From: Cylindrospermopsis raciborskii Cr2010
GTDB taxonomy: Bacteria; Cyanobacteriota; Cyanobacteriia; Cyanobacteriales; Nostocaceae
DNA: 32,000 nucleotides
Assembly: GCF_003367075.2 (NCBI RefSeq)
Contig: NZ_CP065936.1
Span: 3,720,001 to 3,752,000, forward strand
Reading direction: 5' to 3'
Shown: positions 1 through 32,000 of the stretch, piece after piece
Position numbering within the stretch: the stretch's first letter is position 1
Layout: each line of letters begins with the position of its first letter
The notes under the pieces: generated by a model
Database searches by the model: none
Told to the model about the DNA's origin: nothing
The model's input: the letters and a program-made list of their open reading frames with translations, nothing else
Translations under genes and position numbers: made by a program

Positions 1-32
1 AATTTTACATTCTAGTTACATTTTTTGATGCT

Positions 33-50
33 CCGCTGATTTATCAGCGG
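33..50. other. Perfect 8-bp inverted repeat (ccgctgat tt atcagcgg) upstream of chlB
   Basis: The two arms were read directly at 33-40 and 43-50. A T-run precedes the hairpin on the plus strand, and no U-run follows it on either strand, so this is not a canonical terminator. Its role is unknown. Confidence 0.3.
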
Positions 51-209
51 ATACCCAGTTCCATCGTAATAAATCTTATTTGTTTCTCGAGCTTGAGTTT
101 GAGAAGATAGAACCAATTTAATAAACGATCCTAGTACCTACTTACCACCCGATTGAGCTTGGATTATAGGTTGGTTTAGGTTCTTTAACTTGTTACAGGA
201 GAAGACTGA

Positions 210-1736
210 ATGAAATTAGCTTACTGGATGTATGCAGGACCTGCCCACATTGGCACCCTAAGAGTAGCTAGTTCTTTTAAAAATGTTCATGCGATTATGC
301 ATGCTCCCTTGGGTGATGATTATTTTAATGTTATGCGTTCTATGTTATCCAGAGAACGTGATTTTACACCGGTTACAGCTAGCATTGTAGACCGGAATGT
401 TTTGGCTCGCGGTTCTCAGGAGAAAGTAGTAGAAAATATCACTCGTAAGGATGCGGAAGAACACCCGGATTTAATAGTTTTGACTCCTACTTGCACTTCT
501 AGTATTTTGCAGGAGGATCTACAAAACTTTGTAGACCGTGCTCAAATGGATGCTAAAGGGGATGTGTTGTTAGCAGATGTTAATCATTATCGTGTAAATG
601 AGCTACAAGCAGCGGACAGAACTTTACATCAAATTGTTAAATATTACATAGAAAAAGCTCGGAAAAAAGAGGAATTGCCAAGTGGTAAAACTGAAAGACC
701 GTCGGTGAATATTATTGGTATTTCTACTTTGGGATTTCATAATAATCATGATTGCACCGAGTTGAAAAAATTAATGGCTGATTTGGGTATTGAGGTAAAT
801 GCAGTTATTCCTGAAGGAGCTTCAGTCCATGAGTTGAAGAATCTGCCAAAGGCCTGGTTTAACTTGATTCCCTATCGGGAATTGGGTCTATTAACTGCTA
901 ATTACTTACAGGAAGAATTTGCCACCCCCTATGTGGATATTACTCCTATGGGTGTGGTGGAAACTGCTAGATGTATTCGTCAAATTCAACAAATAATTAA
1001 TCAACAAGGTGCCAATGTTGATTATGAAGAATTCATCAACGAACAAACTCTGTATGTATCCCAAGCTGCTTGGTTTTCTCGCTCTATTGACTGTCAGAAT
1101 TTAACCGGTAAAAAGGCGGTGGTTTTCGGTGATAGTACCCACGCAGCAGCAATGACCAAAATTCTTTCCAGGGAAATGGGTATTCATGTGGTCTGGTCGG
1201 GCACTTATTGTAAATACGATGCTGACTGGTTTAAAGCACAGGTTAGTGAATATTGTGATGAGGTTCTCATTACAGATGACCACGGATCCATCGGAGATGC
1301 GATCGCCCGGGTGGAACCTGCAGCAATTTTTGGCACTCAAATGGAACGCCATGTAGGTAAACGCTTAAATATTCCCTGTGGAGTTATTGCAGCTCCTATT
1401 CACGTACAAAACTTTCCTATAGGTTACAAACCATTTATGGGTTATGAAGGGACAAATCAACTGACTGATTTAATTTATAACTCCTTCACCCTGGGAATGG
1501 AAGATCACCTGTTAGAAATTTTCGGTGGTCATGATACTAAGGAGGTAATTACTAAGGGAATTTCTGCAGAATCTGATTTAAATTGGACAAAAGACGGGTT
1601 GGCCGAATTAAATAAGATTCCCGGTTTTGTCCGAGGTAAGGTGAAACGGAATACGGAAAAATTTGCCCGTGAACGAGGATTTAAAGATATCTCGGCGGAA
1701 GTGTTATATGCTGCCAAAGAGTCTGTGGGAGCCTAG
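210..1736 (+). CDS. chlB: Light-independent (dark-operative) protochlorophyllide reductase subunit B
   Basis: This is a 508-aa ORF. Its N-terminus [39 protein letters not shown] and its overall length are characteristic of ChlB, the NifK-like subunit of DPOR. Confidence 0.95.
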
Positions 1737-1762
1737 TCAAACCCTTTTTCTAGCCTAGGTCA

Positions 1763-1807
1763 GGCGATCGCATTATTTAAAGTCTTGAGAAAAAAGATGC
1801 GATCGCC
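1763..1807. terminator. Hairpin formed by two HIP1-containing arms (ggcgatcgcat / atgcgatcgcc) between convergent chlB and the DUF3110-like gene
   Basis: An 11-bp perfect inverted repeat lies at 1763-1773 and 1797-1807 with a 23-nt loop. It sits in the 86-bp gap between two converging stop codons. No clean U-run follows it, so terminator function is inferred from position only. Confidence 0.35.
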
Positions 1808-1822
1808 ATAATTGTAAATTGT

Positions 1823-2209
1823 CTATAATAACCCTTCCAATCGCCGACGAATACTATCTAGTTCAGAACTAGAGATTTCCTGTTGTTCCTCCTTGGTCTT
1901 TTCACTGGAATTACCCTGTTCCCAATCTGTTTTCTCTACATTTTTTTCTGGAGGGGTAATCAAAACAGTGCTATCTTGCGGTACAAATTGCCAGTCAAAG
2001 CCATACTGTTGACAAAATTCCTCGATCTCCTGTTGATCCATCTCTTCAACTTTAGCCATGGGGAAATCCTGGGCTTCTAACATCAAAGCGAAGCGAGTTG
2101 CATCGTCTTGTGATTCAAACATCATAATTGTATTACGATTACCCACTAAAATGGAATGAATTCCTTCATTATCTGTGCCAGCATTAAAAATTAGTACAAA
2201 GACGCCCAT
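1823..2209 (-). CDS. DUF3110-like conserved cyanobacterial/plastid protein of unknown function
   Basis: This is a 128-aa ORF. The N-terminal block VFVLIFNAGTDNEGIHS..MFESQDDATRFALMLEAQDF matches my recollection of the DUF3110 family. It has an acidic, Glu-rich C-terminal tail. Confidence 0.6.
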   Translation of the reverse strand: MGVFVLIFNAGTDNEGIHSILVGNRNTIMMFESQDDATRFALMLEAQDFPMAKVEEMDQQEIEEFCQQYGFDWQFVPQDSTVLITPPEKNVEKTDWEQGNSSEKTKEEQQEISSSELDSIRRRLEGLL

Positions 2210-2265
2210 AGTTCATCCTGGAAATTTTCTCTTTATTTTATTTCCATCAGGTCTCGGATTCCATA

Positions 2266-2661
2266 CTACAGTAAATAACGAGCAAATGCTATACCCAAGT
2301 ATAAGCTAGTAACCCCTAAAACTGCACTACCTAACCAATAAAAAATGGCCTTGAAAAAATCTCCCCCCTGAACTAAGGCTAGGGACTCTAAACTATATGT
2401 AGAAAAAGTTGTATATGCGCCTAAAAAGCCCGTGGAGATCATTAACCTTACTTCCTGCGGAACTATGGTTTTTTGTCCCATCCAACCGGTAAAAAACCCC
2501 ATTGCTGCACAACCACTAAGATTAATAAAGAATGTCCCATAGGGAAAATTTGTCCCCAATTTCAGCGTCAACCAAAAGGTTAGATAGTAACGAATTAAAG
2601 CACCGGCGATCGCACCTAAACTAATGGCTAATAATTGACGGATAGTAAGATTTTGTAACAT
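2266..2661 (-). CDS. crcB: Fluoride ion channel CrcB/FluC
   Basis: The protein is a four-helix small membrane protein with CrcB motifs (GALIRY, NLSGCAAMGFF, GFLGAYTTFSTYSLE). I place the start at the internal ATG at 2661 (MLQNLTIRQLL...), which gives 131 aa and is typical for the family. The track ORF extends to 2721, adding 20 non-hydrophobic residues that overlap the htpX upstream region. Confidence 0.85.
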   Translation of the reverse strand: MLQNLTIRQLLAISLGAIAGALIRYYLTFWLTLKLGTNFPYGTFFINLSGCAAMGFFTGWMGQKTIVPQEVRLMISTGFLGAYTTFSTYSLESLALVQGGDFFKAIFYWLGSAVLGVTSLYLGIAFARYLL

Positions 2662-2831
2662 AGCATTCTCATTGAGATTGAGAAATCCGTACTTTGAGGA
2701 GAGGTTTTCATCATTGTACATTATGTTGCCATGGGATAAAATTAAATTACAGCCAGTTATTGGTTTTATCCTATTGGTTATGTGAGGTTACTACACATAT
2801 AAATTTTATTGTACAACTGGGAGATCAAACT

Positions 2832-3680
2832 ATGGGAAATCAATTCAAGACTCTTGCTCTATTAGCAGCTCTAAGTGGATTATTAATTGCTATTAGTTAT
2901 TGGATTATAGGTGGTAGTGGTGGACTAGTCCTAGGGATCGGTTTAGCAGCAATTACCAACCTATTTTCCTGGTATCAGTCAGATAAGATTGCCTTAGCGG
3001 TATATAATGCTCAGCCAGTGAGTGAAGCCCAGTTACCCGTTCTTCATCGTATGGTGGCAAAATTATCAAGCCGCGCCAATATGCCTATGCCTAAGTTGTA
3101 TATTGTACCTACTTATACTGCTAATGCCTTTGCTACTGGTAGAGATCCAGAGCATGCAGCAGTTGCAGTAACAGAAGGGATTTTAAATATTTTACCAGAA
3201 GAGGAATTAGAAGGAGTAATTGCCCATGAGCTTACCCACATAGTTAATAGGGATACTCTAACTCAAGCTGTAGCTGCTACGGTTGCTGGTGCAATTTCCT
3301 TCCTGGCACAAATGTTGAGTTATAGTCTTTGGTTTGGCGGTGGTTCAAGGGACAACAACAGGGGAGGAAATCCCTTGGGAGTGTTATTGACAGTTATGTT
3401 GGCACCCCTAGCAGCAACAATTATACAGTTGGCAATTTCTCGCACCAGAGAATTTTCCGCTGATGCTGGTGCTGCTAAAATAACAGGAAATCCCAGAGCT
3501 TTAGCTCGAGCTTTACAAAGACTAGAAGCAGCTGCTAGAGAAACACCTTTAGATGCTAATCCAGCTTTTGAACCATTATTGATTATTAATCCCATTTCTG
3601 GACAGTTTTTGGCTAATTTATTCTCTAGTCATCCATCAACCCAGTCCCGTGTGCAAGCGCTGTTACAATTAGAGAACTAA
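2832..3680 (+). CDS. htpX: Zinc metalloprotease HtpX (peptidase M48)
   Basis: The HEXXH motif is present as HELTHIVNRD. The N-terminal TM helices, the FSADAGAA block and the C-terminal SHPS motif are also present. The start is set at the ATG at 2832 (MGNQFKTLALLAAL). The 46 upstream codons of the track ORF run antisense into crcB and look non-coding. Confidence 0.9.
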   Translation: MGNQFKTLALLAALSGLLIAISYWIIGGSGGLVLGIGLAAITNLFSWYQSDKIALAVYNAQPVSEAQLPVLHRMVAKLSSRANMPMPKLYIVPTYTANAFATGRDPEHAAVAVTEGILNILPEEELEGVIAHELTHIVNRDTLTQAVAATVAGAISFLAQMLSYSLWFGGGSRDNNRGGNPLGVLLTVMLAPLAATIIQLAISRTREFSADAGAAKITGNPRALARALQRLEAAARETPLDANPAFEPLLIINPISGQFLANLFSSHPSTQSRVQALLQLEN

Positions 3681-3705
3681 CTTTTTCACAAATTTTTGAA
3701 AAGCT

Positions 3706-4680
3706 CTAAATCGCAGATACAACCTCTGTGGACTTAGCATAGAGGTTGTCAATAGCATACTTAACAACTAATGACTCTTCTGTTGCATGACAAGAAGTTT
3801 TTAGGATTCGGGTTTTGACCGTATCTTTGATAAGTTTGGCTTGAAGAGTATATAAACAACCAGCAGAATTTTCATAACTTAGCTCTGCTAATATTGTATT
3901 ATTGTCCATACTCTGTTCTAACACTCTTCCTGACACCTTGTTATTAAACCAATCCCATCCCTGAATATAAATTATTTCCCTCTCTAAAACCTGTAACGCT
4001 GGTGGTAAAAGGCCCCACCCACGATAAACCCTATCTAGGATTTTAATGTCTCCAGCACGAAATAAAATCGCTTGTAAAGACTGTTGATCCAATAATCCAT
4101 AGTATCTAGCTTCTGGTAAATCTATGGCTGTGGGGGCGAAACGATGTCCACCAATATGACTAGATCTCCAAATTCTCACTTCCTCTAATTGCAACTCCAC
4201 AATTGTCTTCTGGGCGTGAAAATAAAAGGGGTTGCCATACCTAGCACAACATTGATCATGACTGCCATGGGTACAAATAAGAATATCCCTAGTAAATTTA
4301 TTTTGTATTTTGTAATCACTGTTTTCACCCGCCAACCATTTTCTCACTTCTCCCTCTACTAACTCAATATCCGGCAACCTAAATTCTCGCTTAATATAAC
4401 TTTTTGTTAAACCCTGGGGTTTATGATAGATCAGCAGTGTGGTTTCTTGATTTTTATGGGAATCTTCCTTGGCAATCAATAAGAATCTAATTGGTAGTTT
4501 CTTACTTTGTAACTCCCTGTGTAGCAATTGCAGGTTACTAGGTACCCATTTGGAGCCAAATGCTTCTGATATCCAAGGAGGTGGACATTCTACTAAAATA
4601 TAAGTTTGGTAGTTGGTTGCACTACCAATTATTTCTTCTCCTATTTGTCGTGAGTAGTCCGAGCAAAAAAAATTTTTCAT
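3706..4680 (-). CDS. Sucrase/ferredoxin-like (thioredoxin-like [2Fe-2S], Apd1/Aim32-type) protein
   Basis: This 324-aa ORF contains ILICTHGSHDQCCARYG (Cys-x8-Cys) and, further downstream, SSHIGGHRF (HxGGH). That is the 2Cys/2His ligand arrangement described for Apd1/Aim32-type thioredoxin-like ferredoxins (Suc_Fer-like family). Confidence 0.65.
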   Translation of the reverse strand: MKNFFCSDYSRQIGEEIIGSATNYQTYILVECPPPWISEAFGSKWVPSNLQLLHRELQSKKLPIRFLLIAKEDSHKNQETTLLIYHKPQGLTKSYIKREFRLPDIELVEGEVRKWLAGENSDYKIQNKFTRDILICTHGSHDQCCARYGNPFYFHAQKTIVELQLEEVRIWRSSHIGGHRFAPTAIDLPEARYYGLLDQQSLQAILFRAGDIKILDRVYRGWGLLPPALQVLEREIIYIQGWDWFNNKVSGRVLEQSMDNNTILAELSYENSAGCLYTLQAKLIKDTVKTRILKTSCHATEESLVVKYAIDNLYAKSTEVVSAI

Positions 4681-5257
4681 GTTACCTTTAGCAATTATTT
4701 TTTTAAGTTAGTCATTGGAAAAATTGTGTTGACAACTACTATTTTTGCAAATCATGGCGATTTCCATAAACTTGGTAAATTAACCACTAGAATTAACAAT
4801 ATTTTATTAATAATCTATTGTGACATACTCCCTCTGATTTTACTTTTTAAAATAAATTTTGATTTACTTTAAATATACTTTAAATTCCCTTAATAACCTC
4901 TATATACGCAATTAGTCGTACCTAATATATTTTAATATTTTGCCTTTACGCATTAGTATGTTCTTAGTCATAACTATGAGCGATCCTTAAATGAGAAAAA
5001 TTCCTAATTGTTGGCATGGGAGAGACTTAGGGGTTGTGTGCAGTTTTTAGTCCATAACTCATCCACTGCAAGGCGAATTTTAGCTTTTTGTGGGAAGTAT
5101 AGCAATTAAGTGATAATGGTAACAGAATCATTGCCAAAAGACAAGAGTGAGATATAGCATATTTTTAATAATTTTTCTCAATACTTGTACATGGTCAATG
5201 GAATTGAAAATTTCCGATTATTCTGAATTATTATGTGAGCATAGGAGTTAAAAACGT

Positions 5258-6250
5258 ATGACATTAATATTGGCCCTGGACTTCGGGGGAACTAAGTTGG
5301 CCGCAGGTACTGTAGAAGCAGACGCAAGAGAATGGTTACGCCGTGAGAGTCAGTTATCACCCAAAAATGGGGACGCATTAAATGACCTAGAAATCATGCG
5401 ATCGCTCATCAGTGCTGTACTAGACAATCGTAGAGCGGATGCCATAGGAGTTAGTTTTGGTGGACCAGTGGATGCACAAACGGGAATAGTCAGACTATCT
5501 CATCATGTACCTGGTTGGGAAAATATTCCGTTGAAACTGCTATTAGAAGAGGAATATAAAGCTCCAGTTAGTATAGACAATGATGCGAACGTGGCTGCCA
5601 TAGGGGAGCATCGGTTTGGTTCTGGGCAGGGATACGACAGTTTGTTTTATATTACCATAAGTACAGGAGTAGGCGGAGGATGGATTTTAAATAATCAACT
5701 TTGGCAAGGTACAGGAGGGATGGCGGGGGAAATTGGTCATGTAGTAGTAGACCCTAGGGGTCCAGTATGTTTATGTGGTAAAAGAGGGTGTGTAGAGCGT
5801 TTTGCATCGGGTCCTTACATTGCCCAAAATGCCAGAGAATTATTAGAAAAAGTGGCACAACAATCGACCAGTTCTGGTGAGAATGTCCAGGGAGATATAC
5901 TACGAAAGTTAGTAGGTAATAATTTGGATTTAATCACTGGGCAAATAGTCAGTTTAGCAGCATCAAATGGAGATGAGTTAGCAAAATCGGTTTTATATAC
6001 AGCAGCTTGGGCTTTAGGAGTAGGTATTGGCAATGTGGCTAACTTGATCAATCCCCAGAGATTTATCTTGGGGGGTGGGGTTACAAAAGCAGGGGATAGT
6101 TTTTGGACCATTGTGAGAAAAACAGCCCATCAAACTGCTTTACCAGAGGTGAATTTCGAGATTGTGCGAGCGGTTTTAGGAGATGATGCTCCATTGTGGG
6201 GAGCGGTAGCTTTGGGTTTAGATATTGGCTATTCTGGATACAGAATCTGA
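5258..6250 (+). CDS. ROK-family sugar kinase (glucokinase-like)
   Basis: The N-terminal LALDFGGTKLAAG (DxGGT phosphate-1 motif), DNDANVAAIGE, GEIGH and the zinc motif CLCGKRGCVE are together diagnostic of ROK kinases. The substrate is not assignable from the sequence. Confidence 0.85.
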   Translation: MTLILALDFGGTKLAAGTVEADAREWLRRESQLSPKNGDALNDLEIMRSLISAVLDNRRADAIGVSFGGPVDAQTGIVRLSHHVPGWENIPLKLLLEEEYKAPVSIDNDANVAAIGEHRFGSGQGYDSLFYITISTGVGGGWILNNQLWQGTGGMAGEIGHVVVDPRGPVCLCGKRGCVERFASGPYIAQNARELLEKVAQQSTSSGENVQGDILRKLVGNNLDLITGQIVSLAASNGDELAKSVLYTAAWALGVGIGNVANLINPQRFILGGGVTKAGDSFWTIVRKTAHQTALPEVNFEIVRAVLGDDAPLWGAVALGLDIGYSGYRI

Positions 6251-6355
6251 TTAAATGAGATATTATTAAATTATATTATATAGATTACAAATCCATAGAA
6301 ATTGTGTAAATCCTGAACAGCTCTACAAACTCCAAAATGATTCCACAGGATAAAC

Positions 6356-7105
6356 ATGACCATTCCTTTACTACAATATTCTCCATCCAGTCAAAACCAA
6401 AGAGTAAAAAGTTTTGAAATTCCTGGAGATGAAAATCCGCCAGTTTACACCATGGAAGGTAGTCCTTCTATCCCAGAGGTTAATGAATTAATTTGGGCTG
6501 CTTATCGGCAAATTTTTAATGAGCAGCAAATTTTGAGGAGTAATCGTCAGTTAACCCTGGAGTCCCAATTAAAACACAATAGCATTAGCGTCAGAGATTT
6601 TATTAGAGGACTATTGTTATCAGAGACCTTTCGTTTACGGAACTACGACACGAACAATAATTATCGCTTCGTAGAAATGTGTATCCAGAGAGTGTTGGGA
6701 AGAAACGTCTACAGTAAACAAGAAACCATGGCTTGGTCAATAATTTTGGGAACAAAAGGAAGACAAGGTTTCATTGATGCACTGCTCAATAGTGAGGAAT
6801 ATGAAAGTAATTTTGGTGATTATACAGTTCCCTATCATCGGCGAAGAGTAATTGCCCAACATAGTATGGGAGAATTACCTTTTAGCCAATTTCCCCGTTA
6901 TGATCAGTATTATCGTCAACAACTAGAGAATTTGGGTTATTTCCAAAATAAAGCGCCTCTAAGCTATCTATGGAAATGGCAACAACCTCCTTACCATCCA
7001 ATTTATCTAGTCTTATCATCAGGCTTTGGAATATTAGGAAATCTGTTGATTTTAGCTGGGACAATTTATGTGATTCTCACTTATTATGGTCTAGTTAATT
7101 TTTAA
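6356..7105 (+). CDS. cpcL: Phycobilisome rod-core linker, CpcL (CpcG2/G3) type, with a C-terminal membrane anchor
   Basis: The CpcG-type N-terminus MTIPLLQYSPSSQNQRV is present. A PBS-linker domain follows (IWAAYRQIFNEQQIL..SVRDFIRGLLLSETF..NNNYRFVEMCIQRVLGR..ALLNSEEYESNFGDYTVPY). A hydrophobic tail IYLVLSSGFGILGNLLILAGTIYVILTYYGLV occupies the last ~35 aa, as in Synechocystis CpcG2/CpcL. Confidence 0.85.
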   Translation: MTIPLLQYSPSSQNQRVKSFEIPGDENPPVYTMEGSPSIPEVNELIWAAYRQIFNEQQILRSNRQLTLESQLKHNSISVRDFIRGLLLSETFRLRNYDTNNNYRFVEMCIQRVLGRNVYSKQETMAWSIILGTKGRQGFIDALLNSEEYESNFGDYTVPYHRRRVIAQHSMGELPFSQFPRYDQYYRQQLENLGYFQNKAPLSYLWKWQQPPYHPIYLVLSSGFGILGNLLILAGTIYVILTYYGLVNF

Positions 7106-7114
7106 ATACATAAC

Positions 7115-7152
7115 TTAGCCAGAATTCTATTGGGTTTCAGGATTTTGGCTAA
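7115..7152. terminator. Imperfect hairpin between convergent cpcL and the channel gene
   Basis: The arm ttagccagaat (7115-7125) pairs with attttggctaa (7142-7152) with one G-U position, and the loop is 16 nt. Its position between two stop codons is the only functional argument. Confidence 0.3.
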
Positions 7153-7184
7153 GGTATTGAGGAAATGGGGATTTTTATCAAGCA

Positions 7185-8870
7185 CTAACCCACCATTTCC
7201 TGTTCCTCACGCCATAACTGATATAACCGATTGGCTGGAATTGTTAAATATAAAATGTCCCCCGGACTTAAATTAGTTTCTAACAAATCCCAACCATGTA
7301 GGGTTTGATTATTGGTTTCTACATATAAAGGCACAAAATCCGCATATCTAGCTACGTCCTTTACCCACTGACCACAAAAGGGGTGATTAGGACTAATCAA
7401 TGTTGCAAAGGCTACCCATAAGTTATCACCTATAATACCATTGCCAATAATTCTTCCCCCCAATGCAGCAGCAGCAAATGCTGGCGCTGCTAATTCTGCA
7501 GGACTTAATACTGCTTCAAAACCAAATACTTGTTTGGCCATTCCCGCAAAATCAGGGTCAGCATAATTCACCACTACGGGAATTTTTGGGGCTAAACCTT
7601 TAGCTTTTAAGGCAATTTCTAAATTGATTGCATCGTTATTAGTTACCGCTAAAACTGCATTTGCTGTATCTATATTACTAGTTTGTAAGGTTGTCCGAAA
7701 ACTGGCATCCGCTAATATCACCGGAATGCCCATTCCCCTAGCTGTGCTTACATATTTATTATGAGTATCAGTTTCAATTACTACTACTTCATTACCACTG
7801 GCATTTAATTGCTGCACAATTTTAATCCCAATCCCACTTAAACCACAAACAATATAATGGTGTCTTTGAGGAATTCTCGCTGCATCCCAAAATTGTTTCA
7901 GACGACTTCCTAAGACGAAATCTGTTAACATGGCATACCAAAGACCAAATACCACTGCTCCTGCTAACATCATAACAATTGTGAATACTTTAATGCTGTT
8001 TGGTGCTGCTTCCACAACTTTATCATTACCACCCGCACCTGTAATCATCCCTACAGCAAAATATAAGGCATCCACAAATGAAATATTTAATTTGGCATAT
8101 ACATAAGTAAGTGTGGCAATTAAAATGATTATAAATAATACTATTGCCATGGCAATTACTGATTGGGCATGCTTCTGAAAATGCCTAATACTGGTGAGGA
8201 TTTTAATTATTTTCCTAGCCCATGATTTGCGTGTGTAACTGACCCGTGGTTGAATACCAATAATCAGGCGATCGCCCATTTTTAAACGTTGTTCTGATAA
8301 TACTGCGGATACCAAATTCATTTTTCCCGTGGTTGGTAAATAATAAATCAGCATTCGTGTTTTTTCTTCCCATAGGTCACTAATTTTTTTTCCTTGCCAT
8401 GGATGATTGTCATCAATATATTCCTCATGAATTGGCCAGGTTTGATCAAATAATTTAATTTCTCCTATAGCTTTATTTCCTAAAGCAGCAAAGGTAAATA
8501 CGGGTGCTGCTAGACCTACAACACTCATACTCAGATGATCTATCAGGGTATGATCTAAACGTTCTCCTAAATTAGTATTATAAAATCGGTTAATAATGCG
8601 AATATTAGGATTTAGTACCCGAGCTTGCATCATAACTGATAAATTTATACCATCATCAGCTGTGGCAATTACTAGAGTATGTGCCTGTTCAACTCCTGCT
8701 GCTTGTAGGGTAGAAGCTGCACATAGCTCTCCAATAATCACATCTCCTGTAGTTTCCCCTGCAATGGGTCTACGATGAATACCAACAACTAGGGCGCCCT
8801 GTTGTCTCAGTAGACGAAAGATCTTATAACCAGTTCGACCTAATCCACAAACAATAATTCGAGGTTTCAT
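7185..8870 (-). CDS. RCK/TrkA-domain ion channel (potassium-channel family) with RCK - 2TM pore - RCK architecture
   Basis: There are two Rossmann-type TrkA_N starts (IIVCGLGRTGYKI at the N-terminus and YIVCGLSGIGIKI after the membrane part). Each is followed by a TrkA_C-like segment. The central M1 / pore-helix / M2 module is SFVDALYFAVGMITGAGGND. Confidence 0.8.
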   Translation of the reverse strand: MKPRIIVCGLGRTGYKIFRLLRQQGALVVGIHRRPIAGETTGDVIIGELCAASTLQAAGVEQAHTLVIATADDGINLSVMMQARVLNPNIRIINRFYNTNLGERLDHTLIDHLSMSVVGLAAPVFTFAALGNKAIGEIKLFDQTWPIHEEYIDDNHPWQGKKISDLWEEKTRMLIYYLPTTGKMNLVSAVLSEQRLKMGDRLIIGIQPRVSYTRKSWARKIIKILTSIRHFQKHAQSVIAMAIVLFIIILIATLTYVYAKLNISFVDALYFAVGMITGAGGNDKVVEAAPNSIKVFTIVMMLAGAVVFGLWYAMLTDFVLGSRLKQFWDAARIPQRHHYIVCGLSGIGIKIVQQLNASGNEVVVIETDTHNKYVSTARGMGIPVILADASFRTTLQTSNIDTANAVLAVTNNDAINLEIALKAKGLAPKIPVVVNYADPDFAGMAKQVFGFEAVLSPAELAAPAFAAAALGGRIIGNGIIGDNLWVAFATLISPNHPFCGQWVKDVARYADFVPLYVETNNQTLHGWDLLETNLSPGDILYLTIPANRLYQLWREEQEMVG

Positions 8871-8893
8871 GAAATATCAGCACAATTGTCACT

Positions 8894-8921
8894 AATACTC
8901 TGTATTTAATACTCTGTATTT
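8894..8921. repeat. Tandem direct repeat, 2 x 14 nt (aatactctgtattt), plus a partial third copy, in the channel-gene leader
   Basis: The copies were read directly at 8894-8907 and 8908-8921. They are followed by tgtattt again at about 8925-8931. The repeat lies 24-50 nt upstream of the channel start codon. Confidence 0.7.
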
Positions 8922-9039
8922 ATTTGTATTTATAATTGATTTCTCCCAATATAACTGTATCTCCACATACGGTATAGAATACTGGGAGATTAAATATTTC
9001 AGAATAGACCCATTGTTAATAAACGACTTAACAAATGAA

Positions 9040-10638
9040 TTAATAACCAAAACTATCCTCAGCTATGGGAAAAGCATAGTTAGAGAATAGGGAGTAATGA
9101 TTAATTTCATTATTGGTTTCTTGGTCGAGCACATGAATAACCCGATTATGAATTTCTTCTGCTTGTTCAGGGGAATTGCCAATGCTAGTTAAACCTAGTT
9201 TGCCAAACTGAGAAATACAACCCATCAGATGAAATACAGTTCCTGTTTCTGTTCCACTCTCAAAATGTAATCGGTGATGGGCAATAATATCCATTAAGTC
9301 ACTGGGTAATAGCCCACGGTAGGAGTCTTTTTGTAAATTGTCCGTAGCAACATAATATTTAGGTTTTCCTTGCTGACTGTAAAATAACCCGGTGGATAAA
9401 TCATAGCTCCCATTGGTTAATAACTTTAAAGTCATAAAGGGGTGAGTAGTACCGCCTTTACGTAAATTAATTTCAATAGCTTGGATATCCCATTTACCAT
9501 TACCTTGATCCACTACTACAAAATCCACGCCAAATCTTTCCAATGCTCCTTTTTCTGCCAGTTTTTTGCCTACAGCTAAACCAATATCTTGTAATTCTAC
9601 TCTATAATTCTCATTAGCTGGAAACCGACACCCTAGATAAATTTGTCCATCCGGACCACCTAGAATTTGATCATGGGTGGAAAGTATTTCTACTGTCCCA
9701 TCGGGGGTGATTCTTCCCTGCACACTGGGAGAATATTTGATTTCACCTTCTATAAATGATTCGGCGATCGCTCCCATTTCTAAAATAAGTTGAGAGAAGG
9801 TTATCCAATTTTCTTGTTGAGCTTGAAAACGTAGATTGACAAAGCTTTTTTCAATGGCTTCTGCTCTTTCAACATGGTTGGTTTTACCGGGAGCAAAATC
9901 TCTTAAAGGAAACAAATTTAAGATGGCATTTCCCTTTCCAGATATACCCTGGTTTAGTTTGACAACTATTTTTTTTAAATGTGGTTGACGTTCCCACAAC
10001 TTAGCCACTTCCCTGGCCAGCTCTTTTGCATTCCAGACCAACTTACTACCATCTGGATGAGGTACACCAGTTTGGGCAAAAATTTCTCGACTACCACTTT
10101 TTGTTCCCCAAATCTGTAAATCTGGCGCAGCAGCATACAGAGGTATATTCAGTTTTAGAGATAACTCTGCTTCCCAAAATGTGGAGTTATAACAACTTAT
10201 AAAAGCTTTATCTACCTGTAATGCTTGGCGTATTCTTTCTATTAATCGGGGGCGTTCTAAGATTTTTTGACTGAGCGGTTTTAAAGAAGAATCGTAGGTA
10301 GAAAGCATTAATAGACGATGGCGAGCATGGGAAAAAGGAATTCCCGGTAGCAATTGTAAATAATAGTCAATAATGCTAGGATGTATGGGCATTGATGTGA
10401 CATAAATTAATCTATTTCGGGGGTTGCGCAAACGAATGAGAGAAAATAGTAATCTTTCTTCATAATGCTCGCAACCTTGAACTTTTTCTAGTTCTCGCTG
10501 ATCAATACTCAAGGAAGGTATGATTAAAATATCAGTCTCACTATTGTCAAATATCTCACTGGGTTTCCATCGCTCCCCTAGGGTTGATTGTAAACTACGA
10601 AATTGTTCAATTCCTGGTAATATATCTTTCTCAGTCAT
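9040..10638 (-). CDS. ATP-grasp-fold ligase-like protein (possibly PGM1-type peptide ligase related)
   Basis: This is a 532-aa ORF. The C-terminal half carries ATP-grasp-like elements: VVKLNQGISGKGN, ESFIEGE, and the Mg-ligand motif IEINLRKGGTTHP (E-x-N-x-R). The N-terminal ~200 aa is of unknown type. The assignment rests on motif memory only. Confidence 0.5.
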   Translation of the reverse strand: MTEKDILPGIEQFRSLQSTLGERWKPSEIFDNSETDILIIPSLSIDQRELEKVQGCEHYEERLLFSLIRLRNPRNRLIYVTSMPIHPSIIDYYLQLLPGIPFSHARHRLLMLSTYDSSLKPLSQKILERPRLIERIRQALQVDKAFISCYNSTFWEAELSLKLNIPLYAAAPDLQIWGTKSGSREIFAQTGVPHPDGSKLVWNAKELAREVAKLWERQPHLKKIVVKLNQGISGKGNAILNLFPLRDFAPGKTNHVERAEAIEKSFVNLRFQAQQENWITFSQLILEMGAIAESFIEGEIKYSPSVQGRITPDGTVEILSTHDQILGGPDGQIYLGCRFPANENYRVELQDIGLAVGKKLAEKGALERFGVDFVVVDQGNGKWDIQAIEINLRKGGTTHPFMTLKLLTNGSYDLSTGLFYSQQGKPKYYVATDNLQKDSYRGLLPSDLMDIIAHHRLHFESGTETGTVFHLMGCISQFGKLGLTSIGNSPEQAEEIHNRVIHVLDQETNNEINHYSLFSNYAFPIAEDSFGY

Positions 10639-11076
10639 ATTTTTTCTCCCTAATATATACTAGTTAATATATATCCCAGGTAAGACTCTTTTGGCTGATT
10701 TTATCTGTATATTTTTGTAAATTTTTTTAGCTATAAATTGATTGAGAAAAGTCAATTATTAAATCAGTTATCAGTATATTGAATTAGCTATGCCCAATAG
10801 ATATCTAATCTATATCTGAAGAGTGATAAAATCAGGTTTTTTTTTACTTCCGATGCACGATAAATAACCAAGAATTAACAGTTAAATTAAGAGCAGATAA
10901 ACGGGATCAAGCCTTCATGATCAGTGATTATCTAATGGTTAGAAATAATTGGATTAAGAGCCTATGAAGGGATGGTTACGCTCATTTATGGACGAATATG
11001 TTACTAACTGAGTGTACCAATATCCAATCATCAAGTCTCAAGTTGTTAACAGCTCCCAGGAACGAAAGCAGAAAAT

Positions 11077-11120
11077 AAGTTTCTCAAAATGAGTTTTTAA
11101 AAACTTGTTTTGAGAAATTT
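11077..11120 (-). terminator. Near-perfect 22-bp-arm palindrome downstream of the pyruvate-kinase-like gene
   Basis: The arms are aagtttctcaaaatgagttttt and aaaaacttgttttgagaaattt, matching at 19 of 22 positions. The palindrome starts 33 nt after the stop codon, and a T-rich tract (ttattttct) follows on the minus strand. Confidence 0.45.
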
Positions 11121-11153
11121 ACCTATAGATACTTAAAACCTATTTCTTATCAA

Positions 11154-12698
11154 TTAAATGGTGTCGTCCCCTGAAGCAGAAAAGTTCTCCCAGGAACGCA
11201 GGGCCCGCAATTGGGGGGTTTTCTTTAATTGATGGGCTTCCATCCTAGTAAGCACATCATCTAAGATGGTGACAGCTTGGGTAATAAATGGTCCCTTATT
11301 CAACATAACACATTCAGCTCTTTCGGCCATAGCTGCATCTGTCATTTCTCCACGAGATGGGGCACCTTCCTTGACTAAACTCTCTAATACCTGAGTTGCC
11401 CAAATCACTGGAACGTGCGCAGCTTCACACAACCACAGAATTTCTTCTTGTATCTCTGCTAATCTTTGATAGCCAATTTCTACCGCTAGATCCCCCCTAG
11501 CAATCATTACTCCAAAGGGGTGTTTCCCCGCTGCATGAACAATTAGTTCGGGTAGGTTAGTAACTGCTACAGCGGTTTCAATCTTGGCAATAATCGCTGG
11601 ATGTTCTCCCTGCAAGCATCTTTGCGCCAGTTCGCTTTGTAATAGTTGGATATCTGTTGTTTGTTGGACAAAGGAATAACCAATAATGTCCGCATGGGTA
11701 GCTAGGAAGTCTAAATCAGTTAGATCCTTTGGTGTGAGCGGAATTAGGGGTAATACTATGTTGGGAAAATTTAGTCCCTTTTCTGGAGATAGCTTCACTC
11801 CCTTGGGTTTAGCATGGGTCACCTCCAATAAAAACCCAGAACTACCATCTGGTAAAGGATAATCTTGATCAACTACCCGAGTACGTAATTTACCATCGTC
11901 AATATAAACTAAGGTGCCCACTGTTAGTAAGTCCAGAATTTCTGGTACTGTACAACTAATGTGAATATTATCTATAGGATCTGCGATCGCTTGGTTAGAT
12001 AAACTACGACACAAAACAATTAAATCTCCTCGGAAGACGCGATTTTTACCTGCAGGGGCTAAAACTATTTCGGTGCGAATTTTTGGACCACCTAAATCCA
12101 TCATCACTGTACATTGAGATGAAAGTTCTTGTTCAGCTTGACGAATGTTCTGAATCATCTTTTCCCAAATAATAGGATTGTCATGGGCGCAGTTTATTCT
12201 TAAACAAGTTGCACCTCGCTCAATTATCTCCCGCACCATTTCATATTCACTAGCAGCTTCTGTGGGTAGGGTGACCATAATTCTCACCCGACGATGGGGT
12301 AACGCTGGACCAAATAAGCACTCTGTCTGTTCTCTTAACCTATTCTCTCCCTCAAAAAAAGATGTGAGAACAGGACGAGTAACAGGAGCAGGAATGGGAA
12401 CTTCGCAAATTAATGCTAGAGTAGCAATAACCGCATCTAGATTAGCCATCACCCTTGCTTCTATACGACCCAAAGAAGATAAACCCCAAGGCATAAGAGC
12501 AGCTTGCAAAGGACGCAGGTCGTGTCTCCGCAGGGCTAAATACTGGGCTAGGTTGAGGGCGCTAGGGAGAAATTGGGAACGCTGGATGTGCGATCGCCAT
12601 TGGTCAAAAATAGCTTTCCCATCTCTTTCTACTGCTTCTCGAAGGTTGAGCAAGCTATCTAATAAGATGGGTGGACTTGAGAGATCTGTAATATTCAT
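11154..12698 (-). CDS. Pyruvate kinase family protein, divergent (N-terminal extension, no C-terminal regulatory domain)
   Basis: The A-domain and B-domain signatures of PK are present but altered: RRVRIMVTLP, LRINCAHD (canonical LNFSHG), DLGGPKIRT (DTKGPEIR), IDDGKL, IAKIET (KIEN), IARGDLAVEIG (ARGDLGVEI), VIWATQVLESL, PSRGEMTDAAMA and ECVMLNKG (DAVMLSGE). Confidence 0.75.
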   Translation of the reverse strand: MNITDLSSPPILLDSLLNLREAVERDGKAIFDQWRSHIQRSQFLPSALNLAQYLALRRHDLRPLQAALMPWGLSSLGRIEARVMANLDAVIATLALICEVPIPAPVTRPVLTSFFEGENRLREQTECLFGPALPHRRVRIMVTLPTEAASEYEMVREIIERGATCLRINCAHDNPIIWEKMIQNIRQAEQELSSQCTVMMDLGGPKIRTEIVLAPAGKNRVFRGDLIVLCRSLSNQAIADPIDNIHISCTVPEILDLLTVGTLVYIDDGKLRTRVVDQDYPLPDGSSGFLLEVTHAKPKGVKLSPEKGLNFPNIVLPLIPLTPKDLTDLDFLATHADIIGYSFVQQTTDIQLLQSELAQRCLQGEHPAIIAKIETAVAVTNLPELIVHAAGKHPFGVMIARGDLAVEIGYQRLAEIQEEILWLCEAAHVPVIWATQVLESLVKEGAPSRGEMTDAAMAERAECVMLNKGPFITQAVTILDDVLTRMEAHQLKKTPQLRALRSWENFSASGDDTI

Positions 12699-12786
12699 GA
12701 TCCTGGTTCACCTGAAGCAGTTCGCTACCGTAACCAATGATAATCTGGTTTTGTACAAACCGCTTTATCTTCATCCATTGGACACT

Positions 12787-13425
12787 ATGGCACTCAACTT
12801 ATATCTGCTACGGCATGGCGAAACAAATTTTAGTCAAAGTGGCAATTTCTGTGGTGAAACGGATGCACAATTGACACCGGAAGGAAACCAGATGGCTCAT
12901 AGTTTTGCTGATGTTTATAAAAATTTATTTTGGGAAGCTGTTTATGTGAGTCCTATGAAACGAACCATTGCTACAGCTCAACCTTTTTGTGATGCAACTG
13001 GTCTAAATATGCAGTTAAGAACTGGTATCCGAGAAGGTAGTTATGGAGAATGGGAAACCAAAAGCAAGTCCTTTGTTCAGGAAAATTATACTGAAAACTA
13101 TATTAAATGGTTGACGGAGTCCGCATGGAATGCACCTCAAGGAGGAGAAACAGCTGTAGAAATTGCTAACCGATCTATTCCCGTAATTAGGGAAATTAAA
13201 GAAAAACACCATCAGGGTAATGTTTTGCTGGTCTCCCATAAGGCTACGATTCGGATTATACTTTGCAGTCTACTGGGAATTGATTTAGGATGCTACAGAT
13301 ATCGTATTAATATTTTGGTAGCATCACTTAGCATGGTTAGGTTTGATGTTAATGGTCCTATGTTAGAAATGTTGGGCGATCGCAATCACATACCAGAACA
13401 TCTCCGTCTCCGTCCGGGAACCTAA
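12787..13425 (+). CDS. Histidine phosphatase (phosphoglycerate mutase) family protein
   Basis: The protein starts MALNLYLLRHGETNFS (RHG catalytic motif) and later has LLVSHKATIR (the second catalytic His). The ATG at 12787 is in frame with the 415-aa track ORF. The first 203 codons of that ORF are antisense to the PK-like gene and are discarded. Confidence 0.85.
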   Translation: MALNLYLLRHGETNFSQSGNFCGETDAQLTPEGNQMAHSFADVYKNLFWEAVYVSPMKRTIATAQPFCDATGLNMQLRTGIREGSYGEWETKSKSFVQENYTENYIKWLTESAWNAPQGGETAVEIANRSIPVIREIKEKHHQGNVLLVSHKATIRIILCSLLGIDLGCYRYRINILVASLSMVRFDVNGPMLEMLGDRNHIPEHLRLRPGT

Positions 13426-13449
13426 TGGAGCAGAAGATTGGTATGAAGA

Positions 13450-13878
13450 TTATGATGCTGCTCCCTTTTTATGCTTTACTTCTACCACCATATGTACGTT
13501 ACCACGAGGATTAAAATCAGCTTTTACAGTCATTTCTAAGGGTGCACAGGCAATAACCAGATCATCTAATATTTGATTGGTCACTTCCTCGTGGGAAATG
13601 TACTTGTCCCGGTAGCTGTTAATATATAACTTTAACGCTTTTAACTCTACTACTCTTTGGTCTGGTATGTAGGCAATATGAATCGTGGCAAAGTCGGGAT
13701 AACCGGAAAAAGGACATTTACAGGTAAATTCAGGTAAGGTAATATCAATTGTGTATTCCCTACCTACGCGAGGATTGGGAAAGGTAATTAGTTTGCCCTC
13801 TTCGATTTCTCGCTCACCATATTTTACTTCTTTAACGGGGTCTTCACTTGGTAGAATGTTACTGACGGAATGACTCAT
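13450..13878 (-). CDS. queF: NADPH-dependent 7-cyano-7-deazaguanine (preQ0) reductase
   Basis: This is a 142-aa type-I QueF. It has the catalytic-Cys block EFTCKCPFSGYPDFATIHIAYIPD and the QueF motif VELKALKLYINSYR..ISHEE. Confidence 0.9.
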   Translation of the reverse strand: MSHSVSNILPSEDPVKEVKYGEREIEEGKLITFPNPRVGREYTIDITLPEFTCKCPFSGYPDFATIHIAYIPDQRVVELKALKLYINSYRDKYISHEEVTNQILDDLVIACAPLEMTVKADFNPRGNVHMVVEVKHKKGAAS

Positions 13879-13940
13879 AATTATTGGGACTAACTAAAAA
13901 GCACATATAAATCATAATGTTTTATGATACAAAAAAATTT

Positions 13941-14300
13941 CTATCCCCCCCAGTCGGGACACTTTTCCCCATCCCAACCATAGGGATGCATGGCACAAAC
14001 CAGTAGGTTCCCACCATATACTTCTCCATGATAATTACTACAACCCACACATGCAGGATTTTTCAGTGAATCAGCTTCCACCTCATATGGGAGGTTAGGA
14101 TCTTCCAGATCCCAATAGAACCCCACCACCGGTTCTAACAACTCACTTAAACACGTACCTGCACTCCCAACCTGTTCGCCAATTTCCTCGGTTAAATCGA
14201 AAAGAGTATCCACTATCTCATCGATTTCCTCGAATAGTCTTTCTGCTTCACCAGATACGGTTAAAACAATATCAAGTAATTCTTCTTGCCACCATGTCAT
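13941..14300 (-). CDS. Conserved hypothetical protein: acidic helical N-terminus plus C-terminal Cys/His knuckle
   Basis: This is a 119-aa ORF. The C-terminus is CVGCSNYHGEVYGGNLLVCAMHPYGWDGEKCPDW (CxxC-x14-C-x11-C with two His). I recall this pattern from small cyanobacterial DUF proteins but cannot name the family with certainty. Confidence 0.5.
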   Translation of the reverse strand: MTWWQEELLDIVLTVSGEAERLFEEIDEIVDTLFDLTEEIGEQVGSAGTCLSELLEPVVGFYWDLEDPNLPYEVEADSLKNPACVGCSNYHGEVYGGNLLVCAMHPYGWDGEKCPDWGG

Positions 14301-14341
14301 AGGTTTTCATGCAATAGCTAAACCAAATTGCATCTTTATTA

Positions 14342-14644
14342 TCACTTGTCTTTCTCTTCCACCTCTTCCACATCCACTATTTCTATCAAACGAGGTTCTG
14401 CGGGGGTGGTTTTATCTGAGTCTGGTGCTGTACCCCGAGACTGCTGAGCCTGTTGGATCATCTCCTCCACAAAACGGCGAGCTTCCTCCGTGGTCATCTG
14501 TCCCTTTGCTTCCATTTCCTCCGCTAATTTTTCAATTTGCGATCGCATTTGGTTGAGGGTTTCACCACCTCTTTCGCCAGCATAAGCCGCTAGACCTACA
14601 CCTAGGTAAAAAGCTTTTTCTACAAGTTTTCCAAAAGCGGGCAT
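14342..14644 (-). CDS. Small helical protein, phasin-like (unknown function)
   Basis: This is a 100-aa ORF. MPAFGKLVEKAFYLGVGLAAYAGE..EKLAEEMEAKGQMTTEEARRFVEEM resembles proteins annotated as phasin-family or hypothetical in cyanobacteria. A GGAG sequence lies 11 nt upstream of the ATG. Confidence 0.45.
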   Translation of the reverse strand: MPAFGKLVEKAFYLGVGLAAYAGERGGETLNQMRSQIEKLAEEMEAKGQMTTEEARRFVEEMIQQAQQSRGTAPDSDKTTPAEPRLIEIVDVEEVEEKDK

Positions 14645-14661
14645 TGCCGTAAAGCACTCCT

Positions 14662-14768
14662 AAAAATGGGGGAACCCGGAGACTACGCCTACCACAAGCA
14701 TCCCGTATTGCTGCTACCTTCCGGTCCTGACAAGGTTTAGGCGTTGAGATCGCATAGATCCAGGTCTG
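14662..14768 (-). ncRNA. ffs: Signal recognition particle RNA (small bacterial SRP / 4.5S-type)
   Basis: The minus strand reads ..ACCUGGAUCUAUGCGAUCUCAACGCCUAAACCUUGUCAGGACCGGAAGGUAGCAGCAAUACGGGAUGCUUGUGGUAGGCGUAGUCUCCGGGUUCCCCCAUUUUU. It contains the universally conserved helix-8 core GUCAGGnCCGGAAGGnAGCAGC with a GGAA tetraloop. The 5' GACCUGGA pairs with the 3' UCCGGGUU, and ACGCCUA pairs with UAGGCGU. The RNA ends in a U-run. The ends are approximate to within a few nt. Confidence 0.8.
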
Positions 14769-14773
14769 AATTT

Positions 14774-14803
14774 ATAATAACACGAAATTTCTAAAATGGT
14801 CAA
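14774..14803 (-). promoter_or_regulatory. Putative sigma70-type promoter of ffs
   Basis: On the minus strand, TTGACC (14803-14798) is followed by an 18-nt spacer and TATTAT (14779-14774). That places a start site near 14767, at the base of the SRP RNA 5' stem. The -35 box abuts the stop codon of the upstream YciI-like gene. Confidence 0.35.
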
Positions 14804-15076
14804 CTATTCTAAAACAATTTTCCACTCGTGCAGTTGGTAATTAACACAACCGTTAATTACCAAAGGATCTGCGCTAACAATTGCCTGGGCTTCTTCCATA
14901 GAATCTGCCTCAAATAACATCATCCCTCCACCTTTTCTCGCCCAGTAACCAGTTTTAGCTTTATGTCCTTTGTCTATTAGTGCTTTTACGTATTCTCTAT
15001 GGGCTGGCACATACTGATCAAAGGTGGCTTTATCCACTAGGCCTGCTTCTATTTTGACAAACCAAGGCATATTCAC
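14804..15076 (-). CDS. YciI-family protein
   Basis: This is a 90-aa ORF of typical YciI size. Its pattern fits the family: the PAHREY region, GGGMMLFEADSMEEAQAIVSADP, and a C-terminal ..EWKIV. Confidence 0.7.
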   Translation of the reverse strand: MNMPWFVKIEAGLVDKATFDQYVPAHREYVKALIDKGHKAKTGYWARKGGGMMLFEADSMEEAQAIVSADPLVINGCVNYQLHEWKIVLE

Positions 15077-15262
15077 TAAGCATTTACAACTGACTACACA
15101 ATACCATGAATTGACTGTTTCCGCTGTTAATAATTCTTAACATTAGGTGGTTGCCAATTTTTTATAGAACAAATATACTAATAAGGTAGTGGAACCTTCC
15201 AGCTGTAGGGTGGGATTGGTTACCCGGTTCATTGTGTTGATCAATTAAGTAGGAGGCAAATT

Positions 15263-15997
15263 ATGACGAACATTGATTCACTATTATCTAGTCATCAAGC
15301 ATTATTAGAAGAACATGCTAAGCAGATTGGATACCAAATCGTAAATATACGCCAGATTGTAGATAAGCGAATGAAGGAGATTCATGATGGGGAAGATCAT
15401 TTACTAGAAGCCCAGTGTGTCGGGTTAAATAGGATAATTGATACTTTACGGACTGATGCTAGATGTATATTATTTACAGAGGGATTTAAAAATTTTCTAG
15501 GCAAACTTGATCACATAGAGTATAGTTGGGACGTGGATTATATAGACATAATTAGAACGGATCCAAGTAATTGGATGTTGGCAAATTTTAAATTGCCCAT
15601 AGGTTTAATGGATTACAAGGTTATAGAGTGTACGAATGCCTATGATGATGAAGAATTTTATACCGGGTATGAGCATGTAGTGTCATTAGAGATAGACGGA
15701 GAAAAAAGTCCCTTAATATTAAATTACAGTCGCGACCGTGATCAGTATATCGAAGAATGTTCTCTGGCAGAAATCGTACAAGAATACGGAGACTGTGATT
15801 TTGAAAGGATCTTGGAAAGTATTACCGAAAAAGAGGAAGAAATTCAACAGTTAGGTCGGGAGATTGCCATACTGGTAGTCTATTCAATCAGTTTGTTTAC
15901 ACTAAAACCATCCGTGTCAGTGTTTGAATATAATTCATCAATTCCGGAAAAGTACTTATCCTGGTTTGCGCCTCCCAAGATATCTGATAACTGTTAA
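15263..15997 (+). CDS. Hypothetical protein, paralog A of a tandem pair (no recognisable domain)
   Basis: This is a 244-aa ORF. A strong Shine-Dalgarno sequence TAGGAGG lies 7 nt upstream of the ATG. It is collinear and homologous to the next ORF along its whole length, which supports both being real genes. Confidence 0.7.
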   Translation: MTNIDSLLSSHQALLEEHAKQIGYQIVNIRQIVDKRMKEIHDGEDHLLEAQCVGLNRIIDTLRTDARCILFTEGFKNFLGKLDHIEYSWDVDYIDIIRTDPSNWMLANFKLPIGLMDYKVIECTNAYDDEEFYTGYEHVVSLEIDGEKSPLILNYSRDRDQYIEECSLAEIVQEYGDCDFERILESITEKEEEIQQLGREIAILVVYSISLFTLKPSVSVFEYNSSIPEKYLSWFAPPKISDNC

Positions 15998-16048
15998 GTT
16001 ATAGATTTACGGTTGCCATTTTTCAACTATATCCATACAAGTAAAACT

Positions 16049-16750
16049 ATGACTAGTATAGACAAAATACTGTTAAAATACAAAGTATTAGTCGAAACCC
16101 ATGCTAATCGATTTCTTCCTCAACTTGATGCTTTATACCATTTCGTAGATGAGTCCATGAAAGAGATTCAAAATACTGAAAGAGAAATATTAGAATCACA
16201 GAATGTAGAGCTGAAGAAGATAATTGATGCTTTGCAGGTTGATCCTCGTATTTTGTTATCGACGGACGAATTTAAGCAGTTTGTAGAGATCCTAGGAATA
16301 GCCGAGTGTTGGTGGGAGTGGGAAGAATTAGAGGATCTACCTGCTATTGACAAAGATCCTACCAATTGGTTACTGGCAAAATTACAACTGCCTTTAATTA
16401 TTAGGGATTATCAAGAATTTGAGGATCCTTATGCCTATGATGACACAAGCACATATACCTTGTATGGATATAAAATTTCCCTAAAACTAGGAAATAGAAT
16501 ATGTACTATGGAGGTAGAGCGTAGGCGTGTTTATGAAAACAGATGCAAAGAGTTTTCTCCGGAGAAGCAGATTGCCTACTACATCTTATCTCCCATTAGG
16601 GATCTATTAAGAAGTATGAATTACTCAGAACAAGAAATAGACCAGCTAGGGGGAGAGATGGGCATATTAGTTTTTTATGTGGCCAAGCTTTTTGAGTTAA
16701 AACCTACAGTGTCAGTATTTGAATACAATTCAATGAAAAGAATTTATTAG
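16049..16750 (+). CDS. Hypothetical protein, paralog B of a tandem pair (no recognisable domain)
   Basis: The start is placed at the ATG at 16049 (MTSIDKILL...) because it aligns with MTNIDSLL of paralog A. The track ORF begins at a TTG 12 codons upstream. The shared C-terminal block is E.EI.QLG.E..ILV.Y...LF.LKP.VSVFEYNS. Confidence 0.7.
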   Translation: MTSIDKILLKYKVLVETHANRFLPQLDALYHFVDESMKEIQNTEREILESQNVELKKIIDALQVDPRILLSTDEFKQFVEILGIAECWWEWEELEDLPAIDKDPTNWLLAKLQLPLIIRDYQEFEDPYAYDDTSTYTLYGYKISLKLGNRICTMEVERRRVYENRCKEFSPEKQIAYYILSPIRDLLRSMNYSEQEIDQLGGEMGILVFYVAKLFELKPTVSVFEYNSMKRIY

Positions 16751-16761
16751 GAAATAAACAG

Positions 16762-17583
16762 ATGGAATTATATTTTAGTACTTCTGCCTATGGTGGAACA
16801 TCAACCCGTCAAGTTTTGACCATGTTCTGGGAATTAGGAATCAAGGAGGTAGAACTAGCAATTGGTCCACGCTGTGATCGGGATGCAGTCAAAGCGATTA
16901 CAGAATTTCAGCAAAAAGGCATGACTTATAGGGCTCATCATGCCTTTGTGTGGGGAGAAACTCACAAAAGCTTCAACCTAGCGGAACCCCAGGAATGGAG
17001 CTATTTTGAGCGCATGATGGACTGGTTAGGAGATTTAAAAGTAACAGCGTATTCTGTTCATGGAGGAGATTTTCATAGAGGTCAAGAGAGAGAAAAAGCC
17101 TATGGGCAGTTTAAAGAAAATGTTCAAAATTTACAACAAATCTGTGAAAAGCGGGGAATTGTCCTGGGGGTAGAGACCATGTATCCCACACCTCCTAATA
17201 GTTGGAATTACTATCTGTTGGATAACAGTTGGGAATTGACCCGATTTTGTGAGGAGCTACCTGAGATGAAAATCGTAGTTGATTTAGCACATGTTAATAT
17301 TTGGCGTAATCAGAGCTTGTCAGAAAAACTAGAGTGGCTAAAACTTCCATCAGAGAGGATTTTGGAGATTCATATATCTGATAACGATGGCAAAAGAGAT
17401 ATACATTCACCAATTACAGACAGCACCTGGTGGGTTCCATACGCAGCACAGATTCCTAGAGCAATCCCCATCGTAATAGAGAGTAGATTAAATAGGTTTC
17501 CCCCATCAATTGTCAAAGAACAGTACTTGTACACCCACAACCTGCTCAACCACAGTCCATCAACTTCCCTCGTCTCCAGGTAA
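16762..17583 (+). CDS. Sugar phosphate isomerase/epimerase family protein (xylose-isomerase-like TIM barrel)
   Basis: This is a 273-aa ORF. It has the pattern of barrel strands ending in metal ligands that is typical of the family: EVELA, SVHGG, GVETMYP, VDLAHVNIW and EIHISDNDGKRDIH. The substrate is unknown. Confidence 0.65.
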   Translation: MELYFSTSAYGGTSTRQVLTMFWELGIKEVELAIGPRCDRDAVKAITEFQQKGMTYRAHHAFVWGETHKSFNLAEPQEWSYFERMMDWLGDLKVTAYSVHGGDFHRGQEREKAYGQFKENVQNLQQICEKRGIVLGVETMYPTPPNSWNYYLLDNSWELTRFCEELPEMKIVVDLAHVNIWRNQSLSEKLEWLKLPSERILEIHISDNDGKRDIHSPITDSTWWVPYAAQIPRAIPIVIESRLNRFPPSIVKEQYLYTHNLLNHSPSTSLVSR

Positions 17584-17618
17584 ACTGGTGGAATTGATTG
17601 ATAAACATTAGTAAAACC

Positions 17619-19769
17619 ATGACTGCGTTTTTATTAGAAGTTGGCACAGAAGAACTACCAGCAAGCTTTTTGAGTAGCGCGATTACACAATGGCGATCGC
17701 GCATTCCCCAAATGCTGGAAGCTCATGGTCTCCCCATAGAAAAAGTAGCGGTTTTTGGTACCCCTCGTAGATTAGCAGTGCTGATCACCGGGTTACCATC
17801 CCAGCAACTGGATCGGGAAGAAGAAATTAAGGGACCACCTGCCCAAGCAGCATTTAAAGATGGTAAACCAACCAAAGCAGCAGAAGGGTTCGCTAAAAAG
17901 CAAGGGGTAGAATTATCTGCTTTAGAGGTTCGTTCTACAGATAAGGGGGATTTTATCTTTGTCAATAAAAAGACCCCAGGGAGACCCATAACAGAAATTT
18001 TGACCGAACTAGTTCCCCAATGGGTTTGGAGCTTAGAAGGAAAGCGGTTAATGCGCTGGGGGAGTGGGGATGGGAGGTTTTCTCGTCCTATTCGCTGGTT
18101 AGTTGCTTTATTGGATGGGGATGTTTTACCCTTAGAATTAAGAAATGGGGAAAAAATAGTTAAGAGCGATCGCATTTCCTGGGTACATAGGGTTTTACAT
18201 CGGGGAAGGGTGAGTATTTCCCATGCGACAGAATATGTGGAAACATTGGCCAATGGTTATGTGATAGTTTGTCCAGAGGAGCGGGAGAAAATAATTGTAG
18301 AGCAGGTAAATAGAGCTGTAGAAGAGTTGGGTGGTTGTACAGAAATCTATCCAGAGTTGTTGGCAGAAACTACCAATTTAGTAGAATATCCCACAGCGGT
18401 GGTGGGTAGATTTGAAGATGAATTTCTCCAATTACCAACAGAAGTATCCACCACTGTCATGGTTACCCACCAGCGTTACTTCCCAGTTTTTAAAAACCGG
18501 GATGGAAGAGAACTACTACCAAACTTTGTCACCATATCCAATGGCGATCCAGCAAAATCAGATATTATTGCACTGGGTAATGAGAGAGTAATTCGAGCGC
18601 GGTTAGCAGATGGGAGATTTTTCTATGAAGCGGATTTAGCCAAGTCTCTAGAAGAGTTTTTACCCCAATTAGAAACAGTTACATTTCAAGAAGATCTAGG
18701 TTCTGTGCGAGCCAAAGTCACAAGAATCGGGAATATAGCCCAGGTGATTTGTCAACAATTGGGATTAGGAGAAACTGAAACCGAGAGAGTGCAAAGAGCT
18801 GCTCTATTGTGCAAAGCGGATTTAGTCACCCAAATGGTATATGAATTTCCCGAATTACAAGGTATCATGGGTGAAAAATATGCCCTAGCTAGTAGAGAGG
18901 ATGAGGAAGTAGCTAAAGCCATTTTTGAGCATTATCTACCCAGAAATGCTGATGACATTTTGCCCACCACCCTCACAGGGAAAATCGTGGGCTTAGCTGA
19001 TAGACTAGATACCCTAATTAGCATCTTTGGTTTAGGTTTAATTCCCTCTGGTTCCTCCGATCCCTTTGCCTTACGTCGGGCCGCCAATGCCATTGTGAAT
19101 ATTACCTGGGTTGCTAACCTACCAATAAATTTGGAGTATTTATTAGAGTACACAGCAACTTCCTTTGCTCACACTTTCCATAAAGATGCTCAATCTTTAA
19201 TATCCATCCTGCGAGAATTTTTCATCCAACGTATTCGCACCCTACTCCAAGAAGAAAAACACATAGATTACGATCTAGTTAACGCCGTGTTAGGAGAACA
19301 GGATCCGGAATATATAGAACGCGCACTACAGGATCTACTAGACATTCGCGATCGCGCCACCTATCTACAACAAATCCGCCATAATGGCACCCTAGAGAGA
19401 ATCTATGAAACCATCAATCGTTCCACTAGGTTAGCAGCACAGGGGGATTTAGACTTGCAACAGTTAATCCCGGATGAATTAATTAATCCCACATTGTTTC
19501 AAAAATCATCCGAGACTGCCCTTTATCAAGCCCTAGTAGCATTAGTGCCCCAGACCCAACTTGCACAACAAACGCGCAACTATCAGTTACTAATAGCCGC
19601 CCTGGAAAAAATTGCCCCCACGGTCAGCCAATTCTTTGACGGAGAAGATAGTGTGCTAGTTATGGATCCAGACCCACACATTAAACGCAATCGGTTGAAT
19701 TTACTAGGTCTACTACGTAACCACGGTCGAATTTTAGCAGATTTTGGAGCCATCGTCAAAAACTTGTAG
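17619..19769 (+). CDS. glyS: Glycine--tRNA ligase beta subunit
   Basis: The canonical GlyS N-terminus [18 protein letters not shown] is present, the predicted length is 716 aa, and the LRRAANAIV anticodon-binding-region motif is present. The start is set at the ATG at 17619 rather than the TTG at 17598. Confidence 0.95.
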
Positions 19770-19849
19770 CCAAAATTAACAAAAACCAGTGTAATTTTTG
19801 CCAATTAACGCTAAGATGGGGGAGCTTAACCAGGGATGCTGCACAGTCT

Positions 19850-21250
19850 ATGCCAAAAGCCATTGTAATGGGATTAGGAAAGTCCGGTATTGCTGCGGCG
19901 AGATTGTTGAAACAGGAAGGATGGGAGGTAGAAATTTGGGACAGTAATACCTCCCCATTTCTCCTGGAACAACAACAAAAACTTGCCCAGGAACAAATCA
20001 CTGTCAAATTAGGAAATAACCCAGAATTAAAAGAGAACCAGTTACCAAAATTAATCGTAGTTAGTCCAGGAGTTCCATGGGATATTCCTCTGCTGGTTAA
20101 AGCACGAGAAATGGGAATAGAAACCATGGGAGAAATGGAACTAGCATGGAGACAACTACAAAATATTCCCTGGGTGGGAATTACCGGTACTAATGGTAAA
20201 ACCACCACTACAGCTTTAACAGCGGCTATTTTTCAAGCAGCTGGTCTTCATGCTCCTGCTTGTGGTAACATTGGTTATGCTGTAGCGGAAGTAGCTCTAG
20301 AAGTAGCTTTAGGCGCAAAACCACCAGACTGGGTGATAGGGGAACTCAGTAGTTACCAAATAGAATCTTCCTGGAGTCTTTTTCCTCACATAGGAATTTG
20401 GACGACTTTTACACCAGACCATTTAGCTCGTCACAAAACTCTAGAAAACTACTATGATATTAAAGCTAAACTGCTGAGAAACTCCCGCTTACAAATTATT
20501 AATGGTGACGACGCTTATTTAAGTAAAGTTGGTTTACAACATTGGCCCCATGCTTACTGGACAAGTGTCAAAGGACTAGGTCATTTAATAGGGGGAAAAG
20601 GGTTTTATATAGAAAATGGCTGGGTAACGGAAAAACTATCTGCTGATTCTGAACCTCAACCAATAGTAGCAGTCACAGATCTAAAAATGGTGGGAGAACA
20701 TAATCAGCAAAACCTACTCATGTCAGTGGGAGCAGCAAGATTAGCTGGAATAGAAATTGCTGCTATCAACCATGGAGTCCAACAATTTCCCGGGGTTCCC
20801 CACCGCTTACAACATGTTTGTACCTGGGAAGGAATTGAATTCATCAATGATAGTAAAGCGACAAACTACGATGCAGCTGAAGTAGGTTTAACATCGGTAA
20901 AAAGTCCAACAATTTTAATAGCTGGTGGTGAAGCAAAAGCAGGAGACGACACAGGTTGGTTGAAGAGAATTCAAGAGAAAACCGCAGCGGTATTATTAAT
21001 TGGTAGTGCTGCTGAAACTTTTAGTAAAAGGTTAGAAACTGTAGGGTATGGTAACTTTGAAATTGTGGAGACTATGGAAAAAGCCATTCCCAGAGCTGCA
21101 CAATTGGCTAAACAGCACCAAGCCACCACGGTTTTATTATCACCAGCTTGTGCTAGTTTTGATCAGTATGCCAACTTTGAAGTTAGGGGTGAGCATTTTC
21201 AGCAATTATCGCTAGAATGGGCCAGTTCAGCAATTACTAACAACTCCTAG
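19850..21250 (+). CDS. murD: UDP-N-acetylmuramoyl-L-alanine--D-glutamate ligase
   Basis: The N-terminal Rossmann motif [15 protein letters not shown], the Mur-ligase P-loop [21 protein letters not shown] and a length of 466 aa all fit MurD. Confidence 0.95.
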
Positions 21251-21264
21251 CTAGACGTGCTTGC

Positions 21265-22776
21265 TCATGCCAAAAACAACTTATAGGCGGGGTTTTGAGT
21301 TTCCTCCCAATAGCGGTAACCTAAGGAATCCAGAAAATCCCGCCATTCTTGCGTTTCACCCGGTGGTACTTGCATTCCCACCAGAATGCGCCCATAATCC
21401 GCTCCATTATTGCGGTAATGAAACAAACTGATATTCCAGTCGGGGGACATGGAACCGACAAATTTCATCAGCGCTCCTGGACGTTCAGGAAATTCAAACC
21501 GATACAATAGTTCGTGGTGAGCTAGGGAAGAGTGTCCCCCCACCATGTGACGTAGATGTAGTTTGGTCAGTTCATCATCGGTCAAATCTATGGTTTTTAA
21601 ACCATGCAGTTCAAATTTCTCTACTATTTTAGCAGCATCAGCTCGATTTTCAATCTGCACACCCACAAAAATATGAGCTTCTCGATCATCTGCAATGCGA
21701 TAATTAAATTCTGTTAGGTTTCTATCACCTAAACATTCACAAAATTGTTTAAGACTCCCTGGTTTTTCAGGAATATTCACTGCGAAAATTGCTTCCCGAC
21801 GCTCTCCAAATTCAGCTCTCTCTGCAACGAACCGTAAACGGTCAAAATTCATGTTCGCACCACAAGCTACCGCCACTAAGGTTTTTCCTTGAAGCTGTTC
21901 CCTTTCTGCATAGTACTTAGCTGCTGCAATAGCTAATGCACCTGCAGGTTCCAAAATTGAACGAGTATCTTCAAAAACATCTTTAATGGCTGCACAGGTG
22001 GCATCCGTATCTACTAGCATAATTTCATCCACATATTCCTGACACAGACGAAAAGTTTCTTCTCCCACTTCTTTTACTGCTACCCCATCAGCAAATAAAC
22101 CCACTTGGGATAAGCGCACCCTATGTCCAGCCTTTAAGGATTGATACATAGCATCAGCATCTACGGGTTCCACACCGATAATTTTGATTTCGGGACGTAG
22201 ACGTTTCACATAAGCTCCTATCCCGGAAATTAACCCACCCCCACCAATAGCTACGAAAATTGCATCTATTGGTTGTTGGTATTGACGTAGTATTTCCATA
22301 CCAATAGTTCCCTGACCAGCTATGACATGAGGATCGTCAAAAGGATGGATAAAAGTTAGTCCCTTTTCCGCTTCTAATTTACGAGCATAAGCATAAGCAT
22401 CATCATAGGTATTTCCATATAAAATTACTTCTCCCCCACGGGATTTAACAGCATTTACTTTAACTAGAGGGGTTGTAACCGGCATAACAATCATTGCTCT
22501 TGCTCCTAAGCGACTAGCAGATAGAGCTACGCCTTGAGCATGATTACCAGCGGAAGCAGCAATAACACCCTGTTTAAGTAGGTCTTGGGGTAAGTTGGCC
22601 ATTTTATTATAAGCACCCCGCAGTTTAAAGGAAAAAACTGACTGCATGTCTTCCCGCTTGAGCAGCAGTTTATTGTGAATGCGGTTTGATAAGTTGGGAG
22701 CATATTCTAGGGGTGTTTCCTGGGCTACGTCGTAGACTTTGGCTGTGAGAATTTGTACTAAGTAGTCACAATACAT
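21265..22776 (-). CDS. ilvA: Threonine ammonia-lyase, biosynthetic (two C-terminal ACT-like regulatory domains)
   Basis: The PLP-lysine motif SFKLRGAYN and the glycine loop GGGGLISG are present. The 503-aa length, with a duplicated C-terminal regulatory region, is typical of IlvA. Confidence 0.95.
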   Translation of the reverse strand: MYCDYLVQILTAKVYDVAQETPLEYAPNLSNRIHNKLLLKREDMQSVFSFKLRGAYNKMANLPQDLLKQGVIAASAGNHAQGVALSASRLGARAMIVMPVTTPLVKVNAVKSRGGEVILYGNTYDDAYAYARKLEAEKGLTFIHPFDDPHVIAGQGTIGMEILRQYQQPIDAIFVAIGGGGLISGIGAYVKRLRPEIKIIGVEPVDADAMYQSLKAGHRVRLSQVGLFADGVAVKEVGEETFRLCQEYVDEIMLVDTDATCAAIKDVFEDTRSILEPAGALAIAAAKYYAEREQLQGKTLVAVACGANMNFDRLRFVAERAEFGERREAIFAVNIPEKPGSLKQFCECLGDRNLTEFNYRIADDREAHIFVGVQIENRADAAKIVEKFELHGLKTIDLTDDELTKLHLRHMVGGHSSLAHHELLYRFEFPERPGALMKFVGSMSPDWNISLFHYRNNGADYGRILVGMQVPPGETQEWRDFLDSLGYRYWEETQNPAYKLFLA

Positions 22777-22861
22777 GTTGATAGATGCAAGATAGAGAGT
22801 TTCTTGGAGTTAAATCGTCAATTTTATCTTAAACCGCGACCCCGGATTTATCGGGGGAGCG

Positions 22862-24208
22862 TCAAGCTAGGACATTTTGTGAACTTTCATCTTTCAATGT
22901 TTGGGGTATGGATGCAGATAATAAAAGCATATTACTAGTCATATAAGCTAACAAGCTAGACCATAATAAATGATTACTATGAAAATACCAAGCAGCAATT
23001 ACTAGTGGTATGAAACTGACTATGAAGGACAATAATACCACATTACGCAAAGTACCTCCTTCTCTTAAACCAATAAAATAACCTTCTAAAACAAAAGTCA
23101 TACCTGTAACTACGCAAATGGGAAGTAACCAAATAGTATATTGGTTAATATCTTGATTGACTTCTGTATGATTAGTTAATAGTCCAAATATCTGATTGGG
23201 AAATAAAATAGATGTTCCCGCAAAGCTTAATGCTATGACCAAACTAGTTAGTCCAGCAACTATCAATAAAGGTATTATTTGTTGAGTGTTACCTTTAGCT
23301 TTAAAATTAGCTGTCATAGTTTGTACTGTTAGTCCCACACCGTTAATTGTGAATTGACTTAAAAGAGCAATTTGTAACAATAAACCGTTTTGTGCTAAGA
23401 CATTTGTTCCCATGATCGCACTTGAATTAGTAAATACAGAATACGCGGAAATCAATAATATATAGCGAACCAAAATATTACCTTTTAAAGCCACAACTCC
23501 TTTCAATGCTAACCAATTAAATAATTCCTTAATCGCCACTGGCACAATTTTCCAAGGGATAGTGCAAACCATCCATATTAAACCCACGATTAGAGCTAAA
23601 TACTGGCTTAGAGCCGTTGCTAGACCCGCTCCCATACTTGCCCAACCCCATCGAGAAATCATTAAATAATCTAACAATACATTGGAACCATTACCCACAA
23701 TTGACATTAATAAGACTACCCAATTCATTTCTCTGCCCAAAAACCAACCGAATAAAACAAAATTTAGTAGCACCGCAGGTGCAGCCCAAATTCGCGCAGA
23801 AAAATAATCGGCTCCAGCAGCTTTGATATCTGAAGAACCACTTAAAATAAAAAAGCCAATTTTTTGTAAAGGATATTGTAGCAAAATAATAACTAAACCC
23901 AATAATAAAGCTATTAAACCACTACGCAAACCGGCTAAAATTACCTCTTTGTTGTCATCTTTACCTACAGCTTGCGCAGTAATAGCATTGGCGCTAGAAC
24001 GCATAAACTTTAATATTCGATAAAGATAATCGAACAAAATAGTTGCTAAAATTACCCCTGCTAAATGTCGAATATCTGTTAGGTGTCCTAAAAAAGCAAT
24101 ATCTACCAAACCAGCTAAGGGAACCATCATATTGCTAAGAATGCTGACACTGCTTAATCGGTAAAATCTGACCAAGAAGTCGTACTGAGTTGGAACTGTA
24201 AATGTCAT
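22862..24208 (-). CDS. MATE-family efflux transporter
   Basis: This is a 448-aa protein with about 12 hydrophobic helices. The N-terminal SILSNMMVPLAGLVDIAFLGHL is typical of MatE domains. Confidence 0.8.
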   Translation of the reverse strand: MTFTVPTQYDFLVRFYRLSSVSILSNMMVPLAGLVDIAFLGHLTDIRHLAGVILATILFDYLYRILKFMRSSANAITAQAVGKDDNKEVILAGLRSGLIALLLGLVIILLQYPLQKIGFFILSGSSDIKAAGADYFSARIWAAPAVLLNFVLFGWFLGREMNWVVLLMSIVGNGSNVLLDYLMISRWGWASMGAGLATALSQYLALIVGLIWMVCTIPWKIVPVAIKELFNWLALKGVVALKGNILVRYILLISAYSVFTNSSAIMGTNVLAQNGLLLQIALLSQFTINGVGLTVQTMTANFKAKGNTQQIIPLLIVAGLTSLVIALSFAGTSILFPNQIFGLLTNHTEVNQDINQYTIWLLPICVVTGMTFVLEGYFIGLREGGTLRNVVLLSFIVSFIPLVIAAWYFHSNHLLWSSLLAYMTSNMLLLSASIPQTLKDESSQNVLA

Positions 24209-24357
24209 GATTTTTTTTACTACATGGAACTATTATCCATATAAAAAATAGCACAAGTTTGTAAGATTGGCTGGATTTAAAGAAAGAATTTACAATTAGT
24301 ATAGTAATAAGTCTCAAGAATATTAACTTAGACTAGATGTTTAAAAGCCTAGTAATT

Positions 24358-24461
24358 TACAGCAGATTCTTTCGTTATGAAGTACATCATAGCCCCTCAT
24401 CGCTTGCGGGATGGGGCCCGGGGTGCGGTTATTGTACCTCATGACAGTGGAAAGTGCTGTA
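24358..24461. repeat. About 104-nt imperfect palindromic, GC-rich structured element (MITE-like small dispersed repeat or sRNA candidate)
   Basis: The outer arms tacagca..ctttc..ttatgaagtaca and tgtacctcatga..ggaaagtgctgta are reverse complements with a few mismatches and indels. The core gcccctcatcgcttgcgggatggggcccggggtgcgg is strikingly GC-rich within an AT-rich intergenic region. Confidence 0.5.
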
Positions 24462-24583
24462 TCAATACATTGAGAGTTAAAAAGATCTGTATTAGAAGAA
24501 TAGGGTTTTAGGACTAAACCTTTAATGAGATAATGATTATATTAAAACGGCAAGTTGTGATTCAATAGAGAAGAACACGGAAG

Positions 24584-25219
24584 ATGCAGATAACTAAGAT
24601 AAAAAGGAAGATAGAAATGATTACATTGATTTACCGACGGAATTTGACAAGAATTTTAATTCTGGCTTTTTTCTCGCTCATGACCTGGTTGAATTTCACT
24701 CCCCCAGATATTACTCCTACAGCTATAGCTCTGGGTGGTAAATTGCCCCCTGTTAATCAGCTCGCACCTACTTTTACTCTACCCACAAATACGGGGGATG
24801 GGAAGATTTCTTTGGCTGATTTTAGAGGTCACTGGGTGGTTTTATACTTCTACCCTAAGGATTTTACCTCTGGTTGTACTATTGAAGCACGACGCTTTCA
24901 ACAGGATTTGCCCAAGTATCTGGAAAAAAATACTAGGATTGTTGGTGTGAGTGCGGACAGTGTGGACTCCCATGCTAAATTTTGTGACTCCCAGGGATTA
25001 AAATTCCCTCTGTTAGCTGATACTGATGGTGCAGTTAGTAAAGCATACGGATCCTGGATTGGTTTTTTCTCCATGCGTCATACTTTTATTATTGACCCAC
25101 AGGGTACTCTCAGAGAAATTTTTCTGGGAGTTAATCCTAATGTTCACAGTCAAGAAGTTTTGGCACGTTTGGTAGAATTACAGAAAACATCTCTAGAACT
25201 GTCTTTAAATGAATCATGA
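24584..25219 (+). CDS. bcp: Peroxiredoxin, PrxQ/BCP type, with an N-terminal hydrophobic anchor or signal
   Basis: The peroxidatic-Cys motif is VVLYFYPKDFTSGCTIEA, followed by GVSADSVDSHAKF. The N-terminal RILILAFFSLMTWL suggests export or membrane anchoring. An alternative start is the ATG at 24617. Confidence 0.85.
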   Translation: MQITKIKRKIEMITLIYRRNLTRILILAFFSLMTWLNFTPPDITPTAIALGGKLPPVNQLAPTFTLPTNTGDGKISLADFRGHWVVLYFYPKDFTSGCTIEARRFQQDLPKYLEKNTRIVGVSADSVDSHAKFCDSQGLKFPLLADTDGAVSKAYGSWIGFFSMRHTFIIDPQGTLREIFLGVNPNVHSQEVLARLVELQKTSLELSLNES

Positions 25220-26114
25220 TGTCTTTCTTGTCCCTCCAGGAAAGAAAATCTCCTTGGGGGACTATGACCCCAGCTACAAGGCTGAATTTCATCAAAAAGT
25301 TGATGCTGTTAAAAAATTAAGAGCGGGTATCAAAGAACTGGCTAGATATCAAGATGTTCTCTATGCCCAAAATACCTATGCTCTCCTCATTATCTTTCAA
25401 GCTATGGATGCTGCTGGAAAGGATAGCACCATTAAACACGTTATGTCTGGTGTAAATCCCCAAGGGTGTCAGGTGTTTAGTTTTAAAGCACCTAGTGATG
25501 AAGAGTTGGATCATGATTACCTATGGCGATCTACTAGGTGTTTGCCAGAACGAGGTAGGATTGGTATATTTAACCGTTCTTATTATGAGGAATTATTGGT
25601 AGTAAGAGTACATCCAGAAACCCTCGCTAGACAACAACTTCATCATTTTCCCCAGGGTAATCAACTCTGGAAACAGCGGTTTGAGGAAATCAACAATTTT
25701 GAAAAGTACCTGGTTAATAATGGTATTGTTATTCTCAAGTTCTTTCTCCATATCTCACCACAGGAACAGAAAAAACGCTTTCTCCAAAGAATTGAATCCC
25801 CAGCTAAACATTGGAAGTTTTCTGCAAGTGATGTTCGAGAACGCGCTTTTTGGCATGATTATATGATTGCCTATGAGGATGTATTTAACCACACTAGTAC
25901 TAAACACTCCCCTTGGTATATCATCCCGGCAGATCGTAAATGGTTTACAAGGCTAGTGGTGTCGGAGATTATCTGTGATAAACTAAAAGAACTAGACTTG
26001 CAATATCCAATTGTTAGTGAAGAACATCAGCAACAACTTCTACAAGCTAAAAAGCTTCTTGAAAGTGAAGACATCACTAACTTCCACCCTAGAACGAGCG
26101 ATCGCATTTCCTAA
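25209..26114 (+). CDS. ppk2: Polyphosphate kinase 2 family protein (polyphosphate:nucleotide phosphotransferase)
   Basis: The Walker-A-like FQAMDAAGKDSTIKHV is present, along with HDYLWR, PERGRIGIFNRSYYE and a lid region. The protein is a 301-aa single-domain PPK2. The start codon overlaps the peroxiredoxin gene by 11 nt. Confidence 0.85.
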   Translation: MNHDVFLVPPGKKISLGDYDPSYKAEFHQKVDAVKKLRAGIKELARYQDVLYAQNTYALLIIFQAMDAAGKDSTIKHVMSGVNPQGCQVFSFKAPSDEELDHDYLWRSTRCLPERGRIGIFNRSYYEELLVVRVHPETLARQQLHHFPQGNQLWKQRFEEINNFEKYLVNNGIVILKFFLHISPQEQKKRFLQRIESPAKHWKFSASDVRERAFWHDYMIAYEDVFNHTSTKHSPWYIIPADRKWFTRLVVSEIICDKLKELDLQYPIVSEEHQQQLLQAKKLLESEDITNFHPRTSDRIS

Positions 26115-26124
26115 GAGCGATCGC
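26098..26124. repeat. Two HIP1 octamers 11 nt apart (gagcgatcgc x2) spanning the ppk2 stop codon
   Basis: GCGATCGC was read directly at 26098-26105 and 26117-26124. Because HIP1 is palindromic, the two copies can pair into an 8-bp stem with the TAA stop in the loop. The pair lies between convergent ppk2 and the ABC1-kinase gene. Confidence 0.6.
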
Positions 26125-26152
26125 CAGGAATAGAAAACTAACCAAGTCAGTT

Positions 26153-28039
26153 TTAAGGTGTTTTTTCCGCCATTAATAACTGACGAATTAATCTGGCCAT
26201 AGCTTTTTGGGTAAAGCGACCAGCAATTTGCTGACCTAAATGATGGACTTTGGGATTCACCAAAATCTCCATTAATTGGGGAGCAAGTTTGCTAGGATCA
26301 AAACCTCTGGTTTGTTGTAAAATGCCTACAATTCGCTGAATATGTTCTAGTGTCTGTTGTTGTTCAACTGTTGCACCAGCTACTTCATTAACTGCTGTCC
26401 AACCGAATTTTTGTCTAAGTAAAGAGGTGAAGTTATGGAGAACATTTTTACCCACTGCATCTAGTCCATTGACAACCTCATCCACCAATTTATCGCGAAT
26501 AAATCCACCACGCTGGGAAGATAAAAATTCCACAGTTTGATTCATGACTAAATTCAAGTCATAGTCCTGATTATTACGGGCATTTTTTAACAAGTTCTCT
26601 AAACGATTCCAGCGAAATTTGCCATCTTTAAATAGTAGATCTTGTAGGGATGCTCGCAATTCTTCCGATGGGTCAGTTAATAGTCTTTTGGAAACATAGG
26701 GATAAGCTTCACTCAGAACTTTGAAGTTTGGATCAATATAAATGGCAATCCCTTCTAAAGTAACTAAGGAACGAATAATCAAAGCATAATAAGGAGGTAC
26801 TCTAAAAGGATACTCATACATTAACTGTGATAAATCATCCGTGATACTTTTAATATTTAGTTCAGCTACGCTTGCACCCTGAGCATTAGCAAAAACTCTG
26901 GCAAATGCAGGAACTATAGGTGTTAAATCCGTATCTGGAGTGAGAAACTCCAGTTTAACATAGTCTTTTGCTAAAGAGTCAAAGTCCCGATTAACAACAT
27001 GAACGATGGCCTCAATTAAACCATAACGCTGGGGTGGTTTAACCTCACTCATCATCCCAAAGTCTAAATAGGCTAGCTTACCATCAAAGGTGGCTAATAA
27101 GTTACCAGGGTGAGGATCTGCATGAAAAAATCCATGTTCTAGTAATTGTCTGAGGGAACACTGTACTCCTATTTCTATTAGATAACGCGCATTGATGCCT
27201 AGGGTCTCAATTTCTTGTGGTTGGGTCAGTTTAATCCCATTAATCCACTCCATTGTTAATACACGCCGGTTGGTATATTCCCAGTAGATTTTAGGTACGT
27301 AAATATCTGGGAGGTGTCCATACAATTCAAAAAAGCGTTCAGCATTTTCCCCTTCCCGGATATAGTCCATTTCCTCAAAAATGCGACTACCTAATTCGTC
27401 CAAAATTCCCACCAGGTCACTTCTGACCCGTTTCACATTTTTTTGCACCCAACCAGCTAAAATTCTTAGAATATATAGATCAATGGTGATTCTTTCTCGC
27501 AAATCTGGACGCTGAACTTTGATTGCTACTTCTTCCCCAGTTTTCAGTCTACCTTTATAAACCTGTCCTAGGGAAGCTGCTGCAATCGGGTGGGGTGATA
27601 TTTCACTGTATATATCTTCCGGTAAACCACCTAACTCTTCTTTGATAAATTGGTATGCTATCTCATTGGGAAATGCTGGTAGTTGATCTTGTAATTTAGT
27701 TAGCTCTTCTAAATATATGGGAGGAACTAAATCTGGTCTAGTGGATAGAGCTTGTCCTATTTTAATATATGCAGGCCCAAGTTTTGTTAGCAATTCTCGC
27801 AGTTGAATCGCTATGGGGCGGTGGTTTTCCACAACTATCCCTCGCCTTTTATCCCACCATAAGGCAAAAATTAAGGATAATACAGGTACTATTACTGCTA
27901 ATATTCGCTGTAAAACTTGTCCTAGTTTATCTTGGTAATGTGCTGCAATCTGTTGAGGATCATAGTATAATTGTTCTGGCTCGGCTTCAGCCAGGACTTT
28001 TGGTTGATGGTGTGTTCTTGATCTGGTTGTACTAATCAT
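26153..28039 (-). CDS. ABC1/UbiB-family atypical kinase
   Basis: The ABC1 signature is LGPAYIKIGQALSTRPDLVPPIYLEELTKLQDQLP. Also present are AAASLGQVYKG, the catalytic HADPHPGNL and DFGMM. The protein is 628 aa. Confidence 0.9.
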   Translation of the reverse strand: MISTTRSRTHHQPKVLAEAEPEQLYYDPQQIAAHYQDKLGQVLQRILAVIVPVLSLIFALWWDKRRGIVVENHRPIAIQLRELLTKLGPAYIKIGQALSTRPDLVPPIYLEELTKLQDQLPAFPNEIAYQFIKEELGGLPEDIYSEISPHPIAAASLGQVYKGRLKTGEEVAIKVQRPDLRERITIDLYILRILAGWVQKNVKRVRSDLVGILDELGSRIFEEMDYIREGENAERFFELYGHLPDIYVPKIYWEYTNRRVLTMEWINGIKLTQPQEIETLGINARYLIEIGVQCSLRQLLEHGFFHADPHPGNLLATFDGKLAYLDFGMMSEVKPPQRYGLIEAIVHVVNRDFDSLAKDYVKLEFLTPDTDLTPIVPAFARVFANAQGASVAELNIKSITDDLSQLMYEYPFRVPPYYALIIRSLVTLEGIAIYIDPNFKVLSEAYPYVSKRLLTDPSEELRASLQDLLFKDGKFRWNRLENLLKNARNNQDYDLNLVMNQTVEFLSSQRGGFIRDKLVDEVVNGLDAVGKNVLHNFTSLLRQKFGWTAVNEVAGATVEQQQTLEHIQRIVGILQQTRGFDPSKLAPQLMEILVNPKVHHLGQQIAGRFTQKAMARLIRQLLMAEKTP

Positions 28040-28188
28040 TAAGCTTTTATTAGTGTTCTTGGGTGTTTAATTGTGGACAATTCCCTTTCAGAACTGTCCT
28101 TGGTACCATGTCAACAAGCTATAAAATAAGGTTTGTTAACTATTGTAACGATATGTTGCTCTTTTGTCACATAATTGGTGAGGAGAGT

Positions 28189-30327
28189 TTATAACCGAGG
28201 TAAAAGTTTGGGAATCAGATTGCCAGGAATTTTAGAGAGGGCTAGATTTTGCCCCTGAATACCTAGCTCATGATGGAAAGTGCGAATTATTTTCACAATT
28301 TGGTTAAATGTTTCCTGATAAGGTTGTGTATTTTCTTCTAAACCATTGAGAGTTTTTAAAAAATAATCTAGGGATGTTTGTAAATGGTAGGAAACAATTT
28401 CTTTATCACCTTTAAAATGTGAATCGGTTATGAGTTGATAGTGAGCTAGTGCTAGGTTATTTTGTGTCCCTAAGATATCAAAACTCAAATCTTTCTGATG
28501 GAAAGAATTGGCTATAGTTAAAGTATCTTCGTAGGTCTCAATAGATAATTTTAGTAAATTTTGGCGATTTTCTCCTTTCATATGTGGTAGATTGCTCAAT
28601 TGCCAATAGGCAGTTCCTAAATTGTTACGGGTGACTGCACAACCAATGGGAATATTCTCTGGAGTCCTATATTTTAAGGCTTCTTGGTAAAAATCTATTG
28701 CTAATTGTAAATTCTTTTCTGGTGTTTCATAGTGGGATAAGTTCCAATAAGCAGTGCCAATATTATTTTGAATCATTCCATACTTAATAGGATCCTTTTC
28801 CGCTTGATAATGACTTAGGGCTGAACTATAAGCGGAAATCGCTTGTTTAAGATTTTTTTCTGGTTCACTATGTTGCGCTAGATGCCAATAAGCAGTACCT
28901 AAATTATTTTGACAGGAAGCATATTTATGAGAATCCATTTCTTCCTTGCGATAATTCAATGTTTCCTTATATGCTTTTATTGCTGCTTGCCAGTTTTCTA
29001 AGGGCTGATAAAATTTTGCCAGGTCACCATAAGCTGTGGCTAAGTTATTTTGCACTCGAGCATAGATCTCTGGCTGACTATCACATTCAATCATCTTTAA
29101 AACTAATTGGTAAAACTCTAAGGACTGTTCTATATATGTTTGTGCCTCCTGGCTGCTTACGGATGTACGATGTAGCATCCAATATAGAGTACCTAAATCA
29201 TTTAAAGTATCTGGCACTAAAGGTGAAGTTTCATCATAACTGAGAGATTCCTGGTAGGCGATAATTGCTACCATTAAATTGTCTAGATTTGCATCTCCCT
29301 GTTCAATGCGCAGGCGATATAAAGTTCCTAGGTTGTGGTAGGCCTGAGCAATTTCTTCTTGGGAGTCTTGCGTGAGGTTAATTGTTAATTTCTCAATTTC
29401 CCATAGTAGTTGTTTAATTTGCCAATTAGTATCTCTATCCTCATCAATGTTTGGGTTCAGTGTTTTAGGAATTAGGGAAATTAACTCCTGATTAATATGT
29501 GAAAAAGATGAAAGTTTAGGAATATTAAGAACAAACGGAACTACTTGATTCTCTCTCTCTGTAGTTTCTTTAGTTTCATTGTCCAAAGATTTTCCATTAT
29601 CTTCATCAGGTTGATAGTTGAAGATGGTTGATTCCTCAACTACAGATGAGTCTAATTTTTCTAATCTGATACTTCTCAATTCAGAAGAATTCTGTGGATA
29701 ATTAGGATTTTCTATACCTCCTGTTGGCTCTCCCTCAAAAATAAATACGCCTGTTCTATATTGCCAAAATTGCGGAGCTGATTGTTGAATCGCATACAAC
29801 CAAGGACGGGTAACCCAAAACAATAAGTTGGAATCTACAATTGAAGTGCTTTGCTTCTTGCTAAAGTATTCTTCGCTCAGTTTTAAATTATGTAAGAATA
29901 ACCTCTGTACTGCTATTGACTGTTTGGTCAACTGCTCTACCCCCACAATTTGAAATGCTGGGATTGGTAAAACCTTACCTGGTGAGTCTTGTGATTTCCC
30001 AACTCTTGGTGGTGGGTAATTCCCTAACCACTGGTTAATTTGAGCTATGGGATTGGGATCATTTAGGTTTAATCTCACGGTTACTAATCGAGGATAAGCT
30101 GGAGTGCTAATTCCTTGTTTTTCTCCAACAGGGTACAGCACCTGTTCTACTGGATAAGCCAAATTAGAATGTAGTTTGCTGGCTACCTGATTCCTAATAT
30201 TTATATTATCACATACTGCAAAAAATATTTGACGTCGTAGGGATACGCTTAATGCTAATCTTAAACGTCTATATACTTGCCGATTTAAAGTAAAAATATC
30301 CGTAGTGGGATTTTCATTCACATTCAT
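28189..30327 (-). CDS. Tetratricopeptide-repeat protein with a ~330-aa non-TPR N-terminal region
   Basis: At least seven TPR-like units are marked by the recurring motif (Q/R)NN(L/I)G(T)AYW..L (YHNLGTLY, LNDLGTLYW, QNNLATAY, QNNLGTAYW, QNNIGTAYW, RNNLGTAYW, QNNLALAHY). No P-loop or other catalytic motif is visible in the N-terminal part. Confidence 0.8.
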   Translation of the reverse strand: MNVNENPTTDIFTLNRQVYRRLRLALSVSLRRQIFFAVCDNINIRNQVASKLHSNLAYPVEQVLYPVGEKQGISTPAYPRLVTVRLNLNDPNPIAQINQWLGNYPPPRVGKSQDSPGKVLPIPAFQIVGVEQLTKQSIAVQRLFLHNLKLSEEYFSKKQSTSIVDSNLLFWVTRPWLYAIQQSAPQFWQYRTGVFIFEGEPTGGIENPNYPQNSSELRSIRLEKLDSSVVEESTIFNYQPDEDNGKSLDNETKETTERENQVVPFVLNIPKLSSFSHINQELISLIPKTLNPNIDEDRDTNWQIKQLLWEIEKLTINLTQDSQEEIAQAYHNLGTLYRLRIEQGDANLDNLMVAIIAYQESLSYDETSPLVPDTLNDLGTLYWMLHRTSVSSQEAQTYIEQSLEFYQLVLKMIECDSQPEIYARVQNNLATAYGDLAKFYQPLENWQAAIKAYKETLNYRKEEMDSHKYASCQNNLGTAYWHLAQHSEPEKNLKQAISAYSSALSHYQAEKDPIKYGMIQNNIGTAYWNLSHYETPEKNLQLAIDFYQEALKYRTPENIPIGCAVTRNNLGTAYWQLSNLPHMKGENRQNLLKLSIETYEDTLTIANSFHQKDLSFDILGTQNNLALAHYQLITDSHFKGDKEIVSYHLQTSLDYFLKTLNGLEENTQPYQETFNQIVKIIRTFHHELGIQGQNLALSKIPGNLIPKLLPRL

Positions 30328-30480
30328 ACTGGCTATAACAGCCTAAATAGTGGTGGTTGAAAAGGTATTTCGCCCAAGAGAGGGAATGATTCATTGGTCT
30401 TTCCCTACCATTAACCTGTTTTTTGATAATTTAGCATAGTAAGCGTACTTATTTATATTTAAAGTCTCTTTAATTCTATC

Positions 30481-30523
30481 AAAGAATAAAAAAATCAGGT
30501 TCCCCCTAAGATGAGAACCTGAT
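30481..30523 (-). terminator. Rho-independent terminator downstream of the 59-aa membrane-protein gene
   Basis: A perfect 9-bp stem (atcaggttc / gaacctgat, 30494-30502 and 30515-30523) encloses a 12-nt loop. On the minus strand it is followed immediately by UUUUUUUAUUCUUU. Confidence 0.7.
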
Positions 30524-30584
30524 GGTCAGGGATATTAAGTTTTATGAATTTTATCAGCTGCTTAGGTTTTAGAAAGATGGTTTT

Positions 30585-30764
30585 CTAACTGGCATTTGAC
30601 ACTGCGAAGGCAATAAAAACTACGCCAACTATTAAAAGTGCTCCGAGTCCGCCTAAAATTACATAATTCAGTTTTTGTTTACCCGTTGGAGGTTCAGCTT
30701 GATAAACCTTGGGCTCCTGGGCAAAATTGTTGAGCCGACCGCCCTCTTCTGTTGTGTATGGCAT
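30585..30764 (-). CDS. 59-aa single-transmembrane protein, Ssl1498/Psb34-like (light-harvesting-like family)
   Basis: This ORF falls below the 60-aa cut-off of the ORF track. My manual translation is MPYTTEEGGRLNNFAQEPKVYQAEPPTGKQKLNYVILGGLGALLIVGVVFIAFAVSNAS. The N-terminal GGRLNNFA.EPK.Y motif plus one C-terminal helix matches my recollection of the Ssl1498 family. A canonical terminator follows the gene. Confidence 0.6.
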   Translation of the reverse strand: MPYTTEEGGRLNNFAQEPKVYQAEPPTGKQKLNYVILGGLGALLIVGVVFIAFAVSNAS

Positions 30765-30916
30765 GAAATGATTCCTTGTTACATTTCTTTATTTCAGGTT
30801 ACATAATTATAATTTTAATGTGACATTTTTCCATAAAACTTTACATGAGGTTACTTTATATTATTGTGGGTAATAGCCCAGCTTATAAGTCTTACTGAGC
30901 TATTTACACCGCTAGG

Positions 30917-31270
30917 TTAGTCGAGAAAACCCATTAATAGTCCAGAATCATCAATTTCATTTGACGCTATGGGACGATTGCCAAAAACCGAGTAGTTCTC
31001 TGAAATTACTAAGGAGCTGGAGCCAACAGGACGAATTCCGGATAGGTTAATACTATTGACAACAGTAAACGTGTTGGCACCAATAGGGCGAATACCTAGT
31101 GCATTGTAAGTTTCCACTACTTGTAAGGTGCTGGTGCTAATAGGACGCAAACCAGCAATGGAGACTGTTCCAGCTATCTGCAATCCACTGCTACCAATGG
31201 GACGTTCCCCAGCTATGACAATTGTTCCTTGACCAGTCTGCTCTGTATTACTTTGTTGATTTTCTTCCAC
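30917..31270 (-). CDS. Hypothetical protein built of five tandem 19-aa repeats with a G-x-R-P-(I/V) core
   Basis: This is a 117-aa ORF. After a polar Gln/Glu/Thr-rich leader come five units: GTIVIAGERPIGSSGLQIA, GTVSIAGLRPISTSTLQVV, ETYNALGIRPIGANTFTVV, NSINLSGIRPVGSSSLVIS and ENYSVFGNRPIASNEIDDS. The protein ends with GLLMGFLD. The strict 19-residue periodicity argues for a real gene. Confidence 0.6.
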   Translation of the reverse strand: MEENQQSNTEQTGQGTIVIAGERPIGSSGLQIAGTVSIAGLRPISTSTLQVVETYNALGIRPIGANTFTVVNSINLSGIRPVGSSSLVISENYSVFGNRPIASNEIDDSGLLMGFLD

Positions 31271-31440
31271 TTTTTTATCTCCCTTAGGATATTAACAGAA
31301 TCCAAGTAGGCGCTTATAAACTAAATTCATCCACTGTGTTAAGTGAATTTTACAATAGTTAAGGAAAAGTATTTTTTTCCTCATATACTAAAGTTTACCC
31401 CGAAACAGCTACAATATAATTATCTTGTTCCGCTCAGATT

Positions 31441-32000
31441 ATGGCCCAATTTACTCTCCAAGCTCCTTTTTCCCCCACCGGAGATCAACCCCAGGCGATC
31501 GCTCAAATGATTAAGAACATTGAAGGGAAACAGCGGTATCAAACTCTACTGGGTGCGACGGGAACGGGCAAGACCTTTTCTATTGCAGCAGTGATAGAGA
31601 AGGTGGGCAAACCCACCCTGGTGCTGGCCCATAATAAGACCCTGGCGGCCCAGTTGTGTAATGAGCTGAGGGAGTTTTTTCCCCATAACGCGGTGGAGTA
31701 TTTTGTCAGTTATTACGACTATTATCAACCAGAAGCCTATATTCCCGTTACCGATACATATATAGAAAAAACATCAGCTATTAATAGTGAAATAGATATG
31801 CTGAGACATTCTGCGACACGATCTTTGTTTGAGAGGGAAGACGTGATAGTTGTAGCATCTATTAGTTGTATATATGGTTTAGGTATGCCTGCTGAATATT
31901 TAAAAGCAGCAATAACTTTAGAAATAGGAATGGAGATAGATCCCAGAGAGGTAATAAGGAAACTAATCTCCGTGCAGTATAGTCGTAACGACATAGAAAT
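31441..32000 (+). CDS. uvrB: Excinuclease ABC subunit B (5' portion; continues beyond the window)
   Basis: My manual translation from the ATG at 31441 is [102 protein letters not shown]... This is the canonical UvrB N-terminus with its Walker A motif. It is absent from the ORF track because there is no stop codon in the window. Confidence 0.95.

What the first reader, a model, noticed from the sequence alone, without database searches (positions are those of the whole stretch)
15263..17583. Tandem pair of divergent paralogous ORFans tightly packed with a TIM-barrel enzyme directly upstream of glyS
Two same-strand ORFs of 244 aa and about 233 aa are clearly homologous to each other along their whole length. 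They share these blocks: MT.ID, VD..MKEI, LE.Q.V.L..IID.L, DP.NW.LA..LP, DY, AYDD and E.EI.QLG.E..ILV.Y...LF.LKP.VSVFEYNS. By eye, roughly a third of positions are identical. I cannot match either ORF to any characterised family. Neither has a TM segment, a signal peptide, a nucleotide-binding motif or a catalytic motif. Each has a helical N-terminal ~75 aa, an acidic middle region (paralog B has a Trp-rich patch ECWWEWEELED) and a highly conserved C-terminal strand motif. The first gene has a strong TAGGAGG ribosome-binding site. The spacings are 51 nt, 11 nt and 35 nt to paralog B, to a xylose-isomerase-like TIM-barrel gene and to glyS, which suggests one transcription unit. An old duplication kept as an adjacent pair suggests a heteromeric complex or a sensor/partner pair. 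This is the least explainable coding content in an otherwise housekeeping window.
Basis: partly seen in the sequence, partly recalled or inferred. Interest (0 to 1): 0.7.

Follow-up and report, generated by a model that had tools for sequence, protein, structure and literature searches.

The report
Duplicated partner gene of TIM-barrel cassette
The two look-alike genes are real paralogs from an undescribed protein family whose conserved partner is the TIM-barrel enzyme gene next door; this two-gene cassette moves between cyanobacteria on plasmids and integrative elements, and its function is unknown.

Summary
A (15263-15997, 244 aa) and B (16049-16750, 233 aa) are full-length paralogs (38% identity, E=3e-45), followed by a PF01261 TIM-barrel gene and glyS at the stated spacings.

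They are not strict ORFans. A profile search finds 111 family representatives, almost all cyanobacterial. None matches Pfam, NCBIfam, PHROGs, PADLOC or PDB sequences. A confident AlphaFold model (pLDDT 90) has no Foldseek neighbour in PDB or BFVD.

The conserved unit is partner + TIM barrel, not A + B. A family member sits beside a TIM ortholog in 13/13 partner-seeded and 5/5 TIM-seeded loci. The junction is usually an overlapping TGATG/TAATG with a Shine-Dalgarno inside the partner's last codons. Nothing else is conserved nearby.

The cassette lies on conjugative plasmids and next to integrases, relaxases and transposases. Extra or orphan partner copies are common. The A/B duplication is specific to Cylindrospermopsis, and Raphidiopsis brookii D9 has lost B but kept A and the TIM gene. 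An obligate A-B heteromer is therefore unlikely.

The TIM clade keeps an invariant His/Asp/Glu set that aligns with 8 of 9 endonuclease IV metal ligands.

Best guess (inferred): the acidic partner binds and controls a metal-dependent TIM-barrel enzyme, as in a toxin-antitoxin or defence module.

The parts
15151..15179 (+). Promoter-like site (TTGCCA-17-TATACT) about 85 nt upstream of gene A
   Evidence: Consensus scan, 10/12 match. The number of such sites in the region is no higher than in shuffles, so this is weak evidence only. No + strand terminator-like site lies between here and glyS.
15250..15256 (+). Shine-Dalgarno TAGGAGG for gene A
   Evidence: Read directly from the sequence.
15263..15997 (+). 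Paralog A, 244 aa. It is the divergent extra copy of the partner family and carries a C-terminal extension (PEKYLSWFAPPKISDNC).
   Evidence: The exact protein occurs on 101 contigs, named 'MULTISPECIES: hypothetical protein [Cylindrospermopsis]'. dN/dS against R. brookii D9 is 0.31. AF2 model has pLDDT 90.3 and pTM 0.78. pI is 4.5.
16049..16750 (+). Paralog B, 233 aa. It is the copy closer to the single-copy partner genes of other cyanobacteria (39-46% identity, against 35-40% for A).
   Evidence: The exact protein is WP_115538382.1 of C. raciborskii Cr2010, and its cluster representative is on 85 contigs. Internally deleted in R. brookii D9.
16762..17583 (+). Xylose-isomerase-like TIM-barrel metalloenzyme, 273 aa, of a distinct cyanobacterial clade. 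It is the conserved partner of the A/B family.
   Evidence: PF01261 at E=7e-17. There are 156 homologs at E<1e-5, named only 'sugar phosphate isomerase/epimerase' or 'TIM barrel protein'. Invariant residues include H59 H60 H100 E138 D174 H177 H204 D213 H215 E240. PADLOC PDC-M70B matches at 3.8e-9. dN/dS is 0.19.
17619..19769 (+). glyS, the downstream neighbour. It is not part of the cassette; the adjacency is specific to Cylindrospermopsis/Raphidiopsis.
   Evidence: No cassette locus outside this lineage has glyS nearby.

Best explanation
A and B are a lineage-specific tandem duplication of the first gene of a self-contained, horizontally mobile two-gene cassette. The cassette encodes an acidic ~230-aa protein of a previously undescribed family, then a translationally coupled TIM-barrel enzyme.

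Shown:
- The two families are strictly adjacent across cyanobacterial orders and in myxobacterial MAGs.
- Their junction is usually an overlapping stop/start, with the TIM gene's ribosome-binding site inside the partner's last codons.
- The cassette travels on plasmids and integrative elements.
- The TIM clade keeps an invariant His/Asp/Glu set.

Inferred:
- The partner binds the TIM enzyme roughly 1:1 and controls it, as inhibitor, regulator or specificity subunit.
- Its conserved but unstructured C-terminal P-x4-F-x-Y tail may contribute to that contact.
- The enzyme is a metal-dependent hydrolase (phosphodiesterase or nuclease type) with a multinuclear, endonuclease-IV-like site.
- The pair works like a toxin-antitoxin, effector-immunity or defence module of mobile elements.
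- In Cylindrospermopsis an extra partner copy (A) arose and can substitute for B.
For: Paralogy: E=3e-45.

Family breadth: 111 representatives, with no match in any library. The confident model has no Foldseek neighbour in PDB or BFVD.

Linkage: all 13 partner-seeded genome loci have a TIM homolog immediately downstream, 12 full-length and 1 truncated. All 5 TIM-seeded loci have a partner gene adjacent. No other neighbour is conserved.

Coupling: the junction reads GGGAGGAC-TGATG/TAATG-GAG in most loci.

Mobile context:
- Conjugative plasmids of Aulosira laxa NIES-50 and Nostoc sp. MS1; plasmids of Leptolyngbya NIES-3755 and Anabaena azotica.
- Integrase with relaxase in Nostoc PCC 7524.
- Integrase with GmrSD in Leptolyngbya NIES-2104.
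- Integrase, IS605 transposase and ParB elsewhere.

Asymmetry: partner copies occur without an adjacent TIM gene and in multiple copies per element. I saw no intact TIM gene without a partner. D9 lost B but kept A and TIM.

Selection: A has dN/dS 0.31 and TIM 0.19.

Partner chemistry: median pI 4.8.

TIM metal site: invariant residues align with Nfo H109, E145, D179, H182, H216, D229, H231 and E261.

Defence hint: the TIM protein matches component B of the untested PADLOC candidate PDC-M70 (the candidate set is described in bioRxiv 10.1101/2024.01.29.577857).
Against: - There is no direct evidence of a physical complex. No multimer model could be run.
- No toxin, antitoxin or defence family matches either protein above a curated threshold.
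- The partner has no recognisable DNA-binding domain, which most type II antitoxins have.
- The hhalign match to endonuclease IV is weak overall (E=0.02, probability 2%). The ninth ligand (Nfo H69) does not align to the invariant H59/H60.
- The best sequence-level relatives of the TIM protein are sugar epimerases, though far below their cutoffs.
- PDC-M70 is untested, and only its B component matches, over half the profile.
- In Cylindrospermopsis the cassette is fixed in a core-genome location in every strain sampled. That fits a domesticated cellular function at least as well as a selfish or defence role.
Confidence: 0.4

Rival explanations
1. Two-subunit metabolic enzyme. The TIM barrel is a sugar or sugar-phosphate isomerase/epimerase (or a related small-molecule enzyme). 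The A/B protein is a non-catalytic structural or assembly subunit. The cassette is an accessory metabolic trait spread by plasmids.
For: The best weak hits of the TIM protein are to D-psicose/tagatose 3-epimerases, hydroxypyruvate isomerase and fructoselysine 3-epimerase. Database names say 'sugar phosphate isomerase/epimerase'. The location in Cylindrospermopsis is a stable core-genome site under purifying selection. Translational coupling fits any stoichiometric complex.
Against: All such hits are far below curated cutoffs (25.9 bits against 300). No transporter, kinase or other pathway gene is ever conserved next to the cassette. The extra invariant His/Asp residues (H100, D213, H215) go beyond the four-ligand epimerase site. 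The context is consistently mobile-element. Orphan and multi-copy partner genes are unusual for a structural subunit.
Confidence: 0.25
2. Protein- or peptide-modifying system resembling MNIO (DUF692) enzymes. The TIM barrel carries a multinuclear iron site and oxidatively modifies the conserved C-terminal F-x-Y(-P) tail of the A/B protein. The A/B protein is then both scaffold and substrate, or it presents another substrate.
For: Eight of 40 TIM orthologs give weak hits to NCBIfam RiPP_MNIO_ApyH, best 1.4e-4. The invariant ligand set resembles the multinuclear sites shared by endonuclease IV and MNIOs (the MNIO ligand pattern is from my own recall). MNIOs typically need a partner protein (abstracts of PMC10214503 and PMC12257519). 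The partner's tail is conserved but unstructured in the model, and about one third of aligned members end exactly at F-x-Y-P. The model's beta3-alpha3 segment (residues 113-212) has the same order of elements as a RiPP recognition element; this is my reading, not a tested match.
Against: There is no Pfam DUF692 hit at E<=1. The ApyH score is 16.7 bits against a cutoff of 400. Foldseek against PDB returned no MNIO partner or RRE protein among its top 50 matches, and none of its matches reached E<=0.001. No conserved small precursor ORF flanks the cassette. The myxobacterial members lack the F-x-Y tail. Partner copies not adjacent to a TIM gene keep the tail.
Confidence: 0.12
3. One reading: A and B form an obligate heteromer or a sensor/partner pair, kept together because both are needed.
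For: Both genes are intact, adjacent and essentially invariant in many Cylindrospermopsis assemblies. The long N-terminal helix (residues 4-71) could mediate dimerisation.
Against: Nearly all other genomes carry a single partner gene per cassette. R. brookii D9 retains A and TIM while B has decayed. Copy number varies freely between elements.
Confidence: 0.1
4. Decaying, functionless remnant of a mobile element.
For: B is degraded in D9. Fragments of family members are common in other elements. A evolves faster than its neighbours.
Against: dN/dS is 0.31 for A and 0.19 for TIM. The ORFs are intact on 85-101 contigs. The catalytic residues are invariant across 40 diverse orthologs.
Confidence: 0.03

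Closest known systems
Xylose-isomerase-like TIM barrel superfamily (Pfam PF01261 AP_endonuc_2), in particular endonuclease IV (Nfo)
   Same: The third gene is a bona fide PF01261 member. Its invariant H100, E138, D174, H177, H204, D213, H215 and E240 align with eight of the nine Nfo metal ligands.
   Different: No NCBIfam equivalog or subfamily cutoff is reached. PDB profile hits are only marginal. The clade has its own invariant motifs: YRAHHA, SVHxG, HISDNDG and TWW. Unlike Nfo, it always comes with a dedicated partner gene.
MNIO (DUF692) enzyme plus partner protein of RiPP pathways (MbnB/MbnC, TglH/TglI, ChrH/ChrI, ApyH)
   Same: A TIM-barrel enzyme with a probable multinuclear metal site is encoded next to a ~230-aa non-catalytic partner. 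There are weak ApyH hits.
   Different: There is no DUF692 match, no DUF2063/RRE match for the partner, no precursor peptide gene, and the context is mobile-element rather than biosynthetic.
Type II/IV toxin-antitoxin and abortive-infection two-gene modules (for example AbiEi/AbiEii)
   Same: Both are two-gene cassettes with the acidic first gene translationally coupled to a downstream enzyme. Both are borne on plasmids and integrative elements, show orphan or extra copies of the first gene, and appear never to lose all first-gene copies while the enzyme is intact.
   Different: Neither protein belongs to a known toxin or antitoxin family. No DNA-binding domain was detected. A TIM-barrel toxin has not been described, to my knowledge. 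Toxicity is untested.
PADLOC phage defence candidate PDC-M70 (untested 'guilt-by-embedding' candidate)
   Same: The TIM protein matches component B at E=3.8e-9, and the Leptolyngbya ortholog at 3.8e-10.
   Different: The match covers only the C-terminal half of the TIM protein (residues 156-264 against profile positions 124-229 of 238). No other PADLOC model, including the candidate's other component(s), matches A, B or any of the 53 family members at E<=0.1. The candidate itself has no experimental support.

Membership tests
Pfam PF01261 AP_endonuc_2 (xylose isomerase-like TIM barrel), for the third gene | Profile match above Pfam's gathering score | tested here: met
   62.3 bits against a cutoff of 31.1, E=7.4e-17. 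The same family is precomputed for all 120 listed homologs.
Pfam PF01261 AP_endonuc_2 (xylose isomerase-like TIM barrel), for the third gene | Conserved carboxylate and histidine metal ligands on the barrel strands | tested here: met
   E138, D174, H177, H204 and E240, plus H100, D213 and H215, are invariant in 40 orthologs.
Endonuclease IV (Nfo) | Match to the NCBIfam deoxyribonuclease IV model above its cutoff | tested here: not met
   Only 1 of 40 orthologs hits it, at E=6e-4. The window protein does not.
Endonuclease IV (Nfo) | All nine trinuclear-site ligands present | tested here: inconclusive
   hhalign places 8 of 9 on invariant identical residues. Nfo H69 is not aligned to the invariant H59/H60. 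The overall alignment is weak (E=0.02).
Endonuclease IV (Nfo) | AP-endonuclease or phosphodiesterase activity on DNA | not testable with these tools
   Requires biochemistry.
MNIO / DUF692 RiPP enzymes | Match to Pfam DUF692 or an NCBIfam MNIO model above its cutoff | tested here: not met
   No DUF692 hit at E<=1. ApyH scores 16.7 bits against a cutoff of 400. 8 of 40 orthologs give weak hits.
MNIO / DUF692 RiPP enzymes | Adjacent precursor-peptide gene | tested here: not met
   No small ORF is conserved within 700 nt on either side in 14 cassette loci.
MNIO / DUF692 RiPP enzymes | Partner protein of the MbnC/DUF2063/RRE type | tested here: not met
   No Pfam hit for any of the 53 members. No such structure appears among the top 50 Foldseek PDB matches, and none of the matches reached E<=0.001.
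Sugar(-phosphate) 3-epimerases and isomerases (D-psicose 3-epimerase, L-ribulose-5-P 3-epimerase, hydroxypyruvate isomerase) | Match above the NCBIfam equivalog or subfamily cutoff | tested here: not met
   25.9 against 300 bits and 19.9 against 200 bits. PDB profile hits have E>=0.0018.
Type II toxin-antitoxin module | Two co-oriented, translationally coupled genes on mobile elements, protective gene first | tested here: met
   Overlapping TGATG/TAATG junction with an internal SD. Plasmid and integrase contexts.
Type II toxin-antitoxin module | Either protein belongs to a known toxin or antitoxin family, or the antitoxin has a DNA-binding domain | tested here: not met
   No convincing Pfam, NCBIfam or PADLOC hit for A, B or the 53 members. 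The only such hit is Unstab_antitox at 13 bits against a cutoff of 23.3, which is noise.
Type II toxin-antitoxin module | Toxicity of the second gene, relieved by the first | not testable with these tools
   Requires expression experiments.
PADLOC PDC-M70 candidate system | All components of the candidate present | tested here: not met
   Only component B matches, and only partially. A, B and the family match no PADLOC model.
Any described protein family, for A and B | Sequence or fold match to a curated family or a solved structure | tested here: not met

The most novel reading that the evidence does not exclude
The A/B family has a new fold and defines, together with its dedicated TIM-barrel clade, a new kind of mobile-element system. 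One version is the first TIM-barrel (endonuclease-IV-like metal site) toxin or effector, held in check by an acidic immunity or regulator protein. The other is an MNIO-like enzyme that modifies the conserved C-terminal F-x-Y-P tail of its ~230-aa partner, producing a protein-borne modification rather than a peptide natural product.
Probability: 0.2. Interest if true: 0.8.

Novelty: new variant of a known kind. Interest (0 to 1): 0.55.

Why it matters
The result turns an apparent strain-level oddity into a defined object that can be tested. That object is a widespread but unannotated cyanobacterial protein family with a confident model and no structural neighbour found. It is strictly and translationally coupled to a distinct clade of TIM-barrel metalloenzymes and is carried by plasmids and integrative elements.

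Databases currently label the enzyme 'sugar phosphate isomerase/epimerase'. That label is probably misleading.

If the pair proves to be a toxin-immunity or defence module, it would add a TIM-barrel effector to the repertoire. It would also add a conflict system to cyanobacteria, including the bloom-forming, toxin-producing Cylindrospermopsis, where it is fixed in the core genome. If the enzyme modifies its partner's tail, it would extend MNIO-type chemistry to a folded protein substrate.

Tried and rejected
- The first AF2 model, built from a 9-sequence alignment, was poor (pLDDT 65.7). I replaced it with a model from 53 sequences.
- Foldseek against PDB gave only noise-level Rad52 and LptE hits (TM 0.16-0.25). 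I rejected these as evidence for a Rad52-like annealing protein. BFVD gave nothing.
- The search for related loci with the 53-sequence alignment failed because it had no conserved stretch. I used the 9-sequence alignment instead. This biases that scan towards members carrying the AYDD motif.
- The profile search with the word-indexed tool recovered only 16 members, all 'hypothetical'.
- No phage record encodes the family. PHROGs gave nothing.
- The GIY-YIG fusion in P0029 could reflect effector swapping or a homing-endonuclease insertion. I gave it no weight.
- A classical RiPP cluster is rejected because no precursor ORF is conserved.
- A DNA-mimic or anti-restriction role for the acidic partner was considered but has no specific support.
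- Literature searches for PDC-M70 and for cyanobacterial TIM-barrel plasmid genes found nothing specific.
Full report
**1. Observation**

ORF listing gives A at 15263..15997 (244 aa) and B in the ORF 16013..16750, followed by a 273-aa ORF at 16762..17583 and glyS. All homologs start MT-x-(I/S/V)-(D/N), so B starts at ATG 16049 and is 233 aa.

A against B by BLASTP gives 38% identity over 228 residues, E=3e-45. The TAGGAGG site and the 51/11/35-nt spacings are exact. The third gene is a PF01261 (AP_endonuc_2) TIM barrel, E=7e-17.

**2. The family is undescribed, but these are not ORFans**

Neither protein matches any of the following:
- Pfam or NCBIfam
- PADLOC
- PHROGs
- PDB sequences, by single sequence or by profile

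The word-indexed search found only 7 relatives. The exhaustive profile search found 111 representatives at 50% clustering, 67 of them below 1e-10. All members that carry a name are 'hypothetical protein'. None of 53 diverse members hits a Pfam or PADLOC family beyond single noise hits.

The family is acidic, with median pI 4.8.

With the 53-sequence alignment, AlphaFold gives a confident model of A (pLDDT 90.3, pTM 0.78). Its elements in order are:
- a 68-residue N-terminal helix (residues 4-71) and three shorter helices
- a meander of three long strands plus one short strand (113-165)
- three helices (168-212)
- an unstructured tail

The tail carries the conserved P-x4-F-x-Y motif. About a third of aligned members end exactly at F-x-Y-P.

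**3. The conserved unit is partner + TIM barrel**

A scan of one genome per species found 13 loci, in Raphidiopsis, Anabaena, Anabaenopsis, Iningainema, Scytonema, Stigonema, Plectonema, Nostoc and other cyanobacteria. In all 13, a TIM ortholog follows the family gene directly, at 58-64% identity outside the Raphidiopsis lineage. Twelve are full-length and one is truncated.

All-against-all clustering of the flanks found no other conserved neighbour.

Starting instead from TIM orthologs, 5 of 5 distinct loci have a family member adjacent:
- a Polyangiaceae MAG
- a related metagenome contig (L034)
- a Leptolyngbya NIES-3755 plasmid
- the Leptolyngbya NIES-2104 chromosome
- Nostoc PCC 7524

The junction is typically ...GGGAGGAC-TGATG-GAG-TTG. 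That is an overlapping stop/start, with the TIM gene's Shine-Dalgarno encoded in the partner's last codons. This is a classical signature of translational coupling and of stoichiometric partners. That last step is an inference from established knowledge.

**4. Mobile context and copy number**

The cassette lies in these settings:
- on conjugative plasmids of Aulosira laxa NIES-50 and Nostoc sp. MS1, and on plasmids of Leptolyngbya NIES-3755 and Anabaena azotica
- next to a tyrosine integrase and relaxase in Nostoc PCC 7524
- next to an integrase and an SNF2 helicase in Scytonema
- inside an integrase-bounded island with GmrSD in Leptolyngbya NIES-2104
- beside an IS605 transposase or ParB in other loci

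Elements often carry several family copies or fragments. The NIES-3755 plasmid has five or six, NIES-2104 has two, and a metagenome contig has two plus a remnant fused to the TIM N-terminus.

Copies without an adjacent TIM gene exist. There are also fusions to a GIY-YIG domain and to another ORFan family.

I saw no intact TIM gene of this clade without a partner. The sample is about 20 distinct loci, most of them found by searching with the partner.

**5. The Cylindrospermopsis situation**

The TIM protein is 100% identical to a multispecies Cylindrospermopsis protein. Exact A occurs on 101 contigs. Exact B is WP_115538382.1 of C. raciborskii Cr2010. The YCII / A / B / TIM / glyS arrangement is syntenic in all four further assemblies fetched.

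B is closer than A to the single-copy partners of other genera: 39-46% identity against 35-40%. A and a third, unlinked paralog (P0003) share a C-terminal extension. B is therefore the likely original partner, and A a diverged duplicate.

In R. brookii D9, A (82% identity), TIM (94.5%) and glyS (96%) are intact. Only B residues 1-35 and 173-233 remain.

dN/dS between the window and D9:

| Gene | dN/dS |
|---|---|
| A | 0.31 |
| TIM | 0.19 |
| glyS | 0.11 |
| YCII | 0.08 |

A is a real gene under somewhat relaxed constraint. Losing B while A and TIM are kept argues that A can substitute for B. It argues against an obligate A-B heteromer.

A promoter-like site lies at 15151-15179. No + strand terminator-like site precedes glyS. 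Co-transcription is therefore possible. The glyS adjacency exists only in this lineage.

**6. The enzyme**

Forty orthologs share these invariant residues:
- E31, R57, H59, H60
- Y97, S98, H100, G102
- E138
- D174, H177
- E202, H204, S206, D207, N208, D209
- D213, H215
- T222, W223, W224
- E240, R242

A profile-to-sequence alignment with E. coli endonuclease IV is weak overall (E=0.02). It runs full-length and puts H100, E138, D174, H177, H204, D213, H215 and E240 on Nfo H109, E145, D179, H182, H216, D229, H231 and E261. The Nfo ligand list is from my knowledge of the Nfo structure literature. The ninth ligand, H69, is not matched to H59/H60.

This is more than the four-ligand site of ketose 3-epimerases. 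Those epimerases are nevertheless the best sequence hits, though sub-threshold. Weak hits to the MNIO ApyH model occur in 8 of 40 orthologs.

PADLOC's PDC-M70B matches at 3.8e-9 and 3.8e-10. PDC systems are untested 'guilt-by-embedding' candidates.

I infer a multinuclear metal site and hydrolytic chemistry (phosphodiesterase or nuclease) as most likely. Oxidative chemistry is the alternative. Sequence alone cannot decide.

**7. Mechanism**

Best-supported reading (confidence about 0.4): a self-contained mobile two-gene module in which the acidic partner binds and controls the TIM-barrel metalloenzyme, working like a toxin-antitoxin, effector-immunity or defence pair. A/B is a duplication of the protective or regulatory gene.

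- Shown: strict linkage, translational coupling, mobile context, copy-number asymmetry, conserved catalytic residues, purifying selection.
- Inferred: physical complex, direction of control, substrate class, biological role.

Rivals:
- A two-subunit metabolic enzyme (0.25).
- An MNIO-like enzyme modifying the partner's tail (0.12). Against it: no DUF692 match, no precursor ORF, and no RRE or partner-type structural match.
- Functionless decay (0.03).

**8. Novelty and score**

The enzyme belongs to a known superfamily. The partner family and the cassette are in none of the libraries I searched, and two targeted literature searches found nothing on them. I file it as a new variant of a known kind (a mobile enzyme-plus-partner cassette).

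I put the chance at about 20% that it is something categorically new: a TIM-barrel toxin or effector system, or a protein-tail-modifying enzyme.

Interest is 0.55. It is a well-defined and testable unknown with a probably new fold, but there is no functional evidence yet.

Noticed in passing
L018:1-11664, L021:1-16810, L022:2400-12100, L017:2267-4437: The distant cassette-bearing elements are a metagenome contig, the Leptolyngbya NIES-3755 plasmid and a Leptolyngbya NIES-2104 island. They share a recurring set of same-strand ORFan families with no Pfam, PADLOC or PHROG match. One is a ~300-aa family (ITRNRYNCLILN...LLIVDVDL...RNGLRYLCTT), which is also fused to the A/B N-terminal part in P0066. 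Another is a 130-300-aa 'LYVL...W.C' family in several copies. DUF4240 and Uma2 genes also recur. Together they look like an uncharacterised cyanobacterial mobile-element backbone.
   Followed up: partly
L010 and L016 (Scytonema hofmanni UTEX 2349 contig NZ_KK073767.1, 58720-71403 and 33630-46313 reversed): Two loci fetched in opposite orientation from one contig have the same ORF layout over 12.7 kb. They carry an integrase, the cassette and a 1436-aa SNF2 helicase. This suggests a large inverted duplication or two copies of one integrative element about 12 kb apart.
   Followed up: no
L029:4571-6702 compared with window 17619-19718: In assembly GCA_035282025.1, A and TIM are identical to the window and B differs at two sites. 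The adjacent glyS differs at dS=0.08 (38 synonymous changes). This suggests a recombination boundary between the cassette and glyS.
   Followed up: no
L004:6736-7052 (R. brookii D9); proteins P0075, P0273: The B remnant in D9-type strains is an internal deletion of about 137 codons plus a frameshift. In at least one assembly the C-terminal B fragment appears in a 327-aa product (P0273), possibly a fusion with the TIM protein.
   Followed up: partly
window 9040-10638 (-) and 11154-12698 (-): A 532-aa protein has an IQCH-like ATP-grasp domain plus a PGM1 C-terminal domain, which is peptide-ligase-like. It lies next to a 514-aa protein carrying a pyruvate-kinase barrel domain. This is an unusual pairing that I did not examine.
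   Followed up: no
window 13941-14300 (-) and 14342-14644 (-): Two small conserved genes lie between queF and the YCII gene and have no Pfam family. One is a 119-aa acidic protein with a Cys/His-rich C-terminus (CVGCSNYHG...CAMHPYGW...CPDW). The other is a 100-aa helical protein with only a weak DUF6825 hit. Both are syntenic in all Cylindrospermopsis loci fetched.
   Followed up: no
L023:1883-3025 and 3749-7051; L010:7776-12086: A family member fused to an N-terminal GIY-YIG nuclease domain (P0029) is followed by an 1100-aa SNF2 helicase. The Scytonema cassette also abuts a 1436-aa SNF2 helicase. This may be a recurrent association or may be coincidence.
   Followed up: no
L025:9296-9993 and L026:6107-6804: On both Nostocales conjugative plasmids, a pair of overlapping small genes lies within about 1 kb of the cassette. 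One is DUF5674 and the other is a ~120-aa hypothetical protein. They lie downstream of the cassette in L025 and upstream in L026, on the opposite strand from it in both.
   Followed up: no
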